64,000 nucleotides of DNA from Candidatus Vogelbacteria bacterium. GTDB taxonomy: Bacteria > Patescibacteriota > Minisyncoccia > Phycocordibacterales > XYD1-FULL-46-19. The DNA lies in assembly GCA_016188295.1 (NCBI GenBank), contig JACPIA010000004.1, positions 42,478 to 106,477 of the forward strand, written 5' to 3'. Below are positions 1-64,000 of the stretch, in pieces. A model generated the notes under the pieces. It was not told the DNA's origin. It did no database searches and saw only the letters and a list, made by a program, of their open reading frames with translations. The number at the start of each line of letters is the position of its first letter. Position 1 is the first letter of the stretch. The position numbers and the translations under genes were made by a program.

Positions 1-1496
1 TTGCTTGGCAATATCCGGGGCGATCACGCCAATGGATGATTGTGGCGCTGGTTACTCTGATGCTTTTAATTGGCGGATTTATTTTAGCTCGAGACACTGC
101 TTTAATTAAAAACAGCCCAGTGCTGGCTCGTTTCGCTTCGATCTCGGCTACGGAGGCTACTACTCAATCACGTCTAATTATTTGGCAAATGAGTTTGAAG
201 GGAGTAGTGGAACGGCCTCTCTTTGGTTGGGGCCAAGAAAATTATGGAGCAGTCTTTGATAAATATTATGATCCGCGCTTATGGCGTCAGGAGGCTTGGT
301 TTGATCGCTCACACAATGTGTTACTCGATTGGTTGGTCGCTACCGGACCAATCGGCTTGTTGGCTTATCTCAGTTTGTTTGCTGGGGGATTATGGTTACT
401 GTGGCGACGACTCTCGTTTGCTGACTGGCTCGGCTCACCGGTCGCTAAAAGTTTAACCACCGGTTTATTGGCGGCTTACTTTTTTCAAAATCTGTTTGTG
501 TTCGATAACTTGATGAGTTATTGTTATTTTTTTCTACTTTTAGCTTACTTGCATCAAGCTTCAATTAAAAATAACCAAGAGACAAATCCTAAAAATTCAA
601 TAACTATTACTCCATTAGTTTGGGGAACGGTCGCAGTGGTGGTGATGATCGTCGGTAGCGTGATCTATCTAGTCAATATCGCGCCTCTGGCCACCGCTAG
701 CGGTTTAATCAAGGCAATGCGCGGTAATAGTCAACCACTAGAAAATTTAGTCTGGTTTCAAAAAGTAATCGACTATCAATCACCACTCGGTGATCGGGAG
801 CTCCGGGAGCAATTACTTAATCGAGCCGAAGCGGTAGTTCGCGACGAGCGTTTGTCTGTTGAGCAACGTCAAGCTTTTGCTGGTTATGCTTTTAAAGAGA
901 TGGAGCAGATCGTTACCCGGAATCCGGAAGATGCCAGACTGTTGCTGTTAGCTGGTAATTTTTTAAGTCACTTTAATCAGTTTGATTTAGCGGCTACTTA
1001 TTTAGAACGAGCGCGTCAATCGTCTCCGACCAAACAGCTAATTTTATTTTCGATAGCCTCTAATTATGCCGCTAAAAAAGATTATATTAAGGCCGAGGCG
1101 GCTGTCCGTCAAGCTTATGAATTAGACCCGACTTATTTAGAAGCGCGAAAATTTTACGGTTTGATTTTATTAATGAATGGCAAAATCCAAGCCGCTCGCG
1201 ATTTATTGATACCGGAATATGGGACGATTGCCGTGCCTGATCCGCAGTATATAAACTGGTTTGCGCAGACCCGCCAATATAATTTAGTCCTAGAGAGTTG
1301 GCAAAAATTGGCTCCGACAAACCCTAATAATGTTCAATATCAATTCTCACTGGCGGCCGCTTATCTGGCGGTTGGCCGTCGTACTGAAGCGATCACTACC
1401 ATTGAACAAATCATTGCCAAATTCCCCAACCATGAGAAACAGGGCCGAGAGTTGATTGACGATATTAGAGCCGGACGCAATATATTAGGACAATAA
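1..1496 (+). CDS. O-antigen ligase (Wzy_C)-family membrane protein with C-terminal TPR repeats; 5' end lies upstream of window (frame open to nt 1)
   Basis: Wzy_C-like loop motif (RLIIWQ...PLFGWGQENYG...RSHNVLLDWLVATGPIGL), several TM helices, then TPR-like repeats (AYELDPTYLEARKFYGLILLMNGK...); reading frame open to window edge. Confidence 0.6.
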   Translation, partial: AWQYPGRSRQWMIVALVTLMLLIGGFILARDTALIKNSPVLARFASISATEATTQSRLIIWQMSLKGVVERPLFGWGQENYGAVFDKYYDPRLWRQEAWFDRSHNVLLDWLVATGPIGLLAYLSLFAGGLWLLWRRLSFADWLGSPVAKSLTTGLLAAYFFQNLFVFDNLMSYCYFFLLLAYLHQASIKNNQETNPKNSITITPLVWGTVAVVVMIVGSVIYLVNIAPLATASGLIKAMRGNSQPLENLVWFQKVIDYQSPLGDRELREQLLNRAEAVVRDERLSVEQRQAFAGYAFKEMEQIVTRNPEDARLLLLAGNFLSHFNQFDLAATYLERARQSSPTKQLILFSIASNYAAKKDYIKAEAAVRQAYELDPTYLEARKFYGLILLMNGKIQAARDLLIPEYGTIAVPDPQYINWFAQTRQYNLVLESWQKLAPTNPNNVQYQFSLAAAYLAVGRRTEAITTIEQIIAKFPNHEKQGRELIDDIRAGRNILGQ

Positions 1497-1595
1497 AATT
1501 TGACCTTTCGACAAGCTCAGGTTGACTTTTAACTATAAATTTGCTAGGCTACCAGAGTGAGGGTTGAGACTAGATATTTATATTCGGTCTAGACA

Positions 1596-1735
1596 CCAAA
1601 ACGACGATCACAAACCCCCGCCTCTGGCGGGGGTTTGTGATATACTAATTAATAGTTTGCACTCCGGCATGGCCAGCGGCAGCGCTCACATAAAACATCG
1701 TCGTTTTGGAGCTTGTCTTCCGCTGGCCATGCCGG
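1596..1735 (+). promoter_or_regulatory. Nested inverted repeats: 14-bp perfect palindromic arms (cacaaacccccgcc/ggcgggggtttgtg, 3-nt loop tct; 1607-1637) plus 16-bp arms CCGGCATGGCCAGCGG/CCGCTGGCCATGCCGG (1664-1679 / 1720-1735); the loop of the second contains a 13-nt segment (1696-1708) complementary to 1596-1608
   Basis: direct reading of complementarity; A...B...A'...B' arrangement gives pseudoknot or alternative-structure potential; T-rich tract follows. Confidence 0.4.
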
Positions 1736-1764
1736 GACGGAAATATTTTATTGTTTTTAAATTT

Positions 1765-1920
1765 ATGCATTATCCTTGGATGATTATCGCTTTACTGGTG
1801 ATTTGGATATCAACAATTTTGTTGTTGGTGATTAACCAGTCGCCTAATGCCGACTGGTTTTTAGGTGGCGCAATTGTTTTGACAATTATTCTCACTTGCA
1901 TCGGATTTTTAACTTCGTAA
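1765..1920 (+). CDS. possible small two-TM hydrophobic peptide (51 aa)
   Basis: ORF MHYPWMIIALLVIWISTILLLVINQSPNADWFLGGAIVLTIILTCIGFLTS; no clear SD; may be non-coding. Confidence 0.2.
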   Translation: MHYPWMIIALLVIWISTILLLVINQSPNADWFLGGAIVLTIILTCIGFLTS

Positions 1921-2042
1921 GTTATCCACATTTTTAAGTGCTAAGTCATTGTGATCACATTTTTTTTGCGCGATACTTAAAGTAAGTAGAGTAGTGGCCA
2001 GAGTGGTCGAAGTTACTACATCACTTTAATAAAAAAAATCTG

Positions 2043-2111
2043 AGAAACAATTATGGCTAAAAAGAAAAAGGCTAAGAAGGCAAAATCTTCAAAGAAAAAG
2101 TCTTCTAAGAA
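2043..2111 (+). CDS. 22-aa lysine-rich small ORF (MAKKKKAKKAKSSKKKSSKKRK) upstream of secA
   Basis: ATG..TAA ORF read by hand; alternating AAA/AAG codons; immediately followed by intrinsic terminator. Confidence 0.35.
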
Positions 2112-2135
2112 GCGCAAATAATTCCATTGGGAGTT

Positions 2136-2168
2136 AGACCGCCCTCGCTAAACGAGGGCGGTCTTTTG
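2136..2168 (+). terminator. rho-independent terminator (gaccgccctcg-ctaaa-cgagggcggtc + TTTTGTG)
   Basis: 10-bp GC-rich stem, 5-nt loop, T-run. Confidence 0.6.
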
Positions 2169-2201
2169 TGTTATACTTCACCCGTATAAATTAATCTAAT
2201 T

Positions 2202-4691
2202 ATGTCTTTATTCGGCAATCTTTTTGGTGATCATAGCGAGACGATATTAAATAAGCTGGCTTCCAAAGTCCAAGCCATTAATGATTATGAGGAGCAAATC
2301 AAAATACTTACCCCTGAAGCGTTAAAGGCGAAGACCGCCGAATTTAGAGACCGTTTAAAAGCCGGTAACAGTCTCGATGATCTGATTGCCGAAGCGTTTG
2401 CGGTGGTACGTGAAGCTGCGCGCCGGACCTTAGGACAACGTCATTATGATGTTCAATTATTGGGCGGTTTGGTATTGCATCAAGGAGCCATTGCTGAAAT
2501 GAAAACCGGCGAAGGTAAGACCTTGGTGGCCACTCTACCGGCTTATCTAAATGCTTTGTCCGGACAAGGGGTGCACATTGTTACGGTTAATGATTACTTG
2601 GCGCGTCGCGATGCGGTCTGGATGGGGCAAATTTATGATTATTTAGGTTTGTCGGTGTCAGTACTTAATAGTCAGATTTCATATTTATACGATCCTAATC
2701 ACCAAGATCAAGATATTGCTCGTGATACCGAAGGCTCATTTAAAGTTTTGCCTCAATTTTTGCGCCATTGTAATCGTCAGGAGGCCTATCTGGCGGACAT
2801 TACCTATGGTACCAATAATGAATTTGGTTTTGATTATCTCCGAGATCACTTGGTTTATAATAATGGTGACGTAATGGGACGTTTCCAAGGGACGGATCGA
2901 GTGTATCCTTTTGCCATTATTGACGAAGTGGATTCGATTTTAATTGATGAATCGCGAACACCACTCATTATTTCGGCGCCGGTAGCTAATGCCGAGAGTT
3001 GGTATGCCACTTTTGCTAATATTGCTCGCCGATTAAATGAGGATGATGATTTTACTATTGACCATAAATTAAAAGCGGTCTCGTTGACCGAGGCGGGGAT
3101 TGAAAAAGCGGAGCAGGCTTTGGGGATTGAAAATATTTATACTGATAAGGGCATTAAATACGTGCATCATTTAGAGACGGCTACTAAAGCTAAAGCGCTT
3201 TATCAGCGCGATAAGGAGTATGTGGTTAAAGACGGAGAAATAATCATTGTTGATGAATTTACCGGGCGCTTGCAACCGGGACGCCGGTGGTCCGAGGGCT
3301 TACATCAAGCGATTGAAGCTAAAGAGGGAGTTAAGGTGCGCGAAGAATCGCGGACCTTTGCCACTGTAACATTGCAAAATTATTTTAGATTGTATCAAAA
3401 ATTAGCCGGTATGACCGGTACCGCTAAAACTTCAGCGGAGGAATTTCGTAAAGTGTATGGATTAGACGTAGTAGCGATACCATCTAATCAAGTATCGCGC
3501 CGCCAGGATTTACCAGATGTTGTTTTACAGAGTGAAGCAGCTAAATTTAGAGTCATTACTAAACTAGTCAAAGAATTGCAGACTAAAGGCCAGCCGGTAT
3601 TAGTGGGCACTGTCTCGATTGAAAAAAATGAGTTGCTCTCGGCTCATTTTCGTCAAGCGGGCATTGCTCACAAAATTTTAAATGCCAAAAATCATGAGGA
3701 GGAAGGGGTAATCATTGCCGCTGCGGGTGCTAAGAGCTCGGTGGTGATTGCAACTAATATGGCTGGTCGGGGCGTTGATATTAAATTAGGCGGAACAATG
3801 CCGGATGAAATTAAAACTCGCGAGATCCAAGAACTAGGCGGTTTATACGTCATCGGTACCGAGCGTCATGAGGCCAGGCGGATTGATAATCAGCTCCGTG
3901 GCCGGGCCGGACGCCAAGGGGATCCGGGAACGACAGTGTTTTATCTTTCACTTGAGGACTCATTGATGAAGATGTTCGGTTCGGATCGGATTAAGAGTTT
4001 GATGACTAAATTATCGATCCCCGAAGATGAACCGATTACCCACTCCTTAGTGTCCAAATCTTTAGAGGGGGCGCAAGAAAAAATTGAAGGACTTAACTTT
4101 GATACTCGTAAACACTTGCTGGAGTATGATGATGTGATTAATCATCAGCGGGTGACGATGTATGAGCGCCGTCAAAAAGTGTTATTTGGTAAACGGAGAG
4201 AACTTGAGGAGTTTGTGGCTCGTGCTCAAGAAATTTTAGCTTGGACTGAAGAAGAAATCGTTAATTTTAAGCAAGTTTTTAATCAAAAAGAAGTAGAGTT
4301 TGGTACCGATAAATTAGAGGCCAGTCTGCGCACGCTTATTTTACAAGTTATTGATTTATATTGGGTGGAGCATTTAGAAGCAATTGATTATTTGCGCAGT
4401 AGTGTTCGTCTGCGGGCTTATGGTCAACGAGACCCATTAGTGGAGTTTAAGCGTGAAGGGTTGCGTTTATTCAAAGATTTAGAGGTTAATATTTTTGCCG
4501 AGGCGCTTAAATTAATTCCCAACCTAGGTGTTGCTCCCGTTAAAGCCGAAGAGGTGGCGATCGGAACCACTGGACCAACCGAGCCCGGTACGACAGTTGG
4601 TCATCCCACTGTCGCCAAGGCTGTGGTGGGTAGAAATGATCCCTGCCCTTGTGGTTCAGGCAAAAAATATAAGAAGTGTCATGGGGCTTAG
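2202..4691 (+). CDS. secA: preprotein translocase ATPase SecA
   Basis: 829 aa; Walker motifs, DEAD-like motor domains, C-terminal zinc finger [14 protein letters not shown]. Confidence 0.95.
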
Positions 4692-5338
4692 TCTTTATGA
4701 TTGAAATGATGATTACTTTTATTCGCGAGGTACTCTGGCCACTAGGAGCGGGAGGAGTTTTAGCGGCCGGATTTTTAGAAGAAGTGATAGCGCCGATTCC
4801 ATCAGCATTAGTGATGCTTAGTGCAGGCTTTTTATTTTTGACGATGCCGGTGTCGGTCAGTTTTGTCAGTACGTTAATTTTAAAATTAATTATCCCGATT
4901 ACTATCGGCGTGGTGGCCGGTTCGATGATTTATTATTATGTGGGTTATGTTTTTGGTCGGCCATTTATTGAGCGTTATGGTTGCTGGCTGGGTGTTGGTT
5001 GGCCAGATGTCGAGCGCTTAGATCAGCGACTGCAACGCTCTAACCGTGATGAGCTGGTGTTATTTAGTCTGCGAGTTTTTCCCTTAATCCCTAATATTGC
5101 AATTAATTTAGGTTTTGGTCTGGCCCGCTATCATTGGCGTAAATTTTTAGTGATTATCTTAGCCGGTACGGCTGTTAGAGTTTTTATTTTAGCGATCATT
5201 GGTTCACTGGCCGGTAATTTATATTCAACCTACGCCGATTTAATTAACCGGTTTGAGAACGGTATTTTTGCTATTTTAATTATTTCTATTTTAATTTTTA
5301 GCAGTTACCGTTTAATTAAACAATATAAATTACGATGA
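4676..5338 (+). CDS. DedA/SNARE-associated (VTT domain) family membrane protein
   Basis: multi-TM; [21 protein letters not shown] motif typical of DedA; start overlaps secA stop, stop overlaps uppP start (ATGA). Confidence 0.7.
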
Positions 5339-6120
5339 CCTGGTCTCAGATTTTAATTTTAAGTATAATCGAAGGTGTTACTGAGTTTTTGCCGGTGTCT
5401 TCGACTGGACATTTGATTTTAGTGACTAGACTGCTAAATATCACGAGCTCGCCCTTTGTGACCTCGTTTACTGTCGCAATTCAACTGGGGGCGATTATGG
5501 CGGCGGTCATTTTGTATGGATCAAAATTATGGCACAATAAAAAATTGGCCTCCTTGGCGGTGATCGGCTTTATCCCGACCGGTATCATTGGTTTTTTATT
5601 TTATAGTTTGGTGATTAAAAAATTGCTCACTAGTCCGTTAGTGGTGGTGTGGACTTTAATCATCGGTGGCTTGTTATTGATCTTATTTGAACGGTGGTAT
5701 CAAAAACATTTCCAAAATATTGAGACTAAAAATTTAATGGATTTGACTTGGTCGGATGCGGTGATTATTGGTTTGGTCCAAGCTATTTCCATTGTTCCTG
5801 GCGTCTCGCGCTCGGCCGCCACCACTTTGGCCGGCCTCGCGCGCGGTTTTAGCCGTGAGGCCGTTGTTGAGTTTTCCTTTTTGCTCGCTATCCCGACAAT
5901 GCTGGCGGCCACCAGTTATGATCTGTTAAGACACGGGTCGATCTTTAACGACAATGAGTGGGGGGCATTGTTTTTAGGGGGATTTATTTCGACTATTGTC
6001 GCTATCCTTTCCATCAAGTGGCTGATAAAATTTATCCAAACTAATTCTTTTGTTATTTTTGGTTTTTATCGCATTGTGATCGGCCTTATCTTTGCCTTAT
6101 TTTTGATTGGATTTTTTTAG
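5335..6120 (+). CDS. uppP: undecaprenyl-diphosphate phosphatase (UppP/BacA)
   Basis: N-term ILSIIEGVTEFLPVSSTGHLIL; 8-TM BacA architecture. Confidence 0.9.
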   Translation: MTWSQILILSIIEGVTEFLPVSSTGHLILVTRLLNITSSPFVTSFTVAIQLGAIMAAVILYGSKLWHNKKLASLAVIGFIPTGIIGFLFYSLVIKKLLTSPLVVVWTLIIGGLLLILFERWYQKHFQNIETKNLMDLTWSDAVIIGLVQAISIVPGVSRSAATTLAGLARGFSREAVVEFSFLLAIPTMLAATSYDLLRHGSIFNDNEWGALFLGGFISTIVAILSIKWLIKFIQTNSFVIFGFYRIVIGLIFALFLIGFF

Positions 6121-6211
6121 GCGCCAGTTATCCCCATGGACCTTTAAATTATAAGGTTTTTTGACGCTCGCTGGTGGTATAATTAAGGGTAGATTTCTGA
6201 CATAAAAGAGG

Positions 6212-7006
6212 GTGATTACTGTATTAAAACAATTAATACGTCAGATTGTACCTTACCTTCTCTTTTGGATTGATCCCGCTTTAATTCGGGCTGTTTGTCG
6301 TGTTGTTATTTTTATTTTAATCACTATTACGTTAGTAACTCCAAGTATTACTTTAGCCGTTTTTAATCAGCAAATAAATTATCAAGGCAAGCTAACTGAT
6401 AGCAGTAATGTGGCGGTATCTGATGGCAATTACAGTATCGTGTTTAGTTTATATACCGTTTCTAGTGGTGGCTCTAATGTCTGGACTGAAACCAAAACAG
6501 TGACGGTTACCAATGGTCTATTCAGCACAATGTTAGGTTCGGACACAGCGCTTTCATCGGTTGATTTTAATCAAACTCTTTATTTAGGAGTTAAAGTGGG
6601 TTCCGATTCCGAAATGACACCGCGCAAGACTATCGGCACTGTCCCGGCTGCCTTCGAGGCGGACAAACTCGATGGCTTAGATTCTTTAAGTTTTATCAAT
6701 TCAGCTACTACTACTTTACCTAATGTCTGGAGTATGAGCGGGTTGGGCCAAGTAGGCTCATCGAGTGCGACTACGACGGCACTGGGTAATTTAGCTGTTA
6801 TTGGCACCACCATTTTTAATGGTTTAGTCAGTGGTTATCAGCAAATTTCGGCCCCGTTTTTCACCGCCACCTCCACCACTCAAGCCTCCACTTTCCCCTT
6901 GTTCACCGGCACCACTGCTACGATTACCAATGCCACCACCACCACCCTCTTCTCTACTACTGCTTCTTCCACCAATCTCTTTACTTCCAACTTCACCTTA
7001 TGCTAA
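6212..7006 (+). CDS. surface protein module 1: N-terminal signal-anchor, NYQGKLTD...LYLGVKVG domain, conserved T/S-rich C-terminal tail ending FTLC
   Basis: GTG start after aaagaggg; TM segment; C-terminal 49 aa identical to C-terminus of next module (inside 253-bp repeat). Confidence 0.6.
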   Translation: MITVLKQLIRQIVPYLLFWIDPALIRAVCRVVIFILITITLVTPSITLAVFNQQINYQGKLTDSSNVAVSDGNYSIVFSLYTVSSGGSNVWTETKTVTVTNGLFSTMLGSDTALSSVDFNQTLYLGVKVGSDSEMTPRKTIGTVPAAFEADKLDGLDSLSFINSATTTLPNVWSMSGLGQVGSSSATTTALGNLAVIGTTIFNGLVSGYQQISAPFFTATSTTQASTFPLFTGTTATITNATTTTLFSTTASSTNLFTSNFTLC

Positions 7007-7112
7007 TGGCGGAACCAATGCCACTTCCTTCGGTACTAATCTACTCACTTACTTTGACGGCACTCGTCTCACTTCCACTTCCAGTCCAACGGTTGGATAT
7101 GTGGTGGCGACT
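6860..7112 (+). repeat. 253-bp direct repeat copy 1 (spans stop of module 1 and presumed start of module 2)
   Basis: 100% identical to 8526-8779 by direct comparison. Confidence 0.9.
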
Positions 7113-8672
7113 ACGACCACCGCTACCTCAACTTTTTATGGCAATGTCCATATTATTGGCAATTTACAAACATCAGCTAGTTCGACCGCTGCCGGTCAAG
7201 CTAGTTTCACTTATGTGCCGGTTTTGGCGCATTCTTTTGGTGCTTGGGTCACCGGTGCGACCGGTGCCAATGCTCATGATTCGACGATCTATATCAATCC
7301 CGCCACCGCCGCTTCGGATACCAACTTGCTTGGTGCCGCTGTCGGTGGAGCCGTTAAATTTTTAATTGATGCCGAGGGTGATGTTTTTGCTAATTCCTTG
7401 ACTTTAGCCGGCAGTCAAACAGTCAGCACTTCCAGTATTTCCACTCTAATTGTGGAGAACAATTCTTTCCTGGGTGATGCCGCCAATAGTGACTGGACGC
7501 ATATCAAAGGCTCGGCGTGGGTGGAGAGTAATAAATCCAGTGGTGCTTCGTCCACCGCTTTGACGATTACTCAAACCGGCACAGGTAATATTTTACGCTT
7601 GGCTAGTGATTATAGTACGGCTAACCCTTTCTTTCTGGTTACGGCCGCCGGTAATGTGGGAGTTGGCACCTCTAGTCCTTACGCACCACTTGCGGTCGTC
7701 GGTCAAGCAGTGGCCGCTTATTTTACGGCAACGACCAGTGTGGCCTCAACTTTTCCTTATGCTTCGACTACGGGTTTAACTGTTTCCAGTTTGGCTTCCA
7801 CGACTAATTTGTTGATTTCTAAAATTGGTACTAGCACTCAAGCTTTTGCGGTTGGTTCGGGGTTGATCAGTAATTTAGATATGTTAGGCGGTGATCTATA
7901 TATTGGTGGTGATGCCGAGGTTGATGGCGTACTGTATGTTCAAGGTCAACTGATTTCTTCTGGCTCCTCCGAATTTACCGGCGCGATTACTTTTACTCGG
8001 GTACCGACCTTGCCTCACACTTTTACCTCGTGGGCGATTGGGACAGCTAACTCTAATGTTTCGGACGCTACGGTCTATATCAACCCCGCTACGGCTGATG
8101 CCGACACCAACTTATTTGGCTTGGCGGTGGGCGGGTCGGTCAAAACAATGATTGATGCTGAAGGTGATATTTTTGCCAATTCCTTAACTTTGTCTGGTGG
8201 ACAGACAGTCAGTACTTCAACTATCTCCACTCTAATCGTTGAGAATAATTCTTTCCTTGGTGATGCCGCTAGTAACGACTGGACTCACATCAGAGGCTCA
8301 GCGTGGGTCGAAAGCAATAAATCCAGTGGCGCTTCCACTACTGCGCTCACGATTACGCAGACTGGTACTGGTGATTTCTTTCGTATCGCCAGTGATTATA
8401 ATGATTCCGTGCCTTATTTTGTCGTCAAAAATTCCGGCAATGTCGGTATTGGCACTACCTCGCCTTACACTAAATTATCAGTCGATGGTAAGGGGGTGTT
8501 TAACCAAGATGTTAGAGCGGACTACTTCACCGCCACCTCCACCACTCAAGCCTCCACTTTCCCCTTGTTCACCGGCACCACTGCTACGATTACCAATGCC
8601 ACCACCACCACCCTCTTCTCTACTACTGCTTCTTCCACCAATCTCTTTACTTCCAACTTCACCTTATGCTAA
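6929..8672 (+). CDS. surface protein module 2 (tail-fibre-like; internal duplicated ~330-aa domains); start uncertain (Met inside repeat giving MPPPPPSSLLLLLPPISLLPTSPYA leader, or frameshift/non-ATG start)
   Basis: long ORF 6831-8672 in +1 frame relative to module 1; first conserved residues after junction ANGGTNATSFGTNLLTYFDGTRLTSTSSPTVGYVVAT; two internally repeated blocks (YINPATA..DTNL..AVGG..K..IDAEGD.FANSLTL.G.QTVSTS.ISTLIVENNSFLGDAA..DWTHI.GSAWVESNKSSGAS.TALTITQTGTG). Confidence 0.55.
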
Positions 8673-8779
8673 TGGCGGAACCAATGCCACTTCCTTCGGT
8701 ACTAATCTACTCACTTACTTTGACGGCACTCGTCTCACTTCCACTTCCAGTCCAACGGTTGGATATGTGGTGGCGACTA
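8526..8779 (+). repeat. 253-bp direct repeat copy 2 (spans stop of module 2 and presumed start of module 3)
   Basis: 100% identical to 6860-7112. Confidence 0.9.
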
Positions 8780-11700
8780 GTAGCAGAGCTTCGATCTTAC
8801 CTTATGCTTCCACTACCGCCTTGACTATTTCTGGTACCGGCTACTTTGCTGGTTCCGGCATTTGGAATTCGGCTGGTAGTGTGGGGGTGGGTACTACTTC
8901 ACCATCAGTAAAGTTAGAGGTAGTCACTGGTACGTCAGGGACGGAAAATCGGTTCTTGGTTGATCCCGCTACTACTAATGGCTCTAATCGTACTTTGCGC
9001 TTTAGTCGTTTAGGTGATGGTTGGGGGATTCAGTCTGAATACACTAACACTGGTGCTGTCCGCGATTTATCACTCCAAGCTTCTGGCGGCAATGTTGGTA
9101 TTGGTACTTCCACTCCAGGAGTAGCGCTGGATATTGTCGGGTCTTTTGGCACCAAACCTACGGCTATCAGCGGTACACTTTTGGCTTTATCTAATACTCT
9201 GTCCACTGCTAATAATACTTACGCTTCCCTTATTTCTGGTAATGCTGCCGAAGCTGGTATTTATCTTGGTGATCAAAATGATGTAGACATTGGCGGAATA
9301 ATTTATAACCACACTAATAATTATCTGGGTTTTCGTACTAATAATACTGCCGATCGACTGATTATTGATTCTAGTGGCAAGGTGGGGATCAATAAATCAG
9401 CTCCCGCTACCACTTTAGATGTGGTGGGGACGGCTAGTTCCACCGGTCTCCAAGTTAATGGGACAGGTAATATTCAAGGATCAGGGGATGCCAACCGTTT
9501 GACTATAGACTCGGCTTCTGGTAGTTCTGTTTTGAATATTATTAACTCCGGTCACGGCGAACATAGCGCGATTCAATTTACTCGTGAGCGATCCACTGGT
9601 CCGGGAATTGCCTCAGGCTTTATCCGCAGTCCCAGCAATACCGCTAACAACTTTGGTAAATTGGAATTGGGTGCGTTTACGTCTGGAACCTACGCGACCG
9701 CTTCTAGCTCGGTCGGCAGTCTTTTCCGGCTCAATAGCGATGCTTCAGCCTTATCCGGCGGTGCTTACGCGGAATTATTCCGTGCCAGTACCGCCGATTT
9801 AACGGAAAATTGGCTTAGTTTTAATATGCTCAATTCGGCTACGACGGAAACGACTTACTCCCAACTGCGGACGATTTTAACCGCTTCCACTACTGGCGAC
9901 GGTTCTCTGGCTTTCTTGACCAGAAAAGCCAATACCCTGACCGAAGCGATGCGGATTGATCACAACAGTCGTCTGGGAGTCGGTACTTCTACTCCTAACT
10001 GGTTATTGCAGGTGGCCGGGACGCGACCGTCGTTTGCGCTCTCGGATACGGCGGGTGGGACTAACCTTAAACACTGGCTCTTGTCTTCACAGGGAGGTAA
10101 TTTGTACATTGCTACTTCCTCGGATGCTCTGGCGACTAGCACCACGGCGGCTTTGACGGTCAGTGCTAATGGTTACTTGGGTATTGGTTCAACCACGCCC
10201 GCTTACGCTCTCTCGGTGACTGGCGGTTTGTTTGCTACTGCTTCCTCCACAATGATGAATGGGATCAATTTAACTGGCGGTTGCTTTGCTATTAGCGGAA
10301 CTTGTTTAGTCGGCGGTGGTAGCGGGACGGTCAATTCGGGAACGATTAACGGCTTGGCTTATTACACCGGATCGACAGCAGTCAGCTCGGCGGGGACTAA
10401 TCTCTTTTGGGACAATACTAACACTCGTTTGATGTTGGGGCATATTAATCGGGGAATCAATAATTTAACCGCTTCGACGACTTATATCGGTCAAGGATAT
10501 GATGGTACTGGCGCCGGTGATGCTGGTGGTAATACTTATATTTCTAATGGTGGTGATGCTACTGGTGCTGGTAATAGTGATGGTGGCGCTGGGGGGATTA
10601 TTACTATGGTTGCTGGTGGGCTCAAGACTGGGAGTGGCAGTGATGGCAATGATGGCATCGTCAATATCGGTAATAGCGCGGGCAGTAGAAATGCGATACT
10701 TAGTGTCTACGGCACTGCCACTACGACTGATGATTTGTGGGTTTTAGGTGGAGATATTAACTTGGCTCTCACGACGGCTTCGGCCCTGACGACTAATTTA
10801 TCTAATGGTAAAGATGTCGCTGGTGCTGCTGGTTTGGCCGGGACAGTTAATCTGGCAATCGGTGGTGAGGGTACTGGGGCTTCTGGTGATGGCGGTGCTG
10901 GCGGTACAGTCAATATCGCCAATGGCGGTATTGGTGATGGTGATGATGGCGGTAATGCTGGAACAGTTTATCTGGCTGTCGGTGGTGAAGGTGATACTGA
11001 TGCTGGAAATGTGGGTGGTGATGGCGGGACAGTCTTAATGGTTACAGGTGGTACAGGCAATACTAATGGCACAGCCGGTAAAGTGGGTATTGCCACTTCT
11101 ACTCCGTGGCGTACTTTGTCGGTAACCGGGTCAGTGGGATTTGATGGATTGACGACCAATACCGGTGCGGCCGCCGCTTCTCTTTGTTTATCATCTGCTA
11201 ATGAAGTAACCAAAAACACCGATAATGAGACCTGTCTGGCCTCCTCTTTGCGTTATAAAAATAATGTAACGGATTTAGCGACAGACACTGACCTCCTTGA
11301 TCAATTACGCACCGTCTCTTTTAATTATAAAAACGAATCTGATCCGCTAACCCATTACGGCCTAATCGCCGAGGAGGTGGCGGCTATTGATACGCGTCTT
11401 GTGAGTTATGATGATGAAGGTTTGGCTAATGGTATTCGCTGGTCCCACTTGACCACCCTGTTGATTAAACGAACCCAAGAGCAAGAGCAGAGGCTGGACG
11501 AATTATCTAGTTTGATTAGCGGTGGTGATATGTTAGCTAGACTGTGGACTTTAGATGAGACGACGGGAAACATCAAAGCGTTCGCGGTGCTCGATTTGAA
11601 TAATTTTGAACTTAGAAATGTCAAAGCGATCACCAGTGCTTCAGGTAAATGGAGTATTGATGATAATGGTAAATTAATTACGGAAGATATCGAGACTAAA

Positions 11701-12114
11701 CGTTTGTTAGTCGAAGAGGGTGTTACTACTCGCGACAAAGCCTCCGGCGATTATTATTGTATCTATGTGGAGAATGGAGTAGTTAAAACCGCCGCCGGTC
11801 GTTGTGAAGATTTGGAGGAAGAAGATAATGGGAATAATGATGACAGTGAGCCAGAGCCTGAAGAACCAGAAGAAGAACCGGAATTACCACCGACACTGGA
11901 GCCGGACGCTCCGGTGGATACTCCACCAACAGAAGAAGTACCTAACCCTGAGCCGGAACCAGAGCCCGAACCGGAACCAGACCAAGAGCCACAATCAACA
12001 CCTCTTGTCGAGGACTCGCCCCCAGATCCAATACCAGCTAATAATGAGGACTCTCCTCAAAATCCAATTCCCGAGGAGAGTCCTCAGAGTCCAGAACCCG
12101 AGCCTACTTCCTAA
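8595..12114 (+). CDS. giant tail-fibre-like surface protein (module 3) with Gly-rich beta-helix-type repeats, C-terminal peptidase S74 intramolecular-chaperone domain and acidic Pro/Glu-rich tail; start uncertain (ORF open from 8239)
   Basis: S74 motif region ...CLASSLRYKNNVTDL...LDQLRTVSFNYKNE...HYGLIAEEVAAID..LVSYDDEG..GIRWSHLTTLLIKRTQEQEQRLDEL; repeats GG(A/D)GGTV(N/Y)LA(I/V)GGEG; PEPEPEPEPEP tail. Confidence 0.7.
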
Positions 12115-12322
12115 AGGACATGTCCTATAGAGACCTTTATAATTAGCCCTAGTTTAAGCTAAATGGGTTTTGGTTGGTTGTTGGCTAATTCAAGTCAGTT
12201 AAATTTATCTTGACTTTATTGACTTAGTGTAATAGTAATAATCTGAATATAGCTCTTTTTTGACATAGCTCTTTTTGGGAAGTTTGCCTTTTTATTGATT
12301 AGTTAAAGGATTTTCTAAAAAG

Positions 12323-13822
12323 ATGCTGGCAAAATCAGCTAATTTTACTCTCACCAATAAAACCCTAACTTTAGGGTTAATTGTCGTGTTGGCTGGTGTC
12401 TTGACTTGGTCGTTAGTTTGGCCGGTCGTAGTTCAAGCGGCGGAATTGACCGCCGAGGAAAATACCTTTACTACTACGGCGCTACCACCAGTCGATGATC
12501 CTGATGATTCTCCTGATTCAGTGGAATTGGTCGATACGGAAAACACTTTTAGCACTCAAGCTGAAGGTGGCGAGCCGGCTGAGTCAACTGTTGGCGGGGA
12601 AAATTCTTTCACCACCGCTCAAGTATTGATTGTTTTGCCGGCGGTGGGTATTGAGAGATCATTCACCACTACTAACGCCAACGCCCCGTCAGCGTTTGTT
12701 ATCAGCGCTGAATCGTCATTTACTACCACGAGCACTACTAGCGGCAACGGGACTAAAGAAATTATCTCGGCTGAACAGTCATTTACTACTAGTGTTGATG
12801 GCGGTGGCGGAGGCGAGACTGAAGAGGTGGTCTCTGGCGAGTCGAGCTTTACCACCACTAATAACGGTGGAACCGCGACTAATCGAGTAATTTCGACGGA
12901 GCAGAATTTTACCACTTCATCTGGTGATAATGATGATGATACGGACGATGACACTGATAATGGTGGTGGCGGTGGTGGTCATCGACGGCGTCCGCCAGTC
13001 GAATTGCCGGCCCAATGTTCGCCGTATCTGCTTAAATTTATAAAATGGGGGGCTAATAATGATCCACTAGAGGTCCGCAAATTACAGTATTTTTTGCGCG
13101 ACTTTGAGGGTTTTACTGATATCCAAGTAACCGGTATTTATGATCGAGCTACTTACGAGGCGGTAACTATTTTCCAAAAACGTTATATTAACGATGTGCT
13201 CTCGCCGTGGGGTATCATTGACTCGACGGGTTATGTATACATTACGACCACTTTAAAAATAAATTACATCGTCTGCGGTATTGAGCGACCGATCGCTTTA
13301 GATCTCCGCGAGCGTTATCGAGTTGCTTTAGAGCGCGGTGGCGAATTTAATCTTGATGAATTAGTAGCTACTACTACCACATCAACCACTACCGCCCCGG
13401 TTAAGGCTGGATTTCTCCAAGCGGCCGCTGTGGCTTTGCTTGATTTTGCCAAGTGGCTAAATTGGTGTTACTTGTTGTCGCTGTTACTTTTAATCGTCAG
13501 TGTTATCCTGATGCTGTTGTGGCGAGAAACTAGGCGTGAGCGCGATAAGGCGCGAAGGGAAAAAGAGTTAGCTCAAGCCTTATTGACGGCGGTCACGCGT
13601 GATCATACCGATACCGCTAATGATGCGATGCCGATGTCTGAGGCTTTATTATCCTCCAGTCTGTTCCATCCCGCTCCGCTTGATGAGGAGGAACCGGAAT
13701 TGCCTCTTGAATCATCTATAGAGGCAGAACCAGTTTTGGATGAGAATTTGGATGAAGCGGTGGCCGAGTGGCAGGAGATACCGGAGTCTGAAGCCGTCGA
13801 CGACAAATTGACAAGCAACTAA
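12323..13822 (+). CDS. secreted/membrane-anchored protein: signal peptide, 8 tandem ~22-aa repeats with core E-x-(S/N)FTT, peptidoglycan-binding (PG_binding_1-like) domain, C-terminal TM helix and acidic cytoplasmic tail
   Basis: repeats ENTFTT/ENTFST/ENSFTT/ERSFTT/ESSFTT/EQSFTT/ESSFTT/EQNFTT; PG-binding-like LQYFLRDFEGFTDIQVTGIYDRATYEAVTIFQKRY; TM WLNWCYLLSLLLLIVSVILMLLW. Confidence 0.65.
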   Translation: MLAKSANFTLTNKTLTLGLIVVLAGVLTWSLVWPVVVQAAELTAEENTFTTTALPPVDDPDDSPDSVELVDTENTFSTQAEGGEPAESTVGGENSFTTAQVLIVLPAVGIERSFTTTNANAPSAFVISAESSFTTTSTTSGNGTKEIISAEQSFTTSVDGGGGGETEEVVSGESSFTTTNNGGTATNRVISTEQNFTTSSGDNDDDTDDDTDNGGGGGGHRRRPPVELPAQCSPYLLKFIKWGANNDPLEVRKLQYFLRDFEGFTDIQVTGIYDRATYEAVTIFQKRYINDVLSPWGIIDSTGYVYITTTLKINYIVCGIERPIALDLRERYRVALERGGEFNLDELVATTTTSTTTAPVKAGFLQAAAVALLDFAKWLNWCYLLSLLLLIVSVILMLLWRETRRERDKARREKELAQALLTAVTRDHTDTANDAMPMSEALLSSSLFHPAPLDEEEPELPLESSIEAEPVLDENLDEAVAEWQEIPESEAVDDKLTSN

Positions 13823-13950
13823 AGGTCTGGTAGTAATCAAATCAGGAGGACTCAAAACAAAGTATTGCTTTGACTTTTGAGAGCCAACATTTCTGCACCC
13901 TGTCGGCGTGGAGATGTAGTGAGAACTTTGTAAACAGAAGGAGAGATGAG

Positions 13951-15582
13951 ATGAAGATGCGATTGGTATTACCAGCACTGGTCGCTCTGGCTAGTGTACT
14001 GGTCGGGTGTCCGGATGATCGGATTATCACTATTACTTGGAACGGTGATCCGATTACGGTTGGTCCACAATTGGGCGGCACCGGCGGTGTTATTGAGGTG
14101 AATGGTGTGACGATTGAATCGGCCGTGGCCGATTACACCTTCACTCACCCCGCTCTGGCGGGAGTGATCGGTCATATCGATTTGGCTACCGGCACTCCGT
14201 CGGTTGACGCAGTGCCGACTGATAAAAGTGGCGACGTGATCGCTATTGCCCTTATCACCATTGGCGCTTTTATCGATCTGGCGGGCGAGCAACATGTTTT
14301 CCCATATTTCGACAATAACGCCACTAGTGGCGCGGTATTCGTGCCGTTTGGTCCGGGCCTTGAGACGGCTGTTGTAAAACTGGGTCTTAGCGACAGTAGT
14401 GAGCGGCTTATTGTTTTGGTGGCCGCCGCCGAAGATCAGTTTGACAGCGATGGTGACGGTTTGCCGGATGGATGGGAAAATTGTGCTGGACTCAACGCCA
14501 ACAGTCCAACACCACCCAATGGCAACGCCAGCGATCCTGACGGCGATGGCTTAACTAACTGGGTTGAATTTATCCATTGGTCTCGTCCGATCGAATGGCT
14601 AAGTTGTAGTGATGGGCCGATTGGGCCTAATCCGCTCGATGCGGATTCGGATGATGACGGTTTCGATGATGGCGAAGAAGTGGATGAGGGGACGGATCCG
14701 ACGGATCCGGATGATTATCCCATCACGCCGCCAGACCTGGTAGTAGAATTATCATTTACTCAGACCAATCCGAGTGATTCAGCTATACGAGTAAATGAGA
14801 ATTTGATTTTTACGGCCACAGTAACTGGAGCCGTATCGGATCAGGAACTGGACTTTGACTGGTCGGTTGATGAACAGATTGTGCCATCAACGGGTGCAGT
14901 GTTGATTACTAGTTTCAATATCGCTGGCGATCACTCGGTAACGGTAACCGTCACCGATGGTCTCCAACGATCGGTTACGGACACTCGATCATTTGAGGTG
15001 ATGAATAGTGTTTCTGATAATTTTCAGGTGCACTTATTAATCAGCCCAATCAGGAGTGTCTATGTGGTTGGCGACAGGGTTCAGATTACCGCTACTCCAT
15101 CTAATGCCGTTGGTAGTGTCAGTTACCGTTGGTTCCTTAATGGGACTGAACTGACTGGATTGAATAGCTCTAATCCGATCCTGTCTTGGGTTTTCGTTAA
15201 CGCAAACCCACAAGATAAAGTCTTTAAAGTAATAGCGAAAGATGCTTCGGACTTGGTAGCTGAAGCAAATCTAGTTGTTACTGTGAGAATTAAGGTGCCG
15301 GCGACAATTAGGATCACCTCGCCGATTCCGGTGGGATCAAGTAATCCTACTTTCAATCCCGGCGAAACAATTGAGTTAAGTGCTGAGGTTGGAGGGGATA
15401 TACCACCAGATGCTTTTGTGAACTGGTTTACACCATGGGCTACTCACCCATCGGGTTTGGATACTAGTGTGGTAGTTCCTAATCTATTAGGTTCGAACTA
15501 CCTCTACGTCTTTTTGCGGTCAGCGGATAATACCATTTTGGCTTCGGATAGGGTCTGGATCCAAATTGATCCGGCTGATTAA
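13951..15582 (+). CDS. lipoprotein with thrombospondin-type-3-like Ca-binding Asp-rich repeats and PKD/Ig-like domains
   Basis: AGGAG RBS 7 nt before ATG 13951; lipobox LVG|C; DSDGDGLPDGWEN, DPDGDGLTNW, DADSDDDGFDDGEEVDEGTDPTDPDD; PKD-like FDWSVDE / YRWFLNG blocks. Confidence 0.7.
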   Translation: MKMRLVLPALVALASVLVGCPDDRIITITWNGDPITVGPQLGGTGGVIEVNGVTIESAVADYTFTHPALAGVIGHIDLATGTPSVDAVPTDKSGDVIAIALITIGAFIDLAGEQHVFPYFDNNATSGAVFVPFGPGLETAVVKLGLSDSSERLIVLVAAAEDQFDSDGDGLPDGWENCAGLNANSPTPPNGNASDPDGDGLTNWVEFIHWSRPIEWLSCSDGPIGPNPLDADSDDDGFDDGEEVDEGTDPTDPDDYPITPPDLVVELSFTQTNPSDSAIRVNENLIFTATVTGAVSDQELDFDWSVDEQIVPSTGAVLITSFNIAGDHSVTVTVTDGLQRSVTDTRSFEVMNSVSDNFQVHLLISPIRSVYVVGDRVQITATPSNAVGSVSYRWFLNGTELTGLNSSNPILSWVFVNANPQDKVFKVIAKDASDLVAEANLVVTVRIKVPATIRITSPIPVGSSNPTFNPGETIELSAEVGGDIPPDAFVNWFTPWATHPSGLDTSVVVPNLLGSNYLYVFLRSADNTILASDRVWIQIDPAD

Positions 15583-15632
15583 ATTGCTTCCTCACCACCT
15601 CCTCGACCAGCTCCGGATGGATGCTGGTCGAA

Positions 15633-15675
15633 CCCCGGTTTTGTCTCAATGACAGGCCGGGGTTTTTCTTGCATT
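15633..15675 (+). terminator. intrinsic terminator (nested hairpin CCCCGG...CCGGGG + TTTTT)
   Basis: sequence aaccccggttttgtctcaatgacaggccggggttttt. Confidence 0.5.
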
Positions 15676-15773
15676 ATTTTGAGAGGTGTGGTAGTAATAT
15701 GGCAACTTATTGAAGGGTGTCATTATTCGTAAATAAGCCTTATTTTACAAGCTAAATTATCAAATAAATCATT

Positions 15774-16397
15774 ATGTTCAATAAATTTGCTCAAATACTT
15801 ACTTTTAGTCTAGTTTTGGCTATCGTGGTTAGTTCGGTAGTACCGGTTGGGGTTTTGGCTCAAACTGCTCTAGTTGCTAATATCACTGCGCCAGCCAACA
15901 ATAGCACTGTTACCGTTGGTCAGGTAGTTAATTTTACAGCTACAGCATCAGGCGGTACTAGCCCTTACGCTTTTGTGTGGGATTTTGGTGCCGGCTTAAC
16001 TGGTAGTATTAGTCAAAATCCAAGCCAGACTTTTACTACTGCCGGCGCACGGACTATTACTCTAGTCGTAACTGATATTAATGATGTGTCAGTTACCCAA
16101 ACCATCAATCTTACAGTTGCTGATACTAGTAATCCAACCTTAGCGATCTCTAATATCCGGATTGAGAATGTCACTACTTCGGGGGCGACTCTTAAATGGA
16201 CCACCAACTTGCCGTCCACTAGTCGGGTAATTTATGACACCCAGTCTCACTCTACTTTGGGTACTGCCCCTAATTATGATTATGCTAATTCAACCGCTAC
16301 TTCGGATACCGCCACTAAGGTTACTGAACACACTGTCACTCTTTCGGGTTTGAGTGCTAACACCCAATATTTTTTCCGAGTTATTTCCGAAGAGTAA
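15774..16397 (+). CDS. secreted protein with PKD domain and fibronectin type III-like domain
   Basis: signal peptide; PKD motif VVNFTATASGGTSPYAFVWDFGAG; FN3-like ...LKWTTNLPSTSRVIYD...TQYFFRV. Confidence 0.7.
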   Translation: MFNKFAQILTFSLVLAIVVSSVVPVGVLAQTALVANITAPANNSTVTVGQVVNFTATASGGTSPYAFVWDFGAGLTGSISQNPSQTFTTAGARTITLVVTDINDVSVTQTINLTVADTSNPTLAISNIRIENVTTSGATLKWTTNLPSTSRVIYDTQSHSTLGTAPNYDYANSTATSDTATKVTEHTVTLSGLSANTQYFFRVISEE

Positions 16398-16422
16398 GTT
16401 AGATATTACTGACGATTACAAA

Positions 16423-16449
16423 ACCCCTCGCCGAGCGAGGGGTTTTGTT
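16423..16449 (+). terminator. intrinsic terminator (aaCCCCTCGC-cgag-GCGAGGGGtttt)
   Basis: 8-bp GC stem, T-run. Confidence 0.6.
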
Positions 16450-16464
16450 GTACTATAAAAGCTT

Positions 16465-17838
16465 ATGAAGGCGACTATTGGTCTCGAGATTCATACTGAG
16501 CTTAAGACGGTCACTAAGATGTTTTGCCGGTCCAAAAATGATCCGGATGAAAAGCGGCCTAATGTCAATATTTGCCCGATCTGTCTGGCTCACCCCGGCA
16601 CTTTGCCGGTGATCAATCAGGAGGCGGTCAAGCATGTATTGCGTGTCGGTTTAGCGGTTGGTGGACAATTGGCTGATTACACCGAGTTTGATCGCAAAAA
16701 TTATTTTTATCCGGACATTCCCAAGGGTTATCAGATTAGTCAATACCGATATCCGCTTGTTACGGGAGGTTCACTTAAAGGAATTACTTTAACGCGCATT
16801 CATTTAGAGGAGGACACGGCGCGTTCTCAACATGATGCTAAAAGTGGTAGTAGTTTAGTCGATTATAATCGGGCAGGGGTGCCGTTGATGGAGTTGGTTA
16901 CTGAGCCGGTAGTAGAGAGCGCAGCCGAAGCTGGTGCTTTTGCCCGCGAGTGGCAACTTTTATTACGCACCTTAGGAGTTAGTGAGGCTAATATGGAAAA
17001 GGGTGAAATGCGCGTGGAGGCCAATATTTCCCTCGATATGGGTACTAAAGTGGAAGTTAAAAATTTAAACTCCTTTCGCTCAGTGGAACAGGCGATAGGT
17101 TTTGAACTAAAGCGACAAAAAGAAGTTTTAGAAAAAAGGGAAAAAGTGGTCCAAGAGACCCGCGGTTGGGACGAGGTTAAAGGGGTTACCTTTAGTCAGC
17201 GACTTAAAGAGTCGTCACATGATTATCGTTATTTTCCCGATCCTGATTTGCCTAAATTGCGCCTTGGTCAGATTGCCGAGTTTGCTAACTTACAACAAAC
17301 TTTACCAGAGTTACCAGTCGCTAAACGGACCCGTTTAACTAGTTTAGGTCTTAAGCCTGAAGACGTGGAGTTGCTAGTCAGTGATCTAATATTAGGCCTC
17401 TGGTTTGACGAGGTAGTTAAAAATTTATCTCAAGAAGATTCAGTTTTAACGGCGATTAATTACACCACCTCTGATTTGCAGAGTGCTCTCAAGACGGGAG
17501 CTAAATTACCAGAGCCGGCTCACTTTGCTGAGTTGATTAGTCTGATAGTTGGGGGAGAGGTGTCTTCTCGTGGCGCTAAAGATATTTTGGCGGTAATGCT
17601 AACTGATGGGGGTGCACCTCGCGCCATTGCCCAAGCTAAAAACCTATTCCAATCAAGCGATACTGATACCTTGGCTAAAATTATTGAGCAGGTGATTGCT
17701 GATAATGCCACCGTGTTTTCCGATTTTAAATCCGGTAATGATAAAGTATTGCAATTTTTAGTTGGTCAGGGAATGAAGATTAGTGGCGGTAGTGCGAATC
17801 CCCAGCTCTTAATGGATTTATTTAAAGCACGAAGGTAA
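16465..17838 (+). CDS. gatB: Asp/Glu-tRNA amidotransferase subunit B
   Basis: 457 aa; MKATIGLEIHTEL..., full GatB + C-terminal YqeY-like domain. Confidence 0.9.
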   Translation: MKATIGLEIHTELKTVTKMFCRSKNDPDEKRPNVNICPICLAHPGTLPVINQEAVKHVLRVGLAVGGQLADYTEFDRKNYFYPDIPKGYQISQYRYPLVTGGSLKGITLTRIHLEEDTARSQHDAKSGSSLVDYNRAGVPLMELVTEPVVESAAEAGAFAREWQLLLRTLGVSEANMEKGEMRVEANISLDMGTKVEVKNLNSFRSVEQAIGFELKRQKEVLEKREKVVQETRGWDEVKGVTFSQRLKESSHDYRYFPDPDLPKLRLGQIAEFANLQQTLPELPVAKRTRLTSLGLKPEDVELLVSDLILGLWFDEVVKNLSQEDSVLTAINYTTSDLQSALKTGAKLPEPAHFAELISLIVGGEVSSRGAKDILAVMLTDGGAPRAIAQAKNLFQSSDTDTLAKIIEQVIADNATVFSDFKSGNDKVLQFLVGQGMKISGGSANPQLLMDLFKARR

Positions 17839-17868
17839 CTTAATCTACAAATTACAACACATCTTTAC

Positions 17869-18614
17869 CAAAACCAAACATTGAATGTTTAGTTTTGAAA
17901 TGGAAGAACTATTTCTAATTCTTTTATTTTTGCACTACTAGTCTTTACTTCATTTTCGTATTCTTTTTGGTCTGCAAATTGACTCAAGATTAATTCGGTG
18001 TCCAGTAGATTATTCCACCGATTGGTGTCTATATAATCTTGGTAACTAGACCATGGGTATGATTTTTCTTTATTTATCCATTTAGGGTTATCACGGCAAT
18101 TACGGTGAATGTATGTTGAGGCATAAAGTAATTGATCGTTATCTTTGATGCGTACTGATTGGAATCGATTTTGGAATAAGTGACCACTTCCTTTGTATTT
18201 AGTATTAAAATATTTAGTGTAACTATTAGATATTCTCTGCATGTATTTTGATATTCCTCTATCCTCTATTTCCTCGACTAATAAATGGAAATGATTGGGC
18301 AAAAGAGCAAAAGCTTGCAATTTGACTGTCCTTCTATTAAGAATTTTATTATGTTTGTCTTTATCAAAACCAAACATTGAATGTTTGGTGTAGTGGGTAA
18401 TATGGTCACTAATATTGTTAATTGTCTCCGGTGATTGAAAGTAGAGAATCAAGAATAAAAATCTAACCCAATCTCTATTATCGAGAAAAATATCACGTTT
18501 CATTACTCCACGATTGTAGATATGGAATATCTCACTCACAACTAAGTCATCTTTGGGCATCATCATTTATTATATTATCTTTAGAATAAAAACCAAACAT
18601 TCAATGTTTGGTTT
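17869..18614 (-). mobile_element. IS200/IS605-like REP-associated tyrosine transposase (RAYT) element bounded by REP-like palindromes
   Basis: palindrome AAACCAAACATT(G/C)AATGTTTGGTTT at 17869-17897 and 18590-18614 flanking the tnpA ORF, third copy at 18367-18390 inside the CDS. Confidence 0.65.
17889..18566 (-). CDS. REP-associated tyrosine transposase / IS200-like TnpA (HuH Y1 transposase)
   Basis: HuH motif LPNHFHLLV; RAYT-like C-terminal pattern LFQNRFQS...YASTYIHRN...W.SY; N-terminal HIYNRGVMKRDIFLDNRDWVRFL. Confidence 0.75.
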   Translation of the reverse strand: MMMPKDDLVVSEIFHIYNRGVMKRDIFLDNRDWVRFLFLILYFQSPETINNISDHITHYTKHSMFGFDKDKHNKILNRRTVKLQAFALLPNHFHLLVEEIEDRGISKYMQRISNSYTKYFNTKYKGSGHLFQNRFQSVRIKDNDQLLYASTYIHRNCRDNPKWINKEKSYPWSSYQDYIDTNRWNNLLDTELILSQFADQKEYENEVKTSSAKIKELEIVLPFQN

Positions 18615-18663
18615 GAGGGTAGTTTGGTTACTTTATTAAATAAAATTTGGTATCATTATATTA

Positions 18664-19686
18664 ATGAGTATTGTCAGAGTCTCGATAAATGGACTAGGAC
18701 GCATTGGTCGCGCGTTTTTAAAGTTGGCAATTATCAATCCAGACCTTGAGGTGGTGGCGGTTAATGATTTGGCGACGCTAGAAAATTTAGCCTACCTTCT
18801 TAAATATGACAGCGCTTACGGTCACAGTGGTTTAGAAGTGGTGGTTGGTGATGGCGCTTTAATAATTAACGGTAAAAGTATTAAAGTGTTGAGTGAAAAA
18901 GATCCGGCTAAATTACCCTGGCAAAATTTAAAGGTTGACGTAGTGGTCGAGTCCACTGGTATTTTTGAGGAGTATACTAAAGCTAAAGCCCACTTGGATG
19001 CCGGGGCGCGTAAAGTGGTTATTACCGCTCCGGCTAAAGGGGAATCGGTAGCTGGGGTCCAAAGTGGTACAGTGTTAATGGGTATTAATGAGGCTAACTT
19101 AGCGACTTGCCAGATTAGTTCTAATGGCTCTTGTACCACCAATTCGGCCAGTCCCTTAATCCAAATTTTAGATGAAGCGATTGGGATTGATAAGGCTATT
19201 TTAAACACTGTTCATGGTTATACTGCCAGTCAAAGATTAGTCGATGGCCCGGATGTCAAAGATTTCCGCCGCGGCCGAGCCGCGGCGGTCAATATCGTTC
19301 CCTCTACCACCGGGGCGGCTATCGCCGTGACCGAGGCCATTACTCAATTAGCAGGTAAATTTGATGGGGTAGCGATCCGGGTACCGGTAGTCACTGGCTC
19401 AATTGTCGATGTTACCTTTATTACTAAACGGCCAACTACCGTGGTTGAGATTAATAATGCTTTACAGCAAGCGGCTAGCGCCCCACGTTGGCAAAAGTGG
19501 TTTGCGGTGACCAATGAACCACTCGTTTCTTCCGACATTGTGGGCAATCCCTACGCCTCATTAGTTGATTTAAATTTAACTAGAGTGGTGGGGGGAAATT
19601 TAGTTAAAGTGTTGGCCTGGTATGATAATGAACTGGGGTACACCCACACTCTCATTGATCACGTCATCAAAACCGGCCAAATTTAA
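18664..19686 (+). CDS. gap: glyceraldehyde-3-phosphate dehydrogenase
   Basis: INGLGRIGR NAD-binding motif, catalytic SNGSCTTNSASP. Confidence 0.9.
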   Translation: MSIVRVSINGLGRIGRAFLKLAIINPDLEVVAVNDLATLENLAYLLKYDSAYGHSGLEVVVGDGALIINGKSIKVLSEKDPAKLPWQNLKVDVVVESTGIFEEYTKAKAHLDAGARKVVITAPAKGESVAGVQSGTVLMGINEANLATCQISSNGSCTTNSASPLIQILDEAIGIDKAILNTVHGYTASQRLVDGPDVKDFRRGRAAAVNIVPSTTGAAIAVTEAITQLAGKFDGVAIRVPVVTGSIVDVTFITKRPTTVVEINNALQQAASAPRWQKWFAVTNEPLVSSDIVGNPYASLVDLNLTRVVGGNLVKVLAWYDNELGYTHTLIDHVIKTGQI

Positions 19687-19689
19687 ATA

Positions 19690-20154
19690 ATGAAAATTTT
19701 TTTGGGGGCAGATCATGCGGGATTTGAGTTAAAAGAGGAGCTTAAAATTTGGCTCAAAGGGCTAGGTTATGAAGTGTTTGACGAGGGCGCGTTTGAGAAA
19801 AAAGAGCAAGACGATTACCCCGCCATAATGCGGATAGTAGCCCAACAAATTATCGCTAATTCGGACAGCCTTGGTATTATTTTGGGTGGTTCAGGACAAG
19901 GCGAAGCAATGGTGGCTAATCGAATACGGGGAGTCCGGGCCGCCGTTTACTACGGCGGCCCGGAGGAGATTATTCAATTATCCCGATCGCACAATAACGC
20001 TAATATTTTGTCGTTGGGTGCGCGTTTTATTACTACTGACGAAGCTAAACAGGCGGTTAAGTTGTGGTTGGAGACACCCTTCTCCGACAAGGAGCGACAT
20101 ACACGCCGCGTGGCTCAATTTGATTGTGCTAATTCTAATTTACCTGATTTTTAA
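19690..20154 (+). CDS. rpiB: ribose-5-phosphate isomerase B
   Basis: MKIFLGADHAGFELKEELK..., RpiB/LacA fold length 154 aa. Confidence 0.85.
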   Translation: MKIFLGADHAGFELKEELKIWLKGLGYEVFDEGAFEKKEQDDYPAIMRIVAQQIIANSDSLGIILGGSGQGEAMVANRIRGVRAAVYYGGPEEIIQLSRSHNNANILSLGARFITTDEAKQAVKLWLETPFSDKERHTRRVAQFDCANSNLPDF

Positions 20155-20156
20155 TT

Positions 20157-20798
20157 ATGGTTGAGATTGTCCCGTCGATTATTGGTCGCTCTTTTGCTGA
20201 TATTCAAGCTAAAATTACCACGCTTGAGGGTTTAACTACTTGGGCTCAATTAGATATTGCCGACGGCCACTTTGTTGACAATACCACTTGGCAAACGCCA
20301 GACGATTTAGAGTTTGTTAATGGTCAGTTAAAATTAGAGGCGCATTTAATGGTCGAGCAACCCGAGGAGGTGGTAGCCGCGTGGTTGGCGGTAGTTGATC
20401 GTTTAATCATTCACTATGAGTCGACCGACAATTTAGATGAGATTATTAGTGCCGCCTCCACTCGACGAGTAGAGGTGGGGATAGCTCTATTACTGGAGAC
20501 ACCACTGGATTTGGTCCGACCATGGCTCGATAAAGTCAAAGTGATACAATTGATGGGTATTAAGCGCCTTGGATTTTATGGGGAGGCGTTTAATGAAGGT
20601 GTGTTAGAACGGATTATTACGCTCCGCTCGTGGTGGCCGCATGGTATAATTGCGGTTGATGGTGGTATTGGTGCGGATACCGCGCCGCAAGTGCTCGCGG
20701 TTGGTGCTAATCGATTAGTGATTGGCTCGGCCATTTGGCAAAGCGACGATCTAAAAAAAGCACTTAAGCATTTCCAATCTCTAACTTCCAATTTCTAA
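20157..20798 (+). CDS. rpe: ribulose-phosphate 3-epimerase-like
   Basis: PSII..F....L..DIADGHFV.N, HLMV, VDGGI...GA...V.GSAI pattern. Confidence 0.65.
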   Translation: MVEIVPSIIGRSFADIQAKITTLEGLTTWAQLDIADGHFVDNTTWQTPDDLEFVNGQLKLEAHLMVEQPEEVVAAWLAVVDRLIIHYESTDNLDEIISAASTRRVEVGIALLLETPLDLVRPWLDKVKVIQLMGIKRLGFYGEAFNEGVLERIITLRSWWPHGIIAVDGGIGADTAPQVLAVGANRLVIGSAIWQSDDLKKALKHFQSLTSNF

Positions 20799-20804
20799 AA
20801 TCAA

Positions 20805-21674
20805 ATGGATCATCTAACTGATGAAAAAATTTTGAGTCTAATCGCACAGGCTAATCAGATACGCCAATCGATTATTGAGATGCTTTTGGTCGCTGGCTCC
20901 GGGCACACTGCCGGACCCTTGGGGATGGCCGATATTTTTACTTATTTATACTTTCATAAATTAAAGCATAATCCTAAACAGCCAGATTGGCCGGAGCGGG
21001 ATCGCTTGGTACTCTCAAATGGTCACATCTGCCCGGTATTGTACGCTACTATGGCGCATGCCGGCTACTTTCCGCTCGCTGATTTAACAACCTTACGTAA
21101 GTTAGGCAGTAAGTTGCAGGGTCATCCTCATCGCGAGTGGTTGCCAGCTTTAGAAACGAGCTCTGGGCCGTTGGGGACAGGACTCTCGCAAGCGGTGGGT
21201 ATGGCTTTGGCACTTAAGCTTGATCAAGGTCGCACTAGTGAACAAATGGTTTATTGTTTAATGAGTGATGGTGAGTTTGAGTGCGGTAATACTTGGGAGG
21301 CCATGATGTTGGCGGGTAAACAAGGCTTTCATAATTTGGTGGTGATTATTGATCGGAATAATATTCAAATCAGTGGTTTTACCGAGGAGGTGATGCCACT
21401 GGAACCGCTTAGAACTAAATTAGAATCTTTTAATTGGCATGTGATCGAGATTGATGGCCACAATTTTGAAGCGATTGACGCCGCGGTCGGTCAAGCTAAA
21501 GCGGTGTTTAATAAACCGACGGCCATTATTGCTCACACTATCCCAGGTAAAGGGGTGGCTGACTTTGAGCGTCGCTTTGAATGGCATGGCAAACCACCAA
21601 ACGCGGCGGAAGGAAAAATGGCGTTAAAAGAGTTACGTACTTTGGGTGGTAAAATTAAATCCGAGCATGAGTAG
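20805..21674 (+). CDS. transketolase, N-terminal (TPP-binding) subunit
   Basis: split transketolase; GHTAGPLGMADI..., TPP-binding GDG motif region. Confidence 0.85.
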   Translation: MDHLTDEKILSLIAQANQIRQSIIEMLLVAGSGHTAGPLGMADIFTYLYFHKLKHNPKQPDWPERDRLVLSNGHICPVLYATMAHAGYFPLADLTTLRKLGSKLQGHPHREWLPALETSSGPLGTGLSQAVGMALALKLDQGRTSEQMVYCLMSDGEFECGNTWEAMMLAGKQGFHNLVVIIDRNNIQISGFTEEVMPLEPLRTKLESFNWHVIEIDGHNFEAIDAAVGQAKAVFNKPTAIIAHTIPGKGVADFERRFEWHGKPPNAAEGKMALKELRTLGGKIKSEHE

Positions 21675-22671
21675 TCAAAATCATTTAACTAAGGAGCAAA
21701 AATTAAACTCAAAATTATTTGAGCTTTCTGTCGAGCAAGTACCGATCCGGAGTGGTTTTGGCGAGGGCTTAGTCCTAGCAGCTGATGAAGATAGAAATAT
21801 TGTCGGTCTGTGTGCCGATTTAGTCGAGTCGACTAAGATGCTCGCTTTTGCGGAAAAATATCCAGAGCGCTTTATTGAGCTGGGGGTGGCCGAGCAAAAT
21901 TTAGCCGGGGTGGCCTCGGGGTTGGCGGCCATGGGTAAAATCCCATTTATTACCTCATACGCGATGTTTAGCCCGGGGCGCAATTGGGAGCAAATTAGAA
22001 CGACTATCACTTACAATAATCGGCCGGTTAAAATCGTCGGCTCACATGCTGGCGTCTCGGTGGGACCCGACGGGGGGACGCATCAAGCGCTTGAAGATAT
22101 TGCGATTATGCGAGTGTTGCCTCGGATGATGGTGGTGGTGCCATGTGATGCTTTAGAGGCTAACCGAGCCACACGGGCGATCGCTAAGACCAACGATCCC
22201 ACTTATTTAAGATTAGCACGAGAAAAGACACCAATTATTACCACCAACGACTCACTATTTAAATTAGGCCAAGCTAATATGTTGTGGGAAGATGAAAAAC
22301 CGGCAGTGGTGATTATTGCTTGTGGACCGCTAGTCTACAATGCTTTGCAAGCGGCGCGGAAATTATTGCCCGAGGGTGTAGGTGTGACGGTGATCAATAA
22401 TCACACTATTAAACCATTAGATAACAAAACTATTTTAAGTGAAGTGAAACGAACTGGCGCGGTGGTGACGGTAGAAGAACATCAACAAGCCGGTGGCTTA
22501 GGTAGTGCGGTGGCTGAATTGCTGGCCACTAATTATCCGGTGCCGATGGAGTTTGTGGGGGTCAAAGATGAGTACGGTCAGTCAGGGACGCCAGCCGAAT
22601 TGATTGAAAAATACGAATTGGGAACCGAGGCGATTATTGAAGCGGTGCAGAAAGTGCTAACTCGAAAGTAG
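21646..22671 (+). CDS. transketolase, C-terminal (pyrimidine-binding/C-term) subunit
   Basis: 341 aa, overlaps N-subunit gene; typical transketolase C-half. Confidence 0.85.
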   Translation: MVKLNPSMSSQNHLTKEQKLNSKLFELSVEQVPIRSGFGEGLVLAADEDRNIVGLCADLVESTKMLAFAEKYPERFIELGVAEQNLAGVASGLAAMGKIPFITSYAMFSPGRNWEQIRTTITYNNRPVKIVGSHAGVSVGPDGGTHQALEDIAIMRVLPRMMVVVPCDALEANRATRAIAKTNDPTYLRLAREKTPIITTNDSLFKLGQANMLWEDEKPAVVIIACGPLVYNALQAARKLLPEGVGVTVINNHTIKPLDNKTILSEVKRTGAVVTVEEHQQAGGLGSAVAELLATNYPVPMEFVGVKDEYGQSGTPAELIEKYELGTEAIIEAVQKVLTRK

Positions 22672-22725
22672 TTTACATTTTAATACTTTTTCAATACCCA
22701 TATTTTTACGTCGAATCTTGATTGT

Positions 22726-23712
22726 TTATATTTGTTTAGGTCGGTAATCGGCGGGAGCGGAAACGAGATAATGTTCTAATTCTTGGCGGGTGAGGAGACC
22801 AGCTTGGGCGCCGATTTTTTGGACCACGCTCATCGAGTTAATCGGCGCCCACATTAGCGCTTCGAGCACCGTTTTACTTAAAGCCAGCGCCGAGACAAAG
22901 GTTGAGGCATAAGCGTCACCGGCTCCAGTGCGCTCTTGAGGTGGAGCAATGTCGGGGTAAGGTGGCATAAACCATTTGGTGTTGTCTGCTAAAACATAAG
23001 CGCCCTTAGGGCCATCAGTAATTAACACTATTTTTGGCCCCAATGCGGCCAGTTGAGTTAATAACTCCGGGATCTCGCCAATTACACCTAAAATCTTTTC
23101 GGCTTCTGTTTTATTACAGATAAATACTTCGGTGCGTTTATAAAGTGCAGCCAAAGCTTCTTTGCCTAATTTGATTTGGAAGGTTCCCGGTTGAAAGGCG
23201 AGTTTAACATCAGTATGAGCTGTTAAATAAGTGGCGATTTGGGTGTGAAAGTCAGTTGATGTTTCACCAAGTGAACTCAAATACAACCACTTAGGCTCAC
23301 CAATGTCAGATAAATTGTAAGGGTAAACTTCATGCTTAATTAAAATCGTCCGCTCAGCCTCGTAAGAGAGGACGTAGTGGTAATTAGTTGGTAACCCCGG
23401 ATTAGTGGCCACAAAATCGGTCGCCACTTTTTCGCCTTGTAAGGTTTTAATAATTAATTCGCCGTTTTGATCTTGTCCCACATTACTCACTAAAGCGCTG
23501 GCCAATCCTAAACGAGCTGCACTCACCGCCGCATTAGCACTATTACCTACCGCTGGCACCACCGTGACGGACTCATAAGGGATTTTCTCGCCAAAGGCGA
23601 CGCACAACTTACATTGCTCTTTATTGAGATCACAATTAATCTCGGCGTCTTTAAGTTTAATAAAAGCGTCAACTACCGTATCACCAATAGCCACTAAATC
23701 GTAATTAGTCAT
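22726..23712 (-). CDS. PfkB-family carbohydrate kinase (ribokinase/fructokinase-like)
   Basis: N-term AIGDTVVD, PAVGNSANAAV, C-terminal GAGDAYASTF anion-hole motif. Confidence 0.75.
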   Translation of the reverse strand: MTNYDLVAIGDTVVDAFIKLKDAEINCDLNKEQCKLCVAFGEKIPYESVTVVPAVGNSANAAVSAARLGLASALVSNVGQDQNGELIIKTLQGEKVATDFVATNPGLPTNYHYVLSYEAERTILIKHEVYPYNLSDIGEPKWLYLSSLGETSTDFHTQIATYLTAHTDVKLAFQPGTFQIKLGKEALAALYKRTEVFICNKTEAEKILGVIGEIPELLTQLAALGPKIVLITDGPKGAYVLADNTKWFMPPYPDIAPPQERTGAGDAYASTFVSALALSKTVLEALMWAPINSMSVVQKIGAQAGLLTRQELEHYLVSAPADYRPKQI

Positions 23713-23729
23713 GATATACTCCAGTATAT

Positions 23730-24587
23730 ATGAAAAGTTTGCGTGAGGTAATACAAGCGGTGGTGGTCAGCAAGACGGCGGTCGGGCACTTTAACTTTTG
23801 CGACATGGTGGGCTTGTATGGTATTGCTCAAGCGGCGAGGGAAAAGGGTGTGCCGGTGATTTTAGGCTTATCTGAAAGTGAGCGTGACTTTGTGGGGGTG
23901 CACCAAGCTGTCGCCCTCGTGGACTCGCTTAGGACCCAATATAATCAGGAACTTTTTTTAAACGCGGATCACACTAAAAGTTTAGAAAAGGCTAAAGAAG
24001 CGATCGAGGCTGGTTTTGATGCTGTCCTTTTTGATGGTAGTGGACTCTCATATGAAGAAAATGTCCGCCAAACCAAACAAGTGGTGGAGTATGCCAAAGC
24101 GGCTGGTCGAGAGGTGATCGTGGAAGGAGAGCTTGGTTATATTGGTATGTCATCACAAGTGCTGACCGACATCCCTGTGGGTGTGGATTTGACTGATGGT
24201 TTAACAACTGCCGAGGAGGCGGCCAAATTTGTGGCCGAGACTGGGGTCGACTTACTGGCGCCAGCCGTGGGTAATATCCATGGCATGCTCGCTGGGCGGC
24301 CAGATCCAAGCCTTAATCAAGGGTTAGTCCAAAGCATTGCCGAGGCGGTAAAAGTGTCTCTAGTACTCCATGGAGCCTCTGGTAATAGTCCGGAGGATAT
24401 TAAGGCTGCGATTGCCGCTGGGGTGGCCATCGTCCACGTTAATACTGAGCTTAGGGTGGCTTACCGGGATGCTCTTAAACGGACACTTCAGGCTGAGCCG
24501 GACGAAGTGGCTCCTTATAAAATCTTAAAACCGGCCATCCAGGCAGTGGCCGAGGTGGTGGCCGCTAAGCTCGCAATTTTGAGCTAA
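23730..24587 (+). CDS. fba: class II fructose/tagatose-bisphosphate aldolase
   Basis: 285 aa; class II aldolase His/zinc ligand layout (GHFNF..., LHGASG). Confidence 0.85.
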   Translation: MKSLREVIQAVVVSKTAVGHFNFCDMVGLYGIAQAAREKGVPVILGLSESERDFVGVHQAVALVDSLRTQYNQELFLNADHTKSLEKAKEAIEAGFDAVLFDGSGLSYEENVRQTKQVVEYAKAAGREVIVEGELGYIGMSSQVLTDIPVGVDLTDGLTTAEEAAKFVAETGVDLLAPAVGNIHGMLAGRPDPSLNQGLVQSIAEAVKVSLVLHGASGNSPEDIKAAIAAGVAIVHVNTELRVAYRDALKRTLQAEPDEVAPYKILKPAIQAVAEVVAAKLAILS

Positions 24588-24611
24588 GTGTGGTAAGATC
24601 GATCTGTTAAT

Positions 24612-24683
24612 CGCGGGGAGGAGTAACGGTTGCTCGCAAGGCTCATAACCTTGAGGTAGTGGGTTCAATTCCCGCCCCCGCAA
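24612..24683 (+). tRNA. tRNA-Met (anticodon CAT), initiator-like: C1.A72 mismatch
   Basis: hand-folded cloverleaf: acceptor CGCGGGG/CCCCGCA with 1:72 C.A, anticodon arm CAAGG-CTCATAA-CCTTG, T-loop TTCAATT. Confidence 0.8.
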
Positions 24684-24696
24684 CAAGTATTTTCGG

Positions 24697-24770
24697 CGCA
24701 GACGACGAGACTTGAACTCGCAACCTCTCCCGTGACAGGGGAGTGCTCTAACCAGTTGAGCTACGTCTGC
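24697..24770 (-). tRNA. tRNA-Asp (anticodon GTC)
   Basis: reverse complement folds: GCAGACG...anticodon loop CTGTCAC...TTCAAGT...CGTCTGC-G. Confidence 0.85.
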
Positions 24771-25105
24771 AAACGTTACTTATCCTAGCGTGTTTGAGTC
24801 ATTTTTTCAACCGTACCTGCTTTACTTTTCTCTATCCCCAAAATACCCCTTAAGTTGCTTTTTTACAAATCGATGTCCAGCGCCACTTTTTAAAAATTTC
24901 TCTCGACCGAGGGTATCACCTTTGTTTAAATACATTTCAGCATAAATCAACCTTTATACCAAAGTCTTATCTATTTGGTCCTCAAGTATATACACAACAA
25001 ACGACATAACTCGTAAAATAAAATGGATTTTTTCCATTTTATCACGAGACACGTAAAACACTGGGTCCTCATGGCTGCGCCACGTGAACACGCAGTGTTT
25101 TTACG

Positions 25106-25182
25106 TGGTGCCGATGGCTGGACTCGAACCAGCGACCTAGCGCTTATGAAACGCTCGCTCTAACCACCTGAGCTACATCGGC
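25106..25182 (-). tRNA. tRNA-Met or tRNA-Ile2 (anticodon CAT), CCA encoded
   Basis: GCCGATG...anticodon loop TTCATAA...T-loop TTCGAGT...CATCGGC-A-CCA. Confidence 0.85.
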
Positions 25183-25264
25183 AATTTACCAATTAATCCA
25201 TAAAATAGGCCAAAAATCAAACCAGGGCTTGCTTTTTGTTTGCATTTATGCTAATCTAAAAAAG

Positions 25265-25350
25265 GAGTTCCATCCTCGGTAGTGTTAGAGTTGACGAGCT
25301 CCGAGCCTCCAAGCTGCCGGTCTCCCCCTGGGCCGGCAGCCAATTTTTTA
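25265..25350 (+). ncRNA. candidate small RNA (about 85 nt) between tRNA genes
   Basis: putative promoter TTGCTT-17-TAATCT (25230-25258) and strong hairpin GCTGCCGG...CCGGCAGC + T-run at about 25311-25350; second hairpin-T-run 25357-25385; no credible ORF. Confidence 0.2.
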
Positions 25351-25385
25351 ACCAATCCCCCAGCTATTACAGTGGGGGTTTTTAG

Positions 25386-25414
25386 TTGAAAAATTGCGCT
25401 AAATGTAATACTAT
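25386..25414 (+). promoter_or_regulatory. sigma70-like promoter TTGAAA-17-TACTAT for tRNA-Thr/tRNA-Thr/prfB transcript
   Basis: hexamers and spacing read directly. Confidence 0.5.
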
Positions 25415-25449
25415 ATTTGTTGTGTTTTTTGAAAATTACATAAGTCAAA

Positions 25450-25525
25450 GCCAATGTAGCTCAGCTGGTAGAGCATCCCCATGGTAAGGGGAAGGTCCCC
25501 GGTTCAAACCCGGGCATTGGCTCCA
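25450..25525 (+). tRNA. tRNA-Thr (anticodon GGT)
   Basis: GCCAATG...anticodon loop ATGGTAA...TTCAAAC...CATTGGC-T-CCA. Confidence 0.85.
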
Positions 25526-25537
25526 GAAAAATTAAAC

Positions 25538-25612
25538 GCGCCACCTTAGCTCAGCTGGTAGAGCAATGCTTTCGTAAAGCAAAGGTCCCCGGTTCGACTC
25601 CGGGAGGTGGCT
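25538..25612 (+). tRNA. tRNA-Thr (anticodon CGT)
   Basis: GCGCCAC...anticodon loop TTCGTAA...TTCGACT...AGGTGGC-T; prfB ATG begins 2 nt after discriminator. Confidence 0.85.
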
Positions 25613-25613
25613 C

Positions 25614-26486
25614 ATGAAGGATCTTAAAAATAAGATTGTTAAATTAGAAGCCCAAATGATGGAGGCGGATTTTTGGGCTGATAAAATTAGGGCTCAAGAG
25701 ATTATTAAAGAACTCTCCGAGCTTAAAGACAAATTAGCGGGGCAGGGTAAATATGATGTTGGTAACGCTATTTTAACTCTTTTGGCTGGGGCCGGCGGTG
25801 ATGATGCCGAGGATTTTGTAGCGATGCTCTACGAGATGTATTCGCGCTTTGCCACTCGGCGTGGTTTTAGCCTGAAAATTATCCATAAAAATGTCAATGA
25901 CCAGGGCGGTTATCGCAATATTACCGCTCTAGTCGAGGGTAAAGGAGTCTATGGTATACTAAAAAAGGAGTCAGGAGTACATCGTCTGGTACGACTGTCT
26001 CCATTCAATAGTAAATCATTGCGACACACCTCATTTGCTCTAGTGGAAGTGATACCGGAGTTGCCAAAAGTGAGTGAGGTGGAAATCCTTGAGGCTGATT
26101 TGCGTCTTGAGTTTGCCCGCTCCAGTGGTCCCGGTGGACAAAATGTTAATAAGCGTGAGACGTCAGTCCGGGTGGTCCATATCCCCACCGGCCTGGCCGT
26201 CCACTGTGAATCCGAACGTTCCCAAGCGCAAAATAAAGAGCGAGCGCTCCAGATCTTGTCCGGTAAATTGTATAAAAAATTATTGGAGGCAAAAGAAAAA
26301 GAATCTAATACTATGAAGTTGTCACAAACAACCGATATTGAGTGGGGTAATCAGATTAGGTCTTACGTGTTACATCCATACAAATTAATTAAGGACCATC
26401 GCACTGGTGTTGAGGAGCGTGATGTAGATAAGGTGTTAGAGGAGGGTAATTTAGACGAGTTTGTTGAGGCGGAACAAAATATTTAA
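25614..26486 (+). CDS. prfB: peptide chain release factor 2, short form without programmed +1 frameshift
   Basis: SPF tripeptide motif (LSPFNSK), GGQ motif (SSGPGGQNVNK); single continuous ORF. Confidence 0.85.
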   Translation: MKDLKNKIVKLEAQMMEADFWADKIRAQEIIKELSELKDKLAGQGKYDVGNAILTLLAGAGGDDAEDFVAMLYEMYSRFATRRGFSLKIIHKNVNDQGGYRNITALVEGKGVYGILKKESGVHRLVRLSPFNSKSLRHTSFALVEVIPELPKVSEVEILEADLRLEFARSSGPGGQNVNKRETSVRVVHIPTGLAVHCESERSQAQNKERALQILSGKLYKKLLEAKEKESNTMKLSQTTDIEWGNQIRSYVLHPYKLIKDHRTGVEERDVDKVLEEGNLDEFVEAEQNI

Positions 26487-26492
26487 ATAATT

Positions 26493-27173
26493 ATGATTTA
26501 TTTTGATAAAGTGAGTAAGGTTTACCCGGGTGATGTGGTCGCTTTAGCTGATCTCTCTTTTGCAATCGAACCAGGTGAGTTTGTTTCGGTAGTGGGCCAT
26601 TCGGGCTCGGGTAAAACCACTTTAATTAAGATGATTTTAGCCGAGGATGTACCATCGATGGGCCAGGTTTTTTTTGAATCGTCGGATATTCATAAACTTA
26701 ATCATAAAGAATTACCCAAATTACGGCGGCGGATTGGTAGTGTCTTCCAAGATTTTCGATTGTTGCCTAATAAAACAGTATACGAGAATATCGCTTTTAC
26801 CATGGAGGCGGCCGGGCGGACGGATGAGGAAATTGCCTCCGATGTGCCACATGTTTTAGAATTGGTTGGTTTGGGGAATAAATTATGGAGTTTTCCCCGC
26901 GAGCTCTCTGGCGGTGAGCGTCAGCGGGTGGCCATTGCCCGAGCGATTGTTAATCAGCCCGATTTATTAATTGCCGATGAACCAACCGGTAATCTTGATC
27001 CTCTTAACGCTAATGACATTATTCAGATTTTTAAAAAAATTAATGACATTGGTACCACGGTGTTGCTAGCCACTCACGACAAAGGTATTATTGACTCGTT
27101 AGGTCGGCGGGTATTGACTCTAGAGAACGGTCGTTTGATCCGTGACAATAAACAAGGACGTTACGTTTTGTAA
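26493..27173 (+). CDS. ftsE: cell-division ABC ATPase FtsE
   Basis: Walker A GHSGSGKTT, ABC signature LSGGERQRV, Walker B LLIADEPTGNLD. Confidence 0.9.
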   Translation: MIYFDKVSKVYPGDVVALADLSFAIEPGEFVSVVGHSGSGKTTLIKMILAEDVPSMGQVFFESSDIHKLNHKELPKLRRRIGSVFQDFRLLPNKTVYENIAFTMEAAGRTDEEIASDVPHVLELVGLGNKLWSFPRELSGGERQRVAIARAIVNQPDLLIADEPTGNLDPLNANDIIQIFKKINDIGTTVLLATHDKGIIDSLGRRVLTLENGRLIRDNKQGRYVL

Positions 27174-27186
27174 TTAATTATCTATT

Positions 27187-28092
27187 ATGCGCACCATCAT
27201 TAAACGAATTTTTAAATCAGGTTTCATTAATTTTTGGCGCAATGGAGTGGTTTCGATCGCTTCTATTTTAGTGATGACAGTAACGCTGTTTGTGATCGGC
27301 TCATTGGTTTTAGCGGCCGCTTTCCTCTCGGCCTCACTAACTGAAGTGCAGAGTAAAGTCGATATCAGTGTCTCTTTTAAGGTGGATGCTTCTCTTGAGG
27401 AAATTAAAGCTTTACAGCGAGACTTGATGGTCCTGCCGGAGGTCAAAGAAGTGGCGCTCTCGACTCGTGAGGAAGAATTAACCTTATTTAGAGAGCGACA
27501 CAAAGATAATAATTTATTACTCCAATCACTCGATGAGGTTGGTAATCCGTTCGGAGCCCGGCTCAATATTAAGGCGGTCAATCCAACCCAATATGAATCG
27601 ATCGCTACTTTTTTAACTAATCAAGACTCGGATAGCGCGGCTATTATAGATCAAGTCAGTTTTAAAAAAGATGTCGTCGACAAATTGCTCGCGATTACCA
27701 ACTCATTGCGTCGAGTTGGTTTAGCCGTTAGTATCGTGCTGATCATTACCTCAATTTTGGTGATGTTTAATACCACTTCGTTAGCTATTTATATTGCGCG
27801 CGAGGAGATTTCGGTGATGCGTTTGGTTGGAGCAGAGACCAGTTACGTCCGGGGACCGTTTATGGTCGAGGCTATTATCTCGGGATTAATTGCCTCGTTA
27901 GTGGCGATGCTCTTACTTTACCCGGCGGTATTATGGGTTCGTAATGCCACCCTTGGAGTCTATGGCGGAATCAATTTACTGTCTTATTATTTAAGTAATT
28001 TCTTTTATCTCTTTTTAATGTTATTGACTGCTGGGGTGACACTAGGAGCAGTAGCCAGCTTTTTAGCTATTCGTAAGTACATGAAGGTCTAA
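27187..28092 (+). CDS. ftsX: cell-division permease-like FtsX
   Basis: 301 aa, N-terminal TM, periplasmic domain, 3 C-terminal TM; adjacent to ftsE. Confidence 0.8.
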   Translation: MRTIIKRIFKSGFINFWRNGVVSIASILVMTVTLFVIGSLVLAAAFLSASLTEVQSKVDISVSFKVDASLEEIKALQRDLMVLPEVKEVALSTREEELTLFRERHKDNNLLLQSLDEVGNPFGARLNIKAVNPTQYESIATFLTNQDSDSAAIIDQVSFKKDVVDKLLAITNSLRRVGLAVSIVLIITSILVMFNTTSLAIYIAREEISVMRLVGAETSYVRGPFMVEAIISGLIASLVAMLLLYPAVLWVRNATLGVYGGINLLSYYLSNFFYLFLMLLTAGVTLGAVASFLAIRKYMKV

Positions 28093-28096
28093 ACTT

Positions 28097-29749
28097 ATGG
28101 CCGCTAAAAAACACAAATATATCTTCGTCATCGGAGGCGTGATGTCAGGTGTCGGTAAAGGAGTAACTACTTCGTCAATCGGCAAAATTTTACAAGCGAG
28201 AGGATTTAGGATCAATGCCATGAAGATTGACCCTTATTTAAATGTCGATGCCGGGACAATGAATCCAATTGAACATGGTGAGGTCTTTGTTCTTGACTCT
28301 GGACTGGAGTGCGATCAAGATATGGGTAATTACGAGCGTTTTTTGGATACTTCGATTCCGGCCGAGAATTATATGACCAGTGGTATGGTCTATAAATATG
28401 TAATCGACAAAGAGCGGGCGCTCGAGTATGGCGGCAAATGTGTGGATCCGGTACCTTTTATTTGTGGCGAGATTTTACGACGGATCAAACTCTCGACCGA
28501 GAAGACCGACTCCGATATTACGGTGGTGGAAATTGGCGGTACCGCGGGCGAATATCAGAATACTTTATTCATTGAAGCGGCTCGGATTTTAAAACTTAAA
28601 CATCCGGACGATGTAGTGTTTGTGTTAGTGAGTTATTTACCAGTACCTGACAAAATAGGAGAAATGAAGACTAAACCGACTCAATATGCAGTGCGGACTT
28701 TAAATTCTTATGGTGTTCATCCTGACATTATTGTTGCTCGGAGTGATCGACCGCTGGATAAAAAACGGAAGGAAAAAATCGCCTTTTCCAGTAATGTGCC
28801 AGTGGATAATATTATCTCTGCCCCGGACGTGGATTCCATTTACGATATTCCTCTTAATTTTGAAAAAGACGGATTATCAACGACCTTGCTTAAATTACTG
28901 AAAACTAAACCTAAGCAGACTGATTTGGCGGAGTGGCATCGTTTTGTTACTAAATTAAAAAAAGCTAAAGATGAGGTTAAAATTGCTATGGTCGGCAAAT
29001 ATTTTAAAACCGGTGATTTCATTCTCTCTGATGTCTATATCTCGATTATCGAGTCGCTTAAGCATGCCGCCACCGCCAATGGTAAAAAATTAAAATTAGA
29101 GTGGCTCTCGGCGATGGATTATGAGGAAACTCCTCATAAATTAAAAGAGTTGTCTGGTTTTGATGGTGTTTTGGTGCCTGGTGGCTTTGGCGAACGCGGG
29201 GTGGAGGGTAAAATTAAAGCCATTCAATATGCCCGAGAGAATAGTATTCCCTATTTTGGCTTATGTTATGGAATGCAATTGGCGGTGATTGAATATGCTC
29301 GTCATCTGGCTGGACTTAAAGATGCGCATACTACTGAGGTTAATCCTGACACCCAGTCGCCGGTCATTGATATTATGGAAGACCAAAAAGAGAAAATGGC
29401 CACTAAAAATTATGGTGGCAGTATGCGTTTAGGAGCTTACCCCGCTAGTTTAAAAGTCGGTACCATTGCCCGCGAGGCCTATAAGGCGGAAAAGATTAGC
29501 GAGCGTCATCGTCATCGCTTTGAGGTTAATCCCGCTTTTGTTAGTGTGTTGGAGGAGAAAGGATTGGTCTTTTCTGGCACCTCACCGGATCGCCGTTTGA
29601 TGGAAATTGCTGAATTACCTAAAAAAATTCATCCGTTTTTTGTTGGGGTTCAATTTCATCCCGAGTTTAAATCATCACCACTTAAACCTCATCCGCTGTT
29701 TGTCGCTTTTATCAAAGCTGCCGCCGAGCGCGCTAAAAGACGTCAATAA
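28097..29749 (+). CDS. pyrG: CTP synthase
   Basis: 550 aa; N-terminal synthetase domain, C-terminal glutamine amidotransferase (GLCYGMQ, HRHRFEVN). Confidence 0.95.
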   Translation: MAAKKHKYIFVIGGVMSGVGKGVTTSSIGKILQARGFRINAMKIDPYLNVDAGTMNPIEHGEVFVLDSGLECDQDMGNYERFLDTSIPAENYMTSGMVYKYVIDKERALEYGGKCVDPVPFICGEILRRIKLSTEKTDSDITVVEIGGTAGEYQNTLFIEAARILKLKHPDDVVFVLVSYLPVPDKIGEMKTKPTQYAVRTLNSYGVHPDIIVARSDRPLDKKRKEKIAFSSNVPVDNIISAPDVDSIYDIPLNFEKDGLSTTLLKLLKTKPKQTDLAEWHRFVTKLKKAKDEVKIAMVGKYFKTGDFILSDVYISIIESLKHAATANGKKLKLEWLSAMDYEETPHKLKELSGFDGVLVPGGFGERGVEGKIKAIQYARENSIPYFGLCYGMQLAVIEYARHLAGLKDAHTTEVNPDTQSPVIDIMEDQKEKMATKNYGGSMRLGAYPASLKVGTIAREAYKAEKISERHRHRFEVNPAFVSVLEEKGLVFSGTSPDRRLMEIAELPKKIHPFFVGVQFHPEFKSSPLKPHPLFVAFIKAAAERAKRRQ

Positions 29750-29754
29750 ACGAG

Positions 29755-29795
29755 GACTCTCTCCTCGGTATCCGAGGAGAGAGTCCTCGGGAGTT
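29755..29795. terminator. perfect palindrome (gaggactctctcctcgg-tatc-cgaggagagagtcctc) between convergent pyrG and DEAD-box helicase; likely bidirectional terminator
   Basis: 17-bp perfect inverted repeat read directly. Confidence 0.6.
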
Positions 29796-31050
29796 ACTCC
29801 ACAAAAGTGAGAGCAAAGCCTTTGGCCCCGGCCCGGCCGGTCCGGCCAATTCGATGGACGTAGTCATCATAAGTGGAAGGAAGGTCATAGTTGATGACGT
29901 GACTCACCCTGGTAATATCCAAACCTCGAGCGGCCACATCAGTCGCAACTAAAATTTTAGCGTGACTGTCTTTAAATAATTTAAGCGCTTTTTGGCGTTG
30001 ACCATGATTTTTGTCGCCATGGATGGACTCGGCGGCAAAACCGCGTTCTTTTAAAGCGCGCGACAAACGCTCGACGCCAAATTTAGTTTGACCAAAAATG
30101 AGGACACGATCAAAGCCTGGTTTAATTAATAAGTTATGCAAAACATCAATTTTATTTTGACCAGATGGAATACGCACAATATCTTGATCCACTTGCTTGG
30201 AGGTCTCACCAGTTTTAACCGAGACGCGCGCTGGCTCTTTAAGGAAGGCGCCGATTAAAGTTTCAATCTCGCGCGACATTGTCGCTGAGAAGAAGAGCGT
30301 GTGATGCACTGCCGGCATACCGGCCACTAAAAAGCGGACCTCATCGATAAAGCCCATATCAAGCATTCGATCAGCCTCGTCTAAAACAATACTTTGGTAA
30401 AAAGAGAGGTTAATCACTTTGCGCTCGATTAAATCACGCAAGCGTCCGGGTGTGCCGATTAAAAAGTGATGGCGGCGGGAGAGGGCATTAATTTGCCGGC
30501 CGATGGGTGCGCCACCCACCACACAGACGCCAAAAATATTTAAGCCGGTAGTAAAACCACGAAGTTCGTCCTCAATTTGGATCGCCAACTCACGCGTGGG
30601 TACTACTACTAAAATGCGTTGGCGCGGATCCATAATCACTTTGTTGATAAGAGGGATTAAAAAAGCGGCGGTTTTACCGGTGCCGGTATTAGCAATACCA
30701 ACTACATCCAAACCACGCAATACGTGAGGGATAATTTTATCTTGAATCGGGGTTGGTAACTCATAGTCCTTATCTAAAATATTTTTCTTTAACCGGTTAT
30801 CAATACTAAAGTCGGTAAATTTATGCTCGGGGACAAAGTGCTCTACCGCCTCGGTGATGACTGCTTTATTAATAAAGCGGGAGACGTCGATGTGTTGGCC
30901 AAATCTCCGCCGGTTGGCGGAGTTATTGCCGCCACCACGCTTTCCGCCAGTGGGCGGATTAAATCTACCGCCGCTTTTGGGGCGGGAGTGAGGACGACTA
31001 AAACGACTAGCGGACCCGCCACGATGGGGCGAAGAGTGCTTATTATACAT
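29794..31050 (-). CDS. DEAD-box ATP-dependent RNA helicase with N-terminal R/G-rich extension
   Basis: Q motif, AxTGTGKT, DEAD (VLDEADRMLDMGF), SAT, HRIGRTGRAG. Confidence 0.9.
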   Translation of the reverse strand: MYNKHSSPHRGGSASRFSRPHSRPKSGGRFNPPTGGKRGGGNNSANRRRFGQHIDVSRFINKAVITEAVEHFVPEHKFTDFSIDNRLKKNILDKDYELPTPIQDKIIPHVLRGLDVVGIANTGTGKTAAFLIPLINKVIMDPRQRILVVVPTRELAIQIEDELRGFTTGLNIFGVCVVGGAPIGRQINALSRRHHFLIGTPGRLRDLIERKVINLSFYQSIVLDEADRMLDMGFIDEVRFLVAGMPAVHHTLFFSATMSREIETLIGAFLKEPARVSVKTGETSKQVDQDIVRIPSGQNKIDVLHNLLIKPGFDRVLIFGQTKFGVERLSRALKERGFAAESIHGDKNHGQRQKALKLFKDSHAKILVATDVAARGLDITRVSHVINYDLPSTYDDYVHRIGRTGRAGAKGFALTFVE

Positions 31051-31138
31051 AGATTCTGACGTTGTAATTAACTGATATATGGGTGAGACCCACGTATCGG
31101 TCTTACAAGAGACGTCAGATGAGATTCACTTAGTTTTG

Positions 31139-31167
31139 AGTATATATTATCTCCTTAAATAAGTCAA
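31139..31167 (-). promoter_or_regulatory. sigma70-like promoter TTGACT-17-TATACT for DEAD-box helicase gene with about 80-nt structured leader
   Basis: read on reverse complement; leader contains 8-bp inverted repeat TCTGACGT...ACGTCAGA. Confidence 0.45.
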
Positions 31168-31171
31168 TGTT

Positions 31172-32959
31172 TTAGTCTTCTTTTTTTCTTTTGACTTTAG
31201 AACGTTCGGCTTCAGTGAGGAATTGTTTGCGCAGGCGGGTACTGGTGGGGGTAATTTCTAAATACTCGTCATCAGTCATGATTTCCAACCCTCGCTCAAT
31301 AGTAATTGGGATCGGTGGAGTGAGGAAAATATTTTCATCAGAACCACTAGCTCGCATATTGGTTAATTGCTTGCCTTTAGTCGGATTAACTACCATTTCC
31401 TCGCCTTTGGCGGTGTTACCCACCACCATTCCCTCATAGACTTCGGTGTTGGCGCCAATGTAAAGAGTACCTCGAGTTTGCAAATTAGCGAGAGAGAAGG
31501 CCAATGCTTTACCACCAGTCATCGAGGTCATCGAGCCCACTTGTCGCTTCTCAATCTCACCAGCGTACGGTTTGAAGCCGATAACTCGGCTGGCAAAAAT
31601 TCCCTCCCCTTTAGTGTCAATGATAAATTGACCGCGGTAGCCCAAGAGACCACGAGTCGGCCCTTCAAAAGTCAGGCGTATCCTCGATCCATCGGGTTTC
31701 ATATTAGTCATTTGGACAGCGCGCTTAGACAACTTTTCAATCACCACGCCTTGCATCTCACTCGGTACCTCAATGGTGGCCTCCTCAAATGGTTCACTTT
31801 TTACCCCATCAATGTCTTTAATAATTACCCGTGGTTGTGACACTTGAAGCTCATAACCCTCACGACGCATATTTTCTAACAAGATCGCAATATGGAGTTC
31901 ACCTCGGCCAAAGACTTTAACGACGTCATCCTCAAAGTCGACACGCAGCCCCACATTCACTTCTAACTCTTTCAGTAAGCGTTCTCTGATTTGGCGACCG
32001 GTCACAAATTTACCTTCTCGACCAGCAAAAGGGGAGTTGTTGACTAAAAAGTTGAGAGCAATGGTTGGCTCATCAACGTGGATCACAGGCAGGGTCTCGG
32101 TGTTAGAATTATCACAAATGGTGTCACCAATATAGATATTAGGTAGACCGGCAATTAAGACAATATCACCGGCCTCCGCTTGTTCGGTCTCAACGCGTCT
32201 AATCCCGTCAAAAGTAAATAGTTTGGTGATACGACCGTTTTCGCTCTCATTGTTTGCTTTTTTAACTAACACCTGGCTACCGGTTTTAACGACTCCCTCG
32301 TAAACACGAGCGATCGCTAAGCGACCTAAAAAGTTATCATAACCTAAGTTAAAAGGTTGAGCTTTAAGTGGGGCGTCAACGTTGTGAGGCGCGACCGGTA
32401 CCTCTTCTAAAATTGCATCCAAAAGTGGTTCTAGATTTATGCGCGGGTTAGTGAGTTCCCGCATCGCTACACCCTCTTTACCAATAGCGTATACGGTTTT
32501 AAAGGCCAGTTGATCCTCGGTGGCGCCGAGATCAAAAAATAATTCTAAAATCTCATCATGGGCGCGAGCAGTGTCGGCGGCGGGTTTATCAATTTTATTT
32601 AAAATCACAATTGGTTTATGGCCAATCTCAAGTGACTTTTTAAGCACGAAGCGAGTTTGGGGCATCGGACCCTCTTGAGCATCGACTACCAATAACACCG
32701 AATCGATCGAGCGGAGCACTCGCTCGACCTCTGAGCCAAAGTCGGCGTGGCCTGGGGTATCCACGATATTGATCTTAGTATCTTTGTATTTAATCGAGGC
32801 ATTTTTAGCATAAATCGTAATACCTCGCTCTTGTTCTAAGGCATTGGAGTCCATACTAGCTCCGTCAATTACAGCACCAGTCTGACGTAAAATAGCATCA
32901 GTTAAAGTGGTTTTGCCATGGTCCACGTGGGCGATGATGGCGATATTTCTTGTATTCAT
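31172..32959 (-). CDS. typA: translational GTPase TypA/BipA
   Basis: 595 aa; AHVDHGKTT, DTPGHADF, NKID G-motifs; EF-G-like domains. Confidence 0.9.
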   Translation of the reverse strand: MNTRNIAIIAHVDHGKTTLTDAILRQTGAVIDGASMDSNALEQERGITIYAKNASIKYKDTKINIVDTPGHADFGSEVERVLRSIDSVLLVVDAQEGPMPQTRFVLKKSLEIGHKPIVILNKIDKPAADTARAHDEILELFFDLGATEDQLAFKTVYAIGKEGVAMRELTNPRINLEPLLDAILEEVPVAPHNVDAPLKAQPFNLGYDNFLGRLAIARVYEGVVKTGSQVLVKKANNESENGRITKLFTFDGIRRVETEQAEAGDIVLIAGLPNIYIGDTICDNSNTETLPVIHVDEPTIALNFLVNNSPFAGREGKFVTGRQIRERLLKELEVNVGLRVDFEDDVVKVFGRGELHIAILLENMRREGYELQVSQPRVIIKDIDGVKSEPFEEATIEVPSEMQGVVIEKLSKRAVQMTNMKPDGSRIRLTFEGPTRGLLGYRGQFIIDTKGEGIFASRVIGFKPYAGEIEKRQVGSMTSMTGGKALAFSLANLQTRGTLYIGANTEVYEGMVVGNTAKGEEMVVNPTKGKQLTNMRASGSDENIFLTPPIPITIERGLEIMTDDEYLEITPTSTRLRKQFLTEAERSKVKRKKED

Positions 32960-32988
32960 GATGTAGAAAGATTACTATACCTAATATT

Positions 32989-33672
32989 ATGAGGATTAAC
33001 AAGTATTTAGCCAATCAGGGTTTGAGTACTCGTCGTGGCGCCGATGAGCTTATCGAGCGTGGTTTAGTGCTAATCAACGGCCGTAAGGCCAAACTAGGAG
33101 ACAAGGTGAACGAGACCGATAAGGTGGAACTTAAACCCCAGACTAAGAAAATAACTTATCGCTACTTTGCTTATCATAAGCCGCGCGGAGTAGTCACTCA
33201 CTCGCCCCAACTAGACGAGCTAGATGTGCTTGAGGCTAGTGGTCTTAAAAACGTCTTCCCGATTGGTCGCTTAGATAAATCCTCCACCGGTTTGATTATT
33301 TTGACCAATGATGGGCGAGTAACGGATCGTCTGCTTAATCCCAGTAAAGAGCACGAGAAAGAGTATGAAGTAACCGTGGCCGAGGTGTTGAAACCGAGTT
33401 TTGAAGATAAAATGTCTCGCGGTGTGCGACTAGAAGATTATACCACTAAACCGTGCCAGGTGATCGTTTTAAACGACTATACTTTTAGAATTACTTTAAC
33501 TGAGGGTAAAAAACATCAGATCCGCCGGATGTGCGCGGCTCTAGGTTATGTTACTCGTGACTTAAAACGAACGCGAATTTTGAATCTTAAATTAGCCAAT
33601 ATGCGCGCTGGCACTTACCGTGAAATTCACAGTGGCGAATTGGCATCTTTTTTAAAATTATTAGGATTATAA
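32989..33672 (+). CDS. pseudouridine synthase, RsuA/RluB family (S4 + PseudoU_synth_2)
   Basis: S4 domain MRINKYLANQGLSTRRGADELIERGLVLING; catalytic-region GRLDKSSTGLIILTNDG. Confidence 0.85.
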   Translation: MRINKYLANQGLSTRRGADELIERGLVLINGRKAKLGDKVNETDKVELKPQTKKITYRYFAYHKPRGVVTHSPQLDELDVLEASGLKNVFPIGRLDKSSTGLIILTNDGRVTDRLLNPSKEHEKEYEVTVAEVLKPSFEDKMSRGVRLEDYTTKPCQVIVLNDYTFRITLTEGKKHQIRRMCAALGYVTRDLKRTRILNLKLANMRAGTYREIHSGELASFLKLLGL

Positions 33673-33717
33673 TTTATTTTGGGAATTAATTAATTTTATG
33701 GCATAGTCTATACATAT

Positions 33718-33788
33718 TGCCAGATCGTCTAATGGTAGGACATCGCCCTCTGAAGGCGAGTATCTTGGTTCGAATCCAAGTCTGGCAG
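33718..33788 (+). tRNA. tRNA-Gln (anticodon CTG), U1:A72
   Basis: TGCCAGA...anticodon loop CTCTGAA...TTCGAAT...TCTGGCA-G. Confidence 0.75.
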
Positions 33789-33791
33789 CCC

Positions 33792-33820
33792 TTGCATATA
33801 CCCCTAGGGGGGTATATAAT
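33792..33820 (+). promoter_or_regulatory. promoter TTGCAT-17-TATAAT with CsoR-type operator palindrome ATATACCCC-TA-GGGGGGTATAT (33796-33817) in the spacer
   Basis: hexamers, spacing and palindrome read directly; resembles known CsoR operators (GC-tract pseudo-palindromes such as B. subtilis copZA TACCC..GGGGGTA). Confidence 0.6.
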
Positions 33821-33829
33821 ATAAAATAT

Positions 33830-34096
33830 ATGGAAAACAAAAATAAAAAGAGACTGGTACGGCGACTAAAACTCATTGAGGGTCAAATCAGAGGCCTCCA
33901 AAAGCTAGTCGAGAATGATACTTATTGTATTGATGTAATTACCCAAACCTCAGCAGTGAAACAGGGGTTGTCTAACATTGAGGATTTATTACTTGAAAAT
34001 CATCTTGATCGTTGTGTCCATCATCAGATGAAAACTGGCCAAATGATCAAAGCCAAATCCGAGATCATCAAAGTTTATAAGTTAAAGCGAAAATAA
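33830..34096 (+). CDS. csoR: CsoR/RcnR-family copper-sensing transcriptional repressor
   Basis: 88 aa; RLKLIEGQIRGL..., ligand Cys (YCIDV) and HLDRCVHH. Confidence 0.85.
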   Translation: MENKNKKRLVRRLKLIEGQIRGLQKLVENDTYCIDVITQTSAVKQGLSNIEDLLLENHLDRCVHHQMKTGQMIKAKSEIIKVYKLKRK

Positions 34097-34097
34097 T

Positions 34098-36392
34098 ATG
34101 CAAACACAAACATATAGAGTCAAAGGAATGCATTGTGCCTCCTGTTCGGCGATCATCGAAAAGACTTTTAAAAAGATTGAAGGTGTGCATTCTGTGGAAG
34201 TTAATTACGGTACGGAAAAAGCAAAAATTTCTTTTGACTCTTCAAAGACCAACCCCCACGACCTGTCCAAACACATCAAATCTCTCGGTTATTCATTAGA
34301 CATTCCTACTATTGCTGAAGAAATGGGAATATCTCCAGACGAACACGCGACACACGTGGGATTCAATCAGTCTAAAAAAGAAAAGCTTGCAGAAGTGACA
34401 GATATGCGAGCAAAGGTATTTTCTGCTATCCCGCTCGCTACTGTTGCCGCCCTGGTGATGGGTTGGGATATTCTCGCTCAATATGGTGTCGTAGCAGAAA
34501 TGAGTTACACAATCAAAGAGTTTTTCCATCATTTGCTCCCAATACTGGCCACTTATGTCTTATTTGTGGTCGGTAAGCCCTACCTACTTGGTTTTTATAG
34601 ATTCTTGCGATATGGAAAGGCTAACATGGACACCCTTATCGGCATCGGTACCGTTGCCGCTTTTCTGTACAGTTTTACAGTCACCGCTTTTGAAGAAGCT
34701 CTTCGATCTTTCATAAATGTCGATTACCAATATTATGATGTGACAATCGTGGTCATTACTTTTATTGCGCTTGGTAAGTATCTGGAGGCTCGATCTAAAA
34801 TAAAAACAGGTGATGCGATTGAGAAACTGCTCAATCTTCAAGCTAAAACCGCTCTGGTTATTCGGGATGGAAGAGAGATAGAAATTTCAGTTAATGATGT
34901 CAAACATGGAGACTTAGTTATTGTCAAGCCCGGTGCCAAAATTCCAGTTGATGGCGTAATAATTGAAGGGAGGTCTTTTATTGATGAGTCGATGGTGACT
35001 GGCGAGCCAATGCCTGTATCGAAAAAAGTTGATGATGGTATTGTGTCTGGGACGATCAATACAAGCGGTTCCTTCACTTTTAAAGCGACTAAAGTCGGAT
35101 CCGAAACACTTCTGGCTCAGATCATAAAAATGGTTGAGGCCGCTCAAGGCAGTAAGGCTCCAATCCAAGCACTGGCAGATAAAATTTCAGCGGTCTTCGT
35201 CCCTATTGTTCTAGTGATTGCCTTTCTTGCTCTCGGCGGATGGCTCATTGTCGGGTCGCAGTATCTGGGATTTTCTCAAGCTTTATCGTTTGGTCTAGTA
35301 TCGTTTGTTGGCATTTTAGTGATCGCTTGTCCGTGCGCTCTAGGATTGGCTACGCCTACTGCAATCATTGTTGGAGTGGGTAAAGGAGCCAAAGAAGGAA
35401 TACTGATTAAAGATGCCGCCACACTGGAGAAATTGCATAAGGTAAATACGGTCGTTGTAGACAAAACAGGCACGATTACCAAAGGTAAACCGACATTGGT
35501 TGATATACAGAATCTTTCTGGCCTAAAAAATGACGAGATTGTGTCTATTCTTGCTTCTCTCGAAAGGAAATCAGAGCATCCGATTGCTCATGCGATTGTT
35601 AATTATGCAGAGGAGAAGAATATCTCTTTTGCAGATGTTTCTAATTTTGAGAGTATTCAAGGTAAGGGTCTCAAGGGAACGATAAATGGCACAGAATACT
35701 TTGTTGGTAATACAAAACTCATAAGCGACCTGAGGATCTCATTTGATGGTTCAAAATTGAATGAATTTACTTCGCAAGGTAAGACACCAGTTATTCTGGC
35801 GACAAAAGAAAAAGTGTTGGGTTTTGTGATGGTGGCTGATGAGATAAAACAAGAATCAAAGCAAGCAGTAACCGATCTTCACCAGTTAGGTATTAAAGTG
35901 GTAATGCTCACCGGAGATGACGAACAAGCGGCCAAACATATTGCTTCGTCGGTAAATATTGATGACGTTGTTGCTCATGTCCTACCACAAGATAAGCTCG
36001 AAAAGATAAAAGTTTTGCAATTACAAGGTCGAGTGGTTGCCATGGCCGGTGATGGAGTAAATGATGCTCCCGCTCTGGCTCAAGCGGATGTGGGTATCGC
36101 CATGGGGACTGGGACAGATGTGGCAATAGAGTCGGCTGGTATTACGCTTCTTGGCGGCGATATTTCAAAATTAGTCAAGGCGATTAAATTGTCGAAGATC
36201 ACTATGAGAGGAATTAAACAAAATCTCTTTTGGGCTTTTGTCTACAACATCGTTGGCATTCCACTAGCAGCCGGCATCTTGTATCCAGTCTTTGGCTGGC
36301 TTTTGAATCCGGTGTTTGCTGGTTTTGCTATGGCCATGTCGAGTGTCTCGGTGGTGTCGAATTCACTTAGGATTAAAGCAAAAAAAATATAA
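34098..36392 (+). CDS. copA: copper-translocating P1B-type ATPase
   Basis: N-terminal HMA (GMHCASCS), TM CPC motif, DKTGTIT phosphorylation site, GDGVNDAP. Confidence 0.95.
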   Translation: MQTQTYRVKGMHCASCSAIIEKTFKKIEGVHSVEVNYGTEKAKISFDSSKTNPHDLSKHIKSLGYSLDIPTIAEEMGISPDEHATHVGFNQSKKEKLAEVTDMRAKVFSAIPLATVAALVMGWDILAQYGVVAEMSYTIKEFFHHLLPILATYVLFVVGKPYLLGFYRFLRYGKANMDTLIGIGTVAAFLYSFTVTAFEEALRSFINVDYQYYDVTIVVITFIALGKYLEARSKIKTGDAIEKLLNLQAKTALVIRDGREIEISVNDVKHGDLVIVKPGAKIPVDGVIIEGRSFIDESMVTGEPMPVSKKVDDGIVSGTINTSGSFTFKATKVGSETLLAQIIKMVEAAQGSKAPIQALADKISAVFVPIVLVIAFLALGGWLIVGSQYLGFSQALSFGLVSFVGILVIACPCALGLATPTAIIVGVGKGAKEGILIKDAATLEKLHKVNTVVVDKTGTITKGKPTLVDIQNLSGLKNDEIVSILASLERKSEHPIAHAIVNYAEEKNISFADVSNFESIQGKGLKGTINGTEYFVGNTKLISDLRISFDGSKLNEFTSQGKTPVILATKEKVLGFVMVADEIKQESKQAVTDLHQLGIKVVMLTGDDEQAAKHIASSVNIDDVVAHVLPQDKLEKIKVLQLQGRVVAMAGDGVNDAPALAQADVGIAMGTGTDVAIESAGITLLGGDISKLVKAIKLSKITMRGIKQNLFWAFVYNIVGIPLAAGILYPVFGWLLNPVFAGFAMAMSSVSVVSNSLRIKAKKI

Positions 36393-36394
36393 AT

Positions 36395-37408
36395 ATGCAT
36401 ACAAAAAATTATACCTTCCATATTTCTGGTACTCATTGCCCCTCATGCAAAATCTTTATTGAAGACACTCTCAATCAACAAATCGGCATTCAACAGACGT
36501 ACGTTGATTTGAAACACGAAATTATCTCGATCGAAACCACCCTGGATGAGAGTCAACACCAGCTGGCGGAGATACTAACAGAGAAGATTAAACGTAATGG
36601 CTACTTTCTTTCCGTTGAGAAAAAAGCTAAAACTAATAGTGCTAATGGAGTAATCTGGCGGGCATTGCCAATCGGACTGGCTCTTCTGGGATTGTTTTTT
36701 ATCATCCAAAAGTCAGGGGTGCTGAATTTTGGTTTAGGTGGAACCGTAACGCCAATCACCAGTTTTATAATTGGCTTAGTAGCGTCCGTCTCAAGTTGTC
36801 TAGCGATGGTCGGAGGATTGGTTTTATCTCTTTCCGCCACGGTGTCACAGGACAAAATAAGTGACGTCAAACCAATGATGCTTTTCCATGGAGGCCGTCT
36901 TATCAGTTTTGCGGTATTTGGCGGTTTGCTTGGTGCGATTGGCGGGGCTATTGGCATCAGTTTTACCATCACCGCGATACTGGGGATTATTGCATCAGTC
37001 GTAATGATTGTACTCGGACTTAATTTGGTAGGAGTGTTTAAGAATAACCTGATCGCTTTACCATCGGGAGTCTTTAGTTTTTTCCGTCAAATGGAGCACA
37101 AGACGATAGCCCCGTTATTGATTGGTGTCGGTACTTTTTTCCTACCATGTGGCTTTACTCAAGCGATGCAAGTGGCCGCCTTGGCTAGTGGTTCATTTTT
37201 TTCGGGATCTCTGATTATGACGGTTTTTGCTTTAGGTACGCTTCCAATGCTGGCTTTGCTATCGTTTGGTTCCGCATCGTTCGCTGGATCAAAATATGCT
37301 CCGCTTTTCTTCAAATCGGCGGGAGTTTTAGTGATTGGTCTCGGAGTCTTTGCTTTTTTGGCCGGATTGGCCGGATTGGGTATTATTGATCCTTTATTCA
37401 ACATCTAA
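36395..37408 (+). CDS. HMA-domain (CPSC) fused to DsbD_2/CcdA-like multi-TM membrane protein (putative metal/thiol transporter)
   Basis: N-term GTHCPSCKIFIED; about 6 TM with intramembrane Cys (SSCLAM, LPCGF); translationally coupled to copA. Confidence 0.55.
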   Translation: MHTKNYTFHISGTHCPSCKIFIEDTLNQQIGIQQTYVDLKHEIISIETTLDESQHQLAEILTEKIKRNGYFLSVEKKAKTNSANGVIWRALPIGLALLGLFFIIQKSGVLNFGLGGTVTPITSFIIGLVASVSSCLAMVGGLVLSLSATVSQDKISDVKPMMLFHGGRLISFAVFGGLLGAIGGAIGISFTITAILGIIASVVMIVLGLNLVGVFKNNLIALPSGVFSFFRQMEHKTIAPLLIGVGTFFLPCGFTQAMQVAALASGSFFSGSLIMTVFALGTLPMLALLSFGSASFAGSKYAPLFFKSAGVLVIGLGVFAFLAGLAGLGIIDPLFNI

Positions 37409-37426
37409 TTTTATTAATCACAGTTT

Positions 37427-37825
37427 ATGCTAAAAAGTACTATTATATCCTTTGTCGTCAGTATTGCTCTCGTTGGGGGGACCTTTTATCTTATCTCCGA
37501 CAGGTCGGCATTTTCGAATAGCGAAATGGTACCATCACAGAATATCGAGATCAAAGATGGTGTGCAGTATGTGACTATAATCGCAAAGGGCGGTTATTCT
37601 CCGCGGGTCACTTCAATCAAAGAAGGACTGCCCACCAAGTTGGTTGTAAAAACAGCTGGTACTTACGATTGCTCGGCTTCGCTGATCGTCCGCTCGGTTG
37701 GTTTCCAAAAAATATTACCACCAACCGGTGAAGAAGTTATTGATCTGGGCATCTTAAAATCGGGCGAGAAAGTATTGGGTGTCTGCGGAATGGGAATGTA
37801 CAGTTTCCAAATCAAAGTAAACTGA
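37427..37825 (+). CDS. membrane-anchored cupredoxin_1-like small copper-binding protein
   Basis: N-terminal TM; C-terminal VLGVCGMGMYSF resembling C-x-GH/M-G-M metal site of Cupredoxin_1 family; operon context. Confidence 0.45.
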   Translation: MLKSTIISFVVSIALVGGTFYLISDRSAFSNSEMVPSQNIEIKDGVQYVTIIAKGGYSPRVTSIKEGLPTKLVVKTAGTYDCSASLIVRSVGFQKILPPTGEEVIDLGILKSGEKVLGVCGMGMYSFQIKVN

Positions 37826-37937
37826 TCAAGCTGAGCTTGTCGAAGCTTAACACGCTATGCTATGCTAGGCAGGTATTAAGAAACGCAGCCCGAGTCGAGT
37901 CTCTCTATACATCTATAAGCAAACTAAAAACAATACA

Positions 37938-38135
37938 ATGACTGGTACAATCAAAACTTTGACGGAGAAGGGATTTGGCTTTATTGCTCGCGAAGGCGAG
38001 GCTAAAGACCTCTTTTTTCACTCTAAGGAGTTAGTGGGTGTTACCTACGATGAGCTCAAAGTTGGCGATACGCTAACTTTTGAGGTGGTCGATGGTGAGA
38101 AAGGCCCGGCGGCAGTAAACGTCTCCCGCGCCTAA
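37938..38135 (+). CDS. cold-shock protein (CspA family)
   Basis: 65 aa; GTIKTLTEKGFGFI RNP1, FFHSKEL RNP2-like. Confidence 0.9.
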   Translation: MTGTIKTLTEKGFGFIAREGEAKDLFFHSKELVGVTYDELKVGDTLTFEVVDGEKGPAAVNVSRA

Positions 38136-38147
38136 CGCTCACAAAAA

Positions 38148-38183
38148 ACCACCCTTCGACAAGTTCAGGGTGGTTTTTTTGTG
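38148..38183 (+). terminator. intrinsic terminator (accaccc...gggtggt + TTTTTTT)
   Basis: read directly after csp stop. Confidence 0.65.
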
Positions 38184-38196
38184 AATAATGTTTAAT

Positions 38197-38922
38197 CTAA
38201 TGTAATTGCCCGTAAACACAAATACTGCGGCGTTTGGCCGGACGACCACGGATGAGGTGACGATGCGATTTAACGATTTTGTGAATGGTAAAATGAGGTG
38301 CGAGCAAATCAATTAACTCTCGCTCGTTAAAGGCGTGTTCGGCGACGCCGATTTTAGGATGGATGTAGGAGCCTGGCTCATCAGCCGGGTGCTCGCGCAA
38401 TAGTCGTTTAGCATGCTCATCCTCGTCGAGCAAAAAAGTTTTAATAAATAAATAACCTCCTGATTTAAGGACGCGGACAATTTCATTAAGCACTTTGGCT
38501 CGCTCTGGTGTGGTGAGAAAGTGGGAGGTCATCATATCTAACACTAGAGCTTGAGAGGCGGTGGCAAGCGGCAAGGGCTCGGCAATCGAGCGTACCTGAT
38601 AAGTTAGATCTAAGCCTTTGCTGTTGGTTAGCGCTTGATTAATAGCCTCGCGAGCAATATCATAACCAACACCGTTCATTCCAAACTCTTTAGCCAAGTA
38701 AATTAAATTACGACCGTTGCCGGCGCCCAAGTCGAGGACGGAATTATGCTTATGTAAAACGCGCTGGCCGCTCTCGCGGATCAACCAACGGGTAAATTTG
38801 ATCAAATCCTCACTGGGGTTGTCGGACAGAGCCAGATTTTGGGCGTATTGATATTCCTTATTCCAAAAACCGGCGACTGGTTTTTTGCCCTCACGTTTAT
38901 AATGGCGAAAGTTTTTCTTCAT
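38197..38922 (-). CDS. class I SAM-dependent methyltransferase
   Basis: motif I VLDLGAGNGRN; 241 aa. Confidence 0.8.
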   Translation of the reverse strand: MKKNFRHYKREGKKPVAGFWNKEYQYAQNLALSDNPSEDLIKFTRWLIRESGQRVLHKHNSVLDLGAGNGRNLIYLAKEFGMNGVGYDIAREAINQALTNSKGLDLTYQVRSIAEPLPLATASQALVLDMMTSHFLTTPERAKVLNEIVRVLKSGGYLFIKTFLLDEDEHAKRLLREHPADEPGSYIHPKIGVAEHAFNERELIDLLAPHFTIHKIVKSHRHLIRGRPAKRRSICVYGQLH

Positions 38923-38947
38923 TACGCTCCATGCTACACTGCTTGCT

Positions 38948-39694
38948 ATGGCCGGTCAATTAACTTTTATTTATGGAAAACACGCTTTGTTTGAGGCTTT
39001 AACCAGTGTCCCTCACGTGGTAGAGCGAGTTTTTGTGGTACCACCATTTAATGATGGACGATTAAACGAGTTGATTAAACGAGCAGGCATTAGTTTAACT
39101 AAAGTCCAGGCTAATACTTTACCGCGAGGTATTGATCCGACAGTGGTGCATCAAAATGTGATTGCCGAAATATCAGTTAAAAAATTAATGTGTCAATTTG
39201 ATCATTTTATCGAAGAGTTGATGGTAACTTCAAGCACCGCTTTAGTGTTACTGGGAGAAATTGAGGATCCGCAGAATGTCGGAGCGATTATTCGGAGCGC
39301 GGCCGCTTTGGGCGCGGCGGGGATTTTAATTTCCGAGCATCATCAAGCTCAAATTAGTGGTGCGGTGATTAAAGTGTCGGCGGGGATGGCGTTTAAAATC
39401 CCTTTAATTGCAATCAGCAATATTAATCACACTTTGCGCGAGCTCAAAGATAAGGGTTTTTGGATTTATGGATTAAGTGAGACGGCGGAGATGTCACTAG
39501 CCAGCGAACGTTTTGATCGGCCGAGTGTTTTTGTGTTGGGTAATGAGAGTGAGGGGATACGTCAAAAAACGCTTGAGACTTGCGATATTTTACTTAAAAT
39601 CCCGATTAGTTCTCATGCCGACTCCCTTAATGTCGCCACCGCCGCCGCTATAACGCTTTACGCTTGGAGTACTCAACATCCACAGGTTTTGTAA
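38948..39694 (+). CDS. SpoU/TrmH-family RNA 2'-O-methyltransferase (RlmB-like)
   Basis: LGEIEDPQNVGAIIRSAAALGAAGIL, SPOUT knot motifs VLGNESEG, LNVATAAAITLY. Confidence 0.85.
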   Translation: MAGQLTFIYGKHALFEALTSVPHVVERVFVVPPFNDGRLNELIKRAGISLTKVQANTLPRGIDPTVVHQNVIAEISVKKLMCQFDHFIEELMVTSSTALVLLGEIEDPQNVGAIIRSAAALGAAGILISEHHQAQISGAVIKVSAGMAFKIPLIAISNINHTLRELKDKGFWIYGLSETAEMSLASERFDRPSVFVLGNESEGIRQKTLETCDILLKIPISSHADSLNVATAAAITLYAWSTQHPQVL

Positions 39695-39796
39695 TAAAAA
39701 ACTTTACATTACTTATTTTTTAGTCTATATTCCATAGTTGGAGGGTCGCCTGGGCGACCCCATAACAATCAGGTCTTTTACTAAGGAGAATTATAA

Positions 39797-40447
39797 GTGG
39801 GAAAATATCAGCCTCGTTTGTTGCATCTTCATCCGCTACGTCTCTTACTGCTGGTAGTATCGCTTCCTGGAGCGGGAAAGGGGACTCTTTACAAAAACGT
39901 CTTGGCGCGGATTCCCGGTTTGAAATATTGGGAATGTAGCGCTTTACTCCGAGAGGTATACGGGCAATTCAATGGGAATAGTCTGTTTACTGATGATCAG
40001 GTTTGGGGTGTTTTACAACCAACACTGCATAGACTGGCAACCGCTACCGGATATAATCTGTATTGTCTTGATGGAGCGGTGCGTACCGGAGGTCAAGCTA
40101 AGCGGATGATTGATTGGGCTCGTGCCAATCACTGTTCTTTGATTATTTTGCATCAGGATGTTTCCGAAGAAGAGTGCCTCCGGCGGATGCTGGAACGTGG
40201 TCGCAACGGTGAAAGGACCGAGGAACAATGTCGCGTTAGGATGGGTAATCTTTTACCGGGGACCAAGAAGGCATTGAAAGTCCTACGGGCGGAGACGGAC
40301 ATCGCTCTCTATGTACCTGTTGATGGAGAAGGGAGTGCCAGCCAGACAGCAGAAAATGCTATCAAGCGTTTAAGGAAAGTGGGAATCACTGTTGCTACTG
40401 ATCCCATTAGTCGTCTATCACAAGCGTTTACTGGATCAGGTAGCTAA
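39797..40447 (+). CDS. adenylate-kinase-like NMP kinase (short LID), GC-elevated relative to neighbours
   Basis: GTG start 7 nt after AAGGAG; P-loop LPGAGKGT, LDGAVRTGGQA (LDGxPRT-like), Arg-rich LID RRMLERGRNGERTEEQCRVR; codon usage visibly richer in G/C. Confidence 0.6.
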   Translation: MGKYQPRLLHLHPLRLLLLVVSLPGAGKGTLYKNVLARIPGLKYWECSALLREVYGQFNGNSLFTDDQVWGVLQPTLHRLATATGYNLYCLDGAVRTGGQAKRMIDWARANHCSLIILHQDVSEEECLRRMLERGRNGERTEEQCRVRMGNLLPGTKKALKVLRAETDIALYVPVDGEGSASQTAENAIKRLRKVGITVATDPISRLSQAFTGSGS

Positions 40448-40448
40448 G

Positions 40449-40865
40449 TTAGAAATTATTTTCTGTCCGACTCGGAGCTTTGCTCCGAGTCGGTTTTTTG
40501 TTGTTTAAATTAGCAATTAAATAATCTAACTTCTTTTCTAAACTGATCAAGTGGTCTTCATCTTTATCTAACTCTTTTTCCGTCTTCTCAATCAGTTTCT
40601 TTTCCCCCTTCAAGCCCGAAATAATAATATGATCGCCAATAAACATCGAGACAAATACGCCGCTAAAAAGCATAATCAGACTGCCGATAATAATCGACAT
40701 TGGGCCGCTCATGAACGGATAATTGTCGGCGGTATGCCAGACACCACGCCAAAAAAGCACTACTCCCACTCCGGTAACAAAAGCGTACCAAATTGGCCGA
40801 TGACTTAAGTAGCCACGGATATTATCTTCCGTGTGATCAAAAAAAAGTTTTAGTGATTTAAACAT
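40449..40865 (-). CDS. hypothetical two-TM membrane protein with charged coiled-coil-like C-terminus
   Basis: ORF with hydrophobic segments FVTGVGVVLFW and IIIGSLIMLFSGVFVSMFI. Confidence 0.45.
   Translation of the reverse strand: MFKSLKLFFDHTEDNIRGYLSHRPIWYAFVTGVGVVLFWRGVWHTADNYPFMSGPMSIIIGSLIMLFSGVFVSMFIGDHIIISGLKGEKKLIEKTEKELDKDEDHLISLEKKLDYLIANLNNKKPTRSKAPSRTENNF
40466..40499 (+). terminator. intrinsic terminator (CCGACTCGGAGC-tttg-GCTCCGAGTCGG + TTTTTT)
   Basis: read directly; overlaps the 3' coding end of the convergent minus-strand ORF. Confidence 0.6.
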
Positions 40866-40870
40866 AAATT

Positions 40871-41320
40871 TTAAAATAAATTATCTACTACTTCTTTAAC
40901 AACGGCACCATCGGCAGTACCACCACTAGCTTTAATAATTGCGCCGATTAAAATACCGGCTTTGGTTTTGTCAGTCACCTTAAGCTCTGTTTTTTTAGTC
41001 TCGGCGATTTTAATAATCTCTTCGCGCGACATTTGGGCCGGCAAGTAAGTTTGGAGAATGACCATCTCGGCGGTCTCATTGGCGACTAGATCGTCACGTC
41101 CACCCGCTTTAAATTGCTCAATCGAGTCTTGACGCTGGCGGGCTGCTCGCTTAATTACCGTTAAAGTTTCCTCATCGTTTAACAACTCATCCGGCTTACG
41201 ACTTTTGGCTACCAGCTCATTAGTCAAAGCCGAGGAGAGTCCTCGGACAACCGCTAATTTAACCGAATCCTTAGCTTTCATCGCTATCTTGATTTCATCT
41301 TTAATTTGTTGATGTAACAT
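40871..41320 (-). CDS. GatB/YqeY-domain protein
   Basis: 149 aa; typical YqeY pattern (AMKAKD..., LTVIKRAARQRQDSIEQF, EMVILQTYLP). Confidence 0.85.
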   Translation of the reverse strand: MLHQQIKDEIKIAMKAKDSVKLAVVRGLSSALTNELVAKSRKPDELLNDEETLTVIKRAARQRQDSIEQFKAGGRDDLVANETAEMVILQTYLPAQMSREEIIKIAETKKTELKVTDKTKAGILIGAIIKASGGTADGAVVKEVVDNLF

Positions 41321-41361
41321 ATAGAGACTATTGTACCAAAATTACGTTATACTGCCACTAT

Positions 41362-44295
41362 ATGGAGCTTAATGAGGGGCAAAAGCAAGCGATTGAGGCC
41401 GTGGAGGGTCCGGTAATGGTGGTGGCAGGCCCGGGTACTGGCAAGACTCAAGTGCTTACTTTACGCATTGCCAATATTTTGCGAGTGACCGATACGGCAC
41501 CGGCTAATATTTTGGCCCTCACGTTTACTGAAGCGGCAACGGCTAATATGCGGAGCCGTTTGGCCGAGATTATTGGTAGTCGAGCTTATGCTGTAGTCAT
41601 TAACACCTTCCATGGTTTTTGTAATAGCATTATCCGCGAGTATCCAGAGCATTTTCCCCGGATTATTGGCTCGCGCCCAATTACCGAAGTTGATCAAGTT
41701 AGATTAGTCGAGCAATTAGTTGGTCAGTTGTCACTTAATTTACTTAAACCCTTTGGTGATCCGACTCTGTATGTCCGCTCGCTTGTGGCGGCGATAAATG
41801 ATTTAAAACGTGAGGGCGTGACGCCAGAAAAATTTGCTATTTTAGTAGGTGAGGCTAAAAACGAATTAAATTCTCGTGAGGATCGCCTCCACACCAAAGG
41901 GGCGTATAAAGGCAAAATTAAAGGAGAGGTGTTGAAAGCAGAAAAAGATTTAGCCAAAAATGAAGAGTTGGCTCAAGTGTATATTGCTTATCAAAACAAA
42001 CTAGCAATAGACAAAGTCTATGACTACAATGATATGATTATGGAGGTGCTCGCGGTATTACAAGATGACGAAATTCTAAGGCAGATTCTTCAAGAAGAGC
42101 ACCAATATATTTTAATCGACGAGCATCAAGATACCAATAATGCTCATAATAAAATTATTGAGCTGCTAGCCAGTTTTCACTCTGAGCCAAATTTGTTTGT
42201 GGTAGGCGATGAGAAACAGGCGATATTTCGTTTTCAAGGGGCGTCGCTCCAAAACTTTTTATATTTTAAAAAGTTATACCCTAATGCTTTATTGATCACT
42301 CTGACCGACAACTATCGTTCTCAACAAACCATTTTGGATGCCGCTCATAGTTTACTACCAGCAACAGTGGCCACTGGTGGGATAGAGGTTAGATTAGCGT
42401 CTAAAAGTGCTCACCTAGTAGCGCCCATTTTAGTCGCCGCTTTCAGTAAGCCCGAAGTCGAGCAATTTGCTATTGCTAGTTTAATTAAAATTCAAATTGA
42501 AGCTGGTACACCAGCGGAAGAGATTGCTGTACTTTATCGCGATAATAAAGACGCCTTCCTTATCGCTCGGGCTTTAGCACGGATAGGGATTAATTATATT
42601 ATTGAGTCCGATCAGGATTTATTTACTCAAAGTGACGTGCGACGTTTACTCATTATTTTAGAGGCGGTGCATCGTTTTGGTGATGATGAACCTTTAGCTA
42701 AATTATTGCATTTAGATTTGTTTAAGTTAGATCCGTTGTTGGTTTACCAAGTAATCCGTCGGGCCGCTCAGACGCGACAACCACTGTACCGATTAATTAA
42801 AACCGATCCCGATTTTAAAGCGATTTACGCTAAATTGGCTAATTGGCGGAAGTTGGCGACCAATGAGAATTTGTTGACTCTGTTTGAACAAATTATCTGG
42901 GACTCTGGCTTATTAAATCAAATACTAACCGCGTCAAACGCGACGGAGCGTTTTGAGTCAATCAGTCGTCTAGTGGTTGAAGTGGGTGTATTACTCGAGA
43001 GTCACCCAGAAGCTACCTTAGCCGACTGGTTTAATTATTTAGCCACAGTCCAAACTCATGGCTTGTTAATTAAGCATTCTCGGGCGGGTGGCATGCCGGG
43101 CAAAGTTCGGCTAATGACCACCCACCGGGCCAAAGGTTTGGAGTTTGATCAAGTCTACATTATGGGAGCTTACGACGGCCACTTTGGCGGCAAAAAAATG
43201 CGCGAGCTAATTAAATTATTGCCCACTGTTTATGGTGCTAAGGCTGGCGATGAAGCGGATAGTAATAGTGATGAGCGGAGATTATTTTATGTGGCATTGA
43301 CGCGAGCACGTAAGGGGGTAATGGTAAGTTTTGCTAAAGAGAGTGTTTCGGGTAAAGAGCAATTACCTTCGCTCTTTTTAACTGAGATTGGGGAGGAGTT
43401 TAAACAAGATTTTGATACCACCGCTCTGGAGGCTAAATTTGAACAGCAAAAAACCGAGTTTATGGTTCCTGTTCAAGTCAAAAATGAGCCTGGCCCCGAT
43501 CGGGATTTTATCCAAACTATTTTTACCGAACAAGGCTTGTCCGTTTCCGCACTTAATAATTATTTAACTTGTCCGTGGCGCTACTTTTATCGTAATTTGA
43601 TCCGCTTGCCCGAGGCTAAAGCGGCCAGTGCTTTGTACGGTACCGCAGTACACAATGCTTTAGCCGATTTATTTAGACGCTTGCGTAGTGAGCCAGTGAC
43701 TAAAGAGGAATTACTTGCTGGTTTGGAATATCATTTGCGACGCCAACCCCTTACCAAGCAGGCCTTTGATCAAGCACTGGCTAAAGGTAAAAAAGCGCTG
43801 GTTGGTTGGTATGATAAGTATGCAGTTGATTGGAACGGCAGAAATTTTTTAACTGAATTTGATATCAAGGGTGTGTTATTAACACCGGAAATTAAGTTAA
43901 ACGGCAAGATTGATAAATTGGAATTTACGGGTAGTGGCAATCAAGTATTAGTGACTGATTACAAAACGCGCCAACCATTAACGTCACGCGAGATCAAGGG
44001 AGAAACAATCGATGACGATGGTAGCTATTTCCGCCAACTTGTTTTTTATAAATTACTGCTTGATCGTTATGACAATGGCAAATATCAGATGGTGATGGGG
44101 GAGATTGATTTTATCGAGCCTAATTCTAAAGGTGATTACAAAAAAGAGCAGTTTGAGATTTCTGATCTAGATAATAAAGAATTAGTCGAGACGATTAAGT
44201 GTGTAGCAAGTGAAATTACGACCCTCGCTTTTTGGTCTAAGCGTTGTGAAGACAAAGATTGCCAATATTGCGCTCTCCGTAATCTAATTAGTTAA
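41362..44295 (+). CDS. UvrD/PcrA-family helicase fused to C-terminal RecB/Cas4-type PD-(D/E)XK nuclease with Fe-S cysteine cluster (AddA/AdnB-like single-chain helicase-nuclease)
   Basis: motif I VVAGPGTGKT, motif II ILIDEHQDTN, motif VI TTHRAKGLEFD; nuclease GKIDKLEF...VLVTDYKT, QLVFYKLL; Cys pattern CPWRY...CEDKDCQYC. Confidence 0.8.
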   Translation: MELNEGQKQAIEAVEGPVMVVAGPGTGKTQVLTLRIANILRVTDTAPANILALTFTEAATANMRSRLAEIIGSRAYAVVINTFHGFCNSIIREYPEHFPRIIGSRPITEVDQVRLVEQLVGQLSLNLLKPFGDPTLYVRSLVAAINDLKREGVTPEKFAILVGEAKNELNSREDRLHTKGAYKGKIKGEVLKAEKDLAKNEELAQVYIAYQNKLAIDKVYDYNDMIMEVLAVLQDDEILRQILQEEHQYILIDEHQDTNNAHNKIIELLASFHSEPNLFVVGDEKQAIFRFQGASLQNFLYFKKLYPNALLITLTDNYRSQQTILDAAHSLLPATVATGGIEVRLASKSAHLVAPILVAAFSKPEVEQFAIASLIKIQIEAGTPAEEIAVLYRDNKDAFLIARALARIGINYIIESDQDLFTQSDVRRLLIILEAVHRFGDDEPLAKLLHLDLFKLDPLLVYQVIRRAAQTRQPLYRLIKTDPDFKAIYAKLANWRKLATNENLLTLFEQIIWDSGLLNQILTASNATERFESISRLVVEVGVLLESHPEATLADWFNYLATVQTHGLLIKHSRAGGMPGKVRLMTTHRAKGLEFDQVYIMGAYDGHFGGKKMRELIKLLPTVYGAKAGDEADSNSDERRLFYVALTRARKGVMVSFAKESVSGKEQLPSLFLTEIGEEFKQDFDTTALEAKFEQQKTEFMVPVQVKNEPGPDRDFIQTIFTEQGLSVSALNNYLTCPWRYFYRNLIRLPEAKAASALYGTAVHNALADLFRRLRSEPVTKEELLAGLEYHLRRQPLTKQAFDQALAKGKKALVGWYDKYAVDWNGRNFLTEFDIKGVLLTPEIKLNGKIDKLEFTGSGNQVLVTDYKTRQPLTSREIKGETIDDDGSYFRQLVFYKLLLDRYDNGKYQMVMGEIDFIEPNSKGDYKKEQFEISDLDNKELVETIKCVASEITTLAFWSKRCEDKDCQYCALRNLIS

Positions 44296-44316
44296 TGTCA
44301 AGGCAACGCCTTGACA
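44296..44316 (+). terminator. palindrome TGTCAAGGC-AAC-GCCTTGACA after helicase gene
   Basis: 9-bp stem read directly; similar palindrome recurs at 56381-56403. Confidence 0.4.
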
Positions 44317-44394
44317 TCTCAAGGCTTAACCCCGAAGAAAAGGTGTAAAATAAGGGTTATTTGATACAGAGGACCGTCCTCTGTGGTAAAAGCT

Positions 44395-44422
44395 TGACAA
44401 ATTACGGGGGTTTGCTATACTG
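44395..44422 (+). promoter_or_regulatory. strong sigma70-like promoter TTGACA-16-TATACT
   Basis: consensus hexamers read directly; preceded by hairpin ACAGAGGA-ccg-TCCTCTGT. Confidence 0.55.
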
Positions 44423-44428
44423 GAAATA

Positions 44429-44658
44429 GGGTGGATGAAGTCTGTATGCTTATATGATCCCGGCTAGCGGATAGACATTCACCCTTCACCTCTTTCACCT
44501 CGGTAGCACCTTGGTGATTAACGAAGAATAAACACTGAATATAGGGATCGACAGTGGTTGTGTGTCGGACGGTTTTAGTCATTATTATGGACTAAAAACT
44601 GTTGGCGGGCAGCAACCCGAATTCCCCCTGCGAAGGCGCACTGCGGGGGGAATTTTTT
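44429..44658 (+). ncRNA. candidate about 230-nt structured non-coding RNA (possibly divergent large-type SRP RNA)
   Basis: bounded by consensus promoter and strong terminator (GAATTCCCCC...GGGGGGAATT + TTTTT); no ORF longer than 10 codons; 9-bp helix GGGTGGATG/CATTCACCC; segments resembling B. subtilis scRNA (TCCCGGCTAGCGGATAG vs UCCCGACCGGCGGUAG; GATCGACAGTGG vs AAUCGACAGAAGG) recalled from memory. Confidence 0.4.
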
Positions 44659-45832
44659 ATTTAGTATCTTGTAAGCGATAAGTGGGGATGAGGCCGATAA
44701 ACATCAATAGGCCAAGAGCGTAAAAGATATGGGAGAGAAGAAAGTAAACTAAAAAAGTACTGACAGCGAGTGGGGCAATAATATAAGAGAGTGGGATGGC
44801 ATCACGAGAGAGGCTGACAATTGAGGTGTCATTGCTATCGATTTTTTTAAATAGATAGATCTCCTTCATTGCTTCAATAGCACTCGCACCGACACGAGTC
44901 ATAAATAATAAAGCACTCCAGATGACCAATGATTTAGTCGCCACTAAGGGAATAAATAAAGTACTTAAACCGGCAATAACTAGACCGGTGGCTAAAATTT
45001 CTTTTTCTCCTATCCAGCGGTCGGCTAGACGGCCAAGTGGATACTCAAATAAAACAAACGGCAATAGCATGATAGTAAAGACCACCCCAAGTTCCGACCA
45101 AGAGAGACCGATGGTTTGGATTAAATAAAGTGGTGAATAAATTACCATTACGGCATAAAAAAAATTGAGCAATAAATCAATAACTAAAATTCGGCGCAAA
45201 TTACTGGTTTTGATATCCGTCCGAGTCAGTAAACCAATTATCACACTTAATTGAGAGCGACCTAAATACTTAGGTTTAGCCTCGGCACGGGAAAGGTAAT
45301 GGCCGGCCACGTATAGGAGTGGCACTAACATCAATGCGGCTAAAAAATAAAGGCTACTAAAACCCCAAGCAGTAATCATTACTCCAGCCACTAATGGTGA
45401 GAGTAACCAAGCAACATTAATAATGGTTAAAAACAATCCCCTAATTTCACCGGTTCGCTCATCGGTTGAGAGATGCTCAAGATATAAGTCCAAGGTAAAG
45501 CGGAGTACAAACATCGCTGCATAATAAAAACCAAATAAGCCCAAGGCCCACCATTTAATACTCGGCGCGGACGAGAGTAAAACCAATGAGAGTAAGGTCA
45601 AGCTGGCTACTCCGGTGGTGATAGCAATATTACCAAACCATTTAATTAGCGTGGGAGTGATGGCTAAGGCAATGATAGCGGTGATTGAGGCTAGAGTGTA
45701 AACGAGGCCAACTTTCTGGTCAGAGACGACTGTGGCCAAAAATGAAGAGTTGACGTAGGCTGGCAAAGCAGTCGCTACGGCGACGGCAAATCCAGCGACG
45801 TAAGTAAATAAACGAACACGGGCAACAGGCAT
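44657..45832 (-). CDS. MFS-family transporter
   Basis: 391 aa, about 12 TM helices. Confidence 0.7.
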   Translation of the reverse strand: MPVARVRLFTYVAGFAVAVATALPAYVNSSFLATVVSDQKVGLVYTLASITAIIALAITPTLIKWFGNIAITTGVASLTLLSLVLLSSAPSIKWWALGLFGFYYAAMFVLRFTLDLYLEHLSTDERTGEIRGLFLTIINVAWLLSPLVAGVMITAWGFSSLYFLAALMLVPLLYVAGHYLSRAEAKPKYLGRSQLSVIIGLLTRTDIKTSNLRRILVIDLLLNFFYAVMVIYSPLYLIQTIGLSWSELGVVFTIMLLPFVLFEYPLGRLADRWIGEKEILATGLVIAGLSTLFIPLVATKSLVIWSALLFMTRVGASAIEAMKEIYLFKKIDSNDTSIVSLSRDAIPLSYIIAPLAVSTFLVYFLLSHIFYALGLLMFIGLIPTYRLQDTK

Positions 45833-45841
45833 TGTTTATTA

Positions 45842-47692
45842 TTATACCTCAATCAGTACTGGTAAGATAATTGGTCGTTTGTGAGTTTTTTGGAAGAGAT
45901 ATTTACCGACGTCCTCACGGATCGCATTTTTAACATAGTCAAAGTTAATTGGATTCATCTGGCGTGTGGAGTCCTCGATTACTTTTTTAATTTGACTGCG
46001 CACTTGACGGAGTAAGTCTTGTGACTCTTTTAAGTAAATAAAGCCGCGGGATATAATGTCGGGCGACTTGCGCACTTGGCCGGTTTTTAAATCTACCATC
46101 GCAATAATTACAAACATACCGTCTTGAGCCAGCGCTTGGCGATCACGAATGACCACTTCTTGGACATTACCAGCCCCTAAACCATCAACCATCACCACTT
46201 TACTAGAAACGGTTTCTTTGTGGGCAAAAATCCGTCCGCCTTGATCGGCAATCTCAATTACCATCCCATTATCTGGGACAATGGCATTTTTTTCTTCTAC
46301 TCCCAAACGTACCGCCATATCGGCATGGACCCGGAGCATTGAATGATGGCCGTGGACCGGAATAAAAAACTTAGGTTTTAACATTTTATGGATCCACTCC
46401 AACTCACCTTGGTAAGAGTGTCCCGAGGAATGGACATCAGCAATACCATAGTGAATGATTTTGGCACCTTGGCGGGAAAGATTGTCTTTTAATTTCTGCA
46501 CACTCTTTTCATTCCCGGGGATCACTGATGAGGAAAGTAAAATAGTATCTCCTTTTTTTAATTTAACGTGCTTATGCTCTTTAGTGGACATTCGCATTAG
46601 GGCGGCAAACTCGTCTCCTTGAGCGCCGGTAGCTAAAATGACAATCTTATTTTCCGGATAATCGCCAATTTGCTCAGCGGGGATAATGGTCTCTTTGCGC
46701 ACTTTTAAAATACCGAGTTCTTTGGCGATCTCGACATTGTTGCGCATCGAGCGACCCTCTATTACTACCTTTTTGCCTAAATTCTCGGAGGCTTGGACCA
46801 TATACACAATTCGTTCAAACATTGAAGCAAAAGTACCGATCACAATTCGACCCGGGACATCGGCGATAATTTGACGCAAATTTTCTTGGACCTCACGCTC
46901 AGGGTAAGAGAAGCCGGGTTTTTCCACGTTGGTGGATTCAGCGACCAAAAGCAAAGTCTTTTCTTTACCTAATTTTTCAAATGTTTTAAATTCGCTTTCC
47001 ACCGGAATATTGTCTTTAGTATCAATCTTAATATCGCCGGTAAAAATCAAGTTGCCGTAAGGGGTATCGATAATAACTCCAAACGAATCGGGGATCGTAT
47101 GAGTAACGGTAAAAAAGCGGATTTTAAAGTGGCCTAGAGTAAGATGTTGGTGTGGCTCAATAGTTTGGATGTCCAGCGCCGGCAGCTGAGGAAACTCTTC
47201 TTGGCGTTTTTTAATCATTACCGCCGAAAGTAAAGTGGTGTAAAGCGGCGGATTGCCAATCTTAGGCATAATGTAGGGAATGCCACCAATGTGGTCCAAG
47301 TGAGCGTGAGTAATTATTACGCCTTTAATGCGATGCTTATTGGTTTCTAAATAAGTGGCATCCGGGATAATATAATCGACACCTGGTGTATCGTCATTAG
47401 GAAAGGTGAAACCCATATCGACTACTAAAATATCGCCTTCATATTCAACGGCAGTCATATTTTTGCCGACCTCCTCAACACCACCTAGAGGGATGATCCG
47501 GATATTACCGGACTCAAGTGCTGGTAAAGCTTTAGCGCTACCGGAGCGTGGCCGCAACGCTTGATTTGGTCGCGGAGGCATCCGTCGTGGCTGGCGTTTA
47601 CCTCCGCGACCACCGCCGATAGCGGGACGAGCGACGGAGTGCGGGCTGTGAGGTATTGGAGTGGTGGCAGCGGGAATTTGATCGGGAGTCAT
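45842..47692 (-). CDS. rnj: ribonuclease J (metallo-beta-lactamase/beta-CASP) with N-terminal R/G/P-rich extension
   Basis: HAHLDHIGG motif, beta-CASP and C-terminal domain. Confidence 0.9.
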   Translation of the reverse strand: MTPDQIPAATTPIPHSPHSVARPAIGGGRGGKRQPRRMPPRPNQALRPRSGSAKALPALESGNIRIIPLGGVEEVGKNMTAVEYEGDILVVDMGFTFPNDDTPGVDYIIPDATYLETNKHRIKGVIITHAHLDHIGGIPYIMPKIGNPPLYTTLLSAVMIKKRQEEFPQLPALDIQTIEPHQHLTLGHFKIRFFTVTHTIPDSFGVIIDTPYGNLIFTGDIKIDTKDNIPVESEFKTFEKLGKEKTLLLVAESTNVEKPGFSYPEREVQENLRQIIADVPGRIVIGTFASMFERIVYMVQASENLGKKVVIEGRSMRNNVEIAKELGILKVRKETIIPAEQIGDYPENKIVILATGAQGDEFAALMRMSTKEHKHVKLKKGDTILLSSSVIPGNEKSVQKLKDNLSRQGAKIIHYGIADVHSSGHSYQGELEWIHKMLKPKFFIPVHGHHSMLRVHADMAVRLGVEEKNAIVPDNGMVIEIADQGGRIFAHKETVSSKVVMVDGLGAGNVQEVVIRDRQALAQDGMFVIIAMVDLKTGQVRKSPDIISRGFIYLKESQDLLRQVRSQIKKVIEDSTRQMNPINFDYVKNAIREDVGKYLFQKTHKRPIILPVLIEV

Positions 47693-47700
47693 ATATTTTA

Positions 47701-49476
47701 TTATTTTATTATTTTATTATTTTTTGCTTGAAATATTTTCCAAACCAAGTCGGTATTGATATACCAACGGTAGATGTCGTTAAAGCGCTCATCGGGCCGT
47801 GTGAGTTTGTCTAAATTAACGCCTTGGATTTTTTCTGGTAAGACATAAATAAAGTAAGGAGCGTAAAGTAAGATTGCCGGAACGTCAGCCTTAATTAAAT
47901 TAGCCGCTTTGGTATAATTAACGTTACGACTCTCGGTACTTACCGCGGTTCGGCCATCCTCTAATAATTTATCGACATTAGAGTTGGTGTAGAGAGCAAT
48001 ATTAAGTCCGGGATCTAAACGTTGTGACGAGTGCCAAAAGGAGAAAGGGTCGGGATGACGGCCGACAATCTCACCGAATAATAAGGCATCATATTTACGC
48101 GGTCGAATACTGTTTTGATTTAGATCACCAATCTCAAAAATCTTAACTTCAACTTGGGCGCCAAATTTTTGCCACATTGACTGGAGTAATAAAGCAGTGG
48201 TTTTAAGATCGGTGACGTCCGAGGTGGTGATCGAGAAAGCCAGCGGCGTTCGGCCGGTTTTGGTGGTTTTAACCCAAATACCTTGGGTGTCTCGTTTCCA
48301 ACCCGTGCTGATTAGTAGCGACTCGGCACGAATAAGGTTGGTGGTCGTGGCTGTACTTGAGGCGTTAATGATTGTCAATGGATTGATCGGATTGATTACC
48401 GGCAAGCCAAAACCGCCTAGTACTTGGTCAATAATTTGCTGGCGATCAGTGACTAAATCTAAAGCTTGGCGTACTTCCTTGTTCGCTAAGACCGGCGCTT
48501 GGTTTTGATTAAAAAAGACACCAAACATCCGCGGTAAGGGAGTGGTGCGGACAGTAATATTTTTTTGCTTCAGTAATTTAATAATCTCCGGAGAGACGGC
48601 ATTTATCGCTGTGATTTCACCGTGATCAAAAGCGGTTAAAAGTGCCTGCTCATTTGGGTAAAAGTAAAGTCTAATTTGGCTGAGGTGCACTTGGCCCAGA
48701 GCAAAATGTTTAAAGGGCGAGAGCTCGTAAAAAATGGGGATACCCGAGCGATCACGCTTAATTGTTTTAATTTGATATGGTCCGGTACCGACTGGATTAG
48801 TATTTAAATCACTCGCGACAAATTGTTCGGTTGTAACCTCGCTCCATAAATGTTTTGGTACCAAACCCATAGTGGTATTTTCCAAAAAATTGGCAAACGG
48901 TTGTTTTAAAGCAAAACGGACGGTGTAAGCATCAACCGCCTCCACCTTAACTCCTTCCCATGAGGCGCGTTTGGTGCTCTTAATCATAGGATCTTGGGCT
49001 CGCTCGACGCTAAAGACAACATCGGCGGCAGTTACTGGTTCGCCGTCATGCCAGATCAAATTAGGCCGTAAAGTAAAGGTATAAGTTTTAGCATCGGTAG
49101 AAACAGTAAAAGATTCAGCTAGATCGGGAATGATTTCGTCACCTTGAGCTCGCATTAATCCCGAGTAGACTAAGGTGGCCAAGTCACGATCAGCGGTAGA
49201 GTTGGCTAGTAGTGGATTAATAAAGCGGGGTGAGCCGATCACTCCCTCATAAAGACTACCACCGGTCGTTGGGACTGCCACCATAAACTGGCGATTAAAA
49301 GTAGTTATTAGTCCAATTAGACCAATTATTCCCACCATTACTAAAATAGCCAACAATAATTTTTGTGTCCGTGGGTAAGTGTGAGGGGCGGTTATTAACG
49401 CCTCGTGTCCGGGGTAGTGCGCCAAATGTTTGATCGTGCCCCAGACACTCATTAGTAAAGAGGGTTTTAATTTCAC
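47701..49476 (-). CDS. ABC transporter substrate-binding protein, family 5 (oligopeptide/nickel-binding-like), N-terminal TM anchor
   Basis: 591 aa; SBP_bac_5-like architecture; N-terminal TM LLAILVMVGIIGLIGLI. Confidence 0.7.
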   Translation of the reverse strand: MKLKPSLLMSVWGTIKHLAHYPGHEALITAPHTYPRTQKLLLAILVMVGIIGLIGLITTFNRQFMVAVPTTGGSLYEGVIGSPRFINPLLANSTADRDLATLVYSGLMRAQGDEIIPDLAESFTVSTDAKTYTFTLRPNLIWHDGEPVTAADVVFSVERAQDPMIKSTKRASWEGVKVEAVDAYTVRFALKQPFANFLENTTMGLVPKHLWSEVTTEQFVASDLNTNPVGTGPYQIKTIKRDRSGIPIFYELSPFKHFALGQVHLSQIRLYFYPNEQALLTAFDHGEITAINAVSPEIIKLLKQKNITVRTTPLPRMFGVFFNQNQAPVLANKEVRQALDLVTDRQQIIDQVLGGFGLPVINPINPLTIINASSTATTTNLIRAESLLISTGWKRDTQGIWVKTTKTGRTPLAFSITTSDVTDLKTTALLLQSMWQKFGAQVEVKIFEIGDLNQNSIRPRKYDALLFGEIVGRHPDPFSFWHSSQRLDPGLNIALYTNSNVDKLLEDGRTAVSTESRNVNYTKAANLIKADVPAILLYAPYFIYVLPEKIQGVNLDKLTRPDERFNDIYRWYINTDLVWKIFQAKNNKIIK

Positions 49477-49505
49477 AACAAATTAGTGATTAATTTTTTA
49501 GAGAT

Positions 49506-49736
49506 TTAAATAAAAAGGGAGATGAGAGCTAAAACGACAAAAATAATCGCTAAACTGATGGTGCTATAAAAGAGGATTTTTTCCGAACCACGTTTAGTAT
49601 GGGTAATGCCACCGCCTTGGGATGAGCCAAAAGCACTACCTAAACCAGCCTCACTTTGTTGGAAGAGGATAGCGGCAACTAATAGGACCGAGACAGTAAC
49701 TTGGGCCCAAGGCAACAAGAGGCGGAGCAATTCCAT
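49506..49736 (-). CDS. secG: preprotein translocase subunit SecG
   Basis: 76 aa, two TM, LFQQSEAGLGSAFGSSQ resembles SecG LLQQGKGADMGASFG. Confidence 0.7.
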   Translation of the reverse strand: MELLRLLLPWAQVTVSVLLVAAILFQQSEAGLGSAFGSSQGGGITHTKRGSEKILFYSTISLAIIFVVLALISLFI

Positions 49737-49827
49737 GCGTTACCTATTGTACCAAATATCAATCGAGATGCAAGTTTTGTGACCGCCCTTTACTTTTTTA
49801 AGGTGTCGAGTATACTAGACCGGATAT

Positions 49828-50490
49828 ATGGAGACATTAACCGCTGAGGTTCGTACTATTTTTGGTAAACAATTAGCCCCTTATCGCCAGGTGGGCAAAT
49901 TACCCGTGGTCGCTTATGGTGGCAAAAGTGAAGCTAAACCACTTTTCCTTTCAATTAAAGAATTTAAAAAAGTATTTGCCAATGCTGGTGAGTCTTCGAT
50001 TGTTTCGGTAGCTATGCCCGAGGGTATCAAAGAAGTGCTCATTCACGGTGTCGATTTTCATCCAGTTACTGGTGAGCCGATCCATGCTGATTTATTACTC
50101 GTGGATATGAATAAGCCAATTAGGGTTAGTGTTCCGCTCGAGTTTACCGGCGAATCGCCAGCGGTTAAAGACTTGGGTGGCGCTCTCATTAAAGTACTGC
50201 ACGAAATTGAGATTGAGGCTTTGCCTAAAAATTTACCTCATAATTTAATTATAGATATTTCCAGTTTGGTTGCGCTCGACAGTCAGATTTTAGTCAAAGA
50301 AGTAGTGTTACCAGCGGGTGTCACTTTAATCTCGGAGCTGGAGGGGGTGGTCGCTTCGATCACTACTGCCGGTGAGGAGATCAAGGAGGAAGAAGAGCCG
50401 GTTGACCTCTCGGCGATTGAAGTGGAGCAAAAAGGTAAAAAGGATGAGGAAGAAATTGGTATTCCTGATGCCATTCCTACTGCTGAATAA
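49828..50490 (+). CDS. rplY: 50S ribosomal protein L25 / general stress protein Ctc
   Basis: METLTAEVRTIFGKQ...VAYGG..., bL25 N-domain plus C-terminal acidic extension. Confidence 0.85.
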   Translation: METLTAEVRTIFGKQLAPYRQVGKLPVVAYGGKSEAKPLFLSIKEFKKVFANAGESSIVSVAMPEGIKEVLIHGVDFHPVTGEPIHADLLLVDMNKPIRVSVPLEFTGESPAVKDLGGALIKVLHEIEIEALPKNLPHNLIIDISSLVALDSQILVKEVVLPAGVTLISELEGVVASITTAGEEIKEEEEPVDLSAIEVEQKGKKDEEEIGIPDAIPTAE

Positions 50491-50514
50491 CTTAAATTGA
50501 TCTGATATAATAAG

Positions 50515-51840
50515 TTGATGGGCAAAAACCATTGGCTTTTAGTTTTGATATTCAGTTTGGCGATCTGGCCCACTTTAGTAGTGGTGGCGCAAACTAATGA
50601 ACAAAAAGTGGCTCAACAAGCAAAATTAGAGGCTGAGCTAAGAAAGGTCGAGGCCGAAATTGCGGCGCAAACTAAATTATTACAGGCTAAACAAAAAGAA
50701 ACCGCCTCGATTACTCGCGATGTTTCTATTTTAACTTTTCAAATTAATACCGCTAAATTAAATATCCAAGCCAAACAATTGGAAATTAAACGTTTAGGTA
50801 CTGATATTGGTAAGAAAACCCAAGTAATTGGGACACTGATCTCTAAAATCGATCAAGGAGAAGAGTCTTTGTCTGAGTTGCTGCGTAATTATCGCCAACT
50901 TGATGATATTTCACTGGTAGAGGTGGCACTAGCTGATAATTCAGTCTCCAATTTGTTTGGTGATTTTAATACCTTTGATTCAATTCAAGCGTCGCTACAT
51001 CAATCCTTCAGCTATATTCGTGACACTAAGAGCGAGACCGAAAAACAAAAAAGTACTTTAGAGAGTCGTCAAGCGGCCGAGATCAATGCACGTCAGATAA
51101 TTGAAAATGAAAAAGTCAAAATCGAGCGCGCCGAAAAGGAAAAGAAAGCCCTCTTGGCTATTAGTAAAGGGCAGGAAAGCCAATATCGTGACATTTTGGC
51201 TTACAAACAAAAACAAAAAGAAGATATTCGTAATGCTCTATTCCGTCTTCGAGGGGTCTCGACCAGTATTTCTTTTGGTCAGGCTCTTGATTATGCTACT
51301 GCAGCTTCACAAAAGACTGGCGTTCGCCCAGCTTTGATTTTGGCGATCTTAACTCAAGAAACTAACTTGGGGCAAAATATTGGTACTTGTAATCGCCCCG
51401 GCGATCCACCTGAGAAGCATTACACGCAAATTATGAAGCCGACTCGTGATCTCGCCCCTTATTTAGAAATTACCAAATCTTTGGGTCTTAATCCGGAGAT
51501 CCAACCACTTTCTTGTCCATATGGTAACGGTTATGGTGGCGCCATGGGTCCGTCACAATTTATTCCCTCAACCTGGGTGCTTTATCGGGATCGGGTAGCG
51601 GCGATTACTGGCAACCGGCCGGCTAATCCTTGGGTGCCACGAGACGCCTTTACCGCCACCTCTTTGTTGATGTCTGATTTAGGGGCGGCTAGTGGTGATT
51701 ATGCCTCTGAGCGCCGAGCGGCGCTGAAGTACTATGCGGGTGGTAATTGGCAAAACCCAGCCAATGCTTTTTATGGTAATTCAGTAATGAGTTTTGCCAC
51801 TACTTATCAGTCACAAATCGATATCTTGCAAGCTAAGTAA
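50515..51840 (+). CDS. secreted coiled-coil protein with C-terminal MltB-like lytic transglycosylase domain
   Basis: signal peptide; long coiled coil; [15 protein letters not shown] and [13 protein letters not shown] (MltB GPMQFMP.TW-like) motifs. Confidence 0.7.
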
Positions 51841-51863
51841 TTCTCTGGTACTATAGCCACATT

Positions 51864-52073
51864 ATGAAAGCGGACATTCATCCCGTTTATCATGCCGAGG
51901 CCAAAGTAATCTGCGCTTGCGGTAATAAGTTTAGCATTGGCTCCACTAAAGAAAAGATCGAGGTGGAGATTTGCAGTGCTTGTCACCCGTTTTTTACCGG
52001 TTTAGATAAGGTAATGGATACTGCCGGCCGAGTAGAGAAGTTTAAAGGCCGAGCCGCTAAAAAGAAAAAGTAA
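51864..52073 (+). CDS. rpmE: 50S ribosomal protein L31
   Basis: [10 protein letters not shown]..., CxxC...CxxC zinc ribbon. Confidence 0.9.
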
Positions 52074-52079
52074 CTCTAT

Positions 52080-53060
52080 ATGGATGAGCTTGAACGCTTT
52101 CGCGGCAATCCTCGCACCGCGTATTTGGTGGCTGAGTATGATCGGTTAAAGGTCAAAATTAATGAGCTGGAAACAATCGCCTCCACTGAGGAGGCGATGC
52201 AATTATTAGCCCAAGCAGAAATAGATTCACTTAAGGAACAACAAAGACATTTGTTAATATTACTGGAAGAGATTATCGCTAAAGAGGTCAAGGAAGAGGA
52301 GGAGGAGGAGGAGGTGAAAGAGATTATTATGGAGATCCGAGCTGGTGCCGGCGGTGAGGAGTCGGCTTTGTTCGCCGCTAAGTTAGCGGCCATGTATGAG
52401 CGCTATGCCTTAACGCGTGGTTGGCAATTTACTATTATTGATGTCTCTAAGAGCGAGCTTGGCGGTTATAAAGAGGCGATGTTTGAGATTTTGGGCCGAG
52501 GTGTTTTTGATGATCTTAAATTTGAGCAAGGGGTGCATCGGATTCAGCGTGTTCCTCCGACCGAGAAACAGGGTCGCGTTCATACTTCCACCGCTTCAGT
52601 AGCTATTTTACCCGTGCGTCAATTCAGTAAAATCATTTTAAATCCATCAGATTTGGAAATCACTTTTTCGCGCTCGGGCGGGGCGGGCGGGCAAAATGTT
52701 AACAAAGTAGAGACGGCGGTTCGTATCCTCCATAAACCCACGGGGCTAGTGGTGCGTTCGCAAAGCGAGCGTTTTCAAGCGCGGAATAAAGAAAAAGCCT
52801 TAGAAATTTTACAGGCTAAATTAGCGGTAGTTCAAGAAGAAACCGAGGCCAAAAATTTATCAGTGGAACGTAAAAGTCAAATTGGTACTGGCGACCGCTC
52901 GGAGAAAATCCGGACCTATAATGTGCTCCAAGATCGGGTAACCGACCACCGGGTCAAAGAGTCTTGGCATGGCATCGAGACGATTTTTGAGGGTCAAATC
53001 GACCGAATCATCCAAGCCTTTAAAAATATGGAGGTTGTGGATAACAATCCAACCTCTTGA
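52080..53060 (+). CDS. prfA: peptide chain release factor 1 with poly-Glu insertion
   Basis: PxT motif ([14 protein letters not shown]), GGQ ([11 protein letters not shown]); (GAG)n-encoded EEEEEEE at about 52300-52320. Confidence 0.85.
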
Positions 53061-53088
53061 TCAACTGTCGTGCTACTATAAAAGTACT

Positions 53089-54693
53089 ATGTGGCGGTTT
53101 ATCTTGGTCGGCAGTGTATTTTTAATATTAATCGGTGGTTTTTTTATTAATACGGCCGTTGCCGCGCCACTTGATCTATCGGGTTGGGCTTGGAGTTCTA
53201 ATATTGGTTGGATTAGTTTTAATTCAGCCAATAGTCCTGGTGGCTCACCGCAGGGCTTTAAGGTCCAATTACTTGATGTCGATGCTAACGGTAATCGGCC
53301 ATTAGTCGGCTATGCTTGGAGCTCTAATATTGGTTGGATTAAATTTGATTCCTTTTTAAGTGGTCCGACGATTGCTGCAAATGACTCCCCGTTTCCGGCG
53401 AGATTGACTAATACTGGTTTGATTACTGGTTGGACTCGAGCATGTAGCATTTTATCGACTAACTGTAGTGGAGTGATGATTGCGAATACTAGCCGGGGTG
53501 GTTGGGATGGTTGGATTAAAATGAGCGGTATCAATCCTAATTATGGCGCTAATATTAACCTCCAAACCGGTATTGGTAGTGGTATGGCCTGGGGGTCTGA
53601 TATCGTTGGTTGGATTGATTTTAGTAGGGTTAGACTCGGAGTTTTGCCAGTGCCAGGCGTTACTTTAGTCGCCAATCCGACATCAGTTAATCTAAATAAC
53701 ACCACTCAATTAACTTGGACCGCTACTAATGTCAGTAGTTGCTTGGCTAGTGGTGGTTGGAGTGGTGTTAAGTCAATTGCCGGTGGCGTTGAGACTAGTG
53801 TTCCATTAATTACTAATACCACGTTTAGTATCTCTTGCGTACCGACTGCCGGTGGGCCCAATGTTACTGCTAGCGCTAACGTGACAGTCACTACGCCGGG
53901 TAATGGTTGTGACGATCCTGATGGTTGTCCACCTGATGGCGGCGATAATAAGACTTTAACTGTCAAGGTAATCGGGGATAGTACTATCAGTGGTAAAGCA
54001 TCCGGTAGTTTTGGGGAATGTACTAGTGCTCAAAGTCAATGTTCTTTTAACATAAGAACTAATACTTCGATATCGATTGCGGCCATTATCACCTCTAATT
54101 TCACACCTGAAGCCACAATTACCTGGTCTGGTAATAAGCCAAGTTCTTGTACTTTTGCTCTAGGGGTAAATCGATCAGATTGTACTGGTATCCTGATGGA
54201 TCGAGACCGCACGATTATCATAAACTTTAATGACGATGATGTATTGGAATCAGCCGAATTAACGGTTAGTTATGATTCATTAACCCGCAAAATTAAAGCT
54301 ACTGGTATTAATGTCGGTTCCACTAATCCCCAAAGTGAGTTTAGAAGTACTATCGCTAAAGTACTGTTTAGTAGTAGTGGGGTTACAGAGGTTAGTTTAA
54401 ATTATGATGCTGGCTCATTGACCGACATCAGTGATCGTCATCTATGTTCACCGGTGAATGGTAAGTTTGATCGGGGTGTTATCAACTCTGGACAGACAGC
54501 TCAATTCCAAGTTATTTTCCTAGACCGTTGTTCGGCCACCCCAACTACTAACTCGTACTACAGTATCGATAATACTAATGGCGACTTCCCGATCTATGTT
54601 ATAGCTAATTGGAATGATTCTGCTGGCAATCCCCAATATCGAGCGGTGACCATCCCACTGCAATATACCGAAAATATTACTAATCAGCCCTAA
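53089..54693 (+). CDS. secreted protein with four Trp-rich G-W-x-W-S-x-N-I-G-W-I-x-F-type repeats followed by Ig-like and Cys-containing domains
   Basis: signal peptide MWRFILVGSVFLILIGGFFINTAVA; repeats GWAWSSNIGWISFNS / GYAWSSNIGWIKFDS / GGWDGWIKMSG / AWGSDIVGWIDFS; start chosen at internal Met after prfA stop. Confidence 0.65.
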   Translation: MWRFILVGSVFLILIGGFFINTAVAAPLDLSGWAWSSNIGWISFNSANSPGGSPQGFKVQLLDVDANGNRPLVGYAWSSNIGWIKFDSFLSGPTIAANDSPFPARLTNTGLITGWTRACSILSTNCSGVMIANTSRGGWDGWIKMSGINPNYGANINLQTGIGSGMAWGSDIVGWIDFSRVRLGVLPVPGVTLVANPTSVNLNNTTQLTWTATNVSSCLASGGWSGVKSIAGGVETSVPLITNTTFSISCVPTAGGPNVTASANVTVTTPGNGCDDPDGCPPDGGDNKTLTVKVIGDSTISGKASGSFGECTSAQSQCSFNIRTNTSISIAAIITSNFTPEATITWSGNKPSSCTFALGVNRSDCTGILMDRDRTIIINFNDDDVLESAELTVSYDSLTRKIKATGINVGSTNPQSEFRSTIAKVLFSSSGVTEVSLNYDAGSLTDISDRHLCSPVNGKFDRGVINSGQTAQFQVIFLDRCSATPTTNSYYSIDNTNGDFPIYVIANWNDSAGNPQYRAVTIPLQYTENITNQP

Positions 54694-54735
54694 ATTTGGT
54701 TGCGAGCGGTCTGGCTCCGTGTTAGACTAGCCCCT

Positions 54736-55503
54736 ATGTCTACTGATACCCCTAAAACCGAGAGTGCACCCGTGATTAAAGAGTTGGCCAGACTCGGGGC
54801 TCATTTTAGTTACTCGCGCCGCAGCCGGCATCCTTCAACTAAGCGCTTTATTTTTGGTTTCCGTAATCGGGCTTCCATCATCGATCTTCACAAAACAGCT
54901 ACAGCTTTAGATGAAGCTAAAGTTTTGATTAGAGAATTAGTCAGTAAGGGTAAGATGGTGATGATGGTTGGTACCAAATCTGAAGCCCGCGAGGCAGTGG
55001 CCCAAGTTGCTGAATCGGTGAACCAACCTTATGTTAACGAGCGTTGGTTGGGTGGTACTTTGACTAACTTTAAACAAATGCGCAAGCGGATTGATCGTTT
55101 GGCCGAACTTAAAGATAAGGGCGCTAAAGGTGAGCTCTCGGTCTATACTAAAAAAGAGCGATCTTTGATTGCTAAAGAGGTTGCAGACTTAGAGCGTTAT
55201 TTTGGTTCGCTTAGCTCAATGACTGGTATTCCAGGCGCTTTAATTGTAGTTGATCCTAAAGATGAGGCTATTGCCGTGGCTGAAGCGCACCAACTTAATA
55301 TTCCAGTGATTGCCTTGTGTGGCTCAGATTGTAATCTTTCGCTGGTTACCCACCCTGTGATGGTTAATGATAATAACAAAGCGACTATTAGTTTTATACT
55401 TAAAGATTTAGCCGCGGCCTATATTGAGGGTAAAGCCCTAGCGGTTAAAGCCGCGGCCGAGGCAGCCACAGTTGCTCCAGCCGAAACAACTACCAATGCT
55501 TAA
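54736..55503 (+). CDS. rpsB: 30S ribosomal protein S2
   Basis: ELARLGAHFSYSRRSRHPSTKRFIFG... S2 signature; start chosen at MSTDTP. Confidence 0.9.
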   Translation: MSTDTPKTESAPVIKELARLGAHFSYSRRSRHPSTKRFIFGFRNRASIIDLHKTATALDEAKVLIRELVSKGKMVMMVGTKSEAREAVAQVAESVNQPYVNERWLGGTLTNFKQMRKRIDRLAELKDKGAKGELSVYTKKERSLIAKEVADLERYFGSLSSMTGIPGALIVVDPKDEAIAVAEAHQLNIPVIALCGSDCNLSLVTHPVMVNDNNKATISFILKDLAAAYIEGKALAVKAAAEAATVAPAETTTNA

Positions 55504-55951
55504 TACTGATCAAATTAAAGCTCTGCGCGAAGAGACCAGTATCTCGGTGGCCGAATGCAAAAAGGCGCTGGAAGAGGCGGGAGGTGATATGGACAAAGCG
55601 CGAGCCTTGTTACGGGAGCGGGGAGCAGTGATGGCTAGTAAAAAAGCTGATCGCGCTTTAGGTGCCGGCACCGTGGGCTCGTACCTCCACGCCAATGGCG
55701 CCATGGGAGCGTTAGTGGTGCTCCACTCTGAGACCGACTTTGTGGGTGGTAATCCGGAGTTTAAAGCTTTTGCCGCCGATTTAGCGATGCACGTGGCGGC
55801 AATGATGCCACCTAATCGTGAAGAATTTTTGGGACAACCCTTTGTTAAAGATCCGAGTCAAACCATTGACCAGTTGATCCAAGGGGCGGTCCAAAAGTTT
55901 GGTGAGCGAATTGAGATTGGTCAGTTTACTAGACTGGATTTGACCGTTTAA
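55496..55951 (+). CDS. tsf: elongation factor Ts, short (about 150 aa) form
   Basis: N-terminal UBA-like IKALREETSISVAECKKALEEAGGDMDKARALLRE; start chosen at MLNTDQ. Confidence 0.85.
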   Translation: MLNTDQIKALREETSISVAECKKALEEAGGDMDKARALLRERGAVMASKKADRALGAGTVGSYLHANGAMGALVVLHSETDFVGGNPEFKAFAADLAMHVAAMMPPNREEFLGQPFVKDPSQTIDQLIQGAVQKFGERIEIGQFTRLDLTV

Positions 55952-55975
55952 CTTGATTTAATCTTTTACATTTTT

Positions 55976-56371
55976 ATGTTATTTTTTACTTGGCTTTCAA
56001 TAACTGCTTTTGCCACCGTTAGCGTTTTGGTGTATAAGCAAGCTTGTGACTTGCGGGCGGGGGTTGTCTTAGTTGATAACTCCTACTCATTTGGTGGAGC
56101 CTTTGATCGTAAGGTGGATGATCTTGCGTTTTATTTAGCGGTATTTACTAAGGAATTTTTTCGTCGGACATTAATGCTTAGTTTGCTGGTGTTACGTCGA
56201 ATAATTGCTGAAGCTCGAGCCAGAGTAATCAAGGGGGAGAAGCGCTTTGCTCACTTTGTGGAGAGTTTACATGGGCGTCACTCGCTCCGCTCGCCCGAGT
56301 CCGTTTCCCATTTTTTGCGGGAGATCAAAGATCACGCTGATCAACTCAAAGCTAAAGCTCAAACCCGCTAG
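55976..56371 (+). CDS. hypothetical protein (131 aa)
   Basis: ORF only; no recognisable motif. Confidence 0.3.
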   Translation: MLFFTWLSITAFATVSVLVYKQACDLRAGVVLVDNSYSFGGAFDRKVDDLAFYLAVFTKEFFRRTLMLSLLVLRRIIAEARARVIKGEKRFAHFVESLHGRHSLRSPESVSHFLREIKDHADQLKAKAQTR

Positions 56372-56380
56372 TTATTGTCA

Positions 56381-56403
56381 AGGTCTCACCTTGACAATAG
56401 AAT
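56381..56403 (+). terminator. palindrome TTGTCAAGG-tctca-CCTTGACAA
   Basis: read directly; near-copy of 44296-44316 motif. Confidence 0.35.
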
Positions 56404-56405
56404 TT

Positions 56406-56478
56406 GCCGCTCTAGCTCAATTGGTAGAGCAACTGTTTTGTAAACAGTAGGTTGTCGGTTCGAGTCCGACGAGCGGCT
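56406..56478 (+). tRNA. tRNA-Thr (anticodon TGT)
   Basis: GCCGCTC...anticodon arm ACTGT-TTTGTAA-ACAGT...TTCGAGT...GAGCGGC-T. Confidence 0.85.
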
Positions 56479-56530
56479 CATTGGTAGCCCCGACGATCAG
56501 AATGTCGGGGTCCCGACCGAAGCGTCGGGA

Positions 56531-56567
56531 AGCAACTGTTTTGTAAACAGTAGGTTGTCGGTTCGAG
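56531..56567 (+). pseudogene. 37-nt partial duplicate of tRNA-Thr(TGT) (D-stem 3' side through T-loop), preceded by two CCCGAC/GTCGGG hairpins
   Basis: 100% identical to 56428-56464 by direct comparison. Confidence 0.7.
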
Positions 56568-56828
56568 CGAAGTCGCAAAACCTCGGCTAATTCTTTTTAA
56601 AATTCCTTATTTTTCAACAACGAGGCTTAGCCTCGTTGTGTTGAGCCTCGAAGCGAGTCGGATAAATTTTTTCTTAGGTTCATATAACCACTCCAGTTTT
56701 GTAGAAAAAGATACAGGATCTCTCTTTTCACTTGATTTTTTTGGCATTTCTTGTAATGTGATTTTGGCATCAAGCTCGACAATTGGGCTTAAATCGTACA
56801 TTTCTAACCAAAGAAGGAGGACGGTTGT

Positions 56829-57788
56829 ATGAATATTCGAAGTTTCCGACAAATGCTGGAGAATCAATGGTCTCGCGGTAACTTTGTCTGCGTCGGGCTC
56901 GACAGCGAGTTTGGTAAGATTCCTGAGTCCGAGCACATAAGAGGTAACAATTACGGTGTAAATATTGCCAGAACCATCGCCGCGTTCAATCGTGCAATCG
57001 TGAAAGCGACGGGGGGCTTCGTGTGTGCTTACAAGCTGAACACTGCGTTCTACGAGGCGAATGGCGACGAGGGTATCGGTGCTTTGCAACGAACCATCGC
57101 GGATATCCACGCCATCGCGCCGGACGTTCCGGTGATTCTCGACGCGAAGCGTGCAGACATCGGCAACACCAACGCTGGTTATGTGGATGCGGCGTTCGGC
57201 TTCCTGCGTGCGGATGCGATCACAGTGCATCCGTATCTCGGAGCCGAAGCGCTTCAGCCATTTCTCGCGCGAGCGGAGAAGGGCATAATCGTGCTTTGCC
57301 ACACATCCAATCCGGGCGCGGGCGAGTTTCAAGACCGAGAAGTCGTATTGACCTTTGATGAACTTTCCACAGTTGTCGGTGATGCCGATCTGGCCAATTA
57401 TCTGATTGGGGAGATGGGTTGGAGCTATCCGACTGGCGGTTATCGGATACCAATGTACCAGTATGTAGCGCTTCGTGTATCGCGACATTGGAACAGAAGT
57501 GACAACTGCGCGGTCGTTGTCGGCGCCACGTATCCGGAAAAACTTCGGGCGGTACGCCGTATTGTCGGTGATATACCGATTCTCATTCCCGGTATCGGCG
57601 CGCAAGGTGGCGACGTGGAGAAAATTGTCTCCGCGGGCAAGAACAACTGCGGACAGGGCATGATCATCAACTCCTCGCGTGGTATTATCTTTGCTTCACA
57701 AGGAGCGGACTTCGCAAAAGCGGCTCGTCGCGAGACGGAAAGACTCCACGATTCCATTATCCGGTGTCTTAATCACACCGGTAATTAG
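56829..57788 (+). CDS. pyrF: orotidine 5'-phosphate decarboxylase, type 2; strongly GC-rich relative to flanks
   Basis: AAGGAGG RBS; FVCVGLDSEFG, VILDAKRADIGNTNAGY (DxKxxDIxxT), IPGIGAQGG; close to mycobacterial-type PyrF recalled from memory; GC by eye high-50s percent vs about 40% flanks. Confidence 0.85.
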   Translation: MNIRSFRQMLENQWSRGNFVCVGLDSEFGKIPESEHIRGNNYGVNIARTIAAFNRAIVKATGGFVCAYKLNTAFYEANGDEGIGALQRTIADIHAIAPDVPVILDAKRADIGNTNAGYVDAAFGFLRADAITVHPYLGAEALQPFLARAEKGIIVLCHTSNPGAGEFQDREVVLTFDELSTVVGDADLANYLIGEMGWSYPTGGYRIPMYQYVALRVSRHWNRSDNCAVVVGATYPEKLRAVRRIVGDIPILIPGIGAQGGDVEKIVSAGKNNCGQGMIINSSRGIIFASQGADFAKAARRETERLHDSIIRCLNHTGN

Positions 57789-57800
57789 TGATAATGTCGA

Positions 57801-57836
57801 CTGGTTCGCTGTTTATAGCGAACCAGTTTTCTTTTT
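57801..57836 (+). terminator. intrinsic terminator (CTGGTTCGC-tgtttata-GCGAACCAG + TTTTCTTTTT)
   Basis: read directly after pyrF stop. Confidence 0.6.
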
Positions 57837-57880
57837 ACCAGGAAACCCTACTCGGAAAGGGCCTATCCAAAGCCACTCGA

Positions 57881-59008
57881 CTATCTTATTTCCGCTTGGA
57901 ATTGCGTTTTAGTCTCCGTTTCGATTTTTTGGTGGAGGGGGTCGATTTCGTCCGTGGTTAAAGTCCGTTCCGTCGAGCGGTAAATGATGCGATAAGTGTA
58001 ACTGATTTTATCGGCGCCAAACTTGGCCACATTTTCGTATTTGTCGAGTAAAGTCACTTCCTCAATTAAATTACCACCAATATCGCGGATTAAATCAAAA
58101 TAATTATTTGGCACAAAAGTATTAGGCACAATAAACGAGATATCTCGCGTAACGCTTGGATATTTAGATACTTCTTTAAATTTATTACCAAGTTTTAACT
58201 GACGCTTAACGCGTTCATCGTTAGACCACAAAAGACGAATATCCGGCAATTCCATACTAATAATCGCCAAACGTTCAAGACCAAAACCAAAGGCCCAACC
58301 GTTATAGCTGGTAACGTCCATATTGGCTAGGACGGATTTACGGACCATACCACCGCCTAAAATTTCCACCCATTTGCCATCAACTTCTACCTCCGCCTCC
58401 AGTGATGGATCAGTGTAGGGGAAGGTATCTGGATTAAACCGATATTTAATCTCGGGGCCAAAAATACTTTTAATAATCTCAGACAAAGCGTTTTTTAAAT
58501 CTTCGATAGTTAATGTTTTCTCACTATCTGGTACTAAATACCAACCACCCATTTGGTGAAAGATGTTCATGTGGCGACGATCGATCTCATCTTTACGATA
58601 CACTTTACCGTAACAAAGAGTACCGAGAGGTTCTTGATTGGCAATTCTTATTTTTATTTGGGGTTCGTTTAAATAGTAATACCAAAAGACGGTATCGTGG
58701 GTACGCAGAATATTTTTATCATCTACATAATAAGTATCACTCTTAGAGCGAGCCGGATGGTCCGGAGCAAAATTAAATAAATCAAAACTGACGCTCGCCG
58801 GCACGATTTCTGGGATATCAATGACATCAAAATCAGCTAAAATTGGTACAGCTTTAACGCGTTTTACCATCTCTTCTAATGGACTACCTAAAGTACGAGA
58901 AAGATCGGGCATCGTCAAGTAACGTTCAATTCGCCGAGCCTCGGTGTCAGTCCGGGCCAGCAAAATATCTCGTAATTTGTTTTCTCTGTGATTAATCTTA
59001 ATTTCCAT
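57881..59008 (-). CDS. pheS: phenylalanine--tRNA ligase alpha subunit
   Basis: 375 aa; class II aaRS motifs (FRPS-like, GFGLERLAI). Confidence 0.9.
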   Translation of the reverse strand: MEIKINHRENKLRDILLARTDTEARRIERYLTMPDLSRTLGSPLEEMVKRVKAVPILADFDVIDIPEIVPASVSFDLFNFAPDHPARSKSDTYYVDDKNILRTHDTVFWYYYLNEPQIKIRIANQEPLGTLCYGKVYRKDEIDRRHMNIFHQMGGWYLVPDSEKTLTIEDLKNALSEIIKSIFGPEIKYRFNPDTFPYTDPSLEAEVEVDGKWVEILGGGMVRKSVLANMDVTSYNGWAFGFGLERLAIISMELPDIRLLWSNDERVKRQLKLGNKFKEVSKYPSVTRDISFIVPNTFVPNNYFDLIRDIGGNLIEEVTLLDKYENVAKFGADKISYTYRIIYRSTERTLTTDEIDPLHQKIETETKTQFQAEIR

Positions 59009-59063
59009 CAGTTATTTAAATCTAGCAAATTATTAGCCGATTTGCTATAATCAGACTATAAAT

Positions 59064-61118
59064 ATGGCTAAAACAAGCGCTAAGGCTGGCTCCTACGGGG
59101 CGGACGATATTCAAGTTTTGGAGGGTCTGGAACCAGTCCGCAAACGTCCCGGGATGTATATTGGTTCAACCGGGCCTGAAGGTCTCCAGCACTTATTGGT
59201 GGAGATTTTTGATAACTCCCGCGACGAGGCGATGAACGGTTTTGCTGACGAAATTGAGGTGGCTATTTTACCTGGTAATGCTGTGCGCGTGGTGGATAAT
59301 GGTCGCGGTATCCCAGTCGACGTCCATAAAAAGACCAAAGTCTCCACTTTAGAGACAGTGATGACCGTACTCCACGCGGGTGGTAAATTTGAAAACGAAG
59401 GTTATAAGATTTCTGGTGGTTTGCACGGAGTGGGTGCCTCGGTGGTCAATGCTCTATCTAGTTGGCTTAAAGTGATGGTCTATCGCGATGACGGTATTTA
59501 TATCCAAGAGTATAGACGTGGCAAAAAAGAGTACAACGTTAAAAAAGTCGGCTCCACCAAACAGACGGGGACGATTATCACTTTTCAGCCGGATGATACC
59601 ATTTTCTCAGAAACGATTTATGATTGGTCACGAGTGGTCAGTCAATTGCGAGGTCAAGCTTACTTGGTTAAAAAATTAAGAATTAGAGTAATTGATGCCC
59701 GTAATTACATCGGCAAAATTAAAGCGGATGAAGTATTTTATCTTAAAGAGCTTGATTTGCCGGTGTTATCTGAGACATTTTACTTTGAGGGGGGATTACT
59801 TTCATTGGTTAAATTTTATAATCAAAAACAAAAGCCTATTCAAAAAGAGATTTTTTATATCGAAAAGGAAACTAATAATATTATGGTGGAAGTGGCCCTG
59901 CAGTACATCGACGATATTACCGCCAAAGAGATTAGTTTTACCAATAATACCAACACCCCCGAAGGAGGGACACATTTAACCGGCTTCCGCACTGCGCTAA
60001 CGCGCACCCTTAATGACTATGCTCGTAAAAATAATTTACTTAAAGATAATGACGAGAACTTTACTGGCGATGATGTTCGCGAAGGTATTACCTCGGTAGT
60101 GTCGGTCAAATTGCGCGATCCCCAATTTGAGGGGCAGACTAAAGCTAAGCTTGGCTCGGTCGAGGCTCGCGGCGCGGTGGAGACCGTATTTGGCGAGGCC
60201 TTCACCTTTTTTTTAGAAGAGCATCCGGAGGACGCTCGGGCCATTATTGGTAAAGTAATTTTAGCGCTTAAGGCGCGTAAAGCGGCTAAAGCGGCCAAAG
60301 ATAGTGTGCTTCGTAAGGGAGCACTCGAGGGTATGACTTTGCCGGGTAAATTAGCTGACTGCCAAACGCGCAATATGGAGGAAGCAGAGCTATTTATTGT
60401 GGAAGGAGATTCGGCTGGTGGCTCGAGCAAGCAAGGGCGTGATCGTCGGACCCAAGCGGTGTTACCCCTTAAAGGCAAAATTTTAAACGTGGAGAAAGCA
60501 CGGCTAGATAAAATGCTTGACTCCAAAGAGGTTAAGTCTTTAGTAATTGCTTTAGGTACCGCCATTGGCGATGTGTTTGATATTTCTAAATTGCGCTATG
60601 GTAAAGTCATTATTGCCACTGATGCTGATGTTGATGGCGCTCATATTCGTACCTTGTTATTAACTTTATTTTACCGCTATTATCGACCGTTGATCGACAG
60701 TGCTCACATCTATATTGCGCAACCACCACTTTATAAAATCAAAAAAGGTAAAGACATTCGCTATGCTTACAGCGATCTTGAGAAAGATAATGTGATTAAA
60801 GAGCTGGGTGGCGAAGTAGTGACTGGTCAAGAGGCGTTAACTGGTAGTGATGAGGAGGCCGAGGATGAAGCCGAGAAGGAGACTAAAATCAAACGAGTAA
60901 CTAAAATCGCTATTCAGCGTTATAAAGGTCTGGGAGAGATGAATCCGGAGGAACTCTGGGAGACGACTATGGATCCGGCGCGCCGGATTTTAAAACAAGT
61001 TACTGTAGAAGAGGCGGAAGAGGCCGACAAAACTTTTGACATTTTAATGGGTAACGAGGTTGAGCCGCGCCGGATCTTTATTCAAACCCACGCCAAATTA
61101 GCTAATTTGGATATTTAA
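59064..61118 (+). CDS. gyrB: DNA gyrase subunit B (type IIA topoisomerase ATPase subunit)
   Basis: 684 aa; GHKL ATPase (EIFDNSRDEA), Toprim (EGDSAGG), PLKGKILNVE, C-terminal GyrB tail. Confidence 0.85.
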   Translation: MAKTSAKAGSYGADDIQVLEGLEPVRKRPGMYIGSTGPEGLQHLLVEIFDNSRDEAMNGFADEIEVAILPGNAVRVVDNGRGIPVDVHKKTKVSTLETVMTVLHAGGKFENEGYKISGGLHGVGASVVNALSSWLKVMVYRDDGIYIQEYRRGKKEYNVKKVGSTKQTGTIITFQPDDTIFSETIYDWSRVVSQLRGQAYLVKKLRIRVIDARNYIGKIKADEVFYLKELDLPVLSETFYFEGGLLSLVKFYNQKQKPIQKEIFYIEKETNNIMVEVALQYIDDITAKEISFTNNTNTPEGGTHLTGFRTALTRTLNDYARKNNLLKDNDENFTGDDVREGITSVVSVKLRDPQFEGQTKAKLGSVEARGAVETVFGEAFTFFLEEHPEDARAIIGKVILALKARKAAKAAKDSVLRKGALEGMTLPGKLADCQTRNMEEAELFIVEGDSAGGSSKQGRDRRTQAVLPLKGKILNVEKARLDKMLDSKEVKSLVIALGTAIGDVFDISKLRYGKVIIATDADVDGAHIRTLLLTLFYRYYRPLIDSAHIYIAQPPLYKIKKGKDIRYAYSDLEKDNVIKELGGEVVTGQEALTGSDEEAEDEAEKETKIKRVTKIAIQRYKGLGEMNPEELWETTMDPARRILKQVTVEEAEEADKTFDILMGNEVEPRRIFIQTHAKLANLDI

Positions 61119-61207
61119 ATTTTGTAGCAGACCTTAAATTAAAAGATTACACACTGATACAAGTGTACCGCTAATCCGCATATGCGGGCGAATGGTACAC
61201 TTGGTTT

Positions 61208-61756
61208 TTAGAATAGTTTAAAATGTAATTTTAATTTGGCTTCGTTGGTCGGTTTCAGTAATTCGGCATAATTAACGTAAGGCCGTAATTCAAAAAACTC
61301 AATCACAAACTCAACTTCTTTTTGGCAAGGATATGGATAGATAAAGGCCGATTTTTGCCATTCATAAAATCCAAGTTCTTTTAGCTTCTCCCGCAAGGCG
61401 TCTCGGCCTTTGTTATTTTTATTAGGAATGTCGTAAATAACTAATCGCCACTTTTTGTCCCAACGGAGAGGCTTGGGGATTTTTATTTTGTCTAAATCAA
61501 AAGAATGGGCAATTTTTTCTCCAGATTTAGTGAGAGTGATAGTGATTGTTCCGTCTTTGTGTTCCCTGTAATCAATTAATTTTTGATGGTGGAAGTCGCT
61601 AAGTGCTCTATAAAGAGCGTGTCGATTAATTTCTTGCCAAGCTTTAGTGGTCTGACGTAAGACTAAATAATATTGTTTAGGAGATCGAGTAAGTGATAAA
61701 ACGGTACCACTAGCCAACAGTAATAGTATTTTCTTTTTAGTATCACTTTTTAACAT
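61208..61756 (-). CDS. PaaX-like protein: N-terminal winged-helix + C-terminal Cas2/VapD-like domain
   Basis: C-terminal WRLVIYDIP..RDALREKLKELGFYEWQKSAFIYP matches Cas2-like fold pattern found in PaaX_C. Confidence 0.5.
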   Translation of the reverse strand: MLKSDTKKKILLLLASGTVLSLTRSPKQYYLVLRQTTKAWQEINRHALYRALSDFHHQKLIDYREHKDGTITITLTKSGEKIAHSFDLDKIKIPKPLRWDKKWRLVIYDIPNKNNKGRDALREKLKELGFYEWQKSAFIYPYPCQKEVEFVIEFFELRPYVNYAELLKPTNEAKLKLHFKLF

Positions 61757-61867
61757 TGGTTTTCAGTACCTTATATTTTCTCTATATTCTCTCAAGTATA
61801 CCAGATTTACATATATGCTGGGAAATGGAATACTTACTCTTTATTACTAATTACTTAAGCCTTATAT

Positions 61868-63601
61868 TTAAACCCGATTTTTAATTTCGGTAGTTAATTT
61901 GGTGAGAAGGTCGGGGAGGGAGAGGACGGCTTTGTCGCCCGAGCGGGACTCGAGAGTGAAGGTGGCGGAATCTTTTTCCTTATCGCCAATGACAATAAAG
62001 TATGGATATTTTTTAGTTTTGACTTCACGAATACGTTTACCTAAAGTGTCATCGGCCGGCAACATCTCTACTCGGACATTTTCCAGTTTTAATTTAGTCG
62101 CCACTTCATCGGCATAACTTTGGTGATTATTCGCCACGGGCAAAACAGCGATTTGTTTAGGTGAGAGCCAGAGGGGGAATTGGCCACCAAGGTGCTCAAT
62201 CAACACTGCTAAAAAGCGCTCAATGGAGCCCATAATCGCAGCGTGGATCATTACAATACGCTCTTTTTTGCCCTCTTCATTAGTACAAGTAAGATCGAAA
62301 CGTTCAGGCATATTCATATCCAATTGAATTGTGGCGACTTGCCAAGTGCGGCCCAAAGAATCTGAACTCATAAAATCGATCTTTGGCCCATAAAAAGCAG
62401 CTTCACCAACAGCTTCTGGCGCGGTAAAACCTTTTTCCGTCACTAATTCTCTTAATTCTTGTTCGGATTGTCGCCAAGTATCGGCACTACCTAAATATGA
62501 CTCCATATTGGTAGGGTCGTGAAGCGAAAGGCGTGGTGATAATTTAAAGCCAAAGACGCCATAAAACTCCATAATAATATCCCAGATTTTAGTCATCTCT
62601 TCTTTCACTTGAGTTTGGCGGCAAAAAACGTGAGCATCGTCTTGGGTGATTGCTCGGACGCGAGTGAGGCCACTAAGTTCACCTGATTGCTCATCACGAT
62701 AAACTTTCGTCGTAGTAGCGTAACGTTGGGGTAATTCTCGATAACTCCAGCCTTTGCGATCATAAATTTGGGTGTGATGTGGACAATTCATCGGTTTGAG
62801 CACAAATAAATGGCCCTCACGAGTATTGATTTTAAATAATTCATCTTTAAATTTATCCCAATGACCACTGGTCTCGTATAATTCTTTTTTAGCGAGGTGG
62901 GGAATATCTACTCGTTCATAATCACGCATTGAACGTAGTGACCAGACAAAACCATCAAGTAAATCACGGAGTAAAGTACCGGTGGGGGTCCAGAGTGGTA
63001 AGCCCCCACCAACCAAGTCGGAGAAGGTAAACAAATCCATCTCTTTACCTAACTTACGGTGATCTCTTTTTTCGGCCTCCTCGCGCATGGTTAAATAATC
63101 AGTCAACTCTTGTTGAGAGTTAAAGGCTAAGCCGTAAATACGGGTAAGCATTTTGTTTTTTTCATCACCGCGCCAATAGGCGCCAGCTAAACGTTCGAGG
63201 CGGAAACTCTCTGGATCAATATTACTTAAATTATCACTATGGCCACCGCGGCATAAATCGGTAAATTCGCCAGAGGTGTATAAAGTAATTTTTTCACCCT
63301 TAGTTTCGATCTCGTCAATTAATTCTAATTTGTAAGGATTGTTGGCAAAAAGTTTTTTAGCTTCGGCGGCATCAACCTCCTGGCCACTAAACGCGGTCCA
63401 ATTTATGAGGAGTTTCCTCATAGTGGTTTCGAGCTTAGCTAAATCCGGCTCTTTTAAATTATCAAAATCATAATAAAAACCATTATCAATCGCTGGACCA
63501 ATCGAGGGTAAAGCCTCCGGGTAGAGCTCTTTTACTGCCGCGGCCAGTAAGTGGGCGAGAGAGTGACGCTGTTTAGTTAGACTGTCGTCCATAAAAACCA
63601 T
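61868..63601 (-). CDS. thrS: threonine--tRNA ligase (N-terminal TGS domain absent)
   Basis: 577 aa; editing-domain HSLAHLL, class II core, anticodon-binding domain. Confidence 0.9.
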   Translation of the reverse strand: MVFMDDSLTKQRHSLAHLLAAAVKELYPEALPSIGPAIDNGFYYDFDNLKEPDLAKLETTMRKLLINWTAFSGQEVDAAEAKKLFANNPYKLELIDEIETKGEKITLYTSGEFTDLCRGGHSDNLSNIDPESFRLERLAGAYWRGDEKNKMLTRIYGLAFNSQQELTDYLTMREEAEKRDHRKLGKEMDLFTFSDLVGGGLPLWTPTGTLLRDLLDGFVWSLRSMRDYERVDIPHLAKKELYETSGHWDKFKDELFKINTREGHLFVLKPMNCPHHTQIYDRKGWSYRELPQRYATTTKVYRDEQSGELSGLTRVRAITQDDAHVFCRQTQVKEEMTKIWDIIMEFYGVFGFKLSPRLSLHDPTNMESYLGSADTWRQSEQELRELVTEKGFTAPEAVGEAAFYGPKIDFMSSDSLGRTWQVATIQLDMNMPERFDLTCTNEEGKKERIVMIHAAIMGSIERFLAVLIEHLGGQFPLWLSPKQIAVLPVANNHQSYADEVATKLKLENVRVEMLPADDTLGKRIREVKTKKYPYFIVIGDKEKDSATFTLESRSGDKAVLSLPDLLTKLTTEIKNRV

Positions 63602-63605
63602 TCTA

Positions 63606-64000
63606 TCAGAGCGCCTTCATTTGGTCGACTACGATCGAGGGCTCGCCATTACGATAAGACAGACGACCTTTAACGGCGACGCATTTTTCCGGCGAACATA
63701 ATTCGCGGTTATCAGCTAGAATTTTACTAAACACTACCAACTCAATACTATCAGTATAATCAGTCAGACGGACAAAAGCCATTTTGTCTCCTTTTTTAGT
63801 TAAAATCTCTTTTACTTCTTCAATTAGACCAGCTATCACTACTATGGCACCATCTTTTTCGGTTTTGGCTTTTTTAATATTATTGTGATTGTCTTTGAAT
63901 TTATCTTTAAAACGATCGAGGGGATGACCACTAATATATAGACCCAACAAATCCTTTTCCCACGCTAAACGATCCACATCACTAACTTCCATGGTGGTTA
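63606..64000 (-). CDS. dnaE: DNA polymerase III alpha subunit, C-terminal OB-fold region only (gene continues beyond window end)
   Basis: LAWEKDLLGLYISGHPL motif characteristic of DnaE C-terminus; frame open to window edge. Confidence 0.6.
   Translation of the reverse strand, partial: TTMEVSDVDRLAWEKDLLGLYISGHPLDRFKDKFKDNHNNIKKAKTEKDGAIVVIAGLIEEVKEILTKKGDKMAFVRLTDYTDSIELVVFSKILADNRELCSPEKCVAVKGRLSYRNGEPSIVVDQMKAL

Follow-up and report, generated by a model that had tools for sequence, protein, structure and literature searches.

A large surface-fibre gene of a Candidatus Vogelbacteria bacterium, probably inactivated by a frame-breaking lesion copied within an exact 254-nt repeat

In known fibres, the S74 intramolecular-chaperone domain drives trimer folding and then cleaves itself off. 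Among cellular fibres, the closest described counterparts of the locus reported here are the MAT (mosaic adhesive trimer) fibres of Bdellovibrio bacteriovorus, specifically their S74 subgroup (PMC10769870). These proteins open with an export signal and a conserved beta-rich N-domain of ~130 aa, continue into a long repetitive stalk, and end in a variable distal part closed by an autoproteolytic S74 chaperone domain. They are mosaics that undergo ‘tip swapping’ between paralogues and orthologues, and their carrier is a bacterium that lives on other bacteria. A second group of counterparts, the phage tail fibres and endosialidase tailspikes (PF13884), likewise combines S74 with a Gly/Thr/Ser-rich, repetitive, fibre-like stalk.

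The locus at 6212-12114 of the 64-kb stretch of DNA that was analysed (the window) is best read as one large surface-fibre (adhesin) gene of Candidatus Vogelbacteria (Patescibacteria), about 1,966 codons long and recently inactivated by a copied lesion, a reading to which we give a probability of roughly 0.6. Because the frame stops and shifts at both copies of a repeat, R, ORF finders see three ‘genes’ here. Dropping T7001 and T8667 joins these pieces into a protein of 1,966 aa. The principal features are these:

6175 to 6183, forward strand: extended -10 promoter-like element (TGgTATAAT), read from sequence, with the GTG start following after 29 nt
6212 to 7006, forward strand: piece A, the 5′ part of the fibre gene, 264 codons plus TAA, with a GTG start
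6302 to 6364, forward strand: hydrophobic signal/anchor of piece A, aa 31-51
6329 to 6712, forward strand: conserved beta-rich N-domain of piece A, aa 40-167
6860 to 7113, forward strand: repeat copy 1 (R), comprising Thr-rich linker, frame break and ANGGT module, with 254-nt perfect identity to copy 2
7001, forward strand: frame break 1, one surplus base, …ACC TTA [T] GCT AAT GGC…, creating TGC TAA
7002 to 8672, forward strand: piece B, 556 codons plus TAA, holding a pair of stalk modules in tandem, each about 262 aa
8526 to 8779, forward strand: repeat copy 2 (R), a perfect match to copy 1; homology to orthologues stops at 8453, just upstream
8667, forward strand: frame break 2, same sequence as at 7001, within the perfect repeat
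8668 to 12114, forward strand: piece C, 1,148 codons plus TAA, with distal stalk, Gly-rich region, S74 chaperone domain, conserved C-terminal region and acidic Pro/Glu tail
11242 to 11403, forward strand: Peptidase_S74 (Pfam PF13884), aa 859-912 of piece C

Only in the joined protein do the anchor with its N-domain and the S74 domain occur together, and the promoter-like element is the sole one of its kind ahead of the three pieces. Piece A is 100% identical to the NCBI entry ‘hypothetical protein HYV76_01135 [Candidatus Vogelbacteria bacterium]’ (P0009), and its start, MITVLKQLIR, is shared with the orthologue P0121. By inspection, the hydrophobic residues 31-51, which follow R26 and R30 and precede TLA-VF, form a candidate export signal. 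The NCBIfam profile Bdello_MAT_N (NF053851) scores 31.5 bits against piece A (E 1.3e-7, profile positions 7-79 of 162) and 34-47 bits in five of six members of the N-domain family; at 31-47 bits over half of the profile, these matches all lie below the cut-off of 60. An AF2 model of the N-domain (mean pLDDT 63.7) is all-beta: it shows six strands that are 3 residues or longer, beside a single short helix. A PDB search with this model returned only generic beta-sandwiches (E > 0.006) and no significant neighbour, as is also the case for the MAT N-domain (Caulton et al. 2024, PMC10769870).

The stalk modules of piece B lie at 7116-7613 and 7988-8455 (76% nt identity between 7269-7568 and 8055-8354), and the piece itself has neither a start codon nor an export signal. 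Unlike that of the MAT fibres, the stalk is built of modules of Patescibacteria type (GNVGIGTTSP, ANGGT, Thr-rich linkers); the Vogelbacteria copy further differs in being frame-broken, and its trimeric state and surface location are putative. Piece C matches Pfam PF13884 at 35.2 bits against a cut-off of 22 (E 1.6e-8). Its translation reads S-S-L-R-Y-K, which keeps the Ser and Lys of SDxxxK in register, with the phage spacing, and replaces Asp by Ser. The tail-fibre-like surface protein recognized by the first-pass annotation is borne out. In contrast to phage fibres, the gene is chromosomal, lying between secA-dedA-uppP and housekeeping genes with no prophage; a membrane anchor and a cellular N-domain replace the virion-attachment domain, and about 200 residues follow S74.

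Comparison with homologous loci, which that annotation had itself proposed, does not agree with its division of the locus into tandem genes. Two syntenic orthologues are unbroken across junction 1. The first (P0121, 2,115 aa, encoded on contig L086, where DedA and UppP lie upstream just as they do in the window) matches fused residues 1-1075 at 59% in one HSP that spans the junction, and the second (L003, about 1,850 aa, collinear with the window on either side of the gene) aligns in one frame to fused residues 1-497 at 66%. A and B thus form one ORF in both, and are fused in P0015 as well. Piece B has collinear counterparts in P0121, at residues about 264-765, and in L086, where 2952-4283 matches it at 74% nt identity. 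The C-terminal tail of piece C is homologous to that of L003 (70% aa) and P0121 (56%), and the piece as a whole has no collinear orthologue among the relatives compared. At junction 2, continuity is suggested by the internal position of the module in other proteins and by the identity of the two junctions. What had been taken for the conserved N-terminus of the next gene, at the start of both B and C, is the ANGGT module (ANGGTNATSFG…), which is internal in P0005, P0030, P0041 and L004 and never N-terminal in homologues.

The wider family agrees with a long gene rather than a tandem series: 32 ORFs among related loci end at a stop, which they reach at a median distance of 1,554 aa beyond the N-domain. 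The N-domain itself is common to 27,735 protein clusters, the best 148 representatives having a median length of 1,113 aa. Across 80 related loci there are only two true frame breaks, at unrelated sites, and two further breaks at N-masked stretches. Distal tip and module order vary among orthologues, S74 being present in the window gene and absent from P0121 and L003. The gene neighbours are secA, dedA, uppP, a PG-binding protein, a PKD/TSP3 protein and gatB, with an IS200-like transposase 6 kb off. The PG-binding neighbour was considered as a conserved partner and rejected, since it accompanies only close relatives (3 of 80 loci, plus L086).

R is an exact direct repeat of 254 nt, with 6860-7113 identical to 8526-8779 at a spacing of 1,666 nt. 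It had been reported earlier as 6860-7112; the repeat is real, and that end is one base short. Outside either end, identity between the flanks drops at once to a background of 16-38%. The 64-kb window holds two copies, and its repeats are direct only, with no inverted repeats. A perfect match of this length cannot be due to chance. Each copy contains the last 48 codons and TAA of the upstream frame (…NLFTSNFTLC*), with the stops at 7004-7006 and 8670-8672, after which the next piece (YANGGTNATSFGTNLLTYFDGTRLTSTSSPTVGYVVAT) continues in the +1 frame. The context of both breaks is CCUUAUGCUAAUGG, confirming the earlier description of identical junctions with a +1 downstream frame. Homology in frame A, fixed by P0054 with its TTASSTNLFTSNLTL, extends through …NFTL, and homology in frame B begins at (A)NGG. 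A Vogelbacteria relative, L004, reads through in a single frame as TTNFTLAN…GIGNGGTNATSF, and its GGTNATSFATNLLTYFDGTRLTSTSSPTVGYLVATS fixes frame B from 7005 (33 of 35 residues matching, 77% nt). The net effect of the lesion is +1 (TTA-T-GCT). It may have arisen by insertion of 1 nt or by deletion of 3n+2 nt (relative to L004, about 92 nt), as the databases searched yielded no unbroken R against which to judge it. A protein search with the 84-aa fused R peptide gave no matches, probably owing to low complexity. No promoter- or terminator-like site was found at either junction.

The edges of R coincide with changes in homology to the orthologues. At copy 1, DNA homology to the two syntenic orthologues breaks off at 6874 and 6897, and restarts at 7122 and 7116, respectively; since homology to both is lost and regained at the borders of R, the patch is one that has been replaced. 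It differs in length from the orthologous patch by 11 or 14 nt, both equal to 2 mod 3. Codon usage was considered as a sign of foreign origin, or of selection in the +1 frame, and set aside. The left part of R has 63% C-ending codons against 24% in the remainder of the gene (p = 3.6e-8), but the native linkers of L086 and L003 show the same bias (C3 0.50-0.55 versus 0.23-0.30), so that it is a property of this linker type and uninformative on origin or dual coding.

The pieces most likely represent one fibre gene, recently inactivated or mis-assembled. In the proposed history, R would have replaced the native linker through intragenic or inter-paralogue recombination (gene conversion), which may be the usual evolutionary route of this mosaic fibre family, and the replacement would have copied the lesion to a second site. 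As written, only the 264-aa anchor stub would be made and exported, which points to an inactivated (pseudogene or ‘off’) allele. That the lesion is recent is suggested by the intact 556- and 1,148-codon frames downstream of it. It spread either by recent gene conversion or by assembly consensus, since long near-perfect repeats within single genes are a recurring trait of the family (seen in 5 of 36 ORFs that are 3 kb or longer) and, of 80 related contigs, 43 break off within the gene. In L003, such a repeat measures 768 nt at 97.8% identity and starts at the equivalent of R nt 38. Conversion of the Neisseria pilE/pilS type offers an analogy: there too, a patch sharply bordered inside conserved motifs is identical within a genome and diverged between genomes, as with R at 100% and the L003 patch of the same position at 97.8% between its two copies. 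Unlike that system, neither a silent donor locus nor dedicated machinery was found in the window, and the converted patch here carries the lesion. The ~1,700 downstream codons free of decay are equally to be expected of a functional arrangement.

The strongest rival, which we hold possible but clearly less likely, is that the gene is single and perhaps intact in the cells, the surplus T, the identity of the copies or the copy number of the 1,666-nt unit being artefacts of assembly. At 254 nt, R exceeds any assembly k-mer and would collapse into one graph node that is written twice; the error could stem from bubble-popping, from a minority variant, or from a chimeric route taken through a gene that is hypervariable and represented by several strains. 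The arrangement A-R-(B-R)n-C would be a graph loop in which short reads may not fix n, and the frequency with which related contigs end inside the family marks it as an assembly hot-spot. There is also a published precedent in CPR bacteria, in which the assembly of a surface-protein gene with repeats was wrong before manual curation corrected it (PMC6851277). In a collection of 5.8 billion proteins, piece A is present and B and C are absent, which suggests that the depositor's annotation rejected the latter as proteins. Against an artefact, the surplus base lies outside any homopolymer (A-T-G context), which is atypical for sequencing error, the contig is long (162,967 bp), and the remainder of the window, made up of intact housekeeping genes, looks cleanly assembled. 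In-frame near-perfect intragenic repeats in independent assemblies of relatives make the repeat itself credible. Two identical lesions require either conversion after mutation or one consensus written twice by the assembler, and the surplus T may be absent from cells at one or both sites.

It is improbable that the R copies act as handles for deleting, duplicating or swapping the 1,666-nt middle module to vary host attachment, as had been suggested. Perfect identity over 254 bp is an efficient RecA substrate, and the mosaic family with its recurrent near-perfect repeats and its differing module order and distal tips gives the suggestion substance. A crossover, however, would delete 1,666 nt and leave one break in place; as the unit is 3n+1 nt, neither deletion nor duplication ever restores the frame. 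Within the window there are no donor cassettes, no other R copies and no further fibre-like sequence, no recombinase or reverse transcriptase adjoins the locus, and the repeats are not inverted. What remains is indistinguishable from passive homologous recombination in any repetitive gene. Still more doubtful is the idea that the duplicated patch with its stop/+1 junction is a functional element, for instance a portable ‘segment boundary’ that silences the distal parts of the fibre unless they are joined on by recombination or by an occasional +1 decoding event.

The break is most probably no programmed signal. It is scarcely credible that two identical +1 recoding cassettes let a single mRNA yield three products, namely the anchor stub, a fibre of middle length and the full-length fibre. 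The annotation that raised +1 frameshifting through Pro-rich linkers was right that the pieces belong to one protein. The frames are indeed related by +1 with both downstream frames intact, the break adjoins a stop codon as in prfB, and the shared context of the two sites could be read as conservation. Yet the sites are identical through duplication, not selection, and the break at the R boundary is absent from both orthologues and 80 relatives. A scan of JGI metagenome contigs for the junction pattern gave two matches, both chance hits in unrelated Gly-rich genes. Nor can the P-site re-pair in +1: in …AAC UUC ACC UUA UGC UAA UGG…, the shifts ACC to CCU, UUA to UAU and UGC to GCU all fall short of two Watson-Crick positions. 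Whereas prfB (CUU UGA C, with an upstream SD) likewise needs a +1 shift at an in-frame stop, the fibre junction has neither slippery codon nor purine-rich SD-like element in the 20 nt upstream of the break, no notable downstream RNA structure (fold z = -1.7), no Rfam match and no conservation in relatives. The stop is UAA followed by U, a context that terminates strongly in E. coli, from which the Vogelbacteria organism may differ. The seven tRNAs in the window are all ordinary, and a frameshift-suppressor tRNA was rejected on that ground.

Hardly tenable, finally, is a set of three overlapping genes in which B and C start at ATG 6930 and 8596 (MPPPPPSSLLLLLPPISLLPTSPYA…) and an off-frame Leu-rich stretch serves as signal peptide: A and B are fused in orthologues, and the ANGGT module of B and C is never N-terminal in homologues. 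An in-frame ATG does stand 77 nt ahead of each stop (not 78 nt, the overlap claimed earlier), and by inspection the peptide has a hydrophobic run and then P-Y-A, loosely like a signal-peptide cleavage region. But the sole +1 starts at junction 1, GTG 6831 and ATG 6930 (MPPPPPSS…), lie inside coding sequence, and the ATGs at the stop, 7000 and 7006, are in the third frame. Most genes of the window lack an SD, so that the missing RBS is uninformative and the test for B and C is without power; the context upstream of the ATG, unlike that of true starts in the window, is not AT-rich. The Leu/Pro-rich peptide has no positively charged n-region and is the automatic +1 reading of Thr/Ser/Leu codons rich in ACC/TCC/CTC, a bias found also in the continuous linkers of orthologues. 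The Pro-rich peptide is in the same way merely an off-frame reading of the Thr-rich linker, whose true frame is fixed by P0054 and by TTNFTLAN of L004. The +1 frame is indeed open in two-frame fashion for 176 nt at copy 1 (from 6831; from 8239 at copy 2), close to the ~175 nt first noted, but this is not unusual, as nine stop-free runs of at least 175 nt cover 45% of the whole fibre gene in that frame.

The single-gene reading carries a caution, in that ‘tandem tail-fibre-like genes’ in Patescibacteria MAGs can be one giant repetitive adhesin gene that is frame-broken or split by assembly. It also yields a clean gene model of 1,966 aa, in which anchor, N-domain, stalk and S74 follow one another, and a pair of syntenic orthologues in which module and tip swapping can be seen. 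A further result is that tens of thousands of episymbiont protein clusters are headed by this N-domain, a distant relative of the MAT N-domain of Bdellovibrio. Were the segment-boundary idea true, a population would have fibres of graded length at its disposal, or an adhesin that can be switched on and off, and episymbiotic Patescibacteria would possess a novel kind of phase or antigenic variation. Should the break prove real and differ among cells of the population, the gene would be a candidate on/off adhesin, with a bearing on host choice by episymbionts.

At the heart of this locus lies a perfect 254-nt direct repeat, R, whose two copies (6860-7113 and 8526-8779) are spaced 1,666 nt apart; outside R, identity drops to background within a few bases at both ends. 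The base-for-base identity and the stop/+1 junctions reported in the first-pass annotation are confirmed, its coordinates having been off by one base. R occurs only these two times in the 64-kb window, and a search of the window for inverted repeats found none. Inside each copy the upstream frame ends …STNLFTSNFTLC with a TAA (7004-7006 and 8670-8672), and the downstream open frame, which is +1 relative to it and includes the previously noted ATG (6930 and 8596), reads …SPYANGGTNATSFGTNLLTYFDGTRLTSTSSPTVGYVVAT. The double openness over some 175 nt mentioned in that annotation is unremarkable in a gene so rich in Thr, Ser, Gly and Ala, in which the +1 frame is free of stops for at least 175 nt at nine places, or 45% of the fibre gene. 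The break itself reads ACC TTA [T] GCT AAT GGC. It is placed at the surplus base (7001 and 8667) because P0054, a small fibre-like protein (TTASSTNLFTSNLTL), and L004, a Vogelbacteria relative that reads across the module in one frame (…ASSTSLYTTNFTLAN-LTGILKATAGVISTALVNLTTDITGTLGIG-NGGTNATSFATNLLTYFDGTRLTSTSSPTVGYLVATS…), set the upstream reading frame as far as …NFTL, and the downstream one is certain from (A)NGG onwards. Compared with L004, one out-of-frame deletion of ~92 nt would explain the lesion just as well; the sequence data searched contain no R without the break that might tell insertion from deletion.

The three open frames, A (6212-7006), B (7002-8672) and C (8668-12114), are one gene. 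The export signal/anchor (aa 31-51) is confined to A, which also carries the conserved β-rich N-domain; the sole Peptidase_S74 (S74) chaperone domain is C-terminal and lies in C (PF13884, 35.2 bits against a cut-off of 22); B has neither export signal/anchor nor S74 domain. Dropping the surplus base at both junctions yields a joined protein of 1,966 aa. Its syntenic orthologue P0121 (2,115 aa), encoded on contig L086 directly downstream of DedA and UppP genes as in the window, aligns with joined residues 1-1075 in a single HSP at 59% identity, about 85-90% in conserved blocks, and this alignment passes across junction 1 without interruption. A second orthologous locus, L003, is collinear with the window on either side of the fibre gene and aligns, with no change of frame, to joined residues 1-497 (66%). 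The module that opens both B and C is internal in all homologues examined (P0005, P0030 with …TLGIANGGTNATSLG…, and P0041). What had been described as tandem genes is, given this continuity in orthologues and the internal position of the module elsewhere, rather one repetitive adhesin gene, frame-broken or mis-assembled, and the single-gene reading holds whether the lesion is real or an assembly artefact.

R is a replaced patch that has been duplicated. DNA homology to the orthologues ends just inside R, at 6874 for L086 and 6897 for L003, and is back at 7116 and 7122, 3-9 nt past its end; at this position the orthologues carry another version of the same linker module, …NSTTTSATTTNLAITGLGQGWLNVTGPNGGVTSSTSPTVAYLTATS…. 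The patch differs in length from theirs by 14 nt in one case and 11 nt in the other; each difference is 2 mod 3, which is what a net +1 lesion predicts. Its borders fall inside the conserved motifs FTATSTT… and …SPTVGYVVAT, the pattern that homologous recombination or gene conversion leaves behind. Repetition of this kind is a family habit: among 36 related fibre ORFs that are 3 kb or longer, five contain direct repeats within the gene (100 nt or more, at least 95% identical), and all of these keep the frame. One of these, a 768-nt linker-plus-stalk module in L003 (10565-11331 and 11645-12411, 97.8%, in frame), begins at the equivalent of R nucleotide 38. Module order and the distal end also vary between orthologues. 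The distal part with S74 (8454-11522) has almost no DNA homology to L086 or L003, neither of which has a Pfam S74 match, and the sequences become alignable again only over roughly the final 300 nt (11523-11813), as though close relatives had exchanged a tip or stalk. C-ending codons reach 63% in the left part of R against 24% in the rest of the gene (p = 3.6e-8), a bias that might be taken for foreign DNA or for selection on the Pro-rich +1 frame; both explanations are rejected, since L086 and L003 show the same bias in native linkers that are continuous. Across such Thr-rich linkers (6860-7000 and 8526-8666; L086 2751-2870; L003 10529-10828) C-ending codons are 2-3 times as frequent as in the rest of the same gene; the linker of L004 does not have the bias.

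The frame break lies inside R and is not conserved. We put the probability that the lesion is real in cells at roughly 0.6. A frame-breaking indel would have arisen in one linker copy and passed to the other by gene conversion, or it may have arrived with the patch, and the product would be reduced to a 264-aa anchored stub. The event would be recent, given that the 1,700 codons downstream have stayed intact and that the copies do not differ. The main rival, rather unlikely in our estimation, is that the lesion or the identity of the copies exists in the consensus and not in the cell. R is longer than any k-mer, so that one graph node could have been written twice; short-read assemblies of more than half of the related MAGs break at these genes, and a comparable repeat in a CPR surface-protein gene required manual curation (PMC6851277). 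What interest remains is in possible variation of the break within the population.

Of the three readings first proposed, that of recombination handles is plausible in general terms. Any perfect direct repeat of 254 bp may serve as a substrate for recombination, and this is a mosaic family, yet no donor cassettes, recombinase or reverse transcriptase lie nearby; moreover, the 1,666-nt unit is 3n+1, so its deletion or duplication leaves the frame broken. Programmed +1 frameshifting is very unlikely. Re-pairing in +1 is impossible for ACC, UUA and UGC, the stop context is UAA-U, the tRNAs in the window are ordinary, and the junction has no SD-like stimulator nearby, no significant downstream RNA structure (z = -1.7) and no Rfam family; the junction is not conserved in relatives, nor was its pattern found in JGI metagenome contigs. 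Overlapping genes are very unlikely too: the ATGs at 7000 and 7006, beside the stop, belong to the third frame, and the only starts in the +1 frame, GTG 6831 and ATG 6930, have a context GC-richer than that of real starts, SD usage in this genome being too weak for an RBS test to discriminate. The MPPPPPSSLLLLLPP… peptide, considered as a signal-like start, is simply what ACC/TCC/CTC codons give when read out of frame, and it lacks a charged n-region.

The neighbourhood is ordinary chromosomal. Upstream are an O-antigen-ligase-like/TPR protein, then secA, a DedA-family gene and uppP; downstream follow a PG_binding_1 protein, a TSP3/PKD surface protein, gatB, an IS200-like transposase, gap, rpiB, rpe, a split transketolase and a tRNA cluster, with these features:

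12323-13822, plus strand: PG_binding_1 gene with about nine copies of an E-x-S/T-F-T/S-T motif, a Gly/Asp-rich spacer, the PG_binding_1 domain and a C-terminal membrane segment
13870-15582, plus strand: predicted surface protein with TSP3 repeats and PKD domains
15774-16397, plus strand: predicted surface protein, PKD and fn3-like
17889-18566, minus strand: IS200/IS605-type Y1 transposase (PF01797) between gatB and gap, ~6 kb downstream of the fibre locus
20805-21674 and 21646-22671, plus strand: transketolase as two overlapping ORFs, the N-terminal half and the pyrimidine-binding/C-terminal half

Because of the two additional predicted surface proteins, 6.2-16.4 kb constitutes a cell-surface gene cluster. 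The PG_binding_1 gene adjoins the fibre gene also in L003, L010, L025 and L086, and one follows P0054 as well. The two-ORF transketolase is probably a natural split form rather than a frameshift. In GenBank, 'HYV76_01135 [Candidatus Vogelbacteria bacterium]', from a 162,967-bp MAG contig, is 100% identical to ORF A, which places the organism among the Patescibacteria (CPR); B and C are absent from a 5.8-billion-protein collection, though half of the query was identical to them, which suggests that public annotation did not take them as proteins.

The N-domain (6329-6712) defines a very large family: in a set of 1.84 billion representatives it heads 27,735 protein clusters at E <= 1e-3, or 11,399 if the limit is E <= 1e-10; the best 80 genome loci with it, collected with an N-domain profile, are nearly all from Patescibacteria. 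At 32 of these the ORF reaches a stop (median 1,554 aa from the N-domain), at 43 it runs into the contig end and at five into the 10-kb flank limit. By the same count ORF A, at 225 aa from the N-domain start, is the shortest of the set bar one masked case. True frame breaks number two, at unrelated positions, and two more coincide with N-masked stretches. Short-read MAG assemblies systematically break in such fibre genes, and the gene models in CPR MAGs are often truncated because contigs end inside these ORFs (L003-L082, 43/80 loci). The C-terminal end of P0041 (…LMGH|CVTGDTKL…) and the N-terminal end of P0117 (…EGTHNFIGNDIIAHN|T…), two related proteins, are Hint/intein-like pieces, and suggest inteins or bacterial intein-like domains within fibre genes of this type.

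The closest known counterpart is the S74 subgroup of the mosaic adhesive trimer (MAT) fibres of Bdellovibrio bacteriovorus, which combines a signal peptide, an invariant β-rich N-domain of ~130 aa, a trimeric stalk, a variable tip and an S74 chaperone/protease with an SDxxxK motif (PMC10769870). The joined protein is predicted to work like this subgroup. It has an export signal, by inspection, and an S74 domain, whose motif is S-S-L-R-Y-K where MAT has SDxxxK. Its N-domain matches half of the NCBIfam Bdello_MAT_N profile at 31.5 bits, below the cut-off of 60, and those of its relatives match half of it at 34-47 bits. The AlphaFold2 (AF2) model of the N-domain is all-β (pLDDT 63.7) and has no significant neighbour in the PDB. 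On its sequence features the protein is best called a Patescibacteria relative of MAT/tail-fibre-like S74 adhesins, a predicted trimer with a predicted surface location. The consistent sub-threshold matches of the N-domain to Bdello_MAT_N (34-47 bits) suggest that the fibres of episymbiotic CPR bacteria are linked to those of the predator Bdellovibrio.
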